Assembly (NCBI GenBank): GCA_029936935.1
Contig: JAPYRQ010000001.1
Span: forward strand, 22,970-86,329
Direction of reading: 5' to 3'
Length of the DNA: 63,360 nucleotides
From: Dehalococcoidia bacterium
GTDB lineage: Bacteria; Chloroflexota; Dehalococcoidia; Lucifugimonadales; UBA1127
In this document: positions 1 through 63,360 of the stretch, in pieces
Position numbering within the stretch: position 1 is the first letter of the stretch
Layout of the letters: every line of letters starts with the position of its first letter
Notes under the pieces: generated by a model
What the model was told of the DNA's origin: nothing
The model's input: the letters and a program-made list of their open reading frames with translations, nothing else
Database searches by the model: none
Made by a program: the position numbers and the translations under genes

Positions 1-2
1 AC

Positions 3-1592
3 ATAAAGCAACAGGACGGCCTCGACCGCATGGTACGCATCGCGGAGAGGGTCTCCGACCTGGTCTTGGAGTTTGGTGGTTCGTTGAGTGGCGAGCACGG
101 CGACGGCATCGTCCGGGGCGTATTCACAGAGAAGATGTTCGGCTCCAAACTCTACGCATCGTTCCGGGAGTTCAAGCACGTCTTTGACCCCAAGGGCATT
201 ATGAACCCTGGCAAGATTATCGATTGCCCACCGCTGGTGGAAAACCTGCGCTTCGATCCTCAGTGGAAGTCCTTTGAACTGGAAACCTACTTCGATTTCT
301 CCAAGGACGGCGGCATCGCAGAGCACGTGGAGATGTGCAACGGTCAGGGCGCATGCAGGCAGGTCTTCGGCGGGACGATGTGCCCATCGTTCATGGCGAC
401 GCGTGACGAAGAGAACACCACTCGCGGTAGAGCGAACGCGCTTCGCAACGTCTTCTCCGGCGTGGTGCCTCAGGAGGAACTGACCGGCGAGCGACTCCAT
501 GAAGTGCTGGAGATGTGCCTGGCGTGCAAGGGCTGCAAGATAGAGTGCCCGTCCAGCGTGGACATGGCCAAACTGAAGTACGAGGTGCTGGGCCACTACC
601 ACAAGAAGCACGGGTACTCGCTGCGAGACAGGCTCTTTGCCAAGGTCTATAAGCTCAACCCCATCGGCAACAGGCTTGCCCCCGTGCTGAACCTTGCGAT
701 GATGCTACCAGGCAGAGGGATTGCGCAAAGCCTTATCGGCATCCATCCCAAGCGAACGATGCCGAAGTTTGCCACCCAGACCTTCTCAAGCTGGTTCAAG
801 AAGCACCAACGCGAAGTGTCTCGCGGAGCGGGGGACACGTCAGATATGTCTCGCGGAGCGGGCACGCGAGGGCGGGTGCTCCTATTCAATGACACCTTCA
901 TGGAAGGGAACCACCCGGAAGTGGGTATCGCGGCCACCAAGGTGCTGGAAAAGCTGGGCTTCAGCGTAGAAACCGCGCCTCGCTGGTGTTGCGGTCGCAC
1001 CATGATGTCCAAGGGCATGATGGACCCGGTGAAGGAGAACGCCCGCAACAACGTGGACCTCTTTTACCCCTACGCCCAGGCAGGAATTCCCATCATTGGG
1101 ACCGAGCCGTCGTGTCTGCTGACTCTGCGCGACGAGTACCCAGATCTCCTGCCCGGCGACTCGAAGGCATCGACGGTTGCCAGTCAGGCGTTCCTGCTCG
1201 ACGAGTTCCTGGCCAAACTGGCGAAAGATGGTGACCTTGAGCTTGACCTGCAGCCCCACGATGGCAAGGTCATCTTCCACGGTCACTGCCACCAGAAGGC
1301 GATCTCGGGCGTTGACGCGTCCATAGCTGCGCTGAAACTGGTACCCGGCGTGCAGGTGGAGACACCGGACACGGGATGCTGCGGCATGGCGGGGGCCTTT
1401 GGGTTTGAGAAGGAGCACTACGATGTCTCCATGACCATTGGCGAGCGCGTGCTGTTCCCGGCGGTGCGCAACAACCCCGATGCGACTATCGTGACGACAG
1501 GCGTGTCCTGCCATCAGCAGGTGGAGGACGGCACCGGCGTCACGACCATGCACCTGGCCGAGTTCCTGGCCCAGCAGTTGGGGGACGAGTAA
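3..1592 (+). CDS. FAD-linked oxidase C-terminal / 4Fe-4S / CCG-domain fusion protein (GlcD-GlcF-like), 5'-truncated by the window edge
   Basis: The frame is open from position 3, with no stop upstream of the listed M at 30. It carries the GEHGDGIVRG FAD-oxidase C-terminal motif, the ferredoxin-type cluster motif CLACKGCKIECPS, and two CCG motifs (WCCGRT, GCCGMAG). Confidence 0.8.
   Translation: MKQQDGLDRMVRIAERVSDLVLEFGGSLSGEHGDGIVRGVFTEKMFGSKLYASFREFKHVFDPKGIMNPGKIIDCPPLVENLRFDPQWKSFELETYFDFSKDGGIAEHVEMCNGQGACRQVFGGTMCPSFMATRDEENTTRGRANALRNVFSGVVPQEELTGERLHEVLEMCLACKGCKIECPSSVDMAKLKYEVLGHYHKKHGYSLRDRLFAKVYKLNPIGNRLAPVLNLAMMLPGRGIAQSLIGIHPKRTMPKFATQTFSSWFKKHQREVSRGAGDTSDMSRGAGTRGRVLLFNDTFMEGNHPEVGIAATKVLEKLGFSVETAPRWCCGRTMMSKGMMDPVKENARNNVDLFYPYAQAGIPIIGTEPSCLLTLRDEYPDLLPGDSKASTVASQAFLLDEFLAKLAKDGDLELDLQPHDGKVIFHGHCHQKAISGVDASIAALKLVPGVQVETPDTGCCGMAGAFGFEKEHYDVSMTIGERVLFPAVRNNPDATIVTTGVSCHQQVEDGTGVTTMHLAEFLAQQLGDE
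817..862 (+). repeat. 30-nt (10-codon) tandem duplication inside the FAD/FeS gene linker
   Basis: The identical 16-mer tgtctcgcggagcggg occurs at 817-832 and 847-862. It encodes VSRGAGDTSD/MSRGAGTRGR. Confidence 0.6.
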
Positions 1593-1595
1593 CTT

Positions 1596-2180
1596 ATGAG
1601 TACCGAACCCCACGACGAGCAAACAGAGGCGATGGCCCAGCTTGAGACCATGATGGATGAGCTGACCAAAGCCATCGAGGCGAACCCCGATGACGCAGAG
1701 GCCTATCACCGTCGAGGTGTGGCGTACGGCCAAATGGTGGAGCCGCAAGAGGCTCTTCGCGATTTCACTCAGGTCATCCGGCTGCGCCCGGAAGACGCTG
1801 AGGCCCACTACAACCGTGGTATGGCCCACACAAGTCTCCATCAACCCTTGCAGGCCATCGACGACTATACGGAGACGGTACGCCTGAATCCGAAGCACCT
1901 GGACGCGTACAACAACCGCGCCGCTTCATACATCGAGCTTCGGCAACCTGAGCAGGCGATGCCCGACCTTGAGCACGCCCTGAGCATCGACGCGAACTCG
2001 GCGTCGGCGTACGCGCTACGAGCGATGGCCAACGCGCTGCTGGGCGATGAAGACCAAACCACCAAGGACTCTGAACGCGCATCCTCGCTGGGATTCGATA
2101 CCGCAGCACTGGAGTATCTTGTCATGCGGTCGAAGCAGCAGGGTACACCGAATATCGGCGAAAACGGCTCACGGAACTAA
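1596..2180 (+). CDS. TPR repeat protein
   Basis: Four to five tandem ~34-aa repeats show the TPR pattern (AEAYHRRGVAY, AEAHYNRGMAH, LDAYNNRAASY, ASAYALRAMAN). The start lies 4 nt after the upstream stop. Confidence 0.75.
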   Translation: MSTEPHDEQTEAMAQLETMMDELTKAIEANPDDAEAYHRRGVAYGQMVEPQEALRDFTQVIRLRPEDAEAHYNRGMAHTSLHQPLQAIDDYTETVRLNPKHLDAYNNRAASYIELRQPEQAMPDLEHALSIDANSASAYALRAMANALLGDEDQTTKDSERASSLGFDTAALEYLVMRSKQQGTPNIGENGSRN

Positions 2181-2208
2181 GATTACATAACAATTAAGGA
2201 GCATCGAC

Positions 2209-3105
2209 ATGGCGAAGAGTACCAATGCAGTCCGATTCGGCGTCAATCCCCGGGGAATGTCTTACGAGCAGGTACTGTCAGTGGCCAAGACGGCTGAGGC
2301 CGCAGGCTTTGGGGTCATTTCCTTCAGTGATAGGCCGCCGGAACCAAGCCTGGAGGGTTGGACCTTTGCCACGGCTATTGCGGTGCAGACCAAGAAGATT
2401 GCCGTGACTCACTCCACGTTGAACATCCCCCTCAGGAACCCCGCGTTGCTGGCCAAGATGGCTTCCAGCCTGGACGTTATGACCGGGGGCGGTAGGGTCA
2501 TCATGACGATTGGCGCAGGCGGGCAGGAAGCTCATTACACCGCCATCGGCACGCCCTTCGGCACTGCTGGCGAGCGCGTGACCGACCTTGAGGACGCCAT
2601 CGCCATCATGCGAGGTCTGTGGGCCAACGAGACGTTCACGTACGAAGGCAGACAGTTCAGCGTCACCGAGGCCTCATCGCCGCCCAAGCCCCTTGGGACG
2701 ATACCGTTCATCATCGGCGCCGGTGGTGCCCGAATGCTCAAGTACACCGGTGAGAAAGCTGATGGCTGGATCAAGAACGGCGGCTGGCCTGAGACACATG
2801 AGCAGTATCTTGGGCTTCTGGGCCAAGTGGAGGCGGCAGCTGAGGAGGCAGGCCGGGATCCGCGTACCCTCAGGCGTGTGCTGAACGGCACGGGCTACAT
2901 CGGCGACAAAGACCCGAACGACGTCATCCCTGAGACGATGGGTAGGCGTGGCGGACTGATGGGCAATGCCGACAAGATTCTGGGGATCATCGACGAGTAC
3001 GTGGAGTTGGGTGTGGACACGTTCCAGCTTCAGTTCCCCGCCGACAACTGGGAAGAGCAGATGAAGCAGTTTGGCGAAGAGGTTATTGCCAAAGTTAAGC
3101 GGTAA
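2209..3105 (+). CDS. LLM-class (luciferase-like) flavin/F420-dependent oxidoreductase
   Basis: RBS aaggag lies upstream. The TIM-barrel LLM family pattern is present (FGV...FSDR..., MTIGAGG, IIGAGGARML). The length is ~300 aa. Confidence 0.75.
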   Translation: MAKSTNAVRFGVNPRGMSYEQVLSVAKTAEAAGFGVISFSDRPPEPSLEGWTFATAIAVQTKKIAVTHSTLNIPLRNPALLAKMASSLDVMTGGGRVIMTIGAGGQEAHYTAIGTPFGTAGERVTDLEDAIAIMRGLWANETFTYEGRQFSVTEASSPPKPLGTIPFIIGAGGARMLKYTGEKADGWIKNGGWPETHEQYLGLLGQVEAAAEEAGRDPRTLRRVLNGTGYIGDKDPNDVIPETMGRRGGLMGNADKILGIIDEYVELGVDTFQLQFPADNWEEQMKQFGEEVIAKVKR

Positions 3106-3134
3106 GCACCACCACTAATCAGCAACGTTGAGGG

Positions 3135-3656
3135 CTACAGAGGGTTTCCTTCAAGGAACCGACCCTGGTAGCCCTCTGTTGCTGGCTGCTCCAATCGCAG
3201 AAACACCAGTTGCATCACACGGGCGTTCTTTGCCACAGTGAAACCACCCTGGTGATAGACCACCATGAGCGCCTGGTACCGACCCCGGTATCCAGCATCG
3301 CCAACAGCTCCATGGACGGCCACGCCCGACCGTAACAGGCTGGACCGCGACTGCCCCAACGTCATGATGTCCAGGGGCAGGTTCACAGTCTCATTAAAGG
3401 TCACTCTGTAAGCCCCGGGCTCAAGTCGAAGCATGCCGTCCGCCGCAAAGGAGAGGGGTGTGGCCTCTGCAAGGAACCGCTGGGCGTTGGTCTCCCCAAG
3501 AATACCCGGCTCACTGAAAGCAGCCACCTCTGCCAACGTCAAATCGAACCCGTTGGGCTGGAGTTGAACAGCCAGGTCTGGATACCCCTCTATCAAGGGC
3601 GGGTTCGATTCCAGCATCTCAGCAATGCTGTTTCTATCCAGACCTGCGCTTGTCAT
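3135..3656 (-). CDS. dCTP deaminase/dUTPase-superfamily protein (archaeal-type dUTP diphosphatase-like)
   Basis: The GAVGDAGYRGRYQALM segment matches the G-x-D-x-GY/F-x-G trimeric dUTPase/dCTP deaminase motif. The length is 173 aa. Confidence 0.7.
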   Translation of the reverse strand: MTSAGLDRNSIAEMLESNPPLIEGYPDLAVQLQPNGFDLTLAEVAAFSEPGILGETNAQRFLAEATPLSFAADGMLRLEPGAYRVTFNETVNLPLDIMTLGQSRSSLLRSGVAVHGAVGDAGYRGRYQALMVVYHQGGFTVAKNARVMQLVFLRLEQPATEGYQGRFLEGNPL

Positions 3657-3803
3657 AGCATGACCACCTTTGGCTTAGTAATAGAGTTGGCCGTCACGTG
3701 AGCCGTCATTTTACGACAATGCGAAGACAAGGCGATTACAGCACATCGAGGCATAGGGGTTCAAGGAGAACCAGAGCGAATTCCAACGGATATCGTGGAG
3801 GGG

Positions 3804-4697
3804 CTAGGGGCGACTCGATTCCGCTTCTTCAAGGGCCTTCATCGCCAGGATCGCCCGGAGGAAGAGCTCCTGAGACCTGTGGAACGATTCTTCCATCCGC
3901 GCACGCCGGTTTGTCTGGGCTTGCCGCGCCAGACGCTCCTCCATCTCCTGGAAATTCTGATACTGTCTAAGGAATCGCTCCTGCATCACGTAGCGCTCTC
4001 TTGAACTCTTGTTCTCCGTGATGGTGATGAGTCCAGACGCAGGGTCAAGGGTCACACGAATCTGCGGGGTGGCAGGCGCTGTGAAATTGCTTGTGGCGGG
4101 CACGGGAGTGGGCAGGACACCGCCCATGAGCACAACTGCGCGGCGTGTGTGGTTCTCCATACGCACCGCAGTCCTCTCCATCACATCCTGGCCCTTGCCG
4201 CGGGCCGCCAGCTTCTCAATCTCTTGGGTGCGCTCCTGGGCGAACTTGGCATGGAGTTCAGCCTTGCCCCGGTCTGAGAAGGACACCACCAGGCGGAACC
4301 GCTCTTGGGCTTTCTTCACCGGGTAAAGGACCTCGTCCGGGACGCTCCCTGCCGCCGCTGAGGTGGTGGTCCAGCCGCCGAACGCCAACACCATGACAGC
4401 GATCATCGCGATTGCCCAGGACTTCGCCAGAGGACGGAAGACACGCCATCGGGGATTACTGCGTTTGGCCTGTTTAGTAGCCCAGGCATCTGTGATGCGA
4501 CCGAGCCCAAGGCACTGTGCTTCTGCAGACGTCTCGATTGCATCGCCAACCTGTTTGGTCTGCATGGCGAGTCGCAGCAAAGGCTCCAACTCGGCCGCAG
4601 CCTCAGGGAATCGCTCAAGACACGCCTCTATAGTGCTTCCTTGCTCAAGAAGCTCCAGGCAGGTGTTCAGTGCGTCTACGTCTTGTTTGTCGCTCAT
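3804..4697 (-). CDS. Putative anti-sigma factor / DUF5667-like single-pass membrane protein
   Basis: It overlaps the upstream ECF sigma gene by 4 nt. It has one TM helix (WAIAMIAVMVLAFGGW) and an N-terminal helical segment typical of anti-sigma partners. Confidence 0.55.
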   Translation of the reverse strand: MSDKQDVDALNTCLELLEQGSTIEACLERFPEAAAELEPLLRLAMQTKQVGDAIETSAEAQCLGLGRITDAWATKQAKRSNPRWRVFRPLAKSWAIAMIAVMVLAFGGWTTTSAAAGSVPDEVLYPVKKAQERFRLVVSFSDRGKAELHAKFAQERTQEIEKLAARGKGQDVMERTAVRMENHTRRAVVLMGGVLPTPVPATSNFTAPATPQIRVTLDPASGLITITENKSSRERYVMQERFLRQYQNFQEMEERLARQAQTNRRARMEESFHRSQELFLRAILAMKALEEAESSRP

Positions 4698-5323
4698 TGT
4701 TGCCTCGCTGCGGACTCCGATACTATTGGAAACATGATCCTGCGTAGTGCCCCCAACGCCGAGTGTTGAAGGGCTTTGATGGCGTTCTCTTTGCGATTCA
4801 TGGCCACGGCTGTTTCCGCTAATGACAACCCTGCTATGAATCGCAATAACACCACCTGTCGCTGAAGCTCGGAGACCTTGTCCAATGCCTCCCGTAACAC
4901 CTCAACATCCAGGGCCTGAAGCGCCTGCTCCTCCACGTTCTGAGAATCTGGGAGGGCTAATGCCTCATCGAGAGGGATCGGCGGGCCGGACGTGCTCTTT
5001 GTGTGCCGTACCCTATCCACGACCAGGTTGTGGGCGATCCTGAACAACCAGGCGGAGAATGGTGGCCCCCTGAACTGGAACTTATCCAGCGAGTTCATCG
5101 CTTTCAAGAACACCTCTTGCGCCATGTCCTCGGCCTCTGGTCCGTGCCCTATCCGCGCGGCAACGTATCGATACACCTTTGGGAAGAAGGATTCATAAAT
5201 GCTCCCAAAAGCCGATAAGTTGCCCTCCTGGGCCGACCGAACCAGTGGCTCGATGTCTTCTTGCACATGGCCTCCGCGAAGGATGTTCTGAGAGCCGTCG
5301 ATGGTTATCGCTGCCCTGTGCAC
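4694..5323 (-). CDS. ECF-type RNA polymerase sigma-70 family factor
   Basis: Region 2 (DMAQEVFLKA, FSAWLFRIAHNLVVDRVR) and a region 4 HTH (LSLAETAVAMNRKENAIKALQHSAL) are present. An alternative start is GTG 5266, preceded by ggagg 5271-5275. Confidence 0.85.
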   Translation of the reverse strand: MHRAAITIDGSQNILRGGHVQEDIEPLVRSAQEGNLSAFGSIYESFFPKVYRYVAARIGHGPEAEDMAQEVFLKAMNSLDKFQFRGPPFSAWLFRIAHNLVVDRVRHTKSTSGPPIPLDEALALPDSQNVEEQALQALDVEVLREALDKVSELQRQVVLLRFIAGLSLAETAVAMNRKENAIKALQHSALGALRRIMFPIVSESAARQQ

Positions 5324-5443
5324 AATACTATAACGGTTGAGGTGGTCAAAAGGTGAGCAGTGAAATACACCAATTTTGAGGGCAGTTTATCCTGGCTCTT
5401 TTCTCGTGGTAAAATTGAGTGCCAGATTCTATAAGGACAACCT

Positions 5444-6172
5444 ATGAGCGCCGTGGAACAAGAGCCACAACAAACTGAATATATGCCCTACTCGCTCCGG
5501 CCAATGTTGCCGGACGATACAAAGGCTGTTGCGGAAATAGAGATGGAGGCTTTTCCAACCACCTGGCCTCCCACACCCTTTCGCAAAGAGCTCAGCAATC
5601 GGCTGGCCCGGTACCTTGTGTCCTACGTCCCCACGGAAGACGCTGACCTGCCGGAGGCCCCTGAATCCGTTGTTGACATAAGCAAACCCGACTCCCTCCT
5701 GAAGCGAATGTTGCAGGGGGTGTGGCCGAGGATAGGCCTGGGGTCTAGGCGCGTTGATTACCAGGACCTGCGGCTTGATTTCATTCCCGGATTTGTGGGC
5801 ATGTGGTTCATGGCTGACGAGGCGCACATCACCGCAATCGCTGTGCTGGAGACGCATCAACGCAGGGGCATCGGTGAACTCCTGCTCATCGGGTGCATAG
5901 AGCTCGCTATCCTCCGCAATGCCGATGTGGTGACGCTTGAGGTCAGAGTCAGCAACACCCTGGCACAGGGTCTCTACAAGAAGTATGGATTTGAGATTGT
6001 GGGCTCCAGGAAGAAGTACTACACCGATAACAAAGAAGACGCTCTTATCATGACCACCGGGAAGATCCAGGAGGCCGAGTATCAGCGCGAGCTCCACAAG
6101 AAGATAGCGCTGCACGAAGTCCGCTGGGGATTCTCTGAGCGAGTCCTGACAACACCCACCTCTGGAGCCTGA
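5444..6172 (+). CDS. rimI: GNAT N-acetyltransferase, RimI-like (ribosomal-protein-alanine acetyltransferase) with internal insertion
   Basis: The acetyl-CoA motif QRRGIGELLL is present, with the GLYKKYGF tail. RBS aagga lies 6 nt upstream. Confidence 0.7.
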   Translation: MSAVEQEPQQTEYMPYSLRPMLPDDTKAVAEIEMEAFPTTWPPTPFRKELSNRLARYLVSYVPTEDADLPEAPESVVDISKPDSLLKRMLQGVWPRIGLGSRRVDYQDLRLDFIPGFVGMWFMADEAHITAIAVLETHQRRGIGELLLIGCIELAILRNADVVTLEVRVSNTLAQGLYKKYGFEIVGSRKKYYTDNKEDALIMTTGKIQEAEYQRELHKKIALHEVRWGFSERVLTTPTSGA

Positions 6173-6318
6173 CAACCATGTCACATTGATGTCTCAAGGA
6201 TAAAAGAGTCGTCACAACAGTTAGCAGACTCCAACATCAACGGTCTATGAGAGAGTTCCGCCCCGTGGTTACCGGCTAAAAGTTGATATGAAGATATCAA
6301 ATTTTGTACGCCTCACGC

Positions 6319-6348
6319 TTGACAACGCGGGGTACAGGTGGCTATCAT
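6319..6348 (+). promoter_or_regulatory. Sigma-70-like promoter candidate (TTGACA-N18-TATCAT) for yceD-rpmF
   Basis: TTGACA lies at 6319-6324 and TATCAT at 6343-6348. If real, it excludes the ORF-track start at 6338. Confidence 0.4.
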
Positions 6349-6370
6349 ACGTTTGGTGTGTCGGCGAATG

Positions 6371-6913
6371 GAAGGACATATGGAGTACAACGTCGCACAA
6401 ATGCTGCAGGAACCAATGGGTTCCGTACGGCAATACCAAGTCCAGGAGACATCTATCACCCTGGATGAAGTAGAAGTGAATCGTCTGGAGGGATGGCTGA
6501 AGTTTACCCGAACAGACATAGGAATCTGGGTCAAGGGACGTCTCAAAGCAGAAATCTCAGCCCAGTGTAGCCGATGCCTGAGGGATTTTAACTCTCCCTT
6601 GAACACAGAAATAGACGAAGAATTTTACCCTGCCGTGGAATTAAAAACCGAAACGGCATTAGCCGAGTCGGTCATGGAAGAAGAATCTTTCAAAATAAGC
6701 CCAACGAATGTGCTAGATATAAGAGAAGCCTTCAGGCAGAACATTGTTTCCCGGATGCCAATGAAGTTTCTCTGCAAGCAGGATTGCGCGGGTATCTGTC
6801 CAGATTGCGGAGTTGATCGCAACGAAGCCGAGTGTCACTGCGATATTAGGACAGTAGATCCCCGGTGGGAACGTTTGTTAGAACTTCTTCCGTCCACGGG
6901 TGAAGGGTCCTAA
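6371..6913 (+). CDS. yceD: YceD/DUF177 family protein (23S rRNA accumulation protein)
   Basis: It sits immediately upstream of rpmF, which is conserved synteny. The C-terminal Cys cluster DCAGICPDCGVDRNEAECHC is present. The start is uncertain (6338, 6371 or 6383). Confidence 0.75.
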   Translation, partial: EGHMEYNVAQMLQEPMGSVRQYQVQETSITLDEVEVNRLEGWLKFTRTDIGIWVKGRLKAEISAQCSRCLRDFNSPLNTEIDEEFYPAVELKTETALAESVMEEESFKISPTNVLDIREAFRQNIVSRMPMKFLCKQDCAGICPDCGVDRNEAECHCDIRTVDPRWERLLELLPSTGEGS

Positions 6914-6928
6914 GAAGGGGCCAATACA

Positions 6929-7126
6929 GTGGGCGCACAACCTAAAAAACAACTTTCCAAGTCCAAGCAACGATCCCGAGCTTCTCATTTTGTAATGAGT
7001 GGGCGTGGGATTTCTTATTGTTCCCACTGTCACAGCTCCAAACTTCCACATCGCATTTGCCCGACTTGTGGGTATTACAAGGACCGGGAAGTTATTTCTG
7101 TGCCAATCAGTCAGGAGAGAGGCTAA
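6929..7126 (+). CDS. rpmF: 50S ribosomal protein L32
   Basis: GTG start. The basic N-terminus KKQLSKSKQRSRASH and the zinc ribbon CSHC...CPTCGYY are present. Confidence 0.9.
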   Translation: MGAQPKKQLSKSKQRSRASHFVMSGRGISYCSHCHSSKLPHRICPTCGYYKDREVISVPISQERG

Positions 7127-7210
7127 GCCTTTCCTGCCACCTCCTTCAGCCACCTTATCAAAGTGAATATATGGACCAATTAGGTTCATAGCTGGAAGCA
7201 GGAGTTTCTG

Positions 7211-8167
7211 ATGAAGAATTCCATCTTGGGTGACGTCACATCCCCAAGGGTTGCATACGTGTTTCCCGGCCAGGGTTCCCAACACGTTGGAATGGGAAAA
7301 GATCTCTATGAACAGTCCCCCGTTGCACGCCAAGTCTTTGACGAGGCAGATAAAGCTCTAGGCATGCCTTTGACTCAGTTGATGTTTGAAGGCCCGGTTG
7401 AAGAGCTGAATCTCACTATCAATGCCCAACCAGCCATCCTTACAGCTAGTCTGGCCTGTCTCACGGCAGCGCAAGAGACTGTGGGATCGGAATTCATGCC
7501 TCAACCCAACTTTGCCGCAGGGCATAGCTTGGGTGAATACACGGCCCTAGCTGCTACCGGCGTATTAAGCGTCCCAGACGCTGTACGCCTGGTACAGGAG
7601 CGGAGCCGTTTGATGCATGAGACGTCACAAAAACAACAAGGCGGTATGGCGGCTGTCCTGGGCCTGGATGAGTTGACCATTGAAGAGATATGCAGAGAGA
7701 CCGGTGCCTATATCTCTAACGTCAACGCTGAAGACCAGGTAGTCATTGCCGGCGATAAAATAACGCTTGCGAGAGCCATGGACCTGGCCAGCGCACGCGG
7801 AGCCAGGCGTCTCATTACCCTTCAAGTCAGCGGAGCATTCCACACAGACCTTATGAAACCATCTGTTGAAGGCATGCGACGGGCAATGGATGAAGCAGAG
7901 TTCAATGCGCCCAGCGTACCTATCATTGGTAACTGCGGCGCCAACCCCATTACCACTGGTGACGAGATCAAGGAAGAACTTCTGCATCAAATGTGCAACT
8001 GCGTCCAGTGGAGGCGGTCCATGTCTTACCTCTGGGATGCCGGCGTTACGCAGTTCTATGAAATTGGCCCTGGAAAAGTTCTCTCCGGTTTGATCCGTAG
8101 GATCTGCCCAGATGCACAGGTCACGGCTGTCAACGATGTGAAAAGCCTGCAATCTCTCGTAAGGTGA
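7211..8167 (+). CDS. fabD: Malonyl-CoA:ACP transacylase
   Basis: The FPGQGSQ and GHSLGEY active-site motifs are present. Confidence 0.9.
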
Positions 8168-8658
8168 ATGTAGTGACGTCACAACAGGCGGCAGTTGAAA
8201 CAATAGCGTGCGATTCCCCCGATGACGAAGAGGATTGGAGTTCAGCGAAACTCCCTCCACGTCGGCGGGCACGAGCCCTCGCACTCCAGGCGCTCTTTGA
8301 GTTGGATGCCACTGAGCATCGATTAGAAGATGTGCTTCAAGCTCTCCTAGATGACAGTGACCTGACCGCCTCCGGCGAAGAATTTGCCAGGGATTTGGTG
8401 ACCGCTGTAGTCCAGGAACATGAACCCCTAGACGTTAAGATTCAGGAGTATGCAACCGCCTGGCCAGTGAACCAGTTGTCATTGGTTGATAGGAGCCTAC
8501 TGCGCCTGGCTGTGTACGAACTGACCATAGGAAAGACCGCCTCAGCAAAGGTTGTGATTAACGAAGCGGTGGAACTGGCCAAACTGTTTGGTGGAGAGAG
8601 TTCCCCCAGGTTCATCAATGGAGTATTGGGCTCCCTACAAGATACGATTAAGGCATGA
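8164..8658 (+). CDS. nusB: Transcription antitermination factor NusB (with ~30-aa acidic N-terminal extension)
   Basis: The [16 protein letters not shown] signature and the [10 protein letters not shown] helix are present. The GTG start overlaps the fabD stop (GTGA). Confidence 0.85.
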
Positions 8659-8691
8659 CCAAAATGGGTAAGGAACGAGGAGGACTACGCA

Positions 8692-8952
8692 ATGGCTAGT
8701 GTTCATGAACGGGTTAAAGGACTGGTGGCGGAACGACTTGGTGTGGATGATGACAAGGTGACTCCGGAAGCTTCATTCACAGAAGACCTCAACGCCGATT
8801 CACTGGATCTGGTTGAGTTGATTATGGCATTTGAAGAAGAGTTCTCAGACGATGATAACTCCCTTGAGATCTCCGACGAAGATGCTGAGCAGATCCGTAC
8901 AGTTCAGAACGCGGTGGACTTCTTGAAGTCTAAAGGCTCACAAGACAGCTAA
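8692..8952 (+). CDS. acpP: Acyl carrier protein
   Basis: The phosphopantetheine site is [19 protein letters not shown] gaggagg lies upstream. Confidence 0.9.
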
Positions 8953-8988
8953 ACTGCAGCCTGTTGCGTTTCTCGCTTTTTGTCGATT

Positions 8989-9034
8989 AAAAGACCAGCA
9001 TCCCTGGCCACGTGTGGGGTGCTGGTCTTTTCTT
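8989..9034 (+). terminator. Rho-independent terminator after acpP
   Basis: A 12-bp stem (aaaagaccagca 8989-9000 / tgctggtctttt 9020-9031) runs into a T-rich tail. Confidence 0.7.
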
Positions 9035-9139
9035 ATGTGCCGACTCGGATACTCTGCTTCGTTGTCCGCCCTATAGCTGCATGATATGATACCCACCGTT
9101 CTCAGGCTCTGTATTCCATCTCTGTGAGGTTCTTCTTTA

Positions 9140-9823
9140 GTGAGTAGCAGCATGGTAGCTCCCTGGAAGCTTGGTGACGCCCTCAGAGGCGTTGCTGTTG
9201 TGGTGCTTGGCGGAGCAGGAGTGCTGGTGCTCGCCGTGATTCTTGATGTGGTTGGACTTACCAGCGGTGCCGGAGCATCACTATTGGCCGGTGCGATGTT
9301 AGAAGGCCTGATGCTGCTAGCCGCATGGTTCTTCAGCGTCAGGCGCTATCGATGCTCCTTTGAGACTCTAGGGTTTCGGAGTGCCAAGGGGTACAACTTT
9401 TGGGTCATCTCCATAATCGCCCTAGTCGCTAGCCTGTTCGTTGGCGGGATATATGTGGTGATCGTGGATGGCCTCGGCGTGGCAATTCTGGAGCCGCCGG
9501 ACCTCTCGGACAGGTTCGAGAAACCTCAGGGGTTGAGCCGATTGGCGCTGGCGTTCGTTGTTATTGTCATGGCACCCATCGCGGAGGAGACGTTTTTCAG
9601 GGGGTTCTTGCTCCAAGGTCTGACTCCCTGGGCAGGCCCCATTGGAGCCGCGATTGCCTCTTCGGTACTTTTCTCGCTGAGCCACGGGTCCATAGGGATG
9701 CTGATACCGGTGTTCCTATCAGGCATGATCCTCGCGGGGACGTTTATGAAAACTAAATCGCTGACTCCGGGCATTTTCGCGCACAGCATGCAAAATTCTC
9801 TAGCATTTACGATAGCGTTCTAA
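9140..9823 (+). CDS. CPBP family intramembrane glutamic endopeptidase (CAAX protease-like)
   Basis: The EETFFRGFL and FSLSHG motifs are present, and the protein has multiple TM helices. Confidence 0.8.
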   Translation: MSSSMVAPWKLGDALRGVAVVVLGGAGVLVLAVILDVVGLTSGAGASLLAGAMLEGLMLLAAWFFSVRRYRCSFETLGFRSAKGYNFWVISIIALVASLFVGGIYVVIVDGLGVAILEPPDLSDRFEKPQGLSRLALAFVVIVMAPIAEETFFRGFLLQGLTPWAGPIGAAIASSVLFSLSHGSIGMLIPVFLSGMILAGTFMKTKSLTPGIFAHSMQNSLAFTIAF

Positions 9824-9832
9824 GGTGGAATT

Positions 9833-10651
9833 ATGGGTTGGAAACATATAGAAACTGAGCTTAAACGAGGGTCTATGAGTGACCCCGTTCGAGTTGTTCC
9901 CTTTGTGACTGTAGGCTTCCCTGACGTGGAGGCGACGCTGGAACTGGTCCCCGCTCTGGAACAGGCAGGAGCCGCCGTCATTGAGTTGGGGGTTCCCTTC
10001 AGCGATCCCCTTGCCGAGGGCCCGACCATTCAAAAATCGAGCTTCCACGCATTGAGTCAGGGCGTGACTCTGGCAGACTGTCTTGAGGTTGCTGCGGAGT
10101 CGCGTCGACGAGGTGTCCGCGTTCCACTGGTGTTGATGGGATACTACAATCCGTTTCTGGCATTCGGTCTTGAAGCGGTGGCTGAAGCAGCTCAGAAATC
10201 TGGTGTGGACGGGTTCATCATCCCTGACCTACCGGTGGATGAAATGGGCCCGATGTTGGAAGCGTGCCAGCGATACGAGATCGCCTTGATACCGTTGCTT
10301 GCTCCAACCAGCACAGACGAACGCATCAAAGAAGCCTGCGCCACCGCCCGGGGGTTCATCTACTGCGTGGGTCTGTTGGGTGTTACAGGGGCAAGGGCTG
10401 AGCCATCGCCAGAGGCTGCGACGTTGGTGCAGAGAGTCCGAACCCACACCTCACTGCCACTGACGGTGGGCTTTGGAATATCCCGTAAAGAGCATATTGA
10501 GGCGCTGGCTGACATTGTTGATGCGGTCGCGGTTGGCAGTGCACTGGTGGACGTTATCGCAGACGCAGCGCACGGTGAGCGAATCACGAAAGTAAAAGCC
10601 TTCATGGAAGGGCTTGGAGCCACATCGCAGACAACAGGGGGAGCACACTAA
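9833..10651 (+). CDS. trpA: Tryptophan synthase alpha chain
   Basis: The IELGVPFSDPLAEGPTIQ signature and the GFGIS motif are present. An alternative start is ATG 9875. Confidence 0.9.
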   Translation: MGWKHIETELKRGSMSDPVRVVPFVTVGFPDVEATLELVPALEQAGAAVIELGVPFSDPLAEGPTIQKSSFHALSQGVTLADCLEVAAESRRRGVRVPLVLMGYYNPFLAFGLEAVAEAAQKSGVDGFIIPDLPVDEMGPMLEACQRYEIALIPLLAPTSTDERIKEACATARGFIYCVGLLGVTGARAEPSPEAATLVQRVRTHTSLPLTVGFGISRKEHIEALADIVDAVAVGSALVDVIADAAHGERITKVKAFMEGLGATSQTTGGAH

Positions 10652-11029
10652 ATGGTCATGATGTGCCGGGGATTCCGCGGTGCCACTACGGCTTCTGCCA
10701 ACACCAAAGCTGCCATCAATGATGCAACGGAAGAGATGTTGCGGACGCTGGTGGACGCCAACGATATTGATGTGGACTCCATTGCCGCCGCCAGCTTCTT
10801 CGTCACGCCGGACCTGAACGCTGAGTACCCCGCGTCGGTGGCTCGCCGTCGCCTGGGTTGGACGTATGTGGCATTGACGGATTCAGTTGCGATCGATGTG
10901 CCGTACGGCCTGCCCATGTGCATCCGAGTGTTGATTTTGGTGAACACGGAAAAGCGACCTGAAGAGATCAAGAACGTCTATCTTCGGGGTACTGAACACC
11001 TTCGGCAGCGCAGCGTCCCGGGTTCCTAG
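10652..11029 (+). CDS. aroH: Chorismate mutase, AroH class
   Basis: CRGFRGATT...FFVTPDLNAEYPA...CIRVLILVN is collinear with B. subtilis AroH (IRGIRGATT...ATPDL...CIRVMM), quoted from memory. The ATG directly abuts the trpA TAA. Confidence 0.85.
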   Translation: MVMMCRGFRGATTASANTKAAINDATEEMLRTLVDANDIDVDSIAAASFFVTPDLNAEYPASVARRRLGWTYVALTDSVAIDVPYGLPMCIRVLILVNTEKRPEEIKNVYLRGTEHLRQRSVPGS

Positions 11030-11152
11030 CTTCACTGTGTTTGGTTGACCTTTTAAAGCCGTAGTTTGCAACCTACCGTGCGTTCACGGATACTGGTATG
11101 TAGCGAACCTTAAATGCGAATTTCTTTGTTTAATCGTTGATGGAGCAAAACC

Positions 11153-12184
11153 ATGATTGTTGTGATGAGACAGGGCTGCACGGACGCTGAGATTGAGGCT
11201 GTCCAGACCGCCATTGAGAGTAAACCGGGTATCAGGGCTCCCATTTGGCGCGGTGAAGAGCGCTCAGTCATTGGTGTTCTGGGGAGTATCTACCCGGAAC
11301 TGCAGACAGAGTTGCAGCAACTCCCTGGCGTCGTCGAGGTGCTTCGAGTCTCCAAGCCGTACAAGCTTGCCGGGAGGGATTTCCACCCGGACGATACGCT
11401 CATCAAGGTAGGAGATGTGACCATCGGCGGCGACGAGGTGGTGGTCATGTCCGGTCCTTGCTCCGTTGAGGGCGAGGAGATGATGATGGATACCGCGCAC
11501 ATGGCACGCAAGGCTGGTGCGCGGATACTTCGTGGGGGTGCGTTCAAGCCTCGCTCATCGCCGTACAGCTTCCGAGGCATGGGAGTAGAAGGCCTGAAGT
11601 TGCTGGCCAAGGCTCGAGAAGAAACGGGCCTACCCGTAGTCACTGAAGTTATGACTGCAGAGGACGTGAAGGTGGTTGCGGAGTACGCCGATATCCTTCA
11701 GGTGGGTGCGCGCAACATGCAGAACTTCATCCTGCTGGACGAGGTTGGCAAGATCAACAAGCCGGTCCTGCTCAAACGCGGGTTCGCCAATACCTATGAA
11801 GAACTGCTCTTGTCCGCTGAGTACGTCATGGCCGGGGGCAACCAAGAGGTCATCCTGTGCGAGCGCGGTATCCGCACCTTTGAGGACTACACGCGGAACA
11901 CGTTGGACCTGGCTGCGATACCCGTGCTGAAGCGGTTGAGCCACCTTCCCATCATCGCGGACCCAAGCCACGGGACCGGTCGCTGGCACCTGGTGGAACC
12001 AATGGCGTTGGCCGCCGTGGCTGCAGGGACCCACGGTCTGATTATTGAAGTGCATCCAAACCCGGACAAAGCCCTCTCAGACGGGCCCCAATCCCTCACC
12101 TTTGAGAACTTCCAAAAGCTGATGGATGGTGTCCGTTCTATCGCAGCAATAGTGAGCAAAAAGGTAGCCCCTATGCTGGCATAA
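11153..12184 (+). CDS. aroF: 3-deoxy-7-phosphoheptulonate (DAHP) synthase, type I-beta, with N-terminal ferredoxin-like regulatory domain
   Basis: A KDO8P/DAHP synthase I-beta core is present ([29 protein letters not shown]), with an N-terminal ~70-aa ACT/FL domain. Confidence 0.85.
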
Positions 12185-12305
12185 AGTAGGGCTTATCGGG
12201 ACATTTGCTATGGAGTACCAAGGGTTGGACTCCATAGGTGGCCCATGCTAGGATTCGCCCGCCATCTTCCGTAAGGAGTTCATAGCCTTTGGGCTTCACT
12301 AGCCT

Positions 12306-13253
12306 ATGAGCGTACTGGATGAGTTAGCCCGACTCCATACAACAAACCCTACCGTCATCACGGTAGGCATGTTTGATGGCGTGCATAAGGGACACCAGTA
12401 CCTCATGGGTTGCCTTAAGGAAGCGGCGGCCCGCCAGGGTTTCGCCAGCGGCGTCATCACTTTCACCAACCACCCTCGCTCCGTCATGCGGCCTGACGTC
12501 CGTGTACCACTGCTCACAACGCCGGAAGACCGTTTGCGCCTGATCTCAGAACAGGGCGTGGATCTGGTGGTTCCTTTGAGTTTCACCCCTGACCTCTCAT
12601 ACCTCAGAGCCCGCGAGTTTGTGGAACTTCTCAGGGAAACGTTGAACATGCGAGGCCTGGTTGTCGGCCCGGACTTCGCCTTTGGGTATCAGCGGGAGGG
12701 GACAGCAGAACTCCTGACCCAGCTTGGCAAAGAGATGGACTTCACGATGGAGGTTGTTAAACCCGTGAAGTTTGAAGACCGCATCGTGAGCAGCACCGCG
12801 GTGAGAGCCTGCGTGCAGGGGGGGGAGATGGAGGATGCTTCGTGGATGTTGACCAGACCCTTCATCCTGGCTGGATTCGTGGTGGAAGGGGATCAGCGCG
12901 GCCGCCAGATTGGGTTTCCTACCGCAAACGTTGATATAGAACCCAGTATCATCACCCCTGCGGACGGAATCTATGCCACATGGACCCAGGCCGACGGAAA
13001 GACTTACGCATCGGCAACGAACATCGGCTTTAGGCCTACCTTTGGGGGCGGCGGTCGTCAGGTGGAGACACACCTCTTCGATTACAGTGGTGACCTCTAC
13101 AACGCGAGGATTCGGGTAGCCTTTGCCCGCAAGCTGCGAGACGAGGTGAAGTTCAACGGCGTGGACGACCTGGTCAAACAACTCCACGAGGATGTTGCCC
13201 AGGCCAAGGTCGTCCTCGCAGAGAACGAATCAATGCTTCCTTCCGGCTGGTAA
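12306..13253 (+). CDS. ribF: Bifunctional riboflavin kinase / FMN adenylyltransferase
   Basis: The GMFDGVHKGHQYL nucleotidyltransferase motif and the C-terminal riboflavin kinase segment (GFPTANV, RPTFGGG) are present. Confidence 0.9.
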   Translation: MSVLDELARLHTTNPTVITVGMFDGVHKGHQYLMGCLKEAAARQGFASGVITFTNHPRSVMRPDVRVPLLTTPEDRLRLISEQGVDLVVPLSFTPDLSYLRAREFVELLRETLNMRGLVVGPDFAFGYQREGTAELLTQLGKEMDFTMEVVKPVKFEDRIVSSTAVRACVQGGEMEDASWMLTRPFILAGFVVEGDQRGRQIGFPTANVDIEPSIITPADGIYATWTQADGKTYASATNIGFRPTFGGGGRQVETHLFDYSGDLYNARIRVAFARKLRDEVKFNGVDDLVKQLHEDVAQAKVVLAENESMLPSGW

Positions 13254-13326
13254 GATAGCTGCTGCATACGGATGCCCTTCTGCCGTACAATGTCCCCACT
13301 GATTTCACAACACGATTGAGGTTCTG

Positions 13327-14577
13327 ATGCCCTTATCTGAAAAAACACTGAACATGGTCACCCAACGCGGGGTAGCGGAAATCATTGATGAAAATGAGTT
13401 CCGACGCCTCCTGCAAAAAGGAGAGCCCCTTCGACTCAAAATGGGGTTTGACCCCTCCAGTCGCGATATCCATCTTGGCCACGTCGTAGGTCTGCGGAAG
13501 CTCCGCCAGCTCCAGGACCTTGGGCACAAAGTCGTGCTCATCGTAGGGGACTGGACGGCACAGATCGGCGACCCAAGCGGCCAATCGGTCACGCGCCCGG
13601 TGCTGACCCATGAAGACGTGATTGCAAACGCTGAGACGTACCTGCGGCAGTTCTTCAAAGTGGTGGATGAAGCCCAGACGGAAGTTGTCTGGCAGAGTGA
13701 GTGGTTTGGGAAATTCACCCTGACCGATGTGGTGAAGCTGACGGGCACTTTCACCGTGGCACAGATGCTGGCTAGGGACGACTTCCGCAAGCGGTTTGAT
13801 CAGAACCGACCCATCGCCATAACGGAGTTGCTATACCCCCTACTTCAGGCGTACGACTCTGTGATGGTCAAGGCCGATGTGGAATTCGGTGGGACTGATC
13901 AGAAGTTCAACCTGCTGATGGGGCGAGAGCTTCAGGAGATGCGTGGCCAGCGACCGCAACAATGTTTCATGGTGCCCATCCTGGAGGGCACGGACGGCGT
14001 CAAGAAGATGAGCAAGAGCGTTGGCAACTACATCGGCGTGGACGAGCCACCACAGGAGCAGTACGGCAAGGTGCTTTCGCTGCCGGACAATCTCATCGCT
14101 TCATACTTCACGTTGCTTACCGATACACCGTTGGCGGAAATCCAGGCGATGGGTGAAGAAATGGCCAATGGGACGGTGAACCCCATGGAGTACAAGAAGC
14201 GGCTGGCACGGGAGATTGTGGAGCAGTTCTGGTCGGTTGACGAGGCACAGGCCGCCGAGGATCACTTCGAGCGCACGGTGCAGCGTCGTGAAGCCCCGGA
14301 AGACATACCCACGCTCCGTTTCGCTTCCACCAGCAACGGCTTGCTAACAATCTTCGCTGACAGCGGCGAGAGCGAAGTGGCTTTGGCAGCGCCGCCCGCC
14401 GACTTGATTCACGCCCTTGGCCTCGCGGCCAGCAAGGCGGAGGCTAAGCGCCTCGTCGCCCAGGGCGCGGTGGAGGTGGACGGCGAGCGTGTGACCGATG
14501 CGCTGCCTATCCGCGATGGGGCCGTAGTGAAGGTGGGGAAGCGCAGGTTCGTTCGTTTGGTAGAGGACAAGAGCTAA
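13327..14577 (+). CDS. tyrS: Tyrosine--tRNA ligase
   Basis: The HLGH (DIHLGHVV) and KMSKS motifs are present, with a C-terminal S4-like domain. Confidence 0.9.
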   Translation: MPLSEKTLNMVTQRGVAEIIDENEFRRLLQKGEPLRLKMGFDPSSRDIHLGHVVGLRKLRQLQDLGHKVVLIVGDWTAQIGDPSGQSVTRPVLTHEDVIANAETYLRQFFKVVDEAQTEVVWQSEWFGKFTLTDVVKLTGTFTVAQMLARDDFRKRFDQNRPIAITELLYPLLQAYDSVMVKADVEFGGTDQKFNLLMGRELQEMRGQRPQQCFMVPILEGTDGVKKMSKSVGNYIGVDEPPQEQYGKVLSLPDNLIASYFTLLTDTPLAEIQAMGEEMANGTVNPMEYKKRLAREIVEQFWSVDEAQAAEDHFERTVQRREAPEDIPTLRFASTSNGLLTIFADSGESEVALAAPPADLIHALGLAASKAEAKRLVAQGAVEVDGERVTDALPIRDGAVVKVGKRRFVRLVEDKS

Positions 14578-14716
14578 GCGTCTCAACTCTATTCTCTCCA
14601 CCAATAATTGGGCGACGTTTTTCGCCCTAATAGATTGGTTGGCCCTTTATTCTCCCCTGACTATGTGCTAACATTCACAACCGAACACCCCTGTTTATTC
14701 AGCGAGGAGGCTTTCT

Positions 14717-15811
14717 GTGAATTTGCGCATTCCCGGGCCTACGCCATGCCCTGAAGATGTCCTTCAGGCAGGGGCCCAGCAGATGATTGACCACCGTGGC
14801 CCTGAGTTCAGGGACATGATCGGCAGGATTCACTCAGGTCTCCAGACCGCCTTTCAGACCAAGAACGATATTGCCATCCTCACCTCCTCAGGTACCGGCG
14901 CCATGGAAGCGGCAGTCATCAACACACTGTCAGCGGGCGATCGGGTGCTGAGTATAAGCATCGGCGTGTTCGGAGACCGCTTCGCACAGATTGCAGAGGC
15001 TTATGGCGTGGACGTGGTCAAGCTTGGTGTCGAGTACGGCGATGCGGCAGACCCGGCGGAGATCGGCAAAGCCCTGGCCGCCGATGCCTCCATCAAGGCC
15101 GTGCTCATCACCCACAATGAAACTTCAACAGGCATCACCAACGATCTCGCTGCCATTGCCAAAGTGGTTCGCGAGTATGATCGATTGACCTTAGTGGATG
15201 CCATAAGCAGTGTTGGCTGCATACCGGTACAGATGGATGCATGGGACCTGGACGTGGTAGTCACCGGTTCACAGAAGGGCTTCATGGTGCCGCCTGGACT
15301 GGCTTTTGCCGCAGTGGGCCCCCGGGCTCTTGAAGCCGCCAAGACTGCGACGCTTCCCCGATTCTACTTTGAGTTCAGCCGTGCGTTCACCTTGCAAGCA
15401 CAGGGCCAAACACCCTGGACGCCTGCAGTATCCGTCATGTTCTCCCTGGATTTGGCGCTGAAGAAGATGATGGCGGATGGCATGGGCGCGGTGTACGAGA
15501 AGCACGCCCGCGTTGCCAACGATGTCCGGAACGGCATGAAGAAGCTGGGACTTGAATTGTTCCCCAATGATGAGAAGTACGCCTCTGATACGGTGACTGC
15601 GGTCAAGGTACCAGAGGGTGTAGAGCTTTCGGCGTTGCGTGGTAAACTTCGCAATGACCGGGAAGTCGTGGTTGCTGGCGGCCAGGGGTCTCTCAGCGGC
15701 AAGATCTTCCGCGTAGGCCACATGGGCCACATCACGGACGAAGATGTTGACGACGTCATGGCCTCGCTCAAAGCAGTGCTCCCTGAATTAGGATTTCCGG
15801 TCACCGCCTAG
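14717..15811 (+). CDS. Class V PLP aminotransferase (serine-pyruvate/alanine-glyoxylate family; probable phosphoserine aminotransferase role)
   Basis: GTG start with gaggagg RBS. The SGTGAMEA segment and the SQKGF PLP-Lys motif are present. It lies adjacent to serA. Confidence 0.75.
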   Translation: MNLRIPGPTPCPEDVLQAGAQQMIDHRGPEFRDMIGRIHSGLQTAFQTKNDIAILTSSGTGAMEAAVINTLSAGDRVLSISIGVFGDRFAQIAEAYGVDVVKLGVEYGDAADPAEIGKALAADASIKAVLITHNETSTGITNDLAAIAKVVREYDRLTLVDAISSVGCIPVQMDAWDLDVVVTGSQKGFMVPPGLAFAAVGPRALEAAKTATLPRFYFEFSRAFTLQAQGQTPWTPAVSVMFSLDLALKKMMADGMGAVYEKHARVANDVRNGMKKLGLELFPNDEKYASDTVTAVKVPEGVELSALRGKLRNDREVVVAGGQGSLSGKIFRVGHMGHITDEDVDDVMASLKAVLPELGFPVTA

Positions 15812-15918
15812 CTAGGTCGACTAGCAAAACGAGAAACAAAAACCCTGCATCTACGGCCCGCGACCCATTCAGGGAAGCGGGTCTTTTGCTCTAAAAAGGC
15901 AGGGAATAAGGAGTCCAT

Positions 15919-17502
15919 GTGAAGGTTCTTGTTGCAGACCCCCTACACCAAGAAGGACTGGTCCTGCTTGAGGCAGAACCCGATGTCACTGTAGAGATAC
16001 GGTTGAAGATGACGCCGGAGGAGCTTGTGGAAGCCGTAGCAGGCTTTGATGCGCTCATTGTACGAAGCGAGAGCCGGGTCACTGCCGCTGTCATCGAAGC
16101 GGGCACCAACCTCCGCGTAGTCGGCAGGGCCGGCGTGGGTGTCGACAACATCGACCTCGAGGCCGCCACTCGCAAGGGCATCGCGGTGGTCTATGCCCCC
16201 ACAGGCAACACCATCGCAGCAGCGGAGCACACCATCGCACTCATGATGTCCATGTCCCGGCATATCGCTGAAGCCAACGCCTCCATGCGCCAGGAGCAAT
16301 GGAACCGGTCTCAGTTCATGGGTGTTGAGGTCAAAGGCAAGACCCTAGGAGTCATAGGGCTTGGCCGAGTGGGTTCAGAGGTTGCCAAGCGGGCATTAGG
16401 CCTGGAGATGCACGTGCTTGGGTATGACCCCTACCTGGTACCAGAGCGCGCCGCCCGATTGGGTGTAGAGATTGCTGAGTTTGATGCCATGCTGGCCGCG
16501 TGCGACTTCCTGACGCTGCACACGCCGCTGACGGATACCACGAAGAGCCTCATCGGTGCCCGAGAGATGGCGCTGATGAAGCCTACCGCTCGAATCATCA
16601 ACGTAGCCCGGGGCGGTTTGGTCGACGAGGATGCGCTGATTCAGGCGCTTGACGCTGACAAACTGGCTGGTGCTGCCATTGACGTGTTCCCCAAAGAGCC
16701 TCTGGAGGATTATCGAATTGCTCTCCACCCCAAGATTGTTGCAACGCCACACCTTGGCGCATCGACAGTGGAAGCCCAGGCTGCAGTTACACGAGAAGTT
16801 GTTGAGCAGGTGCTCACGGTTCTGCAGGGGCAGCCTGCGCGATTCACAGTGAACGTGCCCTTTGTGGCGCCTGAAGTCCAAGACCTGATCGAACCCTTCC
16901 TGGATGTTGCGGTAACAGTCGGCAAGGTGGCAATCCAACTTGCGAATGGGCAGCCCTCCTCCGTAACTATCGAGTACCAGGGCGAAATCGCTGGTGGTGA
17001 GTCGGGGACTTTGAAAGCTGCTGTATTGATGGGACTCCTTCAGCCAGGCACTGAAGACCGGGTAAACCTGGTGAATGCTGCATTTCTCGCAGAGGAGCGT
17101 GGTCTTAAGGTCACGGAGACGAAGGACACTGTGCCCCAACAGTTCACCAACGAGGTTACTGTGCATCTGGCCACCACTGGCGGGGAAGTCATCGTTGGCG
17201 GCACCTACCTCAGAGGTCGCCCTCACGTAACTCGAATCGGCGAGCATCTGGTAGATGCGGCAGTGGATAGCCCGTATCTCTTGATCGTTGAGAACCTTGA
17301 CCGTCCGGGCATGATCGGTTCGGTAGGGCAGGTTGCAGCCAAGCACGATATCAACATTAGCTTTATGGAAGTTGGTAGGGTGGAAGCTAGAGGGGGCAAC
17401 GCCACAATGGTTGTGGGCCTTGATGATCCTATGGATGAGGGTGCGCTGGCTGAGTTGGAAGAGAATCCCCACATCACATCAGTGCGACTCGTACGGATGT
17501 AG
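15919..17502 (+). CDS. serA: D-3-phosphoglycerate dehydrogenase (long form with ASB and ACT domains)
   Basis: NAD-binding motif GVIGLGRVG is present, followed by NVARGGLVDE, HLGAST, and a C-terminal ACT domain. The length is 527 aa. Confidence 0.9.
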   Translation: MKVLVADPLHQEGLVLLEAEPDVTVEIRLKMTPEELVEAVAGFDALIVRSESRVTAAVIEAGTNLRVVGRAGVGVDNIDLEAATRKGIAVVYAPTGNTIAAAEHTIALMMSMSRHIAEANASMRQEQWNRSQFMGVEVKGKTLGVIGLGRVGSEVAKRALGLEMHVLGYDPYLVPERAARLGVEIAEFDAMLAACDFLTLHTPLTDTTKSLIGAREMALMKPTARIINVARGGLVDEDALIQALDADKLAGAAIDVFPKEPLEDYRIALHPKIVATPHLGASTVEAQAAVTREVVEQVLTVLQGQPARFTVNVPFVAPEVQDLIEPFLDVAVTVGKVAIQLANGQPSSVTIEYQGEIAGGESGTLKAAVLMGLLQPGTEDRVNLVNAAFLAEERGLKVTETKDTVPQQFTNEVTVHLATTGGEVIVGGTYLRGRPHVTRIGEHLVDAAVDSPYLLIVENLDRPGMIGSVGQVAAKHDINISFMEVGRVEARGGNATMVVGLDDPMDEGALAELEENPHITSVRLVRM

Positions 17503-17607
17503 TCTCCCAGCCTAGAGAATTCCCTTTGTATACTGTTTCCTAGCTCATGGCCCCCTGGTACACTGACCAGAACACGCTGAAATGTCGTTGGAGGGAAGCC
17601 AGGGAAC

Positions 17608-19077
17608 ATGGCAGACACTATTGCTTACATCTGCCCTGAATGCGGTACCGGCCACACCCAGTGGATGGGCTTTTGCTACATCTGTGGGTCTGGTTCTCCG
17701 CTAGAAGAAGCCCCTCCCCCAACCCCACAGTCGTCCTCGCCTTTCGTCCCGCCCAGTGCAACCACCTCAACCTGGACACCGCGTGGTACCAACGGACCTA
17801 TGGAGCTTTCCGAGGTATCGCTGGAAGACACACCTCGTATCATTCTGCCCTACCCGGAAATGAACCGTGTGTTGGGCGGCGGGCTGGTGCCCGGCTCTGT
17901 GGTGCTACTGGCAGGTGACCCGGGTATCGGGAAGTCGACGCTCATGTTGCAGATAGCGGGTGCCCTCGCCCCGGCGAAGCTCGTCGACGATGCGCGAGGC
18001 TCGGTGCTGTACGTGTCCGGGGAGGAATCAGCGACACAGGTCCGACTCCGTGCTGAGCGACTCGGCATTGACGGCCGCAACCTGCTCTTGTTGAACGAAA
18101 CCTCAGCAACCGACGTTCTCGGTTGGATGGACAAGACGGAACCTACAGCGGTGCTTGTGGACTCCATTCAGACGCTATACACGGACGCCTCAACGACTGC
18201 CCCAGGAAGCGTGACGCAGATACGCGAAGGCGCACGACTTCTGATGGGCTGGGCCAAGGCCAACCGGACGCCTGTCATCATCGCCGGGCATGTGACCAAA
18301 GAGGGCGATGTAGCCGGTCCCCGGGTGTTGGAGCACATGGTGGACGTGGTCCTCTACCTTGAGGGCGACCGCACCAGTGAACTCAGGATTTTGCGGAGCG
18401 AGAAGAACCGGTTCGGCTCCACTGACGAGGTGGCACTCTTCCAGATGGAAAGCACCGGACTCGTCGAGGTGTCAGACCCCTCCGGCCAGATGCTCTCACA
18501 GCGTAAAGGGCCCATCGTTGGGTCGGTGGTAACGCCGGTGTTGCAGGGTACTCGACCGATGCTGGTTGAAGTCCAGGCGCTGACTGCTCCGGTGGTGGGG
18601 CCGACGCCCCGTAGAGTGGCGAACGGCATGGAAGGCAACCGCCTTGTGCTGCTGGCCACCGTGTTGAGTCGGCGGGCGGGGATACCTCTGGGTGGCCAGG
18701 ACATTGTGGTGAACGTGACCGGCGGACTGAAGGTCAATGAGGCCAGCGCAGACCTGGCTACGGCCCTCGCCATCGCCTCAAGCTTCAGAGACCAGCCGTT
18801 AGAGACTGATGTGGTGGCTCTGGGCGAAGTAGGCCTGGGTGGGGAGGTTCGCCCGGTAGCGCAGATGGGGCGTCGCTTACAGGAAGCTGCTCGGTTGGGT
18901 CTTCGGCGTGCTGTGGTTCCGGAAGCCGCCGAGATTGATTCGGCTGACATGAATGGAATGGAGATCATCCCCGTGGCCACGTTGATGCAGGCGATACACG
19001 CGTTGTTCCCGCGAGCGCGCTCGACAGGACGGGGGGAGCGTGCATCGGTAGCGACTGAAGGGGAAGGCGAAGCATGA
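17608..19077 (+). CDS. radA: DNA repair protein RadA/Sms
   Basis: An N-terminal zinc finger (CPECG...CYICG), Walker A GDPGIGKST, the RadA-specific KNRFG motif and a Lon-like C-terminal domain are present. Confidence 0.92.
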   Translation: MADTIAYICPECGTGHTQWMGFCYICGSGSPLEEAPPPTPQSSSPFVPPSATTSTWTPRGTNGPMELSEVSLEDTPRIILPYPEMNRVLGGGLVPGSVVLLAGDPGIGKSTLMLQIAGALAPAKLVDDARGSVLYVSGEESATQVRLRAERLGIDGRNLLLLNETSATDVLGWMDKTEPTAVLVDSIQTLYTDASTTAPGSVTQIREGARLLMGWAKANRTPVIIAGHVTKEGDVAGPRVLEHMVDVVLYLEGDRTSELRILRSEKNRFGSTDEVALFQMESTGLVEVSDPSGQMLSQRKGPIVGSVVTPVLQGTRPMLVEVQALTAPVVGPTPRRVANGMEGNRLVLLATVLSRRAGIPLGGQDIVVNVTGGLKVNEASADLATALAIASSFRDQPLETDVVALGEVGLGGEVRPVAQMGRRLQEAARLGLRRAVVPEAAEIDSADMNGMEIIPVATLMQAIHALFPRARSTGRGERASVATEGEGEA

Positions 19078-19898
19078 CCGATATCGCGGCAAAAAAGCAG
19101 CGACTGGACGACATCCTAAAAGAGATGGACTCGGTGCTCGTCGCGTTCTCCGGTGGCGTGGACAGTACGCTGCTGGCGGTAGCTGCCCAGGACGTGCTTG
19201 GCGATCGCTCCCTCGCTGTGACGGCTGCATCGCCATCGCTGGCGCCGGAGGAGATGGAAGAAGCCGTAGCAATGGCGCAACAGTTCGGCTTCCGGCACCG
19301 GGTGATTGAGACCCATGAGATGGACGACTCGCGATACGCCGCCAATGATTCTCAACGATGCTTCTTCTGCAAAGTGAACCTGTACACAGAGCTTCAACCC
19401 ATCGCCGATGCTGATGGCTTTACATGGATTGCAAACGGCACCAACATCGACGACCTTGGCGACTATCGCCCGGGCATTGCCGCAGGGAAAGAGCACGGCG
19501 CACGTAGCCCACTGGTAGAGGCTGAGCTGACCAAAGACGATGTCCGCGAACTTTCGCGACTCCGTGGCCTACCCACATGGGATAAGCCTGCACAGGCCTG
19601 TTTATCGTCGAGAATCCCCTACGGCACCATGGTCACGGTTGAGGCGCTGACACGCATCGCCCGGGCGGAATCGTACCTGAGAGGGTTAGGGTTCAAGCAG
19701 TTGCGGGTACGCCATCACGACACCATCGCACGCATTGAGCTTGGCGCTGAAGAGTTGGCGAGCATGAACGATGAAACGACACGTCGAGGCGTTGTGGATC
19801 ACTTCAAAGCCCTTGGTTATCTCTATGTTACCCTTGACCTTGCCGGGTACCAGATGGGTAGCCTGAACACAGTCCTTGGGAAGCAGACGAAAACATGA
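19074..19898 (+). CDS. larE: ATP-dependent sulfur transferase LarE (PP-loop ATP pyrophosphatase family)
   Basis: PP-loop AFSGGVDS is present, with Cys residues in CFFCK and ACLSSRIPYG. It overlaps both the radA stop and the aroK-aroB start by ATGA. Confidence 0.8.
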   Translation: MTDIAAKKQRLDDILKEMDSVLVAFSGGVDSTLLAVAAQDVLGDRSLAVTAASPSLAPEEMEEAVAMAQQFGFRHRVIETHEMDDSRYAANDSQRCFFCKVNLYTELQPIADADGFTWIANGTNIDDLGDYRPGIAAGKEHGARSPLVEAELTKDDVRELSRLRGLPTWDKPAQACLSSRIPYGTMVTVEALTRIARAESYLRGLGFKQLRVRHHDTIARIELGAEELASMNDETTRRGVVDHFKALGYLYVTLDLAGYQMGSLNTVLGKQTKT

Positions 19899-21538
19899 AG
19901 AACATCATCCTCACAGGGTTCGCTGGCACGGGCAAGACAGTAGTCGGCCAGGATGTGGCGGTGCTCCTTGGTTGGACGTTTGTAGATACTGACGATGTGC
20001 TGGAGCGACTTGCTGGAAAGAGCGTCGAAGCGGTGTTTGCCGACGACGGCGAGGCAGCGTTCCGCGCCCTGGAGTCCAAGGCGTTAATCGAAGTATGTAA
20101 AGACGACAAGCAGGTCATCGCCACCGGCGGCGGCATGGTGATAGACCCGGCCAACCAGACCCTGATGAACGAGTCGGGCTTTGTGGTTTGTCTGGAGGCC
20201 AGCCCCGAGACAATCATCCAACGCCTCTTCTCAGCGACTTCTGAAAACGAGACCGTGCGACCCCTCCTGCAGGGCGATAACCCGTTGAAACGCGCTCTGG
20301 AGTTGAAGGCGGGCAGGCAAGCAGCATACGCCGAGGCCCAGTGGACGGTGCACACGGACAAGCTTGGTGTGCAGGACATCGCCCGGGAGGTCGTTCGCGC
20401 TTCCAGGATGTTCGGCGCGGAAACCGATTCGCCTGAGTCAGCCCACGCAGGCGACCTGGCGGCGACCGTTCGGTCTGCCACCGGCCCATGCCCAGTCTAC
20501 GCAGGAACAGGCTTAATCGACGACATCGGTACGCTGTGTCGCAACGCGGGGCTTACCAGCACCGCCTACGTCATATCTGATAGCAATGTCTTCAACACCC
20601 ACGGGCGTAAAGTGCAGATGTCTCTTGAGGCTGCCGACATCCCCGTGCACACCTTCGTTGTTCCAGCTGGTGAGACATCCAAGTCAGTGGAGACGTTAGA
20701 GGCTTGCTACCAGTGGCTCGCAGAACGCAGAGCAGAGCGTGGCCACTTCATCGTCGCGGTAGGCGGCGGCGTCATAGGCGACCTGGCGGGGTTCACTGCA
20801 GCTACGTTCAATCGCGGCCTACCAGTCGTGCAGGTGCCGACATCTCTGGCGGCTATGGTGGATGCTTCAATAGGCGGCAAGACGGCCATCAACCTCTCTG
20901 CCGGTAAGAACCTGGTGGGAGCGTTCCATCAGCCGCGCATGGTGCTGGCCGACGTGGATTCGCTGGTATCGCTTCCAGAGCGCGAGCGTGCTGCAGGCTG
21001 GGCCGAGGCCGTGAAACATGGCTTGATACTGGATGCAGACCTGTTCCGGACCTTTGAGGAGCATGCCGAAGCAATAACGAACCTTGAACAGCCGCTGACT
21101 TCGGAAGTGGTCAGACGGAGCATGGCGGTCAAAGCTGACGTTGTGACCAGGGACGAACGTGAGACCCTGGGGCTGCGGATCCTGCTGAACTACGGCCACA
21201 CCATCGGACACGGGCTGGAGACAGCAACGGAATACGGCACACTGCTTCACGGCGAGGCTGTGGCCATCGGTATGACGGCTGCGGTGCGCATTAGTAGGGG
21301 CATGGGGCTCATCGGCGACGATGTGGTGGATCGTCAGGACAAGGCGTTGAAGCTCTACGGCCTACCGACAAGGATGCCCGGTGCCGACCGTGAGGCTGTT
21401 CGACGTGCAATGAGCGTCGACAAAAAGACGACCGCGGGAAACATACGGTGGGTGTTGCTTGAAGGGATCGGTCACGCTGTGACTCGCAATGATGTGCCGG
21501 AAGACCTGGTTCAGGCTGCTATAGCCGACGTGACCTAG
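19895..21538 (+). CDS. aroB: Fused shikimate kinase / 3-dehydroquinate synthase
   Basis: The N-terminal part is AroK with Walker A GFAGTGKT. The C-terminal part is AroB (GGGVIGDLAGF, NYGHTIGH). A ~40-aa linker joins them. Confidence 0.85.
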   Translation: MKNIILTGFAGTGKTVVGQDVAVLLGWTFVDTDDVLERLAGKSVEAVFADDGEAAFRALESKALIEVCKDDKQVIATGGGMVIDPANQTLMNESGFVVCLEASPETIIQRLFSATSENETVRPLLQGDNPLKRALELKAGRQAAYAEAQWTVHTDKLGVQDIAREVVRASRMFGAETDSPESAHAGDLAATVRSATGPCPVYAGTGLIDDIGTLCRNAGLTSTAYVISDSNVFNTHGRKVQMSLEAADIPVHTFVVPAGETSKSVETLEACYQWLAERRAERGHFIVAVGGGVIGDLAGFTAATFNRGLPVVQVPTSLAAMVDASIGGKTAINLSAGKNLVGAFHQPRMVLADVDSLVSLPERERAAGWAEAVKHGLILDADLFRTFEEHAEAITNLEQPLTSEVVRRSMAVKADVVTRDERETLGLRILLNYGHTIGHGLETATEYGTLLHGEAVAIGMTAAVRISRGMGLIGDDVVDRQDKALKLYGLPTRMPGADREAVRRAMSVDKKTTAGNIRWVLLEGIGHAVTRNDVPEDLVQAAIADVT

Positions 21539-21620
21539 AGCTTATTTGAAATGCATTTCAGGGGCAGTCCAGAGGGGTTTCCCATCTGGCAAGGAGTTTG
21601 GGGGATGTGCCCCCAAAGCC

Positions 21621-21658
21621 TAAAAAAACCTCCCCCTTTCCCTATTAGGGAGAGGGGG
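21621..21658 (-). terminator. Rho-independent terminator for cofE
   Basis: The minus-strand RNA reads CCCCCUCUCCC-UAAUA-GGGAAAGGGGG (one mismatch), followed by AGGUUUUUUU. Confidence 0.6.
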
Positions 21659-21690
21659 ATACAGGGGGAGAGGGAACTCCCAGATAACAA

Positions 21691-22452
21691 CTAGCGGAAC
21701 ATGTCCAAGGACGCGTCCCGGATTAGCGTCTTAGACCCCTCGGCTGATTCCTCATACTGGAACCCTCTCACCAACGTCACCGGAATCTCCTGGTTCTTTC
21801 CTGTGACCAACTCCGCAGCGCCTGTGACCTCATCGGCAACCGCCGCAACGGATACCCTCAGCGTGCGTCCGAACTGGTCTGCCTCGCCTCGATAGTCCTT
21901 CAGCGGATCCATGCCGGCCGTACCTATGGCGATGTCCGTGGTGCCGTCCCGCCAGGGTCTACCGAATGTGTCTGAGATGATGACGGCTACGGTGTGTCCG
22001 ATACGCTGCCTGATCTCCTCTCGAATCCTCTCGGCGGAAGCGTCCGGGTCTTTGGGCAGGAGGCACAGCATGTCTTCCCCGGGCACGTTTGAGGCATCTA
22101 CACCGGAGTTGGCGCAGATGAAGCCGTGTTTGGTCTCTGTGATGAGCACGCCGTGATCCATTCGCACAATGCGTTTGCTCTCCTGAAGCACCACCTCAAC
22201 ATGTCGGGCATCTTTGTCCCAATCGGCGGCCATGGTCTTCGCCAACTCAGAGGGCTCCACCGTTTTCAGGTCCACCAGAGCGCCTTCTGTTTTGGACACG
22301 ATCTTTTGGGTGACGACGACGATATCCCTGTCCTCTATAGGCGTGCCCTGGGTCTCAGCAGCCTTCAGGATGAGGTCCGCAAGGTCGTCGCCCTCTTTGA
22401 CTTCAGGCATACCTGTGACACCAATGACGCGAAACTCCGGGTAGGTGGGCAA
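21691..22452 (-). CDS. cofE: Coenzyme F420-0:L-glutamate ligase
   Basis: The call rests on CofE/FbiB N-domain family resemblance (VTQKIVSKTEG, ICANSGVDASN, ISDTFGRPWR). Confidence 0.8.
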   Translation of the reverse strand: MPTYPEFRVIGVTGMPEVKEGDDLADLILKAAETQGTPIEDRDIVVVTQKIVSKTEGALVDLKTVEPSELAKTMAADWDKDARHVEVVLQESKRIVRMDHGVLITETKHGFICANSGVDASNVPGEDMLCLLPKDPDASAERIREEIRQRIGHTVAVIISDTFGRPWRDGTTDIAIGTAGMDPLKDYRGEADQFGRTLRVSVAAVADEVTGAAELVTGKNQEIPVTLVRGFQYEESAEGSKTLIRDASLDMFR

Positions 22453-22560
22453 AACGGCCTCCTGGGATTTGGTGAATGTGACCCTTGAGACTCTACTGGT
22501 AGCTGGCGGTTACCGCAAGAGGCCCGCGTAAGCACAGAAGAGCTAGGTAGTCGGGTTTGG

Positions 22561-23346
22561 TTAGTGCGTCTCGGCGCGCTTGGCCTCTTCCCACAACGCA
22601 TCCTTCTCTTCCATAGACATGTCCTTCACTGAACGGCCTTGGGCGCGGGCGCCTGCCTCAATGTGGGTGAACCTACCGTAGAAACGGTCGTTTGCCCCAC
22701 GGAGAGCGCTCTCAGCGTCTATATCCAGCCATCGAGCCACGTTCACCAGGGATAGGAGGATATCGCCGAACTCGTGCTCCTTCTCGGCCTTGGTCTGTGC
22801 CTCTTCCAGTTCCCCGATCTCCTCACGGACCTTATCGAGAACGCCGGAGATGTCGTCCCACTCAAAGCCCGCCTGTGACGCCCTAAACGTGATGGACTGG
22901 CTATACCCTAGAGCGGACATCGCTTTGGCTACGCCGTCCAACACGGAGACCTTTTCTCCCCGCTCCTTCTTTTTTATTTCCTCCCAGTTGGCCTCAACCT
23001 CCCGGGCATCCTTGACCACCACATCGCCGAAGACGTGGGGGTGCCGCCGTACCAGCTTCTCATTGATGTGCTTGAACATGTCCGCGTCCGTGAAATCCCC
23101 GTTCTCCTCAGCGATCTGGCAATGGAACACGATCTGCATCAGCACATCGCCAAGTTCCTCCGACAGGGACTCCGGGTCGCCTGCATCCAGCGCTTCAAGG
23201 GCTTCGTAGCACTCTTCAAGCAGGTTGCGGCGTAACGTCGTGTGGGTCTGTTCCTGATCCCACGGACAGCCGTCAGGCGCCCTCAACCGGGAGATAATGT
23301 CCCGAAGGCCCTGGTATGAATCCGGGTGCTGGGGTTGTGTATCCAT
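22561..23346 (-). CDS. mazG: Nucleoside triphosphate pyrophosphohydrolase MazG
   Basis: The LRAPDGCPWDQEQTH motif and two EExxE MazG repeats are present. I prefer ATG 23346 (RBS aagga) over the TTG at 23376. Confidence 0.85.
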   Translation of the reverse strand: MDTQPQHPDSYQGLRDIISRLRAPDGCPWDQEQTHTTLRRNLLEECYEALEALDAGDPESLSEELGDVLMQIVFHCQIAEENGDFTDADMFKHINEKLVRRHPHVFGDVVVKDAREVEANWEEIKKKERGEKVSVLDGVAKAMSALGYSQSITFRASQAGFEWDDISGVLDKVREEIGELEEAQTKAEKEHEFGDILLSLVNVARWLDIDAESALRGANDRFYGRFTHIEAGARAQGRSVKDMSMEEKDALWEEAKRAETH

Positions 23347-23412
23347 AGCAATGTTCCTTTTTGAGAGATGGGCCAATTATACTGATGGAGAAGTTAGACG
23401 AATAGGGAAGCA

Positions 23413-24147
23413 ATGACGGAATCTACCTCAGGGATTAGAAGCAAGTGGGAACAGGTATCGCCGACGTTGTTTCGATGGGCGGGTGTTGCCTTCCTCATCG
23501 CTATGCCGATCTTCATCCTGACGCTCAATGTCCGGGTTGCGTTCAACTCATCGTGGGTGTACTCGACTGGCTTCGATAGGAACAATATCGAGCAGCGGAC
23601 TGGTGTGCCGGACGCGGAGCTTAACCGCATCGCCGACGAGTTTATTGACTACTTCGGCAACGATGATGAATTCCTGAACATACAACTCTACGACCAGGAG
23701 CTCTTCAACACGCGAGAGATCATTCACATGAAGGACGTCAAAGTCCGGGTGCAGTGGATGTACATCCTGACGTATATTGCGGGAGCGGTGCTTGTGGGCT
23801 ACCTGGTGTGGGGTTTTGCGCGAGGTGGGAGGGGGTTCCTGGAGCCTGCGCTTCGCCGTATCCGCAGGAGCGGACTGTACACCATAGTGTCATTGGCTAC
23901 AGCGGGCATTATTGTAGGGATCGCGTTTGATTTCTTCTTCACCCTGTTCCACGAGATACTGTTCAGAAACGATTTCTGGTTGCTTGATCCCCGTCGCGAC
24001 TTCCTGGTCGTCATGTTCCCTGAGCAGTTCTGGTTTGAAGCAACGTTGCTTGTAGCATTCGCCACGGTGGTGATGGCGTTGTTGCTGGCAGGTGGTAGTT
24101 GGTGGGGGTTGAGCAGATTGCAGGGGAGCAGTGACGTAGACGACTAG
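23413..24147 (+). CDS. TIGR01906/DUF1461 family integral membrane protein (Lit-like)
   Basis: There are four TM helices. The conserved FHEILFRNDFWLLDP...FPEQFW block is present. Confidence 0.65.
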   Translation: MTESTSGIRSKWEQVSPTLFRWAGVAFLIAMPIFILTLNVRVAFNSSWVYSTGFDRNNIEQRTGVPDAELNRIADEFIDYFGNDDEFLNIQLYDQELFNTREIIHMKDVKVRVQWMYILTYIAGAVLVGYLVWGFARGGRGFLEPALRRIRRSGLYTIVSLATAGIIVGIAFDFFFTLFHEILFRNDFWLLDPRRDFLVVMFPEQFWFEATLLVAFATVVMALLLAGGSWWGLSRLQGSSDVDD

Positions 24148-24160
24148 GTCGGGAGTATGC

Positions 24161-24589
24161 CTAAGGTGCGTTGACCGCTACTAACTTCGTGGCGAGCAGT
24201 TCCAAGAATGCGTCCGACTTGCTATTCAAATCCAGCAGGGTAACTGGGAGTGGAGCTTCATCGAAGGCGGTTTGAGCATCTCTCAAGGATTCCCAGGCCG
24301 CCACTAGTTCAGCGTCGTCGGTGGCGGCTACTGCCATATCAACTCCTTGTGGGACCGTTCCTTTGCCCTCAGTTCCGTGATTCCACCAGGCAATGAAGAC
24401 GTTGCCCACTGTTGCGTATGCAAGTTTCTTTGTCCTCTCCGCTACGGTCAAATCTAGGACGCTTTCCAGTGTCAGGAGTGATGCCTGGTTGTTGGCCACT
24501 CCTTCCGCATTGGTAGTAGAAGCGCTATCTAACGCGTTTTGCAGACTGGCGAGGGAGCGCTTAAGCTCTGCGACTTTGGCCTGTTCCAC
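24161..24589 (-). CDS. Hypothetical protein; probably the 3' portion of a frameshifted gene
   Basis: GTG start with no convincing RBS. Its frame stays open upstream to the A7 run at 24642-24648. See the corresponding finding. Confidence 0.45.
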   Translation of the reverse strand: MEQAKVAELKRSLASLQNALDSASTTNAEGVANNQASLLTLESVLDLTVAERTKKLAYATVGNVFIAWWNHGTEGKGTVPQGVDMAVAATDDAELVAAWESLRDAQTAFDEAPLPVTLLDLNSKSDAFLELLATKLVAVNAP

Positions 24590-24596
24590 CTGGATG

Positions 24597-25019
24597 TCAC
24601 GCGTGGATGTTGATGCGGACGTGGTTACGTTGTCCAGGCCGTTTTTTTATTACTACCACATCTGCCTGAGTCCTGGCGATGGATGCTTCAATAGATGCAA
24701 GGGTGCTCCGGAGTTCTGCTTCTACAACCGTTGCTTCTGAGCTGGTGGCGACTTTAGCCATGTCCCCTTGCAGTTGGCCAACATCCGCGCCAAGTTGTTG
24801 CAAGCTCCTCAGGTTGGTGTCCATATCAACCTGGGTTTCCGCCATCTTGAGGGTAAGGACGCTGGCCGCCAATTCTGCGTCACTGGCGTCGTTTCCGTTG
24901 GAGACCGCTGTGTACAACGCCGCTATAGATATCGCAGGAACCGCTATCAACGTCAGGAACGTGAGGCCGCCGTGGCCCTGCTCCCTCCGATGAGTATGTT
25001 CAATCGCCCTGATTGCCAT
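24597..25019 (-). CDS. Hypothetical membrane-anchored coiled-coil protein; probably the 5' portion of a frameshifted gene
   Basis: There is an N-terminal TM helix (LTFLTLIAVPAISIAALYTAV) followed by heptad-like repeats. The last 14 aa, after the A7 run, look like out-of-frame read-through. Confidence 0.5.
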   Translation of the reverse strand: MAIRAIEHTHRREQGHGGLTFLTLIAVPAISIAALYTAVSNGNDASDAELAASVLTLKMAETQVDMDTNLRSLQQLGADVGQLQGDMAKVATSSEATVVEAELRSTLASIEASIARTQADVVVIKKRPGQRNHVRINIHA

Positions 25020-25290
25020 ATATAGATTTATCCAAGTCTTAAATTCACACTTAATTCACACCAAAAATAATAACGACGTACCCTAATCCTGGTCAATTGA
25101 AATCCGTTGCTGCCCAAAGGCGTGCATACCTTAAACGAATCACCGCTACCTTTGGTTCATATGGGTGAGGTGTGAACTATCAGTATGCCATGAAATGAGG
25201 CGACATAAATCCATCGGAAGAATGAATAGTGAACTAAGAGAGGTTCAAACCGTAGCTCCAACGGGTGATGGGCTATGTGTAAGGAAAGCG

Positions 25291-25320
25291 CAAAACAAAA
25301 ACCCCCGGAGTTCCGGGGGC
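25291..25320 (-). terminator. Rho-independent terminator after the FmdB-family gene
   Basis: The minus-strand RNA reads CCCCCGG-AACU-CCGGGGG, followed by UUUUUGUUUUG. Confidence 0.65.
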
Positions 25321-25345
25321 TTTCAGATTAACGAGTTGGTCTTGG

Positions 25346-25570
25346 TTAGCTGCAGCCGCAAGCGCCGCCACAGCAGGCACCGCCGCCGCCCATCGGGCTA
25401 GGCATCGGCTCACCACCGGCTCCAACACTCACAGCAGCAAAGACGGAGAGCACGCGGTGCCCCTCGCCGCCACAGGTTGGGCAGGTTGCCGGATCGGCAC
25501 CCTTGGACATAGTCCGGAGCACTTCAAACTTCTCTTCACAGGGGTTACAGAGATACTCGTACAACGGCAT
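25346..25570 (-). CDS. FmdB-family zinc-ribbon protein
   Basis: The N-terminus MPLYEYLCNPCEEKFE and the second pair CPTCG are present, with a Gly/Cys-rich tail GGGGACCGGACGCS. Confidence 0.8.
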   Translation of the reverse strand: MPLYEYLCNPCEEKFEVLRTMSKGADPATCPTCGGEGHRVLSVFAAVSVGAGGEPMPSPMGGGGACCGGACGCS

Positions 25571-25722
25571 AATGTCCTCCTCAAATTCCTGAACAAGTTG
25601 ATTCTATATGATACGGTTTTCCAAGGTCAACCCAATTCATCGCCCAGTATCCTTGATGCCATTCCTAGGGAACGGTACAATGGGCCGAACGGCAGTATAC
25701 CTAATAAGAGGGTGGTTTCAGC

Positions 25723-26739
25723 ATGGCTCTATCTCCAACACATATCCAGGAAATGCTTACCGGGTTCTGGGTATCCAAGGCATTGTTCACCGGTGTTGAG
25801 CTGGGTCTGTTCGACGAACTGGCCAAAGGCCCTGCCAGCGCAGAAATTCTAGCGTATCGTTTGCGGCTCCACCCCGGAGCGTTGGAACGACTCATGAACT
25901 CGTTGGTAGCGCTAGAACTCATCACCAAAGAAAATGGCCGTTTCAGCAACACTGAAGAGACATCTCAGTATCTGGTGAAGGACCAGGGTTCCTACCTTGG
26001 CGGTCAGGTTGAGCACCTCAGCCAGCTCCATTGGCGGCTCTGGCAGTTGCTCCCGGGTGCCATCAGAGAGAACACGCCTCGAGTGAGAGAGGTCTTCGGC
26101 CCTGGCTTCGATATGTTGGAATCGGTTTACGCCGAACCTCAGCGACTTCGAGGGTTCGTTCAGGGTATGCACAACCTGACTGTTGCGGACGCTCAGGAGA
26201 TTGTGGACGCCTTTGACTTTGGTCCCTTTAACACCCTGTTGGACGTAGGCGGGACCTCCGGAGCACTGGTCATTGCGGCCTTAAAGAAACATGAAAAGCT
26301 GAAGGGCATCGTGTTTGAGCAGCCTGCCGTGTGCGCGATTGCCGACGATTACCTCAAGCAGTACGAAGTGGACGATAGAGCGAAGACCCACCCGGGGGAC
26401 TTCTTCCAGCGAGGTAGTCTTCCCCTTGATGCCGATGTCATTACGTTGGGTTGGATACTCCACGATTGGCCTGAGGACCAATGTAAGGTGATCCTTCAGC
26501 ATTGCTTCGATGCGCTACAGCCAGGGGGCACCATTCTGGTCTGTGAGAAGCTGCTCAATGAGACCGGTACCGGGCCGCTGCTCACTACGTTGATGGACCT
26601 CCATGCGCTGGTATCCACGGGAGGGCAGGAGCGATCCGCTGCCGTGTATCAACAGTGGCTAGAAGAAGCCGGGTTCACCGGTACGGAAGTTCGCCTGCTG
26701 GAGGGTAACCGAGACCTGGTGATCGCACACAAACCGTAA
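25723..26739 (+). CDS. Class I SAM-dependent O-methyltransferase (family 2, with N-terminal dimerisation domain)
   Basis: SAM motif LLDVGGTSG is present, followed by GDFF, LHDWPED and an N-terminal winged-helix dimerisation segment. Confidence 0.75.
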   Translation: MALSPTHIQEMLTGFWVSKALFTGVELGLFDELAKGPASAEILAYRLRLHPGALERLMNSLVALELITKENGRFSNTEETSQYLVKDQGSYLGGQVEHLSQLHWRLWQLLPGAIRENTPRVREVFGPGFDMLESVYAEPQRLRGFVQGMHNLTVADAQEIVDAFDFGPFNTLLDVGGTSGALVIAALKKHEKLKGIVFEQPAVCAIADDYLKQYEVDDRAKTHPGDFFQRGSLPLDADVITLGWILHDWPEDQCKVILQHCFDALQPGGTILVCEKLLNETGTGPLLTTLMDLHALVSTGGQERSAAVYQQWLEEAGFTGTEVRLLEGNRDLVIAHKP

Positions 26740-26767
26740 GCCTTAGGCCAGTGCTCCTATCCCCTCA

Positions 26768-27763
26768 GTGCTTCACGTTAAAGGAGATGTCATGACCAGT
26801 TCACCAGACACTTTGCGTATTGTGGTACCTGACGATGCACCCGCAGCGGTTGCCGGCTCCGTCCAAGAAGAGAAGCTCCGGGCGCTGGGTGGCCTTGAGA
26901 TGCATGACTCGTTAGCGGGGGAACCCGCACTGTTGCTCGAGCGCATCCGCGATGCCGATGTAGCGATATGCATCCGCAATTCAAGCCAGTTCTCTGATGA
27001 AGTCCTGAGCCAATGCACTCGACTCAAGCACATTGCCGTGTTTGGGATCGGCGTGGACATGGTGGACCTGGAAGCGTGCAAGCGCCTTGGCATCACCGTC
27101 ACCAACATCCCCGGTTACTCTGCTCCCGCTGTTGCCGAGTGCGCCCTGACGTTGGCTCTCTCAGTCTCCCGGCGGGTGCGGCAGAACGACTTGTTGATCC
27201 GTGAGGGCGATTGGGCAAGGGCACCTGTTGGGCAGCTGCATGGCAAGACCCTTGGCATCATCGGCGTTGGCCCAATAGGGAAGCGCATGGCTGAGCTTGG
27301 ACAGGCCGTGGGCATGAATGTCATCGGTTGGACGTTCCATCCCGACGAGGCGTGGGGAAAACGCACCGGGGTCACCTTTGGTTCGATGGAGGATGTGCTC
27401 AGCACCGCCGATGTCGTATCCATCCACGTGCGATTATCGGATATGAGTCGCGGGTTGTTGGACGCAGCGAAACTGTCCCTCATGAAGCCCACATCCATCC
27501 TGGTGAACACCGCTCGAGGGGCTATTGTGGATGAGGAAGCCCTTGTGCAGGCGTTGCAATCAGGACGTATCGCAGGAGCCGGGTTGGACGTTTTCACTAC
27601 GGAGCCACTTCCGGCGGGACACGCGTTCACCAAGATGGACAACGTTGCGCTGTCTCCCCATGTAGCAGCATCCACACCGGAGACCGATTACGCGGGGTTG
27701 GAGATGGTGGTGGACAATATACGGAGTTGGGTGAACGGAGCTCCCATCAACGTCATCGTCTAA
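26768..27763 (+). CDS. D-isomer-specific 2-hydroxyacid dehydrogenase family protein
   Basis: NAD-binding motif GIIGVGPIGKRMA is present, with catalytic NTARGAIVDEEAL and SPHVAAST. An alternative start is ATG 26792. Confidence 0.8.
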   Translation: MLHVKGDVMTSSPDTLRIVVPDDAPAAVAGSVQEEKLRALGGLEMHDSLAGEPALLLERIRDADVAICIRNSSQFSDEVLSQCTRLKHIAVFGIGVDMVDLEACKRLGITVTNIPGYSAPAVAECALTLALSVSRRVRQNDLLIREGDWARAPVGQLHGKTLGIIGVGPIGKRMAELGQAVGMNVIGWTFHPDEAWGKRTGVTFGSMEDVLSTADVVSIHVRLSDMSRGLLDAAKLSLMKPTSILVNTARGAIVDEEALVQALQSGRIAGAGLDVFTTEPLPAGHAFTKMDNVALSPHVAASTPETDYAGLEMVVDNIRSWVNGAPINVIV

Positions 27764-30351
27764 TCAATTGCTGGTTGATTGCCCTCACCAAAAGGGTTAC
27801 GCCAGTACGACCTGTGTATGAGCAGCTTCCGAAGGTTGCGCCACGCACGGCCTAGCTGTTCAGCCGCTGACGATGATATCTCCTGCCTGCTGAACCTGGT
27901 CACTGCGTGGGCATTCCCAAGGATACGGAGGTCACTGGAGGCGTTAGGGAACACTTCTGCCAGGCGACGAGCATACTCCGCAGGTGTTTGGTTCTTCTGA
28001 TACGGCAACCCCGCCAGAGTTCCCAACCAACACATCCGCTCAAATATCACAGCGGGCGCGGTGACGGTGACGAAGAGTCGGCGATAGCTGTACCATACCA
28101 ACCATACGATGAACACACTCCCCATGATGCCGGCTATGATGCGGCCATCCACGCTGAAGGAATCCTCAATTTCTGGCGGGAGGCCAAAGGGCTGAAAGTC
28201 CTCGCCCTCCAGGAACTCATCTTCGTCCAGTAACTCGTCAAATTCATCTTCGGCTGTCGGCGAAACATCGCTCCGTGAGGTCTCCGTATAAGACGGGAGG
28301 GCCCTCCCCGGTGTCGGCTCAAATTCTACCCAGCCAAAGTTTGGGAAATACGCCTCCGCCCACCCGTGGCTGTCGGATTCTCTGACAATGTAACCACCTG
28401 TTTCACTATCGAATTCCCTCGGCGCGTATCCGGCAACCATGCGAGCCGGTACATCGGCTTCACGAAGCAACACAGCCATTGCGGAGCCGAAGTAGTCGCT
28501 GTATCCACGTCCAACAATAAAGAGGAAATGATCAACGCCATCGGCATCGAAGTCCGGAGCCGGGATGTCCTGGTCATAGGGTATTTGGTGCAGGTAGGCT
28601 TCAATCGCTTTGGCTTTATCGTAGGGATTGAAGATGTTCTTAGTAATCTCCTGCGCCAACTCGCTCACCCTGGCAGGAAGGGTATCTGAGGTCTGTAGAT
28701 ACGTATCAGTTACCCATCCAGGGTAGTTTGTACCAGCCGTGCGCAACTCGCTGGCGGTTGCTGTGGAGATTGATGAGGTCACCGTATAGTCGTCGCCAAC
28801 AGACAACGTGTCAGGGCTGCTCACTCCTAGAATGTCCGGCGGTGAAGGGGGCACTCGGAGGACACGCACCCAGGAGAGCACCCCATCGTCCCGCTGCAGG
28901 GTGGCTAAGAGGGCGCTGGCCCTATCACCAGGGGCAGACTCCGGCACCAGAAAAGCCCTTTCAGATCCCCCGTCCACCGTGTCCTGGAATAGAAGCTCTG
29001 AAACAATGGTGTCATCGGGCAGGCTGCGGAGGAGCCTGTCGGCCTGAGCGACCTTGGAGTCCTCATACAGTCTGGTGCTCAAGATGGGCTGCAACGCCTC
29101 AGTCAGATCGCCAGGAAAGTCAAAGGCATTAGCATCCTTTGGAATCAGGGGAAGCCAATATTGGTTGGCGGACAGCACCTGCACGTTCAGCTCACCTTCG
29201 CTGCCCAGGGGAAGGTTGGAAACCGGGAGGTTATTGGTGTTGAACAGGGGCGAAACGGTGTACTCAAGCTCCAACCGTGACCTGTTTGCCCGAGGCTGAC
29301 TGCTGGGTTGGCTCTCCGTGAGCGTCAACTCCTCCACGTTATCAATGGTCCACCCTTGGGGCGCGTAGGTGGGGTAGGCTCTGGCCCGCAGATACGTCAG
29401 ATGGGGTGAATCCAATAAGAAGATGGATTCATCGCTCAGGGAAATGGGGCCTTCAAAGGGCAAGTAGTCACCAAAGACTTTATACCCTCCGCCTTTTCGA
29501 TCAGGCAATGCCGCGAAGAGACGATCCAAATCGTCCTCTACCGAACCGATGGGCGCCCTCATCCACTCCCATGCAGCATCAAACCAGGGAATTTGAACGG
29601 GTCGGGCAGGAAGAATGAGCGCTATGCCCAGTGCGAGCACAACGTAAAGGCCACCTCGATAGACCGAGTACAGACCGTGCTTTCTGGGGAACACGAATCC
29701 TACTCGTTGCCATTCCGTAGTCTGGTTCAGCGCGTGGATACGGACAACAAGCAGCATGGCAAAGGCCAGGTAGAGGAACATCTGCGGCGCGAACTCGTCC
29801 GGGAGGTAGCTCAGGTTGGAGAACATCGCTAAACCGCCGGGCAGGACTGCCATCCATAAGTTGTGCAGCCTGAAGGCGGCCCACGCTGAAAAATATCCGA
29901 TAATCCAGGACATTGATGCAAGCATCAAGGCAAAAGGAATGGTGTCTGTGCTGATGCCGCCCTCACGGGCAGCCTCTCCCCATTGGTCCAGACGGCCGTT
30001 CAGCGCTTGGAAAGATTCCCAAAACCCTGTGGCTTCTGTCACGGTGGAAAGCTGCCAGTAGACGAAGGCTACACCCAGGCCGATTGCTCCTATGTGCCAG
30101 GCGATGGGTTGACTGGGCATCTTGGCTACCAGGAGACCCATGAGAGCGCCAACAGCCACAATCAAGTAGAGAGACGGTGTGTCCGCCCATGCCGCGTCAG
30201 TGACCGTGTCTGTGATTATCAGCAGGGTGGCCAGGATGAGGCCGAGGGTAAGCCAACCTTCAGCGGGTGTGAACCTTCGATATGCTCGAATGAGTGGATG
30301 ACCGGAGTTGAGCACCGGTGCTGATGCAGCTGTAACGGCCTGAGTGGTCAT
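27760..30351 (-). CDS. Transglutaminase-like membrane protein (TgpA-like, DUF3488/DUF4129 architecture)
   Basis: There is an N-terminal polytopic membrane domain. The TGase-core block is GYSDYFGSAMAVLLREADVPARMVAGY...SDSHGWAEAYF...GWVEFEPT, and a C-terminal TM helix plus tail follow. It overlaps the DUF58 gene by 4 nt. Confidence 0.8.
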   Translation of the reverse strand: MTTQAVTAASAPVLNSGHPLIRAYRRFTPAEGWLTLGLILATLLIITDTVTDAAWADTPSLYLIVAVGALMGLLVAKMPSQPIAWHIGAIGLGVAFVYWQLSTVTEATGFWESFQALNGRLDQWGEAAREGGISTDTIPFALMLASMSWIIGYFSAWAAFRLHNLWMAVLPGGLAMFSNLSYLPDEFAPQMFLYLAFAMLLVVRIHALNQTTEWQRVGFVFPRKHGLYSVYRGGLYVVLALGIALILPARPVQIPWFDAAWEWMRAPIGSVEDDLDRLFAALPDRKGGGYKVFGDYLPFEGPISLSDESIFLLDSPHLTYLRARAYPTYAPQGWTIDNVEELTLTESQPSSQPRANRSRLELEYTVSPLFNTNNLPVSNLPLGSEGELNVQVLSANQYWLPLIPKDANAFDFPGDLTEALQPILSTRLYEDSKVAQADRLLRSLPDDTIVSELLFQDTVDGGSERAFLVPESAPGDRASALLATLQRDDGVLSWVRVLRVPPSPPDILGVSSPDTLSVGDDYTVTSSISTATASELRTAGTNYPGWVTDTYLQTSDTLPARVSELAQEITKNIFNPYDKAKAIEAYLHQIPYDQDIPAPDFDADGVDHFLFIVGRGYSDYFGSAMAVLLREADVPARMVAGYAPREFDSETGGYIVRESDSHGWAEAYFPNFGWVEFEPTPGRALPSYTETSRSDVSPTAEDEFDELLDEDEFLEGEDFQPFGLPPEIEDSFSVDGRIIAGIMGSVFIVWLVWYSYRRLFVTVTAPAVIFERMCWLGTLAGLPYQKNQTPAEYARRLAEVFPNASSDLRILGNAHAVTRFSRQEISSSAAEQLGRAWRNLRKLLIHRSYWRNPFGEGNQPAID

Positions 30352-31598
30352 GCAGGCACCTCAGGCTTGTAGCGCGTGGTCAATGTGAAGGTAGGCGTGT
30401 ACATCGGGCTAGCCATAGCCTCACCCAACGGCTGGTCTTTTCTCACTGCGTAGGTACGGATCCCGCCTGCTGCGAGTCGGTTCCCCACTGCCGCAATGTC
30501 TCCCGGCCCACCGAACGAGGTGGGGTCTATCAGCACCGTGGTGACTTGAGCTCCGTGGTGGAACAGCCAGCTTGCGGAGGCCGGCCAGCCGAGGTCAACG
30601 GAGGGTGTGACAATCACAACGGAACTCTGGTCCAGTCCGTGCCTTCTGCCGTCTTCAAGGACTTCTTCCAGCGGCGAGGTCCCCTCGGCTTTGACCAGCG
30701 CCAGGGCCTGCATGATGCGATCCTGATGCCCGTATCCCCTGTTGGGTGGTACGTACAACGGTTCCGCGCCATCGGCGAACAGCCCAACAAACAGGCCCGA
30801 GTCAAGGAAGTGACGGGCAATGGACGCGGTGACGGTCACGCAATACTCTTCCGTGGATTCCGCATCGGCTCCCGCCTGGACTGCCTTGTGCAGGTCTAGG
30901 ACTATCCAAACATCGCTGCCGGTGTCCTGATCGAACTGCTTGGCCATGAGTTTTCCCGTGCGAACGGTGGTGGGCCAGTGGATGCGACCAAGGGTGTCAG
31001 ACGGCACATACTCGCGAACGCTGGACACCGTTGGGCTTGTGCTGGCGGTCGGTCGACGGAACGTGCCCTCGCCAGGCGACCCTCGCCTCGGAAGGGAGAA
31101 GAGGGGTATGGGGACAGTGGTGGGATAGACCACAACCTGTTGGGCGGTCTCGAACCGTCTGCTGTGACGGAACATCCCGAAGGGGTCTGCCGCTGTTATC
31201 TCAATCGGCCCTATTGTGAAGACGCCCCTACGACGGGCGATGATGCGGTTCGTCCATGTATGTGTGGCGTGGGTGGCCATGCCGATAGCCCGACCGCTTG
31301 TAGGCCCTGAGAACGTGGTCAACTCCGTTATCTCTAAAACCGGCTTGGGCGCGGCGGTGTTGGTGACGCTTATCTGGGTGACGAATGTGCCGCCGACTTC
31401 TCGATTCCCAAGCTGTCGCTGGACCCGTACTTCCAATCCACGGAGGCTGATGATTCCCCAGACGTAGGTGACGAGGAGTGCGAAGCCAAGGGCGTAGGAG
31501 AGTCGATAGTAGATAGCGAATCCTGTGGCCATGGCATACGCCAAAGCCAGGATGACCAGCAGTAGCACGATATGAAACCTGGTAGGGCGATAGCGCAT
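30348..31598 (-). CDS. DUF58 (vWA-like) domain protein
   Basis: The DUF58 signature REYVPSDTLGRIHWPTT is present, with two N-terminal TM helices. I prefer ATG 31598 because the ORF-track start at 31676 would overlap moxR by 71 nt. Confidence 0.8.
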   Translation of the reverse strand: MRYRPTRFHIVLLLVILALAYAMATGFAIYYRLSYALGFALLVTYVWGIISLRGLEVRVQRQLGNREVGGTFVTQISVTNTAAPKPVLEITELTTFSGPTSGRAIGMATHATHTWTNRIIARRRGVFTIGPIEITAADPFGMFRHSRRFETAQQVVVYPTTVPIPLFSLPRRGSPGEGTFRRPTASTSPTVSSVREYVPSDTLGRIHWPTTVRTGKLMAKQFDQDTGSDVWIVLDLHKAVQAGADAESTEEYCVTVTASIARHFLDSGLFVGLFADGAEPLYVPPNRGYGHQDRIMQALALVKAEGTSPLEEVLEDGRRHGLDQSSVVIVTPSVDLGWPASASWLFHHGAQVTTVLIDPTSFGGPGDIAAVGNRLAAGGIRTYAVRKDQPLGEAMASPMYTPTFTLTTRYKPEVPA

Positions 31599-31605
31599 AG
31601 CTGGC

Positions 31606-32583
31606 TTATCCTGCAGGTGCCTGTTGCCCTGCTCGTACGCCTGGCACCTGAACCTCTTCCAACGCCGCCTCAACAATCATTCTGCCGCTCACTCCCCGCA
31701 TTCTGGATGATGGCGGGACGATGATGCGATGTCCCAACACCGGAATGGCCATCTCTTTCACATCGTCTGGCAAAACGTAGTCGCGGCCCCGTATGAGCGC
31801 AAGGGCCTGGCTTGTCCGGAACAACGCCAGAGAACCTCTGGGCGATGCACCAAGATCGGCATCGGGGTGTTTCCTGGTGGAGTTGACCAGCGCCACAACG
31901 TATTCCGTGATAGCGGTCTCCGCGTGGATTGTCTTCACAATCTCCTGGAGTTCCAGTATCTCCTCGGCAGTGACCACCGGTTCCAACGTATTAATGGGGT
32001 GCTGAAGTATCTGCTGGCTCACTACGGAAACTTCGTCTTCCTGGGACGGGTACCCCAGGGATATTCGAAGCATGAATCGATCTAGCTGGCCCTCTGGCAA
32101 CGGGAAGGTGCCCTCGTACTCGATGGGGTTCAGCGTGGCAAGCACCACCGCCGGGCGCGGGAGGGGATGAGTGATGCCGTCAACGGTTACCTGATGCTCT
32201 TCCATGGCTTCAAGCAACGCGGACTGGGTCTTTGGAGTCGTTCGGTTTAGCTCGTCCGCCAGCACCATCTGGGCCATGATTGGGCCGGGGCGGTACTCAA
32301 ACTCACCGGATTGTTGGTTGTAAATCGTCACGCCGGTGATATCGCTCGGTAGAAGGTCGGGTGTGAACTGGATGCGACCGAAGCTGCAGCCCGTGGACTT
32401 TGCAACGCTACGGGCCAGCATGGTCTTACCAACGCCGGGCACATCTTCTATGAGTAAGTGGCCCCCGCATATCAGGGCGATGACAGACTGTTCAACAGCC
32501 TGCTGCTTACCGATGATTACGCGGGATATGTTGTCAACGATCTGCTTGACCTTGGCCTGGGCGGCGTTACCATCCTGCATCAT
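31606..32583 (-). CDS. MoxR-family AAA+ ATPase
   Basis: Walker A is GVPGVGKT and Walker B is VLADELNR. Size and C-terminal domain fit MoxR. Confidence 0.9.
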   Translation of the reverse strand: MMQDGNAAQAKVKQIVDNISRVIIGKQQAVEQSVIALICGGHLLIEDVPGVGKTMLARSVAKSTGCSFGRIQFTPDLLPSDITGVTIYNQQSGEFEYRPGPIMAQMVLADELNRTTPKTQSALLEAMEEHQVTVDGITHPLPRPAVVLATLNPIEYEGTFPLPEGQLDRFMLRISLGYPSQEDEVSVVSQQILQHPINTLEPVVTAEEILELQEIVKTIHAETAITEYVVALVNSTRKHPDADLGASPRGSLALFRTSQALALIRGRDYVLPDDVKEMAIPVLGHRIIVPPSSRMRGVSGRMIVEAALEEVQVPGVRAGQQAPAG

Positions 32584-32767
32584 GTCCTCCTTGGAACTAC
32601 TTAGTGAATGATGACTGGCAATGAATTGACCTGAGAGAGGAATGTATTGGGAGTGTTAGGGGTTAAAGATGCTCCTCACAGGTCAATTCTCAGGTTGGAC
32701 TTGTGATATTCGCTCGCTCACCAACAGGATAGCCTAAAAGGCAATACGGATACAACTTATTGAGCTT

Positions 32768-33985
32768 TTAGAGAGAAGACGGTATGGCTTCTCCAATCAG
32801 TTGTTGTCTGGCTGATTGGGTGACCTGGGCCATTACTTCTTGCAGGGCTATCCCCTTCTCCAGTGCAATGGCGCGGCAAACATCGTACTCTGGCACGGCG
32901 GCCACTATTGCTCCGTCCAAGAGTTTCACTTTGACGGGCACTTTCCCGAAATCCGTGTCAACATCGCGCATTTCCCTATCGGCTACATGGCGATCCACGT
33001 CACGCCTACGGACGCCAAGGGTTGAGGTCTCTCGGAAGAGCAGCGCTACTGCCTGCCCTTCCAACGACTCCGGTACCAGCACGCTCAGCAACACGCCGGG
33101 GCGGTTCTTCTTCATCTGAATGGGGGTGTGCCAAACGTCCATCGCACCTAGGGTGAAAAGCCGCTCTTGGACGTAGCCAAGGATCTGGGGACTGATGTCG
33201 TCCACGTTAGTTTCTAGCATTACCACGCCGCTTGAGGCCTGTATTGATTCAAGTTCACCCACCCAAAGCGCTACGGTGTTGGGGTAGGTGTCAGGGTTTC
33301 TGGTGCCCAACCCGTAGCCCACTTTGTTCAATCTCATGGCCGGTCGTGTGAACTCCGCCAACTCGGTTACTATAGCCGCGCCTGTGGGTGTGACCAACTC
33401 GCCCGTGTAGCCGTTCGGCGGCGTGGTTACGGGAGCGTTTGCCATAGCTGCCAGCTCCACAGTGGCGGGAGCAGCGGCGGGCAGTGGGCCGTGGGCGGCT
33501 TTGAACACCCCTGAACCCATTGGGATAGCACTGGAGTAGAGCCGTTCGATGCCAAGAAGCTCAAGCCCTGCAACCGTGCCGACCACATCGATGAGGGTGT
33601 CCATCGTGCCAAGCTCGTGAGGGTGAGGCGACGGGTCTTCTGCGCCGCTGCGGTGCACCTTCCGCTCTGCCTGCTCCAACCGGCGTATGACGGCCTGGCT
33701 CTTCTGTGCCACAGGGGTCGATAGGGAACTAGCGGCGATGGTGGAAGCGAAGTCCTCCCAGCCCATCCTGACGGACTCTGCCTCGCCGGTGCTTGTCTGG
33801 AGCGTGACGTGGAGCCCTTGTAGCCCGCCACGCCGGTCCTGCTTCGTTGTGATGGTACAGTCGGGGATCGGTAGCTTGGCCAACTCAGCTTGCAGCGCCT
33901 CTACCGTGACGCCTGCGTCCAAAATGGCACCCAGCAGCATGTCGCCGCTGGCCCCGCCGATCATATGGATGTAGCCAACTCGCAT
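32768..33985 (-). CDS. larC: Nickel-pincer cofactor biosynthesis protein LarC (nickel insertion)
   Basis: The N-terminal signature MRVGYIHMIGGASGDMLLGAILDAG is present. The length is ~400 aa, consistent with the UPF0272 family. Confidence 0.85.
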   Translation of the reverse strand: MRVGYIHMIGGASGDMLLGAILDAGVTVEALQAELAKLPIPDCTITTKQDRRGGLQGLHVTLQTSTGEAESVRMGWEDFASTIAASSLSTPVAQKSQAVIRRLEQAERKVHRSGAEDPSPHPHELGTMDTLIDVVGTVAGLELLGIERLYSSAIPMGSGVFKAAHGPLPAAAPATVELAAMANAPVTTPPNGYTGELVTPTGAAIVTELAEFTRPAMRLNKVGYGLGTRNPDTYPNTVALWVGELESIQASSGVVMLETNVDDISPQILGYVQERLFTLGAMDVWHTPIQMKKNRPGVLLSVLVPESLEGQAVALLFRETSTLGVRRRDVDRHVADREMRDVDTDFGKVPVKVKLLDGAIVAAVPEYDVCRAIALEKGIALQEVMAQVTQSARQQLIGEAIPSSL

Positions 33986-34103
33986 AGTTTCTCCGTGGCA
34001 CGTTTGATGAGACGTAATTATCTACTATGGAGCAGGATTCTACCATGACTCCAAACGAAGAGAGCCCCGTCATGAGGCTCTCTCGCTAAAGCTACGTGTT
34101 AAA

Positions 34104-35396
34104 TCAGGCGGGTACGTACTCGGTGGTATACGGAACCTTCTCGTATAGCTCACCGGAGAGGGCGTTTTGCCAATCGGTGTCTACCGGTAGCACCTTCTCA
34201 ATGGGCCTGAGGGAGTAGATGTTTGTGCCCAGTCCGGGCGGTGTCCCACCGTCCTCAACGGTCTTCACAGCTTCCATCAGGATCTTCCGCGCCATGATGA
34301 TGGCCCTGTCTGTTGTGCCGAGGTGCTCCTTGGTCCTATCGCAGATTGGGCCCATGGTGTCCTGCACAGCCCTGTCCTGGGTGTTGGTGCCGGGGATGCC
34401 GGAGTAGGTCTCCGTCTTCTGCGCTTCTCTATCGATGAAGTAATCATTGCCGTCGTTTGCCAGGGATCGGAATCCCTCTTCGACGATGATGTCCTTGCCG
34501 AATTCGTTGCCTGTACCTGTCTGCGCACGCTCAGACTCCGTCATTGGCTGGCCATCGAATCGATAGCTGAAGTTCCAGACCAGGGTGTTCTCATCGTCGA
34601 TGGGCACCCAGATATGGCCGGAGGCCCTGCCCTCCGCTCGAGCGAGCTGGTTCGGTCGAAGCTGGTAAAACGGCGCGACGAAGTGGTAGGTGCGGACGTA
34701 ATCGCCCTCTTCATCGGTGATGGGCCGGATGCCAGCGTAGGTGTAGCCGTAGTCTGTAGGCGCTACCTCCACGTGGGCGGCCATTGAGCGGTCCCTTGCC
34801 TTGGCCATTGCCTGGTTGTTGATGCTCTTCAGGTTGCGGTGCAGGAAGTTGATGTGGACGGTATCTATCCCGCCCTCAAGCCCCTGCAACCAGTTGCACT
34901 GCTGAACGACTTTGGTGATGCCGCGATGCTCGTCCGGCACCTGGGTCCATTCCATTGATGGCAGGGGAGGCTTCAAGTCTGCCGGCCCCATGTATATCCA
35001 GATGATGCCGCCGAACTCAGCAGTGGCGTATGCGGCAATCTTGACCTTGTCTTTGAAGTTGCTCTCGGTCGGCTCAGAGGGCATGTCTACGCAGCTGCCG
35101 TCTACATCAAACTTCCAACCGTGATAGACACAGCGGAGACCGCATTCCTCGTTCCTGCCGAAGAACATGCTAGCGCGACGGTGCGGGCAGTAGTTGTCCA
35201 GCACGCCTACCACGCCGTTGGTGTCGCGGAAGGCAACCATATCCTCGCCCAACAGTCGAACGCGGATGGGTGGGCAGTCAGGGTCAGGAAGCTCCCAACT
35301 GAGGGTGGCTGGAATCCAGTAGCGGCGCATCAAATCGCCAGTCGGGGTACCGGGGCCCACCCGTGCCAGAGTCTGATTCTCTTCAAACGTCAACAT
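34104..35396 (-). CDS. Rieske [2Fe-2S] aromatic-ring-hydroxylating oxygenase, alpha subunit (paralog 1)
   Basis: The Rieske motif is CPHRRASMFFGRNEECGLRCVYHGW and the mononuclear Fe motif is GIDTVHINFLH (DxxHxxxxH). I prefer ATG 35396 with RBS gggagg, by alignment to paralogs that start MLT/MLS. Confidence 0.85.
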   Translation of the reverse strand: MLTFEENQTLARVGPGTPTGDLMRRYWIPATLSWELPDPDCPPIRVRLLGEDMVAFRDTNGVVGVLDNYCPHRRASMFFGRNEECGLRCVYHGWKFDVDGSCVDMPSEPTESNFKDKVKIAAYATAEFGGIIWIYMGPADLKPPLPSMEWTQVPDEHRGITKVVQQCNWLQGLEGGIDTVHINFLHRNLKSINNQAMAKARDRSMAAHVEVAPTDYGYTYAGIRPITDEEGDYVRTYHFVAPFYQLRPNQLARAEGRASGHIWVPIDDENTLVWNFSYRFDGQPMTESERAQTGTGNEFGKDIIVEEGFRSLANDGNDYFIDREAQKTETYSGIPGTNTQDRAVQDTMGPICDRTKEHLGTTDRAIIMARKILMEAVKTVEDGGTPPGLGTNIYSLRPIEKVLPVDTDWQNALSGELYEKVPYTTEYVPA

Positions 35397-35491
35397 GAAT
35401 CGACCTCCCTGTTGTTGCGATGTCCGGAGCACCTACGTTTGGTAGGCACCCCGGACATCGAGATTTCTAGAATCTTGTACTTAGGTCGACT

Positions 35492-37288
35492 TTAATTGGC
35501 CTTCAACAACTCATAGTGGGTCCATATTGCGGACAGAGAACCCGGGAAGTTGTATGACGCCACGAAATTGGGGTTGATGACGAGCTGGGCCGGGATCCAG
35601 TAGAGATAGATTCCCATGTATTCGTTGAACGCCATGTCTCCGATCTGTCGGAGAAGGACGTTCTGCTTCGCAGAATCCATCTCGGCCTGAAGCTGGTCGA
35701 TCAATGCGCCGGTGTTGATCAACTCCAGCGAGCCTCCACGTGGCACGACGTGGGAGTTGTAGACCCGCCAGCCCTGGATGTCAAAGGAAGCGGTGGCCGC
35801 AAAACCTACGTGGTCCTTGTACTTGAATGCGCGGGTATTCGCACGGTTCGTCGCTGAGTCGATGGTCAGGAGGTTCGCTTTGACACCTATGTCATTCCAA
35901 TACCCAGCAATGATCTCAAGCACGTCCGCTGATTGGCCGTATTGGGTGTGAGTGGTGACCTCAACGCCTACTTCCAGGGGATTATCATCGTTGTAACCGG
36001 ATTCTGCCAGCAAAGCGCGCGCAGCGGTCGGATTAAATCCCCAATTCGCATCAAAGTCTCGATCCCAATCTGTGTTCCAGTAGCTGGCTGTGGGAGGAAT
36101 GTGGTTCATGACCATCTTTTGGCCCTTGCCGCCAAAGAAGGCTGTGTTCAATTCATCGCGGTTGACTGCGCGGTTCAGCGCCTGACGGACATTTCTGTCC
36201 AAGAAAGGACTGTCACAGTGTCGGTAGCCGCAGGCGGTTTTGCTGTCCAGATAGACACCTTTGAAACTGAGGAACACGCGTTGGCCCGAGAGGGCACCAC
36301 TGATGAGTTTCATACCATCGGCCTCTGCCTGGGGAATGAGGTCTTCAGGCAGTTGGGTGATGTGAACCTCATCGGTCAGGAGTGCTGCCAGCCGTGTGGA
36401 GGCTTCTCCCATCCATCGATATTCAAGCTCCGGGAAGTCCGGGGTATAGCGCCAGTGGTCATAGGGGACACGCTGAAAGACGACCTTCTGCCCCTGGATT
36501 CGTTCCTTGAACTGGTATGCACCGGTACCAGCCAGAGGTGAAGTGGTCAGGTTCGGGAGTCCGCTTTCCGCAAAGTTGGCAGCACTCTCAATCTCCAGTC
36601 CACCTACTTGCTCAGAAATCTGCTTCAAGGCCTCGGCATTTGCCCGGGAAAGCTTGAAGACGATCTCATGATCGTTGATCACTTCAATGGTGGCCAACTT
36701 GTACCTACGGGAGATGGCGTGAAGTGAATCTTCCCGGACGATCTGTCCGTGGGTGAAGACCACGTCAGCTGCGGTGAACTCACCCCAACCGTTGTGGAAC
36801 TGGACACCCTTGCGGAGTATGAAGCGAGTGGAAATGCCGTCAGGCTCCACGCTCCAGGACTCTGCGAGCTGGGGTACCAGGTCACCGGTTGCGGGATCGT
36901 ATCCGATCAGGTATTCAAACGTAGGCCCGATCTGGAAGGTGGTCAGCGGACCCAACTCGATGTTCGGGTTGTTTCCTTCCGAAGATGGGGCAGGGTTGCC
37001 GATGATTACTCGGGTAATTTTGGGTTCTGAACCCGAGGACGTCGGTGCGGATGAAGCTGCCACCGCAGTGGGAGCCGGGGCCGCTGCCGATGGGGCAGAC
37101 GTGGAGCCAGATGCACTTTGCGGTGCGTCTGCTGCCGCAGGTTGTTGCTGTCCGGCAGTGCTACCAGCGGGTGTTGAGCCACTACTGTCGTCTCCATCGC
37201 TGGAGCATGCAGCTACCAGAGCCAAAACCATGGCCATTGCAGCTACCAGCAGCCATGCTCGTTTAGAACTTAAGACACTATTTCGCAT
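35492..37288 (-). CDS. ABC transporter substrate-binding lipoprotein, family 5 (peptide/nickel type)
   Basis: A lipobox LVAACSS is present, followed by a ~70-aa Ser/Ala/Pro-rich linker and then the SBP_bac_5-like body. No permease or ATPase gene is adjacent. Confidence 0.85.
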   Translation of the reverse strand: MRNSVLSSKRAWLLVAAMAMVLALVAACSSDGDDSSGSTPAGSTAGQQQPAAADAPQSASGSTSAPSAAAPAPTAVAASSAPTSSGSEPKITRVIIGNPAPSSEGNNPNIELGPLTTFQIGPTFEYLIGYDPATGDLVPQLAESWSVEPDGISTRFILRKGVQFHNGWGEFTAADVVFTHGQIVREDSLHAISRRYKLATIEVINDHEIVFKLSRANAEALKQISEQVGGLEIESAANFAESGLPNLTTSPLAGTGAYQFKERIQGQKVVFQRVPYDHWRYTPDFPELEYRWMGEASTRLAALLTDEVHITQLPEDLIPQAEADGMKLISGALSGQRVFLSFKGVYLDSKTACGYRHCDSPFLDRNVRQALNRAVNRDELNTAFFGGKGQKMVMNHIPPTASYWNTDWDRDFDANWGFNPTAARALLAESGYNDDNPLEVGVEVTTHTQYGQSADVLEIIAGYWNDIGVKANLLTIDSATNRANTRAFKYKDHVGFAATASFDIQGWRVYNSHVVPRGGSLELINTGALIDQLQAEMDSAKQNVLLRQIGDMAFNEYMGIYLYWIPAQLVINPNFVASYNFPGSLSAIWTHYELLKAN

Positions 37289-37424
37289 AACGCTTCCTTT
37301 CGGGGTGGTTCTATTAATGGCACAATTGCGCCGTGGGGATGGTAACAGTGGGTGTAGCTGGCGTCAATCATTTTTATAGGGAGATTGAACGACCATTAAC
37401 TTTATTGGTCGTATACGGTGACAG

Positions 37425-37751
37425 CTAGGGGGGAGTATTAGTTGCGCGAACTACCACGCGGGCCTTACGAATTGCCTCGTTCAGCGCACCACGGAAGGAG
37501 TCAGGGTTGGCCACCATGCCGGTGCCCATACTCCCCTCGCCCGTAGCAGTGAGCAGGGCGAAAGAGTGGTTGTTGAAGAGGATGGAGAAGCAGCAGGCGG
37601 GGACATCGTCTATGGTCTCGTTGTGGCCGTTGGCGATGACTGTGAAAGCCCCGGCATGCTCTACCAGTAGCCCGGGATGGTTCACGATACTCGTGTGACC
37701 CCTGCAGACCAGGAACTCAGCTATGACATCAATGATGTGGCTCATAGGCAC
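37425..37751 (-). CDS. Hypothetical protein (108 aa)
   Basis: This is an ORF only. It has no recognised motif and its codon usage resembles its neighbours. Confidence 0.45.
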   Translation of the reverse strand: MPMSHIIDVIAEFLVCRGHTSIVNHPGLLVEHAGAFTVIANGHNETIDDVPACCFSILFNNHSFALLTATGEGSMGTGMVANPDSFRGALNEAIRKARVVVRATNTPP

Positions 37752-37908
37752 TTCCTGACGCTAAGAATCGGTTCGATTCGATGCCGGAAAGCGGGTCAAA
37801 CCTGATGGTGTGAGTATACGCCTGCGGGGTGTCATAAGCTGCGAAATATCGTTAAAAACCTGAGCAAATCAGCAAACAGGTAAGCTTGGATCCAGGGCAT
37901 CGCCCTGG

Positions 37909-38781
37909 TTAGTGACCGGGTGCGGAGATGATGGATGCTTCCTGGCTATCTCGTCGACGCTGCACAATGCCGTCAGCGATTTCCGTTATGACGTATTCAA
38001 TCAACCGCCACAGGTGGGTACCCTTCTGGTAGTTGGCCTCTGCAATCTCCTCCACACGCTTGGCCTTCCGGAGCTGCATGCACTTGGCAAACGAGTTAGT
38101 GTCCGATGGGTCATAGACCGCCAGGGTGTGCCCCTCCTGCTGGCTCATGACGGCAAAACAGGGAACATCCGTTGGACCGTCACCTATATAGAGCATGTTC
38201 TGAAAGGGAATCCGGTGATCCTCCCGCGAAACGTGATCGTTCACGTCCGTCTGCAGGTCCAGGTAACCCTTGTTGATACGGAAGAGGTACTGGGTCTTCT
38301 GCGTGTGGCTGATGGCACGTTTGGGGAAGCCAAGCTTGCCTTGGGCGTCCTCAGCAATCTCAGACCCGAATATCGATTTAACGTAGCGTCTCAGGTTACT
38401 TCCCTCGACGATCTCACGGAGCCCTGACGTGATGATGTAGTGCTCAACGGTAACGCCGTACTCTTTGTAGGCAGGCTTGTCCAAAACCGCTTCCAGTTGC
38501 TGGAAAATCTCCGGTACACCCGGGTAGTACTTGAGGGACAGGCCCATGTTGCGGAGGTCCTGGTTGGAGAGTTTTCTGAAAGCCTCCACCTCCAGAAGCT
38601 GTTGCATCCATGCAAGTTCAGCTTCATAGGAGTCCTCAGCCACTTTGCGGTCTGTCTCCGCCCAGAACTGAGCAGGTTCAATCCCCAAATAGGGCAGGAC
38701 CGTGTCTTCCTGCATGGAATTGGGGCTCAGCGTCTTATCGAAGTCATAGACCAGCCCGATGATGTTCTGAGTCTGCGGCAT
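37909..38781 (-). CDS. HAD-superfamily hydrolase-like protein
   Basis: HAD motif I is VYDFDKTL (DxDxT) and motif IV is YIGDGPTDVP. Confidence 0.7.
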   Translation of the reverse strand: MPQTQNIIGLVYDFDKTLSPNSMQEDTVLPYLGIEPAQFWAETDRKVAEDSYEAELAWMQQLLEVEAFRKLSNQDLRNMGLSLKYYPGVPEIFQQLEAVLDKPAYKEYGVTVEHYIITSGLREIVEGSNLRRYVKSIFGSEIAEDAQGKLGFPKRAISHTQKTQYLFRINKGYLDLQTDVNDHVSREDHRIPFQNMLYIGDGPTDVPCFAVMSQQEGHTLAVYDPSDTNSFAKCMQLRKAKRVEEIAEANYQKGTHLWRLIEYVITEIADGIVQRRRDSQEASIISAPGH

Positions 38782-39198
38782 GTTTCACCGTTGTTTTTCA
38801 ATTCACTTGGTTGCGTAGCGTTAAAAATTATCGTTTCTACAACGCGATTATCGTCGACACCGTCCGACTCTACAAGCAGCGGTGGCAGCAGTTTAGTGAT
38901 TCCTGGATTTCGCGCTTCTTGACGCCGTCTCGATTTTCCACTGTTTGGAAGTGTTTATGGGTTTTTAATGCCATCCATCTCTCTTTTTATGAAGCGTTTA
39001 GCACCTAGGACGTAGTCTGGCATTTATAGCGATTGGGTGCCGGCATGTACCAATGTCTACATGAACCCCCCAATCGCAAAGTAGGTTCGACATCCTCCGT
39101 CTTCCGAAGCCAAAGAAAGGTATCCCGGTGGCACATGGAGGCATTGCAATCGTCTCCGGGTTTCTGTCCCAAAAGAGTTAAACGCCAGAGAGGTAGAA

Positions 39199-39459
39199 AT
39201 GCAACGAATTTCATTGGCAAACATGACAAAGAATCAAAAAGGTATAACTGGTCTTGAAACGGCAATCGTACTGATCGCCTTCGTGGTGGTTGGTGCGGTC
39301 TTCGTGTTCACGGTCATCACCACGGGGTTGTTCAGTCCTGAAAAGGTTTCAGAGGCGACAACCGCTAGTCTGGGCGAGGTTGAACCCTCCAATGTTGAAA
39401 TGATTCCATCGGCAGGCGCGCCTTTCACCCTCACTCGAACCAGCCCATCACGGACTTAA
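39199..39459 (+). CDS. Archaellin/archaeal type IV pilin-like protein with class III signal peptide; apparently truncated (86 aa)
   Basis: NQKG|ITGLETAIVLIAFVVVGAVFVFTVITTGLF matches the archaeal prepilin/archaellin N-terminus ([KR]G cleavage site plus a hydrophobic helix). The usual beta-rich globular domain is absent. The region is low in GC. Confidence 0.5.
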   Translation: MQRISLANMTKNQKGITGLETAIVLIAFVVVGAVFVFTVITTGLFSPEKVSEATTASLGEVEPSNVEMIPSAGAPFTLTRTSPSRT

Positions 39460-39650
39460 GGTAGACCGAGACCCATTAACCAGGATCCCCTTTAGCTCCA
39501 GCCCCACTCTCTACAGGGGACTGGAGTATCAACAACTCGGGGACGATGCGCAACTTCGCAGGAGCCCATGATGCTTCATCTTGGTGCAGCACGGCATCGT
39601 AGATATCCATGAATTGGTGCGAGGACTTAAGGGGTTCGTAGAGGAGATAG

Positions 39651-40229
39651 GTGCGAGCTAAGTCAAAGACCCTGAAAACCAAACAGTTGAAACTCAAAAC
39701 ACAGCGGTTGGTGTTGAGACCGTTCCAGGCAGGCGATGTGGATGATGTATACGCTTACGCATTTCATCCGGAATGGGGTCAATACATTCTGGCATCAACC
39801 AAGCGGTATACCCATGACGATGCCGGGCGGTTCGTCTCTCACGCCATTCTACAAGATAGGATGCAATACCCTATCTTCGCGATTGTGATTGATGGTCACG
39901 TTGTAGGCAGTGTGGGTCTGCACGTCAACGCTACTCATGGCATAGCAGATCTTAGATTTGCTCTAGGTAAGAGCTACTGGGGCCAGGGGCTTATCACTGA
40001 AGCAACGACGGCGCTTGTAGACTGGGGGTTTAATACCCTTGCCATAGAGAAGATAACCGCAGCGACTGATGCCAGGAATGTCAGTGGAATTCGCATCATG
40101 GAAAAGCTAGGGATGACGCAAGAGGTTCTGTGGCTCCGCAACAGAATCAACCAGGGAAACCGTGTCGACGAAGTCCATTACGGCATCCTTCGCAGTGAGT
40201 GGGAGTCCACCACGGAAGCTCTCACGTGA
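39651..40229 (+). CDS. GNAT N-acetyltransferase (RimJ/RimL-like)
   Basis: The TQRLVLRPF N-terminal pattern and the acetyl-CoA motif YWGQGLITEA are present. GTG start with gaggag RBS. Confidence 0.75.
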   Translation: MRAKSKTLKTKQLKLKTQRLVLRPFQAGDVDDVYAYAFHPEWGQYILASTKRYTHDDAGRFVSHAILQDRMQYPIFAIVIDGHVVGSVGLHVNATHGIADLRFALGKSYWGQGLITEATTALVDWGFNTLAIEKITAATDARNVSGIRIMEKLGMTQEVLWLRNRINQGNRVDEVHYGILRSEWESTTEALT

Positions 40230-40268
40230 CATTGCCCGGTCATGCTGCACTAAAGGCCTAACGACAAG

Positions 40269-41477
40269 TTAGTCCTCTGTTGCAGCCCAGGACCGAGGAC
40301 CGATGGTCTTCTGGTAGCTGTTGAAGTTGCGCCTGGTCTCCTCTATGTTGTCGCCGCCGAACTTCTCCAGGAAGGCGTCTGCCAGCACGAATGCCACAGC
40401 GGCCTCGCCAATAACCCCGGCGGGCGGCACGTTACAGACGTCAGAACGCTCAAAATGCGCCTGCACGGCCTGCCCCGTTACCAGGTCTACCGATGTCAGC
40501 GGCTTCGCCAGCGTGGCGATGGGCTTGATGGCGAAGCGAGCGATTAGCGGCATTCCGGTGCTCATTCCACCCTCGATACCGCCTGTCCTGTTGGTAGCTC
40601 GGTGCCACGGGCCGCTTGCTGTGGGGTACGGTCCGGCAGGCGCTTTGCCATCCTCGGCAATGGGTTCAAGGGTGTCATGGTACTGGGAGCCGGGGAGATC
40701 CGCTGCTTCCCAACCCTCGCCAATCGCAACGGATTTGCACGCCTGTATGGACATCAGTGCCAGTGCAATGCGGGCGTCCAGTTTGCGCTCGTAATGGACG
40801 TGGGAGCCCAGGCCGATGGGAACGCCTGTGGCTACCACTTCCACAGCGCCGCCGATGGTATCGCCGTCTTCTTTCGCCTGATCGATGACCTTAATCATCT
40901 CAGCTTCGGCCAAAGGGTCGATGCAGTGGACTTCGGATGCGTTGGCCTTCTCCCAGTTGACAGGGTGCTCGTACTTGGACCGTACGCCGCCGATGTTGAT
41001 GACGTGAGAGTGCACTTCTATGCCGAACTCCTGCAGGAATCGCTTGGCCACGGCCCCCGCAGCTACGCGAGCGGCGGTCTCCCGGGCTGACGAGCGCTCC
41101 AGAATGTTACGGACATCGCTGATGCCGTACTTGATGGTGCCGGGCATGTCGGCGTGGCCTGCGCGCAACCGAGTGACCGTGTTGCCCGGGTCTTCAACGG
41201 GCTCCGTGGCCATCACCTTGCCCCAGTTCACATAGTCCTTGTTGGGGATAAACATTGCTATGGGCGAACCCATGGTGAGGCCGTGTCGCACACCGGAGAG
41301 CAACTCCGCGCGATCCTTCTCGATGAGCTGCCGACCGCCTCGACCGTACCCTCGTTGTCGACGGGCCAGGTCTTCTTGGATGTAGTCCTCGCTCAGCGGA
41401 AACCCGGTGGGGAACCCCTCCACGATGATGGTGAGGCCCTTGCCGTGCGACTCCCCTGCGGTGATGTATTTAATCAA
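40269..41477 (-). CDS. aroC: Chorismate synthase
   Basis: The signatures MIKYITAGESHGKGL, RRQRGYGRGGRQ and SARETAARVAAGA are present. Confidence 0.92.
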   Translation of the reverse strand: MIKYITAGESHGKGLTIIVEGFPTGFPLSEDYIQEDLARRQRGYGRGGRQLIEKDRAELLSGVRHGLTMGSPIAMFIPNKDYVNWGKVMATEPVEDPGNTVTRLRAGHADMPGTIKYGISDVRNILERSSARETAARVAAGAVAKRFLQEFGIEVHSHVINIGGVRSKYEHPVNWEKANASEVHCIDPLAEAEMIKVIDQAKEDGDTIGGAVEVVATGVPIGLGSHVHYERKLDARIALALMSIQACKSVAIGEGWEAADLPGSQYHDTLEPIAEDGKAPAGPYPTASGPWHRATNRTGGIEGGMSTGMPLIARFAIKPIATLAKPLTSVDLVTGQAVQAHFERSDVCNVPPAGVIGEAAVAFVLADAFLEKFGGDNIEETRRNFNSYQKTIGPRSWAATED

Positions 41478-41535
41478 TGGATGCTCCTACAAATGCTGCG
41501 CTTATTATAGAGCAGTCACCCAGGCTCTACCAACT

Positions 41536-42735
41536 TCATACAAAGTTCCGCGCTGCTTCGATGCCCTCCGCTCCAAGGGCGGCCAACACCACAACGATCC
41601 ACGGCGGCAGCTTCCAGAACGCCAGCAGCCCAAACGCTCCCAAACCTAATGCGAAGTCGGACGGCTGATGAATCGCGCTGGTCCAGACGGGGTCGTATAG
41701 CGCTGTCAGCAGTAGGCCCACGACGGTGGCGTTCACTCCGATTAACACGCACCTAAACCCGGTCATGGAGCGTAGCGCATCCCAGAAAGGCAATACGCCC
41801 ACTACCAGCAGGAACGATGGCAGATAAATGGCACCTAGGGCAAAGAGGCCTCCAAGCCAGGGTGAATTGAAGGTCTCGGCAGTCCCACCAAGGTACGCCG
41901 CAAAGGTGAACAGGGGTCCGGGCACCGCCTGAGCGGCTCCGTACCCGGCTATGAACTCGTCCCGGGAGACCAAGCCGGTGGGAACGGTCTCTGCTTGCAA
42001 GAGGGGTAGCACCACGTGCCCGCCACCGAAGACCAGCGACCCGGAACGGTAGAAGCTATCGAAGACCTGTAGAGGCCCGGAATCGAATACGCGCTCCATG
42101 ATCGGCAGCCCAACCAACAGCACCGCAAACACCGCCAGCGATGCTATGGCGAGTCGTCGTCCGATGGAGGATTCGGTGCGTTCTACGTTCTGATCACCCA
42201 TGCCTCGTTGGAAGAAGAGCCAACCAAGGAGCCCGCCTCCAACGATGGCAGCGACCTGGCCTCCCACACCGCCAACAGTCGTCACGAAGATGGCGGCCAC
42301 GATCGCAAGAGTGATTCGGTTCCTATCTGGCGTCAGCGTTCGGGCCATCCCCCAAACCGCCAGCGCAACCACCGAGACTGCTACGACTTTCAGGCCGTCC
42401 AACCATGCGGCGTCGGACACATCGCCAGCTTGGGCAACGCCGTAAGTAAAGAGGATGAGGACAACAGCGGAAGGAAGGGTGAACCCCACCCAGGCCAGTA
42501 TCCCGCCCAGAAGGCCTGCTCGCTTGATGCCAACGCCGATGCCCACCTGGCTGCTTGCCGGCCCTGGCAGGAGCTGACACAGAGCTACCAGGTCAGCATA
42601 GGTCTGCTCTGTGAGCCACTTGCGGCGTTCAACGTACTCGGCACGAAAGTATCCGAGATGGGCCACGGGGCCGCCAAAGGAGGTTAATCCTAGTCTGGTG
42701 GCTACGAAGAGAACTTCCCACAGTCGACCTAACAC
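41536..42735 (-). CDS. chrA: Chromate ion transporter (CHR family, duplicated domain)
   Basis: The LGLTSFGGPVAHLGYFR motif is present, with its repeat in the second half (GSLVFGGGHVVLPLL). There are ~10 TM helices. Confidence 0.85.
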   Translation of the reverse strand: MLGRLWEVLFVATRLGLTSFGGPVAHLGYFRAEYVERRKWLTEQTYADLVALCQLLPGPASSQVGIGVGIKRAGLLGGILAWVGFTLPSAVVLILFTYGVAQAGDVSDAAWLDGLKVVAVSVVALAVWGMARTLTPDRNRITLAIVAAIFVTTVGGVGGQVAAIVGGGLLGWLFFQRGMGDQNVERTESSIGRRLAIASLAVFAVLLVGLPIMERVFDSGPLQVFDSFYRSGSLVFGGGHVVLPLLQAETVPTGLVSRDEFIAGYGAAQAVPGPLFTFAAYLGGTAETFNSPWLGGLFALGAIYLPSFLLVVGVLPFWDALRSMTGFRCVLIGVNATVVGLLLTALYDPVWTSAIHQPSDFALGLGAFGLLAFWKLPPWIVVVLAALGAEGIEAARNFV

Positions 42736-42807
42736 TTTATTTGGTCCATACAGACCTCTTGATGGTGGACATAATTACTTCCAGCCTGGGTCCAGGGCTC
42801 GCCTTGG

Positions 42808-43671
42808 TTAGCCCAGAACGGCTTTCTTAGCTGCTGACATCATGATGTCGAGTGGCGCCGCCTCGCCCGTCCACAACTGGAACCCCTTTGTGCCCTGATA
42901 CACCAGCATGGATAGACCTCCAAGGGTCTTTGCACCAGCAGCCTCGGCCAGCTTCATCAACGGCGTCTCAGCCGGATTGTATACAAGGTCAAACACCAGA
43001 GACGTAGGTGGAATCATTTCCTGCAAAAGAGGGGAGGCCTCCTCGTCCGGGCCGTGCAGCATCCCCAGCGATGTGCAGTTCACGATAAGAGCCTTGGGTT
43101 CTTGTGCTGCGAGGGACGCCGTTAGCGCATCTGGCTCGATGGAAACTGCTTCCACCTTTGCACCGCTGGTGTTCAGTTCGCCCAGCAACGCCTCGGCACG
43201 GGCTACCGTTCGGTTCGCCAGAGTGAGCGACGCTACGCCTTCTAGAAGAAGCACTGTGCAGACTGCCCGGGACACACCGCCCGCGCCCAAAACCAGCACG
43301 TGTTGCCCTTCGGGGATGAAGCCACCGTCCTCCTGGAGCGCTTCAAGGAAGCCGTAGGCGTCCGTGTTGTAGCCGAGCAGTCGCTTGTCCTTGCTGACAA
43401 CCACTGTGTTCACGGCGCCAATGGTCTTCGCGTCATTGTCCACGTAGTCCAGCACCTTCATGATCTCCTGCTTGTGGGGCACGGTGACCCCGAAGCCCAG
43501 CAGGTCAGTACGGTCTTGCTGCGCCATCCACTCGACTACCATGCCCGGTTCGACGGCCCACGCCTCGAACTTGGCATCGATGCCTTTGAAATCGAGTGCA
43601 GCTTGCTGGAACGCTGGTGATGCGGAGTGGCGGATGGGATAGCCGATGATGCCGACGCGCTTGGTTGCCAA
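42808..43671 (-). CDS. aroE: Shikimate dehydrogenase
   Basis: The motifs GYPIRHSASPAFQQAA, VTVPHK and the NADP-binding LVLGAGGVSRA are present. I prefer TTG 43671 (ggagg 7 nt upstream); the ORF-track start is 43728. Confidence 0.85.
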   Translation of the reverse strand: MATKRVGIIGYPIRHSASPAFQQAALDFKGIDAKFEAWAVEPGMVVEWMAQQDRTDLLGFGVTVPHKQEIMKVLDYVDNDAKTIGAVNTVVVSKDKRLLGYNTDAYGFLEALQEDGGFIPEGQHVLVLGAGGVSRAVCTVLLLEGVASLTLANRTVARAEALLGELNTSGAKVEAVSIEPDALTASLAAQEPKALIVNCTSLGMLHGPDEEASPLLQEMIPPTSLVFDLVYNPAETPLMKLAEAAGAKTLGGLSMLVYQGTKGFQLWTGEAAPLDIMMSAAKKAVLG

Positions 43672-43859
43672 GACTGCCTCCGGTTTAAGTAAATGTTTGA
43701 GCCGATCATGGTTCGACAAGCTCACCACGAACGGTAGAGAAGACTCGCGAGCCTCATAGGTTACCGGCAGGGATGTGAGTCAAGGGCAGGCCCTTGGCGT
43801 TAGTATATCAGCGGTTTCCGGTGGTAGCATTGGGGCCAACCAATTCAACCGAGGTGTGT

Positions 43860-44324
43860 ATGGAAATCGAAGCGAAACTTGAAGCAATGGGACTGGTTCT
43901 TCCCCCTAGCGGTGGGCCGGCTGCAGGCAATTACGTCCCCGGGGTTCAGACAGGCAACCTGGTGTTCCTCAGCGGTGTTGGGCCGCGGGTGCCCGACGGC
44001 GAGAAGTGGAAGGGAAAGTTGGGAAGGGAGTACACCACGCAGCAAGGGTACGAGGCCGCCAAAAGCTGCGCGCTGAACCTGCTGGCAAACCTAAAGGGGC
44101 TCATTGGCGACCTGGACAGGGTCACGCACATCGTGAAAGTCCTGGGCATGGTCAACTGCGACCCCGAATGGGTGGAGACGCCGCTGGTCATCAACGGCTG
44201 CTCTGACTTACTGGTGGAACTGTACGGAGACAAGGGCAGGCACGGACGGTCGGCGGTTGGCATGGCAACACTGCCCTTTGCCATTCCGGTGGAGATCGAG
44301 ATGGTCGTAGAAATAGGGTCTTAG
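43860..44324 (+). CDS. RidA/YjgF family protein
   Basis: The family pattern is present (GNLVFLSGV...ARSAVG..LP). I prefer ATG 43860 with gaggtg RBS. Confidence 0.8.
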   Translation: MEIEAKLEAMGLVLPPSGGPAAGNYVPGVQTGNLVFLSGVGPRVPDGEKWKGKLGREYTTQQGYEAAKSCALNLLANLKGLIGDLDRVTHIVKVLGMVNCDPEWVETPLVINGCSDLLVELYGDKGRHGRSAVGMATLPFAIPVEIEMVVEIGS

Positions 44325-44417
44325 ACCCTTTTGCTTACGGGTGTTGCAAAGAATCTCAGGGATTCTTCGTACAGGCCTCGGTCTGTAATCAGACTTGGGA
44401 TGGAGTGGGAGGGAAGT

Positions 44418-45224
44418 ATGGATTTCAAAGATCGGATAGGACATGACGCCGGAGCCAACAAGCTTGAGGACGCTCTGACCTGGGCTGCTGCCAACGGTAT
44501 CCACTACATCGATATCAACACTGACAGAGGTCCGAACCATCTGGACACGTGGACGGACGAGCGGATCAATGCCGTGAAGGCCACGTGCAAGCAACATGAC
44601 ATCCACCTGGGCAATCACACGCTGTCCGGGGTGAACGTGGCGGAGTTCTCGCCATTTCTGTCAGACGCTGTGGATGAGTATCTCAAGGCAAACATAGACC
44701 TGTCGCAGAAGCTGGGGTGCGAGTGGACCATCGTGCACGCGGGGTTTCATTTCACGTCCAACCTGCAGGAGCGCATAGATGCCTCACTGGCGCGGCTGAA
44801 GCGCATCGTTGCGTATGCAGAGTCGGTTTGCGCGATGTTGCTACTGGAGAACCTGAACTTTGAGCCTGACGATGCCGAGGTGCATTACCTGGGCCACACC
44901 GTGGAGGAGTGCAAGCTCTACTTCGACGCAATTCAATCGAAGAACTTCGGCATGGCATTCACCATCAACCACGCGAACCTGGTGCCTGAGGGCATTGACG
45001 GCTTCCTGGACGCTTTCGGTATCGACCGCATCGGCGAGGTGCGCCTGGCGGACAACAACGGCGACAAAGAAGTGCACTTGAACCCGGGTGAGGGGAACAT
45101 CGACTTCCTTGCGGTGTTCAGTCGGTTGGAGGACTTGGGATATCAGGGGCACTATGCGATGGCCTTTGGCTCCCTGGATGATAGGATTAAAGCCCGCGAT
45201 GCTTTTGCGAATTACGCCGGATAG
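44418..45224 (+). CDS. Sugar phosphate isomerase/epimerase (xylose isomerase-like TIM barrel)
   Basis: AP_endonuc_2-type pattern is present (VHAGF, LENLN, HANL, DNNGD). I prefer ATG 44418 with gggaggg RBS. Confidence 0.75.
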   Translation: MDFKDRIGHDAGANKLEDALTWAAANGIHYIDINTDRGPNHLDTWTDERINAVKATCKQHDIHLGNHTLSGVNVAEFSPFLSDAVDEYLKANIDLSQKLGCEWTIVHAGFHFTSNLQERIDASLARLKRIVAYAESVCAMLLLENLNFEPDDAEVHYLGHTVEECKLYFDAIQSKNFGMAFTINHANLVPEGIDGFLDAFGIDRIGEVRLADNNGDKEVHLNPGEGNIDFLAVFSRLEDLGYQGHYAMAFGSLDDRIKARDAFANYAG

Positions 45225-45245
45225 ACCTGCCTAGAGCACAAAAGA

Positions 45246-45287
45246 AGAACCCCGCTTCGAATGTTCGGAGCGGGGTTTCTTTTGTTT
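45246..45287. terminator. Bidirectional rho-independent terminator between convergent genes
   Basis: A 9-bp GC-rich stem (aaccccgct 45248-45256 / agcggggtt 45269-45277) is flanked by an A-run upstream and tcttttgttt downstream. Confidence 0.65.
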
Positions 45288-45303
45288 CACTGAAATTTGC
45301 GGC

Positions 45304-46302
45304 TTATTCGCCGATGAGTTTGCCGACCTTGCTGAACACCTTCAACGGGTTATCGTGGAAGATGGCCTGCTTATCGTCATTGCTAAGTATATCCAAGCCA
45401 TCGATGGTGCGGACCAGGTCATCGCCAGGTCGTCCGGTCTCGGGTCGTACTGCTCGACCGGAGCCAGGAACCTCTGTGCCGAAGCACATCTGGCTGACGC
45501 CGCGCTGCTGGATGGCCAGCTCCAGGAACCGGGGGTCAAGGGCGTTGCTGTCATAGAACAGGTTCTTGGTGAAGTCCTTGTCCGGGCCTGAGTGCTGGTA
45601 GTCGGTTGGGATGAAGCGCTGCAGGGCACCACCGCAGTGGCAGATGCAGACCTTCAGGTCCGGGTAGCGATCGAACGTATCGCCGTACATGTACAGCAAG
45701 CTGGCTATGTACTCTTCAACAACGTTGTTGATCTGATAGTTCGCCGGTACTACCTGGAGCCTGGGGTCTTCAGTTGGAGCGGGGTGGACCAGAATCTGCA
45801 CACCAAGCTCTACGCACTTCTCGTAGAAGGGGAACCAATAGGGTTCGTGGACGCCAGGGGCTGTCCGCTTGCCATCGGGATCAGGGTTCAGGTACGCGCC
45901 AACGAAGCCAAGCTCATTCACGCAGTACTCAAGCTCTGCCAGCATATGAGTGGTGTCTGCGGCGGCGGCATCCTGTGGCAACTGGGCCATTCCGGCAAAG
46001 CGATCAGGGTGCAATCGTACCGACTGGGCGATGTGGTCGTTGGTGGCTCGTGACCAGGAATCCTGCAGGAACATGGGCATCCACGCCCACTGGTCTACCG
46101 GGCGAGGCCCGACCAGCTGGAAATCGATGAGCCTGTCATCCATGTCAGCGATGTGGCGAGCAAATGCCGGCTCTGCCACTTCGTCAGAGATGTTCATCTT
46201 CTGAGGTGTCCTGTTGGACATCAGTCCTGCAGCGAACGCTCGAACCTGGGGTGGTCGGGAAATATGTGCGTGAACGTCAACGACTTTGGTGTTATTCCAC
46301 AT
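45304..46302 (-). CDS. Amidohydrolase_2 family metal-dependent hydrolase/decarboxylase (ACMSD-like)
   Basis: The N-terminal metal site VVDVHAHI is present, followed by HPAP, CHCGG and DSN motifs typical of the family. Confidence 0.8.
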   Translation of the reverse strand: MWNNTKVVDVHAHISRPPQVRAFAAGLMSNRTPQKMNISDEVAEPAFARHIADMDDRLIDFQLVGPRPVDQWAWMPMFLQDSWSRATNDHIAQSVRLHPDRFAGMAQLPQDAAAADTTHMLAELEYCVNELGFVGAYLNPDPDGKRTAPGVHEPYWFPFYEKCVELGVQILVHPAPTEDPRLQVVPANYQINNVVEEYIASLLYMYGDTFDRYPDLKVCICHCGGALQRFIPTDYQHSGPDKDFTKNLFYDSNALDPRFLELAIQQRGVSQMCFGTEVPGSGRAVRPETGRPGDDLVRTIDGLDILSNDDKQAIFHDNPLKVFSKVGKLIGE

Positions 46303-46370
46303 GAGGTCATACTCCTTCTTGCGGTGTTTTGCGCAACGCTATTGGGACGCGATTTTGGATATGGAACAGG

Positions 46371-46562
46371 TTATGTCTTTGTGCCAGCCAACTCACCGCA
46401 GGTGATATAGGCTTCTCCCATGGACTTGAAGCTCTGGGTGGTGCCACCGCAGATGACTTCATATACGGGCTGAGGGCCGCCATCCATCACTTCATACAGC
46501 TCAGCTTTTCCCTTTGGCCCTTCAACGGTGTTGAGCAACGTGCGGGAATTTCCTGTAGTCAT
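46371..46562 (-). CDS. Small hypothetical protein (63 aa)
   Basis: A strong RBS ggggagg lies 6 nt upstream of the ATG. It is co-oriented with the amidohydrolase gene and 68 nt upstream of it. Confidence 0.45.
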   Translation of the reverse strand: MTTGNSRTLLNTVEGPKGKAELYEVMDGGPQPVYEVICGGTTQSFKSMGEAYITCGELAGTKT

Positions 46563-46737
46563 AGTCGCCTCCCCTATCGTTTGGGTCTGTGTCTGGGCTC
46601 TCCTTCAAACATAGGGCACAAGTACCGATAGTTAGAAGAACCGCCTCGGCAAGGCATGATATGCGTGGGCTTAATTCCCTGTCAAGCTGACATAAAACGA
46701 ACGTGGGCCTGGGGGTTCTAGAATCACGTTTATGTGT

Positions 46738-46767
46738 GCGGCATGGAATGTTCTCATTCCATGCCGC
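46738..46767. promoter_or_regulatory. Perfect 12-bp inverted repeat (possible operator or hairpin)
   Basis: gcggcatggaat (46738-46749) and attccatgccgc (46756-46767) are separated by a 6-nt spacer. The repeat ends 19 nt upstream of the -35 candidate. Confidence 0.35.
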
Positions 46768-46785
46768 GATAGTTGTTTCTGCTGA

Positions 46786-46814
46786 TTGACACCCCCATGC
46801 GCGCCTCCTACACT
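46786..46814 (+). promoter_or_regulatory. Sigma-70-like promoter candidate (TTGACA-N17-TACACT) for the tandem Rieske genes
   Basis: TTGACA lies at 46786-46791 and TACACT at 46809-46814. This implies a ~140-nt 5' UTR. Confidence 0.45.
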
Positions 46815-46858
46815 CGCGCTAATAACTCAATATGAATTAATTTCCCAGCCCATCATCC

Positions 46859-46942
46859 GGTTTTAGTCTCAGGGCTTTAGCCCGACGGCTTTAGTCCCGG
46901 AAAATGTGAATGGGGCTTTAGTCCGGCAGCTTCAGTCCCCGC
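46859..46942 (+). repeat. Five copies of a GG(C/T)TTTAG(T/C)CC-like motif with 14-nt periodicity
   Basis: TTTAG occurs at 46862, 46876, 46890 and 46917, and TTCAG at 46931. The spacings are 14, 14, 27 and 14 nt. The array ends just before RBS aaaaggag and the TTG start at 46961. Confidence 0.6.
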
Positions 46943-46960
46943 ATAAAAGGAGCGCAGATC

Positions 46961-48241
46961 TTGTTAAGTGCCGAAGAGAATGCATTGTTGTGTCAGACCG
47001 GGCCCGGGACCCCTATGGGGGAGTTGTTCCGACGGTTCTGGCTTCCCGCTGCCCTGTCCGAGGAGCTGCCCGCCCCGGATTGCCCGCCCATCCGACTACG
47101 CATGCTGAGTGAGGACCTGGTGGCGTTTCGCGATACCAATGGCAATGTAGGCATCATCGATTCGTTCTGCCCACATCGTCGCGCTGGCATGTTCTTCGGC
47201 AGGAACGAAGAGTGCGGCTTGCGCTGTGTCTACCACGGTTGGAAGTTTGACGTGAACGGCGATTGTGTAGACATGCCATCGGAGCCGGCGGAGAGCAACT
47301 TCAAAGACAAAGTGAAGATCACAGCGTACCCGGCCCAGGACTTCGGCGGAGTTATCTGGGTGTACATGGGGCCTCAGGAGTTGAAGCCAGAGATACCGCA
47401 GTTTGAGTGGGCGCGGGTGCCGGAAAGCCATCGGTTGGTGAACCGTTGGATTCAGAAGAACAACTACATGCAGGCGGTAGAGGGCGAAATCGATACCGCC
47501 CACGGCTCCTACCTGCATAGTCGCATAGACCCATCGCAGAGGGAGAAAGGTTTCACCTTCGCAGGGAGCCAGGACGGCGCGCCGGTACTCACTGTGCGGG
47601 ACACCGACTACGGGTTTGTATACGGTTCCAGAAGGAACGCACCGGATGGAGAGTTTTATTGGCGGGTGACGCAGTGGCTGCTGCCCACCTATGCGCTCAT
47701 CCCGGGCGGCGACAGTTGGCCGAAGCTCGGCCACATGTACTTCCCCATCGACGATGAGCACCTGGCGGGCTGGGAGTTCTTCTATAACCCGGAGGCGCCG
47801 TTGACCGAAAAGCAGCGAGAAGAAGGGCTGGCGAAGTTTGAACTGTTCCCATCGACGTTCAAGCTTTCTGATGGCGCCTTAATCAATATTCCGAACATGG
47901 AGCGCACTTCCGAGAACGACTACAACATCGATCGGGAGATGCAGCGCAACGAGATATTCACCGGTATCGCAGGCACGCGAAATCAGGACAGGGCTATGAC
48001 GGAGAGCATGGGTTCCATCTCTGATAGGACCGGAGAGCATCTTGGTACATCGGACGCAGCCATTATTGCTGCGCGACGTAGATTGCTGAAGATGGCCCGG
48101 GACCTTCAGGAGGGTATTGAGCCTGTCGCTCCCTACGATGGCAACCTCTATCACATCCGCCAGATCGCTATGACCGTTCCCGAAGGCGACTTCGATGACT
48201 TCCTGTCGGCGTACAGCGACGAGGGGGTCGGTAAGGTCTAG
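46961..48241 (+). CDS. Rieske [2Fe-2S] oxygenase alpha subunit (paralog 2)
   Basis: The Rieske motif is CPHRRAGMFFGRNEECGLRCVYHGW and the Fe motif is EIDTAHGSYLH. TTG start with aaggag RBS. It closely resembles the 34104..35396 protein. Confidence 0.85.
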   Translation: MLSAEENALLCQTGPGTPMGELFRRFWLPAALSEELPAPDCPPIRLRMLSEDLVAFRDTNGNVGIIDSFCPHRRAGMFFGRNEECGLRCVYHGWKFDVNGDCVDMPSEPAESNFKDKVKITAYPAQDFGGVIWVYMGPQELKPEIPQFEWARVPESHRLVNRWIQKNNYMQAVEGEIDTAHGSYLHSRIDPSQREKGFTFAGSQDGAPVLTVRDTDYGFVYGSRRNAPDGEFYWRVTQWLLPTYALIPGGDSWPKLGHMYFPIDDEHLAGWEFFYNPEAPLTEKQREEGLAKFELFPSTFKLSDGALINIPNMERTSENDYNIDREMQRNEIFTGIAGTRNQDRAMTESMGSISDRTGEHLGTSDAAIIAARRRLLKMARDLQEGIEPVAPYDGNLYHIRQIAMTVPEGDFDDFLSAYSDEGVGKV

Positions 48242-48297
48242 CGAGAAGCTACTTATTTACCGGGGATTTATACAACTAAATACTAGGGGAGGGCAAA

Positions 48298-49599
48298 ATG
48301 CTGACACCAGAAGAAACCAAATTTCTAACTCAGACTGGCCCGGGCACACCCATGGGGGACCTCTTTCGTCGTTACTGGCAACCGTTCCTGCTATCAGAGG
48401 AGCTGTCGGAAAACGACGGCCCTGCTAAGCGCGTTCGGTTCCTTGGCGAGGACTTGGTCGCGTTCCGTGACACGGACGGCAAACTAGGCCTCATCGACGA
48501 GCGATGCCCCCACCGCGGTGCATCCATGTACTTCGGCATCAACCAGGAACGCGGCCTGATGTGCATCTACCACGGCTGGAAGTTCGATACCGAGGGCAAC
48601 TGCGTCGATATGCCGTCAGACATTCCCGGCAGCAACTTCATAGACAAGGTCCACATCACCTCATACCCGGTCATTGAGTCCGCCCGGGTGCTGTGGACCT
48701 ACATGGGGCCCAAGGAGCATCAACCGCCACCGCCCAACTACCTAATGAACACATTGCCTGACGAAAACGTGATGGCGATGCGCACGCCCATCTACTGCAA
48801 CTACCTCCAGAGCATTGAGGGCAACCTTGACTCCACCCACATTGGCACGCTCCACATGAGCTACGCCGATGAGATTCCGGTGGATGATGGCACGGACAAG
48901 CCGGGATACCCCTCACTGCCCATGGCCATCCATCTCCGGGCGAAGTACAAGTATGCTCGAGTGGACGTGCAGGACACGGACTACGGGTACCGGTTGATTG
49001 CGGTCCGCCCAACGCCCAACGGGAACCAGCATGTCCGCATCAACAACCTGGCCATTCCCGTCATGACGTGGATTTCCGGCATGAGAGGTGTGGGGAGTAT
49101 CTTCACTCACCCCCCAATCGATGATGAGAACTGTGAGCGGATAGGTTGGCAGGTCAGCCGTGACCGTCCCTTCTCCGCAGCAGAGCGGCAGGCATTCAAA
49201 GCCCGCTCGATGATCATGGACCCGGCTGATCCTAGCAGGCGGCTGATGCGCGTTGACAACGACTACATGCAGGACAGGAAAGCTCAGAAAGAAGTGAACC
49301 CTCCGGGAATCTATCCCGGCGCTGAGCAGGACTACTGCGTGACGGAGACCATGGGTGTGGTCATGGATCGCACCAAGGAGCACCTGTACGGTGGAGACGC
49401 GGCAATCATCAGGCTTCGTCAGATGTTGGGGAAATCGGCGAGAGACCTCAAGGAAGGCATTGAACCTCCCGGAGCCGACGGTAGTATTCCGTACTACAAA
49501 ATACGTTCAGAGGAGATCATCATCGGCCCCAATGATGACCCGTGGTTGGTAGCGACCGATGCCGGTGAGACCGCACGGCCCGGTGAACGACTGCGATAG
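48298..49599 (+). CDS. Rieske [2Fe-2S] oxygenase alpha subunit (paralog 3)
   Basis: The Rieske motif is CPHRGASMYFGINQERGLMCIYHGW and the Fe motif is NLDSTHIGTLH. RBS ggggagggc lies upstream. Confidence 0.85.
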   Translation: MLTPEETKFLTQTGPGTPMGDLFRRYWQPFLLSEELSENDGPAKRVRFLGEDLVAFRDTDGKLGLIDERCPHRGASMYFGINQERGLMCIYHGWKFDTEGNCVDMPSDIPGSNFIDKVHITSYPVIESARVLWTYMGPKEHQPPPPNYLMNTLPDENVMAMRTPIYCNYLQSIEGNLDSTHIGTLHMSYADEIPVDDGTDKPGYPSLPMAIHLRAKYKYARVDVQDTDYGYRLIAVRPTPNGNQHVRINNLAIPVMTWISGMRGVGSIFTHPPIDDENCERIGWQVSRDRPFSAAERQAFKARSMIMDPADPSRRLMRVDNDYMQDRKAQKEVNPPGIYPGAEQDYCVTETMGVVMDRTKEHLYGGDAAIIRLRQMLGKSARDLKEGIEPPGADGSIPYYKIRSEEIIIGPNDDPWLVATDAGETARPGERLR

Positions 49600-49626
49600 C
49601 AAGGTGGTTTAGACCTAGAGAAATCA

Positions 49627-49661
49627 AGAGGGCTCTCCGAATACCGGAGAGCCCTCTTTTA
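49627..49661 (+). terminator. Rho-independent terminator after the Rieske pair
   Basis: A perfect 13-bp stem (agagggctctccg / cggagagccctct) has a 5-nt loop and a TTTT tail. Confidence 0.75.
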
Positions 49662-49737
49662 TACGCTTGAAAAGGCTTGACATGGGTGCTCTATCGCCCC
49701 ATGTTGGGCATACACAGAACCTTGCACTGGTGAGGCC

Positions 49738-51549
49738 ATGCTCCAACTACTGACAATCACCAATTATGCGCTCATAGACCACCTGGAACTCTCTCTAGAG
49801 CCGGGGTTGAACGTGTTGACGGGTGAGACCGGGGCTGGCAAGTCCATCATCGTCGATGCCATCGGTCTGCTGCTCGGTGAGCGTGCCGAGGATGAGTCCA
49901 TCAGGGCTGAGACCAAGCAAGCCAGGGTGGAAGGGCTTTTCTCTTTGAGCAAGGCCGCCACCAAGACCATTGCGCCCATCCTTGAAGAGGCTGGCCTCAC
50001 CATTGATGACGGCGAAATCGTGGTAGTCCGTGAAATCAACCAGCAGGGTCGCAACATCTGCAGAATCAACGGAAGCATCGTGCCGCTGAAGGTGCTTTCA
50101 GGCATTGGCGAGTACCTGGTGGACATCCACGGACAGAGCCAACACCTCTCCCTGCTGAACGTCCAAGAGCATCTTGAAATCCTGGATAGGTATGCAGGCC
50201 TGGGTGATTTGCGAGGCAAGATCGCTGACGGCGTCCGTCGCATCAACGCGGCTCGAAACGAGTTAGCGACGTTGCAGGGCGATGCCCAGGAACTTGCCCG
50301 GCGAGTGGACCTGCTGCAATACCAGTACCAGGAAATCACCGGTGTGAAGCTTGAACTCGGTGAAGACGATGCCCTTGAGGCGGAGCAACACCTGTCCGGC
50401 AACGCTGAACGGCTGCAACAACAATCGGACGATGCGTATCGGGCGTTGTACGACGCCGATGGGTCGGGCGTCAGTGCCATCGACCAGTTAGGCCAGGTAG
50501 CTCAGGACACGGCTAACCTGGTAGGGCTTGACCCCTCGCTCACAGACATGAGAGACGCGGCAGAAAGCCTGGTCATCCAGGCCCAGGAGCTTGCACATGC
50601 CCTGCAGTCCTACAGGGACGGTGTGGAACACAGCCCGGAGCGATTGCAGGAGATTGAGGACCGGCTGGAGGTCATCCGACAACTGAAACGCAAGTATGGC
50701 GACACCATCGACGACGTTTTGGCCTTTGCGGAAGATGCGTCAGCCCAGCTCGAAGGCATCACCAACAGCGATGAACGGTCAGAGGCCCTGGAGGCAGAGA
50801 TACTTTCATTGCTGAAGGAAGTGGGTGCGCTGTCCAAGGAACTGTCAGCAGCCCGAAGCGAGGCTGCTTCACGTCTGGCTGTGGCCGTGGAGGGCGAACT
50901 GGGTGGACTGGCAATGGAAGCGACCACGTTCAGGGTAGGCGTGACTCAGGAAGCGTCAGAGGACGGGTTGCTTGTGACTGCTGACGACGGCTCGGAGGCC
51001 CGATATTCCTTTGACGCAACAGGCATTGACCACGTGGAATTCCTCCTATCACCCGGGCCCGGGGAACCGCTGCGTTCACTGGCGGCCACAGCCTCCGGTG
51101 GTGAAGCATCGCGGTTGATGCTGGCTATCAAGGGTGTGCTTACTGCTGCAGACCAGACGCCCACGCTGGTGTTCGACGAGGTGGATGCGGGCATCGGCGG
51201 GCGTATCGGCACGGTTGTCGGCGACAAGACGTGGCGGTTGTCGGCCAACCACCAGGTCGTATGCGTCACCCACCTGCCGCAGATAGCCGCGTTTGCGGAC
51301 CACCACGTACACATCGAGAAGTCTGTGGTACAGGGAAGAACCGTCACTTCGACACAAAAACTCTCCCCCGATGGCATGGTGGAAGAGATCAGCAATATGC
51401 TTGGGTCTACCAGCGCCATAACGCGGAGCCACGCCAAAGAGATGCTTGAGCAAACCTCGAAGTGGAAGAAAGGGTATAGGAACGGTGGAGGGGCTGACCT
51501 GGCGACTCTGCAGCTGAACCTTCTGGACACACCCGGGGAGAGCAACTAA
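49738..51549 (+). CDS. recN: DNA repair protein RecN
   Basis: Walker A is GETGAGKS. A long coiled-coil middle section is followed by the C-terminal SGGE signature and Walker B (LVFDEVDAGIGG). Confidence 0.92.
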   Translation: MLQLLTITNYALIDHLELSLEPGLNVLTGETGAGKSIIVDAIGLLLGERAEDESIRAETKQARVEGLFSLSKAATKTIAPILEEAGLTIDDGEIVVVREINQQGRNICRINGSIVPLKVLSGIGEYLVDIHGQSQHLSLLNVQEHLEILDRYAGLGDLRGKIADGVRRINAARNELATLQGDAQELARRVDLLQYQYQEITGVKLELGEDDALEAEQHLSGNAERLQQQSDDAYRALYDADGSGVSAIDQLGQVAQDTANLVGLDPSLTDMRDAAESLVIQAQELAHALQSYRDGVEHSPERLQEIEDRLEVIRQLKRKYGDTIDDVLAFAEDASAQLEGITNSDERSEALEAEILSLLKEVGALSKELSAARSEAASRLAVAVEGELGGLAMEATTFRVGVTQEASEDGLLVTADDGSEARYSFDATGIDHVEFLLSPGPGEPLRSLAATASGGEASRLMLAIKGVLTAADQTPTLVFDEVDAGIGGRIGTVVGDKTWRLSANHQVVCVTHLPQIAAFADHHVHIEKSVVQGRTVTSTQKLSPDGMVEEISNMLGSTSAITRSHAKEMLEQTSKWKKGYRNGGGADLATLQLNLLDTPGESN

Positions 51550-51602
51550 TATACGTTTCGCCTTCGGGCGGTTTCACACCAGATACAACTAGGGAGGACT
51601 CA

Positions 51603-52064
51603 ATGGCCATAGCAGCAGGACAACCGGCACCGGATTTCACCTTGCCATCAACCAAGGGAGACCCTTTGACACTGAGCAGTCTGAAAGGGAAAAAAGTCGT
51701 CCTGGCCTTCTTCCCGGCGGCATTTACAGGAGGGTGATCAACTGAACTCACTTCCTTCCGTGCGGAGGGAAAAAAGTACGAAGAGCAGGATGCGGAGATC
51801 CTAGGGATTTCTGTAGATAGCCGACCAACACTCAACCAGTATTCCGGCGGTCTTGGAAACCTGAGTTTCCCGTTATTGGCGGACTTCTGGCCCCACGGCG
51901 GCGTTGGTCAGGCATATGGCATCTTCAATGATGAACGTGGCAATGATGCCCGGAGCGTCTTTCTTGTCGATCGAGAGGGCGTCATCCAGTGGACCAAGGT
52001 CTATGAGCCCGGGAACTTGCCGGAGCATGCAGAGTTGCTGGCGGAGCTGGCCAAAATCTCCTAA
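51603..52064 (+). CDS. AhpE-like 1-Cys peroxiredoxin with in-frame TGA (51735-51737) at the peroxidatic residue; candidate selenocysteine protein
   Basis: ATG 51603 has RBS agggagga. The 153-codon frame contains a single internal TGA. The context FFPAAFTGG[TGA]STEL corresponds to the Prx FFPxAFTGxC motif. The C-terminal half FPLLADFWPHGGVGQAYGIF...FLVDREGVIQW is AhpE-like. The ORF track shows only the 51876..52064 fragment. Confidence 0.7.
51752..51771 (+). promoter_or_regulatory. Candidate bacterial SECIS hairpin
   Basis: The RNA reads UUCCUUCC-GUGC-GGAGGGAA, an 8-bp stem with one G.U pair. It starts 14 nt after the UGA, and the apical loop begins with GU. Confidence 0.45.
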
Positions 52065-52173
52065 GTCTCAATGCTTTCGAAATCATCTGATACAACACGA
52101 GGTCGTGCCGCAATGTGATACCGTGCACGGCCTCGTGGCGTTATAGCCCCCTAACATTGCAAAAGGAGCCGAC

Positions 52174-53097
52174 GTGGCGGATATCCCTATTTCCCAGAGT
52201 GTGGCCCATGACATGGAAGGCACTATCTACAGCTCGGATACCTTCTTCCGAGTAGGTGACTTTGTGCTCCTCATGGACCGCAAGTACCGGCGCTACCTCC
52301 AGAAGTTGGAACCAGTGGGGAAGTTCCACACCCATTTGGGTTCTGTGTTCCATACGGAGATCATCGGGCAGGAAGTGGGCTCTAGGATCCAGGTAGGGGG
52401 ACATAAATACCTGGCGCTGCGGCCTACCCTCGCGGAGTTCATCGTGGAGTCACGGAGGGTGACCCAGATCATCTACCCCAAGGACGTGGGCGCAATCTTG
52501 GTTGCCGCCGACATTTTCCCGGGCGCCAAAGTCCTTGAGTCTGGTCTGGGATCAGGCGCATTGACCATGTCTCTGCTCAGGGCAGTAGGGCCGACCGGGC
52601 AGGTGTTCTCCTATGAAGTGCAGGAAGACTCGATAAAAAAGGCCATTAAGAACATCCACACAGCGGTACCGAACACAGATAACCTGACTGTGCGTGCCGC
52701 TAACCTGTATGAAGGCATCCAGGACAAGGAACTGGACCGTGTTGTGCTGGACGTGCCGGAGCCCTGGGAGGCAGTGGCCCATGCGGCGGAGGCTTTGCAA
52801 CCCGGGGGCATCTTCCTGTCGTACCTGCCTACGATCCTGCAGGTGCATCGGCTTGTTGAGGCGTTGAACCAGGAGCCGCTGTTCGATCTGGTGGACAGCT
52901 TTGAGGTCATCCAACGGCCGTGGCACGTCACTCGTCGCAGTGTGCGGCCTGTCCACCGGATGGTGGCCCACACCGCCTTCCTCACCACCGCTCGAAAGTG
53001 CGCCCCCGGCAAGTACCTGGGTGTGGACGACAAAGCTGAGCCCTGGTACGTGTACAACGATCACGCTGCTGCTGAAGATCCAGAACCTCAGGACTAG
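52174..53097 (+). CDS. trmI: tRNA (adenine-N1)-methyltransferase, TrmI/GCD14 family
   Basis: GTG start with aaggag RBS. The motifs TQIIYPKD and LESGLGSGALT (SAM-binding) and DVPEPW are present. Confidence 0.85.
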   Translation: MADIPISQSVAHDMEGTIYSSDTFFRVGDFVLLMDRKYRRYLQKLEPVGKFHTHLGSVFHTEIIGQEVGSRIQVGGHKYLALRPTLAEFIVESRRVTQIIYPKDVGAILVAADIFPGAKVLESGLGSGALTMSLLRAVGPTGQVFSYEVQEDSIKKAIKNIHTAVPNTDNLTVRAANLYEGIQDKELDRVVLDVPEPWEAVAHAAEALQPGGIFLSYLPTILQVHRLVEALNQEPLFDLVDSFEVIQRPWHVTRRSVRPVHRMVAHTAFLTTARKCAPGKYLGVDDKAEPWYVYNDHAAAEDPEPQD

Positions 53098-53113
53098 GAC
53101 GCCAGGAGGTTTT

Positions 53114-53647
53114 GTGTTTCCCCACGATATCGCCACTGACCGCTTACTGCTAAGGGTTCCTGTGCCGGAAGACGCTCAGCGAATCTTTGGCAGCTACACG
53201 CAAGACCCCAAAGTAGCCCGCTACCTGACATGGCGACCGGCAAAGACGTTGGCCGACTCTGAACGCCACATTCACGACCGCATACTCGCGTGGCGAAGCG
53301 GCAATATCTGTGCATGGTCGGTGGTAGAGACGGAACGGGGCATAGTCATCGGGATGATAGAGCTACGCATCAAAGGTGAGGCCGCCGACGTGGGCTACGT
53401 GATTGCACGTGCAGAGTGGGGTAAGGGCTACGCCACAGAGGCTTTGAAGGCCGTCATTGAAGACGGGTTTGTTCACCCGGAAATCGCCAGGTTGGTTGCT
53501 GTGTGCGACGTGGAGAACGCAGCGTCTGCGCGAGTCATGGAGAAGGCGGGAATGGTGCAGGAGGGGATTCTACCACGACACATGTTGGCCCCCAACATCT
53601 CAGACGAACCCCGCGATGTCTTCTCCTACTCAATCACTAGAAGCTAG
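53114..53647 (+). CDS. GNAT N-acetyltransferase
   Basis: GTG 53114 has aggagg RBS at 53104-53109. The N-terminal TDRLLLR pattern and the acetyl-CoA motif EWGKGYATEA are present. The longer ORF-track start at 52901 overlaps trmI. Confidence 0.75.
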   Translation: MFPHDIATDRLLLRVPVPEDAQRIFGSYTQDPKVARYLTWRPAKTLADSERHIHDRILAWRSGNICAWSVVETERGIVIGMIELRIKGEAADVGYVIARAEWGKGYATEALKAVIEDGFVHPEIARLVAVCDVENAASARVMEKAGMVQEGILPRHMLAPNISDEPRDVFSYSITRS

Positions 53648-53705
53648 TCAGGTAACCGCCAGGAGCTGGAGTCAAGGCTCAGCCTTGTTAGGTATCCATC
53701 AGGAA

Positions 53706-54968
53706 TTAGGGTCCAGGCTCAGCCTGATGGTGGGGGTATTTGCCCTCCATCAGCGGCGTATGCGTCGACGCTAGCAGGGGCACGTGGAGCGTATCGAGTT
53801 CGTTTTGCAGGCGAGCTTGGTGGGGGTTGTCAGGCGTGAACCCCCAGAGGTCGTCGGTTGAGATGCCTTTTCCTTGGGCCATAACCTTGAAGTTCCCCAA
53901 CCCTTCCGGCTGCAACAACTCCTGCATACCCATCCTGTTCGCCAAGTACTGCTGCCTTGGGAGCGCTCCGGACTCGTAAGACGCCTGAGCGCGGGAGTTA
54001 TTGACGAGGCCTTCAACGTAGGTGGTTGCGCCCAGGTTCCGAAGGAACTCGCGTTGTGTCGTATAGCCAAGGACTTCAAGGCCACAAAGGTCTCCGGTGG
54101 CTTTCAGCGCAGTGAAATCCACGTGGGCGGTGATGTCCTGTCGACCGACCCTGACGTAGGCGTTGCCGCTGACGACATGCTGGTAGTGGCAGCGCAGTGT
54201 GCCGCCCTCCCGCTGGGGCGAATAGAGCTCCTTGGCGGTTCCACCGTAATCGATGGTCAACACGAACCCCCGCTCCAACGCCGCTGAGGCCTCTGTCAGC
54301 CACTCGTCCGTACGCAAGCAGACCTCGCCCTTGTATCCCCCTGGGAGCGTGTGTCCCGTGGCGATAACACGCTCGGCGATGAGTTGGCTGGATGGCTCCT
54401 GCAGGGCTTCCACGAAACCGTCATCGGAAACGTCTACGAACACTTCGAGGATACGGTCGTCCTGGAATCGAAACCGATGGACAGGGAAGGCATCCAGAAG
54501 CTCGTTGGTGAGGATACAGCCGACTAGCCCTTTGATCGGTAGGTTGGCGGCGGCCAGGCAATCAAAATTTGAAGAGGGCCCGGAGGCCGGCCCGGGAGCC
54601 AGATTTTTGGGTGCAGCGAAGTCCAAGGCAACATAGCGCAATGCTTGGAAGAACTCCGGGGAGGTTGCCTGAGTCGCTTGTACGATGTCTCTGGCGAGGA
54701 CGCCGTTTCCGGCTCCAGCCTCAAGCACCGTGAAGGTGCAGGGCTTGCCCAATGACTCCCACATCTGTAGCAGTTGGGCAGCAAGAAGAGTACCGAATAG
54801 TGGATGAGCAGTTGGGCTGGTAAAGTAATCTTCGGCTGGCCCGACGGGGGTATGCGACCGATAATACCCGCCAACTGGCGAATACAGAGCTAGCTCCATA
54901 AATCGGTCGAAGGTGATTGGGCCGTCACGATGAATGACCTCCCGTATCAGCTGCTCGACAGGTTGCAT
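53706..54968 (-). CDS. Class I SAM-dependent methyltransferase, DUF185/MidA (NDUFAF7-like) family
   Basis: The N-terminal GPITFDRFMELALY..GGYY pattern and the SAM motif LEAGAGNGVLA are present. Confidence 0.8.
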   Translation of the reverse strand: MQPVEQLIREVIHRDGPITFDRFMELALYSPVGGYYRSHTPVGPAEDYFTSPTAHPLFGTLLAAQLLQMWESLGKPCTFTVLEAGAGNGVLARDIVQATQATSPEFFQALRYVALDFAAPKNLAPGPASGPSSNFDCLAAANLPIKGLVGCILTNELLDAFPVHRFRFQDDRILEVFVDVSDDGFVEALQEPSSQLIAERVIATGHTLPGGYKGEVCLRTDEWLTEASAALERGFVLTIDYGGTAKELYSPQREGGTLRCHYQHVVSGNAYVRVGRQDITAHVDFTALKATGDLCGLEVLGYTTQREFLRNLGATTYVEGLVNNSRAQASYESGALPRQQYLANRMGMQELLQPEGLGNFKVMAQGKGISTDDLWGFTPDNPHQARLQNELDTLHVPLLASTHTPLMEGKYPHHQAEPGP

Positions 54969-55021
54969 CGGCCGCGTACTCAGAAATTCCCTACCATACC
55001 AAACGTGCTACAACTAACAGG

Positions 55022-55243
55022 CTAGTTCTTGGTAAGGGTTTTCTCGGCGGTAGCAGTTGCGGTTGGAGTCTGGTTGGCAGTACGTCCGTAGGAAGTGACT
55101 TTCTCCCAGCCAACAGAACCCAGCGAATTGACGAACTCCTGCTTCTCACCACACATTTTGCAGGTTCCGACACTGGTAGGGCCATTTGGTGTGTCAATTA
55201 CCCAATGATGGGGACACATCTCGAACTGACTCTCGATTGCCAT
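55022..55243 (-). CDS. Small Cys/His protein, zinc-ribbon-like (73 aa)
   Basis: The candidate metal site is CPHH...CKMCG. RBS gggaggag lies upstream. Confidence 0.5.
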   Translation of the reverse strand: MAIESQFEMCPHHWVIDTPNGPTSVGTCKMCGEKQEFVNSLGSVGWEKVTSYGRTANQTPTATATAEKTLTKN

Positions 55244-55415
55244 AAACGGGCTCCTCCCTCATAGCCGACGATCGGCTTAGCCACTGCAGACAGCACACGA
55301 GTATAGATACTGGGGTCAAAGGACAGCGGTAGTATAGAAGAAACTGTAAGGCCGTGTCAACGCACTAGTCCAACCAGAAGTAGTGGGTTTTGTATAGCAT
55401 TACGCTGTGCAGGAT

Positions 55416-55455
55416 GCCTACAAACATTAGGTGGACGCCTACCAACCATTAGTGG
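55416..55455 (+). repeat. Imperfect tandem direct repeat (about 19 nt, two copies) abutting a promoter candidate
   Basis: gcctacaaacattaggtgg lies at 55416-55434 and gcctaccaaccattagtgg at 55437-55455. Confidence 0.5.
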
Positions 55456-55456
55456 C

Positions 55457-55485
55457 TTGACCCGTAGGGCTGTTTCTGCTACACC
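55457..55485 (+). promoter_or_regulatory. Sigma-70-like promoter candidate (TTGACC-N17-TACACC)
   Basis: TTGACC lies at 55457-55462 and TACACC at 55480-55485, upstream of the CDS at 55538. Confidence 0.35.
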
Positions 55486-55537
55486 TACGCAGAGCATTCA
55501 TTAAACATTGTTATTGACCTTGGAAAGGGGAGACACT

Positions 55538-56473
55538 ATGACGCTGACACTACAAACCGCAACCGGCAACTATGGGCATACTAAGTCCATCATTGATGGA
55601 AGCCTGAATAACGACAAACTAGCTTTGGATTGGGTGGAAGTCAGCCCGATCATCGGCGCATTTCGGCGAATGATTCGAGGCATGGAGTTTGATGTTTCGG
55701 AGATGGCTATCTCCACCTACCTATGTGCCAAGTCCTTCGGCAAGCCCATCACCGCGATTCCCGTTTTCCCGGTGCGAGGGTTCCACCATGGAGCCATCAG
55801 CTACAACACGACACTCGGAATCTCCAACCCCAAGAACCTGGAGGGGAAGAAAGTGGGCGTGCGCGGCTGGACGGTGACCACAGGTGTCTGGGTAAGGAGC
55901 ATCCTCAAAGAGGGTTACGGCGTGGACATAGATAAGATTACCTGGGTTCTTGCCGGCGACGAGCATGTTGCCGAGTATGAGTACCCCTCCAACGTGGTCC
56001 CACTCCCTGAAGGATCGGAGCTGCCAAAGATGCTGGCTTCAGGCGAGATTGCCGCTGGCATCGGTGTGGGTCAAGTTGATTCAGATGACGTGAAGCCGCT
56101 CATCTCCAATGGTCGAGATGCTGCGGTCCAGTACTTCAAGGACAAGGGCGTCTATCCCATCAACCACACCTTGGTTGTGAAGGACGAACTGCTCGCGGCG
56201 AACCCGTGGTTGGCAGAGGAGCTGTTCAACACCTTCAAGGCTGCAAAGGGTTCTTACATCACCCATCTGGATGCAGGCGCTGACCTGTCAGATACGGATC
56301 AAGGTATCGTGAAGAACGGCAAGGATGTCGGCGGAGATCCACTCCCGTACGGACTAGCGGCCAACAACACGACCATGGAAGCGATCATTCAGGCGTGTGT
56401 CGATCAGAAGGTCATCCCCTCCAAAGTCTCGGTAGAGGAGATGTTTGCTCCCAGCACAGTATCGCTTTCCTAA
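55538..56473 (+). CDS. Periplasmic-binding-protein-fold protein (NMT1-like/4,5-dihydroxyphthalate decarboxylase-like)
   Basis: ATG 55538 has aaagggga RBS. The FRRMIRGMEFDVSEMAISTYL pattern matches my memory of this family. No signal peptide is evident. Confidence 0.6.
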   Translation: MTLTLQTATGNYGHTKSIIDGSLNNDKLALDWVEVSPIIGAFRRMIRGMEFDVSEMAISTYLCAKSFGKPITAIPVFPVRGFHHGAISYNTTLGISNPKNLEGKKVGVRGWTVTTGVWVRSILKEGYGVDIDKITWVLAGDEHVAEYEYPSNVVPLPEGSELPKMLASGEIAAGIGVGQVDSDDVKPLISNGRDAAVQYFKDKGVYPINHTLVVKDELLAANPWLAEELFNTFKAAKGSYITHLDAGADLSDTDQGIVKNGKDVGGDPLPYGLAANNTTMEAIIQACVDQKVIPSKVSVEEMFAPSTVSLS

Positions 56474-56586
56474 AAGAGTCAGGGTAGGAGGCGTCCCAGT
56501 GCGGATGCTGAAGACAACCAGATAACGCAATCCGTGGAGCCAGACCAACGATGCGGCCTGGCTCCATGGCATTTTAAGGGGGATCG

Positions 56587-57747
56587 ATGGACGTAAAAGC
56601 AGGCGCAAAAGAAAAGGTATCCGGAGTACGAGACCATCTCCTGGATTTAAGCCACAGGATCCACGCCGACCCTGAACTGAGATACGAAGAAGTCCATGCA
56701 TCGGCACTACTGGCTGAATCGCTGGCGAAGGCCGGGTTTGCCGTCGAGACTGGCGTGTGTGACCTGCCGACAGCCTTTATTGCGAGGGCTGGCAGCGGGC
56801 CGATGCATATCGCCATCTGCGCGGAATACGATGCCCTTCCCGGTGTTGGTCACGCCTGCGGCCACAACATGATTGCTGCCATGGCTGTTGGTGCAGGGAT
56901 TGCAGCCGCGCAGATTGCCGACGATGCGGGCCTCACCATCAGCGTCATCGGCACCCCGGCAGAAGAAGGTGGCGGAGGCAAGATATACATGCTGGAGCGG
57001 GGGGCCTTCAAAGGCGTCCACGCTGCAATGATGATCCATCCGGCACCTAATGAAAGCCCAACACCGGACATCATTGCTTCTTCTCGGCTCGAGGCGAAGT
57101 ACACAGGGAAATCTGCCCACGCTGCTATGGCGCCCCATGAAGGCATCAATGCGGGAGATGCTTTGACCATCGCGCAGACGGCAATCGCATTGCTGCGACA
57201 GCAGATACTGCCTACTGATCGGATACACGGAATCGTCACTGACGGCGGCGATGCACCGAACATCATCCCCTCCCATACTGCAGCCCAATTCAGTGTCCGT
57301 TCCCAGACTGCAGAACAGCTTGCAAGGCTGAGACCAAGGGTGGATCGCTGCTTCGAGGCGGGTGCCCTGGCCACCGGAGCCATGTTGGAGATTATTGAAG
57401 GCATCAAGTACGCCCAGATGCAGCACGACATTGCGATGGCAGAGGTGTACCAGCGGAATGCGGAAGCCATTGGAAGGAAATTCTCGGCTCGTGTTGGAGA
57501 GCGGCAGGAGCCAGGCGGCTCAACGGACATGGGGAACATTTCCCTGGCAATCCCGTCCATCCACCCCAACATTGGAATCGAGTGCTCGCCTGCCGTGAAC
57601 CACCAGCCCGAGTTCGCTGCCCATTGCATCACGGAGATCGCTGACAAGGCTGTCGTTGACGGTGCATTAGCCATGGCGTGGACGGCCATCGACCTGGCCC
57701 AGGACGCAGAGATGCTTAAGCGACTGACAGCCAAGGTTTCGGCGTAA
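56587..57747 (+). CDS. M20D-family amidohydrolase (peptidase M20)
   Basis: The metal-binding HACGHN is present, followed by GTPAEEGGGGK and the dimerisation-domain pattern. Confidence 0.85.
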   Translation: MDVKAGAKEKVSGVRDHLLDLSHRIHADPELRYEEVHASALLAESLAKAGFAVETGVCDLPTAFIARAGSGPMHIAICAEYDALPGVGHACGHNMIAAMAVGAGIAAAQIADDAGLTISVIGTPAEEGGGGKIYMLERGAFKGVHAAMMIHPAPNESPTPDIIASSRLEAKYTGKSAHAAMAPHEGINAGDALTIAQTAIALLRQQILPTDRIHGIVTDGGDAPNIIPSHTAAQFSVRSQTAEQLARLRPRVDRCFEAGALATGAMLEIIEGIKYAQMQHDIAMAEVYQRNAEAIGRKFSARVGERQEPGGSTDMGNISLAIPSIHPNIGIECSPAVNHQPEFAAHCITEIADKAVVDGALAMAWTAIDLAQDAEMLKRLTAKVSA

Positions 57748-57775
57748 ACAGGGGTGTGCTGTACGAGAAGCTCGC

Positions 57776-58618
57776 ATGACGGAATCTGACTCCAATAGGC
57801 TCGGCCTGACGGAAGAGGACCTGCGATTTGTCGTCGAGGAAGCGGGCCCTGATGTTATGGACCCGGAACGCCTCAAGCAGTTGATACGCGACGACCCCAG
57901 CTTCCGCAACGCGCTGGTTGATGACGATAGGGTGTTTGATCGGGTGACTTCCTCAGAGGATGAGGAGTTACTGCAGGTGTCTCCCGCGCTGTACTTTGAT
58001 GTGCTCCTTCGGCGTGCGCTGAAAGACCTTGGTCAGGAGAGTCACACACTGGAACGCTCTGGCAGCGAGACCGTGGTGGTTTTTGACACCAACGAGGTGA
58101 CTGAGTTCCTCTCGAACGGCGCTGTCATTGACTACCTGGCTGCGATGCTGGCCTCGTTCACCAAGGTGGAGAGCTACGTGGTGCCCGTCATAGTCCGCAG
58201 GGGAACGTGGCGTCGAGTTCGCTTCAATGACATGGATATTGACAGCCTGGTCAAGCTGGCGGCCTCTGTGGATGAGAGCCAGCAGTTCCGTTACTTCAAG
58301 CGGATAGCCGATGTCTGTTTGTTTGTACTGGGAATCTTCCCCAGCCATGCTCAAAGCGGTGGCAGGAAGATGTTTATCGGGGCGACACCGTCCGGGGTTT
58401 CCCGGCGGGGACGAAGGACGGAGGAGGAGTATACAGACATCGGCAGGCGGTTCTACCAGACCGCCGGGAGGCATCCTACGGCAGATGCAGCTGGGTTGAC
58501 CGAACCGATGAACCTGCTGCGCGATAACTTTGGTGTAGCCCGAAAAATCCTAAATATCGTATCTGAACGGTACCTCCGATACTCCCGCAGCCAGGTCTTT
58601 GACGTTGGAATATCGTAG
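57776..58618 (+). CDS. Hypothetical protein (280 aa)
   Basis: This is a clean ORF 29 nt after the M20 gene. I recognise no motif. Confidence 0.55.
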   Translation: MTESDSNRLGLTEEDLRFVVEEAGPDVMDPERLKQLIRDDPSFRNALVDDDRVFDRVTSSEDEELLQVSPALYFDVLLRRALKDLGQESHTLERSGSETVVVFDTNEVTEFLSNGAVIDYLAAMLASFTKVESYVVPVIVRRGTWRRVRFNDMDIDSLVKLAASVDESQQFRYFKRIADVCLFVLGIFPSHAQSGGRKMFIGATPSGVSRRGRRTEEEYTDIGRRFYQTAGRHPTADAAGLTEPMNLLRDNFGVARKILNIVSERYLRYSRSQVFDVGIS

Positions 58619-58641
58619 CTACTAAAGCCGGAACAATTGAA

Positions 58642-58676
58642 AGAGGCCTCGCCCTGGATTCAGGAGCGAGGCCTCT
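58642..58676. terminator. Long hairpin between convergent genes (probable terminator)
   Basis: An 11-bp stem (agaggcctcgc / gcgaggcctct) is extended by an inner cctg/cagg pairing. The minus-strand side is followed by ttcaattgtt. Confidence 0.55.
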
Positions 58677-58702
58677 CGTGTGTTACGGATGTGTTTTAGG
58701 GT

Positions 58703-59122
58703 CTACTTCTCTTGGAGCATCGCTCCACCATAGGCGGTAATCTTGGAGATATCGATGACGATTGCGCAGCCCTTCTTCTCCGGGTCTGAGTCCTTTTCCG
58801 GTTGGACGGTCCTGTCCCAGACACTCTCTCGTGTGTCACCATCTGTGTGGATGGTTGCTGTGCCATAGAACTTGAACGCTACCCTGGCCTCCGGGTCGCG
58901 GTACATCACCAGTACCTGAGGGTTTTCCTGGATGTGCTCTAGGCCGTCTTTGTTTGAACGTTCCCAGAACGCCAGGTGATTCTTGTCATAAACCATCATG
59001 CTTGCGCGGAAACCCATACTGGGCCAGCCATCTTTCCCTGCTGTAGCAAGGATGCAGGGCTTACGGTTCGCCTGATTGTTGTCTATATGCTCTACCATTT
59101 CCTCGGTCATCTCAATAGCCAT
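58703..59122 (-). CDS. Pyridoxamine 5'-phosphate oxidase-family (split-barrel, FMN/F420-binding) protein
   Basis: The PPOX-class pattern is present (CILATAGKDGWPSMGFR...FWERS...). I prefer ATG 59122 with a G-rich RBS; the ORF-track TTG is at 59212. Confidence 0.7.
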   Translation of the reverse strand: MAIEMTEEMVEHIDNNQANRKPCILATAGKDGWPSMGFRASMMVYDKNHLAFWERSNKDGLEHIQENPQVLVMYRDPEARVAFKFYGTATIHTDGDTRESVWDRTVQPEKDSDPEKKGCAIVIDISKITAYGGAMLQEK

Positions 59123-59852
59123 CTGAGTCCCCCCTTGTATTTGTGCGACACACCATAGGTAGCGTGTGCGCTGTTGGTCGTTGAGTGTACCGATGGCTTG
59201 TGGAGTCGTCAACGTTTGATGCGGCCATTGGAACTTGTTGATTCACTTGACACCTTTGGTTCAAAAATTGAGCCGATTAAGACTTCTAACTTTGTGGCTG
59301 GTTTGTTATGCTTCTCTCGCACTTAAGCAAACGCGGTAGCGAGCCGCGTTCATTACTAGTAGCGAAAATGTTCTTTAGATTGTAATCTTTGGAACTTTTG
59401 AAATGTTCGTTCGTTCTATAGGCGTGCCGCTTGGAGGGTACACGCGCGGACTCGCCAGAGGGTCACGAGATTTTGGAGGCAGGTTTGAAGGTTCTTCGTC
59501 GGATAAAATGTAAGCTGTTCGGGCATCAACCAGTGTATGCCACCTTTGGTATGCAGAGCCTAACGAATTTGAACTGCGAACGGTGTAATATCCGGGTTCG
59601 GTAGTTGCTCAAAGCCCATACAATTCCCCTCAATTAACGCCACATTCTTCCGCTATTGGGACCTCCTCGGTTCCTTCGCTAGCTGCAGGTTGATGGTGTA
59701 TTTCCTTTTCCCCCGACTCTGAATTCATTTTGTAGTGCTCCATACGATAGGGTGCACTATAGTCTACGCAACATTACAGAGATTATTTTCTATAGCAGAT
59801 ACCGAGTTTCAGTAGAGCAAGGAAGCTATCATGCTGAAAGGAGATTCAGAAA

Positions 59853-60569
59853 ATGCCTGACAGAATAGGAATGGAACGTTTCACCTATGAGACCGCAGAG
59901 GGCTGGGAGAAGATACCGGAGGGCTATGAATTCCCGGACGCCTCTGGAGTGACCGTTGATTCAGATGACAATGTGTACATCCTGAACCGGGGAGTGCACC
60001 CGGTCATCGTGCTGGATAAGAACGGCGACTTCGTACGTTCTTTTGGGGAGGGCGAGTTCGATCAGCGCGCCCACGGTATCCACTGCAGCCCTGACAACTT
60101 CATCTACACCGTGAACGATAGCCAGCACTGCATCAAGAAGTACACACGGGAAGGCAAGCTGGTCATGGTCATTGGTGAAGAGAACAAGGCTGCCGAGAAG
60201 TGGAGTGGCACGCCGTTCCATCGCCCTACAAACATGGCTGTCTCGCCCAACACCGGCGACATCTACGTCACCGATGGCTACGGGAACAGCCGTGTGCACC
60301 GCTACTCCGCGAAGGGGAAACACATCGTATCCTGGGGCGCTCCGGGTGTGGAGCCTGGCGAGTTCCAGATACCCCACAACGTGGTCATTGATAAAGACGA
60401 GAACGTCTACGTGACCGATCGTGAGAACTACCGGCTTCAGGTCTTCAACAGCAAGGGAGAGTTGCAGGCGATCTGGCAGAACATCTATCGACCACAGGAG
60501 CTTTGCATGGACCAGAAGGGCATCATCTACGTAGGTGAGATGCTCATGGACACGGAGTTGACCGAGTAA
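59853..60569 (+). CDS. NHL-repeat beta-propeller protein (peptidylglycine amidating lyase-like), possibly C-terminally truncated
   Basis: Five recognisable NHL blades are present (DDNVYILNRG, DNFIYTVNDS, GDIYVTDGYGNSRV, ENVYVTDRENYRLQVF, GIIYVGE). RBS aaaggag lies upstream. Confidence 0.7.
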   Translation: MPDRIGMERFTYETAEGWEKIPEGYEFPDASGVTVDSDDNVYILNRGVHPVIVLDKNGDFVRSFGEGEFDQRAHGIHCSPDNFIYTVNDSQHCIKKYTREGKLVMVIGEENKAAEKWSGTPFHRPTNMAVSPNTGDIYVTDGYGNSRVHRYSAKGKHIVSWGAPGVEPGEFQIPHNVVIDKDENVYVTDRENYRLQVFNSKGELQAIWQNIYRPQELCMDQKGIIYVGEMLMDTELTE

Positions 60570-60769
60570 TAGATAAGGCTTGCTACAAATCCCGCGCCAG
60601 CAGCAAGTGCCATAGTCAATCCAATACCCATCAGCCAACTATTTAATATTTCTGTTTCCTCTGCGAAAGACGCGCCCATTAAACCCAAGAGCAAAATGAA
60701 CAATCCGACCAAACCCATGAGGCAAAATGCAAATAGAATTGCTAACTTTTTTAATACTGATCCAGTCAT
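60527..60769 (-). CDS. Small two-TM membrane protein (hypothetical, low GC)
   Basis: There are two hydrophobic helices. The 3' end overlaps the 3' end of the convergent NHL gene by 43 nt. The call is weak. Confidence 0.4.
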   Translation of the reverse strand: MTGSVLKKLAILFAFCLMGLVGLFILLLGLMGASFAEETEILNSWLMGIGLTMALAAGAGFVASLIYYSVNSVSMSISPT

Positions 60770-60886
60770 GCCGCTATTGTAGACCATTGGTCAATAAAAG
60801 GGGCGGGACGGCACTTCCCCTAAACGGCTAATGCCCCACTAGACACTTGAACATAGCCCTTGGTGAGCGTGAAGCAGGTTAAAATG

Positions 60887-60922
60887 AAAAACAGCGGCCA
60901 TTATGGCCGCTGTTTTTGTTTT
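60887..60922. terminator. Bidirectional rho-independent terminator downstream of kynU
   Basis: The stem is cagcggcca / tggccgctg, with an A-run upstream and tttttgttttg downstream. Confidence 0.7.
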
Positions 60923-60953
60923 GCTAGTAAGCGGGTGGACTGAGACGCAGTAA

Positions 60954-62192
60954 CTACGTAACCTCTGAAACGCGATTGAACTGTTCGGCCTTCCAGGTGT
61001 CAGCTGCCATAATGGATTTGAGCTTCATGACCGCGTCCCACAAATCCGTATAACGCGTGTAGAGCGGAGTTAAGCCGAATCGCATGATGTCAGGAGCTCG
61101 GAAATCGCCGATAACGCCCACTTCAATCAGCGCTTGCATGATGGGGTACCCATGCTCCGAACGGAGGGATACCTGACTGCCTCGCTCTTCAGCATCCGAG
61201 GGAGTGGCAAGGGTGAATCCATACTCGGAGAAATGCTCGTCAACAAGTCGGATGAACGCGTCACCCAATGCAAGCGACTTCCTACGGACTTCGTCCATGT
61301 CGGCACGGAGCAGTATATTTACGCCAACCTCCACGGGGGCAAGAGAAATTATCGGCTGTGTCCCTGAAAGGAACTGGCCGATATCGGATTTGGGTTGGTA
61401 GTCTCGCTCGAAAGCAAAGGGCTTTTGGTGGCTCCACCACCCTGTCAGGGGCTGCGTTGCTTTGCCCTGATGTCGCTTGGCCACAAAGAGGTAACCTGGC
61501 GCACCAGGGCCTCCGTTGAGGAATTTGTAGGTGCAGCCAACGGCAAAATCTACATCGCACTGATTCAAGGCGACTGGAAGCGCTCCAGCGGAGTGGCAGA
61601 GGTCCCACATTACAAGGGCGCCTACGTCATGGGCCTTCTGAGTAATTGCCTTCATATCCAGGAGGTGACCCATTTTGTAGTGAACCTGGGTAAGGGAGAC
61701 AAGTGCCACATCATCGGTAATGGCATCAAGGATGTCGTCCTTCTCAACAAACCGGATTTGGTGATGCTGACCTAGCTGTTCAATCAACCCCTGGGTGATA
61801 TAGGCGTCTGTGGGGAAATTGCTCCCCTCCATGAGAATGACCTTGCGGTCCGGTCGCATTTTGAGGGCAACAGAGTGGAGTTTGTAGATATTGAGCCCGG
61901 TGCCGTCTACGCAAACGACCTCTCCGTCATCCGCGCCGATGATTTGGGCGATCTTGTTGCCGATTGTTTCCGGCAGTGAGAACCAACCCGCTGAGTTCCA
62001 GCTAGTGACGAGTTTGTTGCCCCATTCCTCTGCAACGACCTCGTTGACGCGGTCAGGCGTGGCCTTTGGCAGTGCTCCGAGGGAGTTCCCATCGAAGTAA
62101 AGGATGCCTTCAGGAAGGCTGAATTCATCGCGGAACAGCTTGAGAGGGTCTTTCCTATCCAGTTCTTCTAGTTCTTCACGTGTCATGTTCAA
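60954..62192 (-). CDS. kynU: Kynureninase
   Basis: The pattern FDGNSLGALP...TYKFLNGGPGAPG (PLP-Lys region) is present. The length is 412 aa. Confidence 0.88.
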   Translation of the reverse strand: MNMTREELEELDRKDPLKLFRDEFSLPEGILYFDGNSLGALPKATPDRVNEVVAEEWGNKLVTSWNSAGWFSLPETIGNKIAQIIGADDGEVVCVDGTGLNIYKLHSVALKMRPDRKVILMEGSNFPTDAYITQGLIEQLGQHHQIRFVEKDDILDAITDDVALVSLTQVHYKMGHLLDMKAITQKAHDVGALVMWDLCHSAGALPVALNQCDVDFAVGCTYKFLNGGPGAPGYLFVAKRHQGKATQPLTGWWSHQKPFAFERDYQPKSDIGQFLSGTQPIISLAPVEVGVNILLRADMDEVRRKSLALGDAFIRLVDEHFSEYGFTLATPSDAEERGSQVSLRSEHGYPIMQALIEVGVIGDFRAPDIMRFGLTPLYTRYTDLWDAVMKLKSIMAADTWKAEQFNRVSEVT

Positions 62193-62252
62193 AAGCTCAT
62201 CCAGTGTTCGATGCTATTTCAGATACGATGAAAGCTATTGGCCGGGGGGCCT

Positions 62253-63360
62253 TCACTGTGCTATCGATGCGAAGTTTCCGGGCAAAGTGACCTCCAAAAA
62301 GGTCATATCAGTTGAACAGCCGGTCAGCGAGTATTGTGTGTCTCTTGGGATGACGATGGAATCGCCGGGCTCAAGGTCCTGGTTGCTGCCGTCCTGGGAA
62401 AACGTCGTTTTCCCGGACAGAACGAAGGCAAAAAGGAACTCTTCCTGGTGAATAGTGACGGGTGTTGCGCTGCCGCCCGCTGATCGAACGACCTTCGCAC
62501 CTGCCACACCGCGGGTTGCATCATTGATACCGATGTCCCGGGTCTCAAACCCCTCGTGTCGCCACGGAGTCCAAATGTCTGTAGCAGAATCATGGTAGAG
62601 GAACAGTTGCTCCCCAAATAGCTTCTCCGGTGTGTTCTTACCTGTGGGCAAGCTCATCACCAGATCGCCGTGGGTCTCATGTTCCGCGGGGCATCCCACT
62701 TCAACGACTTCCAGGCCATCGGAGGATTCCAACACTCGGTGTCGTATTTCAGGCGGTTGTAGGAAGCAGTCGCCTGCCTTCATGAGAATAGGCTCTCCCT
62801 GATCCTCATACGCCACTTTCACCCAGCCCTTGTAGCAAAAGATCATCTGAAAACGGACCCTGTGGAAGTGCACGTAGTCGCCTACGGGCCCTCCCTCTGG
62901 GATTCTTATGTGTGACGCGATGAATCGCCCGCCCTGCCTGTTTGGAATGAGGTCCCGATAGAGCATCCGTGCTCGACCGGTCTTCCATGAGGCGTTGTCG
63001 CTTATCTTGCTGATGACCAGAGATTGGTCTTCGGGAGGTATGGAGAGGGGCGGATTCGCTTCTTTGACCAGGATTCTTGTGCCGTTTGGCGCAGTGACTT
63101 CTTCACCATCATCAACAGAGACTTTGGTGAGGTCACAGTTCATTCGAAGGGTCTGGCCGTGTAGCTCCGCCCCCGATTCAAGCCTGATTCGAATCCCATG
63201 GCCAATGATTATTGCGGTGGATGGGTTGTCCGCAGGAAAGATCGCTGCGACAGCAAACCCTAACTTCTTTGTGAAGAAGTTGATGTTCTCCGTAATGTCA
63301 GCGCAGGAGATGACAATCTCAGCGGTTTCGATGGTGGATAGGAGTTCATCGGTGGATGTG
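62253..63360 (-). CDS. VOC (glyoxalase-like) plus bicupin fusion protein, 5' end beyond the window edge
   Basis: The frame stays open upstream of the listed M (63143) all the way to position 63360. The extension reads IVISCADITENINFFTKKLGFAVAAIFPADNPSTAIIIGHGIRIRLESG, which looks VOC-like. Two cupin barrels follow (HFHRVRFQMIFCYKGWV...; HQEEFLFAFVLSG...). Confidence 0.65.
   Translation of the reverse strand, partial: TSTDELLSTIETAEIVISCADITENINFFTKKLGFAVAAIFPADNPSTAIIIGHGIRIRLESGAELHGQTLRMNCDLTKVSVDDGEEVTAPNGTRILVKEANPPLSIPPEDQSLVISKISDNASWKTGRARMLYRDLIPNRQGGRFIASHIRIPEGGPVGDYVHFHRVRFQMIFCYKGWVKVAYEDQGEPILMKAGDCFLQPPEIRHRVLESSDGLEVVEVGCPAEHETHGDLVMSLPTGKNTPEKLFGEQLFLYHDSATDIWTPWRHEGFETRDIGINDATRGVAGAKVVRSAGGSATPVTIHQEEFLFAFVLSGKTTFSQDGSNQDLEPGDSIVIPRDTQYSLTGCSTDMTFLEVTLPGNFASIAQ

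Follow-up and report, generated by a model that had tools for sequence, protein, structure and literature searches.

Features used to recognize the AhpE subfamily of peroxiredoxins include A-type dimers, a preference for fatty-acid hydroperoxides and peroxynitrite, and recycling that depends on mycoredoxin and mycothiol; the AhpE of Mycobacterium tuberculosis is recycled by mycoredoxin-1. Peroxiredoxins that use selenocysteine (Sec) make up "Prx (PF00578, TxxU)," an established selenoprotein family of Zhang and Gladyshev (PMC1794560, PMC2398784; reviewed in PMC13188914, which describes the PxxxTxxU motif). Zhang et al. (2006) assigned 12 members and 5 Cys-to-Sec events to this family (PMC1794560), and with 253 sequences it ranked sixth in abundance in the GOS ocean metagenomes (PMC2398784). 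A Sec-peroxiredoxin has also been verified experimentally, namely, PrxU of Eubacterium acidaminophilum (Sohling 2001, as cited in PMC13188914).

The locus analyzed here lies between genes for a RecN-like protein and TrmI in a 63,360-nt stretch of Dehalococcoidia DNA, which we refer to as the window. The first-pass annotation had claimed that a single continuous 153-codon frame preceded by a ribosome-binding site is present at this position, and we could confirm each element of this claim. The frame (51603..52064, plus strand) runs for 153 codons from its ATG to a TAA at 52062-52064, and upon translation its sole internal stop is the TGA at 51735-51737, which is codon 45. A Shine-Dalgarno-like AGGGAGGA read from the sequence (51591..51598, plus strand) is located 4 nt upstream of ATG 51603. 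The mechanical list of open reading frames (ORFs), by comparison, represents the prx gene only as a 44-aa piece at 51603-51737 and a 62-aa piece at 51876-52064. A sigma-70-like promoter match (TGGACA, 17-nt spacer, TAATAT; 51524..51552, plus strand) overlaps the end of recN; it is a consensus match only, in a region where three promoter-like sites were found relative to 0.4 expected from shuffles. Judging from sequence comparisons, we consider it very probable that this gene is a functional selenoprotein gene encoding a 153-residue AhpE-like "1-Sec" peroxiredoxin, with Sec at codon 45 as the peroxidatic residue.

The family assignment was made on the protein with Cys substituted at codon 45. 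This protein matched Pfam AhpC-TSA with an E value of 2.9e-33 and 114.9 bits (cutoff, 26), and its best match in the PDB was M. tuberculosis AhpE (Rv2238c; 1xxu, 4x0x; E value, 8e-32). The next peroxiredoxin type in the PDB search was about ten orders of magnitude worse (E value, 2.8e-21). The window protein and M. tuberculosis AhpE are 43% identical by BLASTP, equal in length (153 aa), and collinear; they share FPLL(A/S)DFWPHG and the catalytic Pro, Thr, and Arg, and neither has a resolving Cys. They differ at the peroxidatic position, where AhpE has Cys45 and the window protein would have Sec. As the first-pass annotation had claimed, the alignment to the PDB entry places the UGA (51735..51737, plus strand) exactly on Cys45 (FTGIC versus FTGG*, the asterisk marking the UGA). 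The active-site motif PAAFTGGU, which conforms to PxxxTxxU with Pro38, Thr42, and the predicted Sec45, spans 51714..51737 (plus strand). The catalytic Arg that peroxiredoxins conserve is Arg117 here; its codon is at 51951..51953 (plus strand), and the residue corresponds to Arg116 of M. tuberculosis AhpE (NRGTF versus ARSVF). The peroxiredoxin tetrad Pro38/Thr42/Sec45/Arg117 is thus complete in the window protein, and the Pro38, Cys45, and Arg117 columns are invariant among 36 homologs.

Comparison with the known Sec-peroxiredoxins reveals both overlap and differences. The window protein resembles the Prx (PF00578, TxxU) family in its PF00578 domain, its PxxxTxxU motif, the predicted Sec in place of the peroxidatic Cys, the bacterial Sec insertion sequence (bSECIS) downstream, and the existence of many Cys homologs. 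Unlike the clade to which the window protein belongs, however, that family is a broad, motif-defined bin containing several peroxiredoxin subfamilies. PrxU (NCBIfam NF040737) was the top NCBIfam match, and in both proteins the Sec is the peroxidatic residue within TxxU. Since the match scored 78.5 bits and the curated cutoff is 270, the window protein does not belong to the PrxU equivalog. PrxU is a Prx1/AhpC-type protein of a strict anaerobe with a 233-position model, whereas the window protein is AhpE-like and has 153 aa.

The UGA is followed by a candidate bSECIS element (51746..51777, plus strand) consisting of a 3-bp outer helix (51746-51748 with 51775-51777), an 8-bp upper stem with one G.U pair (UUCCUUCC at 51752-51759 with GGAGGGAA at 51764-51771), and a 4-nt apical loop, GUGC (51760-51763), all on the plus strand. 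The upper stem starts 14 nt after the UGA and is part of the minimum-free-energy fold, in agreement with the SECIS-like hairpin that had been described at this position. In the published bSECIS model, the upper stem has 4 to 16 bp, the spacing is 16 to 37 nt, and the free energy is at most -7.5 kcal/mol (PMC13188914, Fig. 2). The window hairpin, which has a 4-nt loop with G in the first position, an 8-bp stem, a spacing of 22 nt, and a free energy of -10.4 kcal/mol, agrees with all four criteria of that model. No SECIS or other relevant match was obtained from Rfam, either at the gathering threshold over the window or at a permissive E value over 51650-51900. The 66-nt fold taken alone does not stand out from shuffled sequence (z, -0.43), and it is only the comparison with relatives that sets the hairpin apart from chance.

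In that comparison, the hairpin lies at the same offset from the UGA in all lineages. Loop nucleotides G26 and U27 (counted from the U of the UGA) are invariant in a 20-sequence alignment, and the GU is kept even where the codon switches from CGU (Arg) to AGU (Ser). Across 13 Dehalococcoidia sequences, 89.5% of the pair cells are standard, relative to 41 to 59% when the partners are slid by 1 to 3 columns. Four stem pairs covary in these 13 sequences, with changes on both sides; pair 21-34, for example, occurs as CG, UA, AU, GU, and UG. The covariation check suggested by the first-pass annotation therefore came out in favor of the hairpin. The same annotation had held that TGA-containing homologs without a conserved hairpin would speak against Sec. 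A hairpin was found in all lineages, but the fit is poorer outside the Dehalococcoidia: the contiguous stems of the Burkholderiales forms are shorter and weak (-2.4 to -7.8 kcal/mol), and the best simple hairpin of a Chloroflexia form (locus L029) is atypical, with no G in its first two loop positions.

Two additional structures were observed around the UGA. A long-range 17-bp helix (51716-51732 with 51808-51826) encloses both the UGA and the bSECIS element, and the corresponding 116-nt fold has a z score of -3.3. We rejected this outer helix as a functional element: 13 to 16 of its 17 pairs are retained in the window and its nearest relatives and only 7 to 9 of 17 in other subclades, and on this comparison the helix is probably incidental. 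In the Dehalococcoidia subclade of loci L001, L002, and L017 to L021, a GCCGCC...GGCGGC hairpin is formed by the PAAFTGG codons, covering the 20 nt on the 5' side of the UGA and reaching right up to it; this hairpin is absent from the window's own subclade.

Database relatives of the gene are split in the same way as the window copy. The six closest database proteins (63 to 82% identity) are all 90- to 100-aa C-terminal fragments, and full-length Cys forms are at most ~50% identical to the window protein. In the contigs of the relatives, each fragment directly follows a 44-aa N-terminal AhpC-TSA ORF, and the recN-prx-trmI synteny is conserved. Intact orthologous frames with the same single TGA were recovered at loci L001 to L021 and L096. 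In a scan of species-representative genomes, a single TGA within an intact 152- to 153-codon frame occurred in at least 16 species-level genomes, comprising 8 Dehalococcoidia, 7 Burkholderiales, and 1 Chloroflexia. The 8 Dehalococcoidia are marine metagenome-assembled genomes (MAGs) with 68 to 95% identity to the window protein, two of them closed chromosomes (OZ220679.1, which carries L020, and OX638292.1, which carries L021). The 7 Burkholderiales (Betaproteobacteria) MAGs are ~50% identical and read FTGG*KNQ or FTGG*TNQ, and the Chloroflexia MAG reads FTPI*TSQ. The TGA-bearing frame was also recovered from marine metagenome contigs and from another 7 metagenome loci. All relatives are MAGs or metagenome contigs.

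When Cys codons were tabulated against TGA at the codon 45 column, TGA, TGC, and TGT were the only codons found. TGA accounted for 29 of the 82 loci typed in the first scans and for 7 of 63 in the metagenome scan; the remainder were all TGC or TGT, and the homologs in Actinomycetota had TGC or TGT in this column. That the true codon in the window is also TGC or TGT, misread by a sequencing or assembly error at 51735-51737, would require a difference of just a single base. Nevertheless, independent assemblies from ENA, JGI, and Logan, the GenBank MAGs, and the two closed chromosomes all have TGA here, and these stem from different projects and sequencing technologies; an error of this kind is vanishingly improbable.

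The same one-base difference means that a nonsense mutation from TGC or TGT could have turned a Cys peroxiredoxin gene into a decaying pseudogene, a reading also in keeping with the splitting of the gene by gene callers and with the lack of visible Sec machinery in the window. Pseudogene-type stops or frameshifts in close relatives had been named in the first-pass annotation as grounds for abandoning the selenoprotein assignment. We looked for them and found no extra stop or frameshift in the prx frames of the relatives, and no decayed prx copy among 175 loci. The at least 16 species-level genomes that share this TGA instead span two phyla, and a covarying hairpin is kept downstream of it. Nei-Gojobori dN/dS ratios lie far under 1 both before and after the TGA, at 0.02 to 0.40 for codons 1 to 44 and 0.03 to 0.30 for codons 46 to 153, with dS in these comparisons often near saturation and reaching it in some. 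Decay of the gene is thus highly unlikely. Since the TGA is conserved, the frames are intact, and dN/dS is low in relatives, both a pseudogene and an assembly error can be effectively excluded.

The remaining alternative concerns the amino acid that is inserted. Of the 54 long ORFs in the window, 10 end in TGA, among them fabD (7211-8167) and nusB (8164-8658), so the genetic code is standard, and the earlier statement that a reassigned code is not the explanation holds. A possible same-frame read-through from nusB into acpP (window 8164-8952) was considered and dismissed, as nusB stops at its TGA (8656-8658) and the two are separate genes. ARAGORN detected 60 tRNAs in the window and 93 loci, none of them tRNA-Sec, and tblastn with Escherichia coli SelA, SelB, and SelD gave no match in the window or in any of the loci. 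In sum, none of selA, selB, selC, and selD, for which the first-pass annotation had proposed a search, lies within the 63-kb window or the ~1.4 Mb of fetched flanks. A scan of the window and the Dehalococcoidia flanks for further selenoprotein genes, recognizable as frames broken by just one TGA, returned prx as the only credible candidate.

With the machinery not located in the window and flanks, and with Sec insertion itself being deduced, the UGA might instead be recoded or read through as Cys, Trp, or Gly, whether by hairpin-stimulated near-cognate suppression or by a lineage-specific code change. Known Sec systems can indeed insert Cys or Trp at UGA under selenium limitation. Nevertheless, TGA is an ordinary stop in this DNA, and an enzyme with Trp or Gly as its peroxidatic residue would be inactive, which is at odds with the strong purifying selection acting on the gene. 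The hairpin, moreover, has the geometry of a SelB-type bSECIS: the GU in its loop does not vary, and its distance from the UGA is constant. The class is also documented as rich in Sec: in BSepDB, which covers only species with a Sec pathway, two Dehalococcoidia MAGs, one with 49 selenoprotein genes and the other with 46, rank among the top ten (PMC13326102). This class-level record is the one source of support for Sec decoding in the lineage (PMC13326102). On balance, insertion of a standard amino acid appears improbable, and we favor Sec at codon 45.

Assuming Sec at this position, we infer its insertion, the presence of selABCD in this genome, and the substrate and reductant of the enzyme as follows. 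A ribosome that meets the UGA at codon 45 would encounter the hairpin 14 nt downstream, which has a G-U in its loop 22 nt after the UGA and would act as the SECIS. This element would recruit SelB with Sec-tRNA(Sec), and Sec would be inserted without termination. Based on what is known of the family, the selenolate in the PxxxTxxU pocket would, together with Arg117, attack a hydroperoxide or peroxynitrite and be converted to a selenenic acid. The selenenic acid would then be recycled by an external thiol partner; such a partner would be required because the protein, like the Burkholderiales forms, contains no Cys at all and hence no resolving Cys.

Fusion of relatives to a glutaredoxin domain makes a protein of the glutaredoxin/mycoredoxin type the most likely recycling partner. 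In the Chloroflexia MAG CAVOGL010000023.1 (L029:10003-10864), the AhpE-like Sec-peroxiredoxin (FTPI*TSQ) carries at its C terminus a glutaredoxin domain (PF00462; E value, 7.8e-14) that contains a CPSC motif, and this peroxiredoxin-glutaredoxin architecture recurs in the Cys homolog P0007. A tblastn search for a glutaredoxin partner within the window returned nothing. To our knowledge, mycothiol is confined to Actinomycetota, so the reductant of the window protein would have to differ from that of AhpE.

In a neighbor-joining tree, the Sec forms from Dehalococcoidia and Burkholderiales cluster in one clade, which is sister to the actinobacterial AhpE clade rather than nested within it, and the Chloroflexia Sec form is placed elsewhere, among Cys forms. 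Given this placement of the Sec clade, "AhpE-like" is the more cautious label. The tree pattern suggests horizontal spread of one Sec lineage, together with independent Cys-to-Sec switches. The metagenome scan yielded the additional variants FTPV*TAQ, FTGT*TNE, and FTPV*SSQ. These were seen as FTPV*TAQMPS, FTGT*TNEMQG, and FTPV*SSQFPA in the JGI contigs L097 to L099, L135, L114, and L168, each of which has a strong hairpin downstream (-19 to -29 kcal/mol). The diversity of these metagenome variants likewise suggests that several switches from Cys to Sec may have occurred independently.

We also asked how much of this was already represented in public data. The first-pass annotation had regarded a Sec form of the AhpE subfamily as uncharacterized, and indeed none of the papers covered by a literature search describes one or assigns Sec-peroxiredoxins to an AhpE-like group. 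This view must be qualified, however: in addition to the known Prx TxxU family, the GOS selenoprotein dataset of 2008 contains at least two reads of the Burkholderiales-type FTGGU sister clade (PMC2398784). One of these, JCVI_READ_1095368000334, aligns with the full-length window protein at 52% identity and is thus closer to it than M. tuberculosis AhpE (43%); the other is JCVI_READ_1095344034836. The Dehalococcoidia variant, PAAFTGGU-STELT/TNELT, was not among the GOS dataset matches listed (PMC2398784). The association of Sec-peroxiredoxins with anaerobes and metagenomes, as originally worded, needs qualifying: the family is not confined to anaerobes and, in metagenomes of the surface ocean, belongs to the selenoprotein families of highest abundance (PMC2398784). 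These comparisons do not support a claim to a previously unknown kind of selenoprotein; what may be new is the label of an AhpE-like, Cys-free "1-Sec" subfamily and its Dehalococcoidia members.

A single scenario that would join these observations can be offered only tentatively, and we regard it as possible rather than probable as a whole. The FTGGU clade would be a distinct, unnamed subfamily of Cys-free, "1-Sec" AhpE-like peroxiredoxins that depend on an external glutaredoxin-type reductant. Transfer between marine Dehalococcoidia and Burkholderiales of freshwater or soil would have carried the gene along with its SECIS. FTPIU, FTPVU, and FTGTU would represent independent switches, one of them fused to glutaredoxin, and the Dehalococcoidia members would be absent from selenoprotein catalogues.

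The consequences of the assignment lie mainly in genome annotation. Gene callers split prx into a 44-aa ORF and a 62- to 100-aa ORF in every genome examined, and a corrected annotation would give an antioxidant enzyme back to marine Dehalococcoidia. An abundant ocean lineage would thereby gain a candidate Cys-free, Sec-dependent AhpE-like peroxiredoxin. The combination of a Cys-free Sec form with glutaredoxin-fused relatives suggests a testable catalytic cycle involving a selenenic acid and glutaredoxin, and the protein is also a candidate for biochemical work on Cys-free 1-Sec peroxiredoxins. The understanding of Sec decoding itself is unchanged, as Sec-peroxiredoxins have been known since 2001 and the sister clade has been in a public dataset since 2008.

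Two observations fall outside this argument. In the GOS dataset, the AhpE-like read JCVI_READ_1092452111126 has Cys at the peroxidatic position (FTGTC) and a "U" annotated near its C terminus (…VVNTPRUSANISRIQDAH; PMC2398784, supplementary file 3); this "U" may represent either genuine Sec at the C terminus or a normal stop codon miscalled as Sec. Just upstream of recN, window 45304-49599 contains an Amidohydro_2 gene on the minus strand followed by two tandem Rieske/LigXa_C oxygenase genes. This arrangement, which is conserved in L001 and L002, looks like a cassette for the oxidation of aromatic or recalcitrant carbon.
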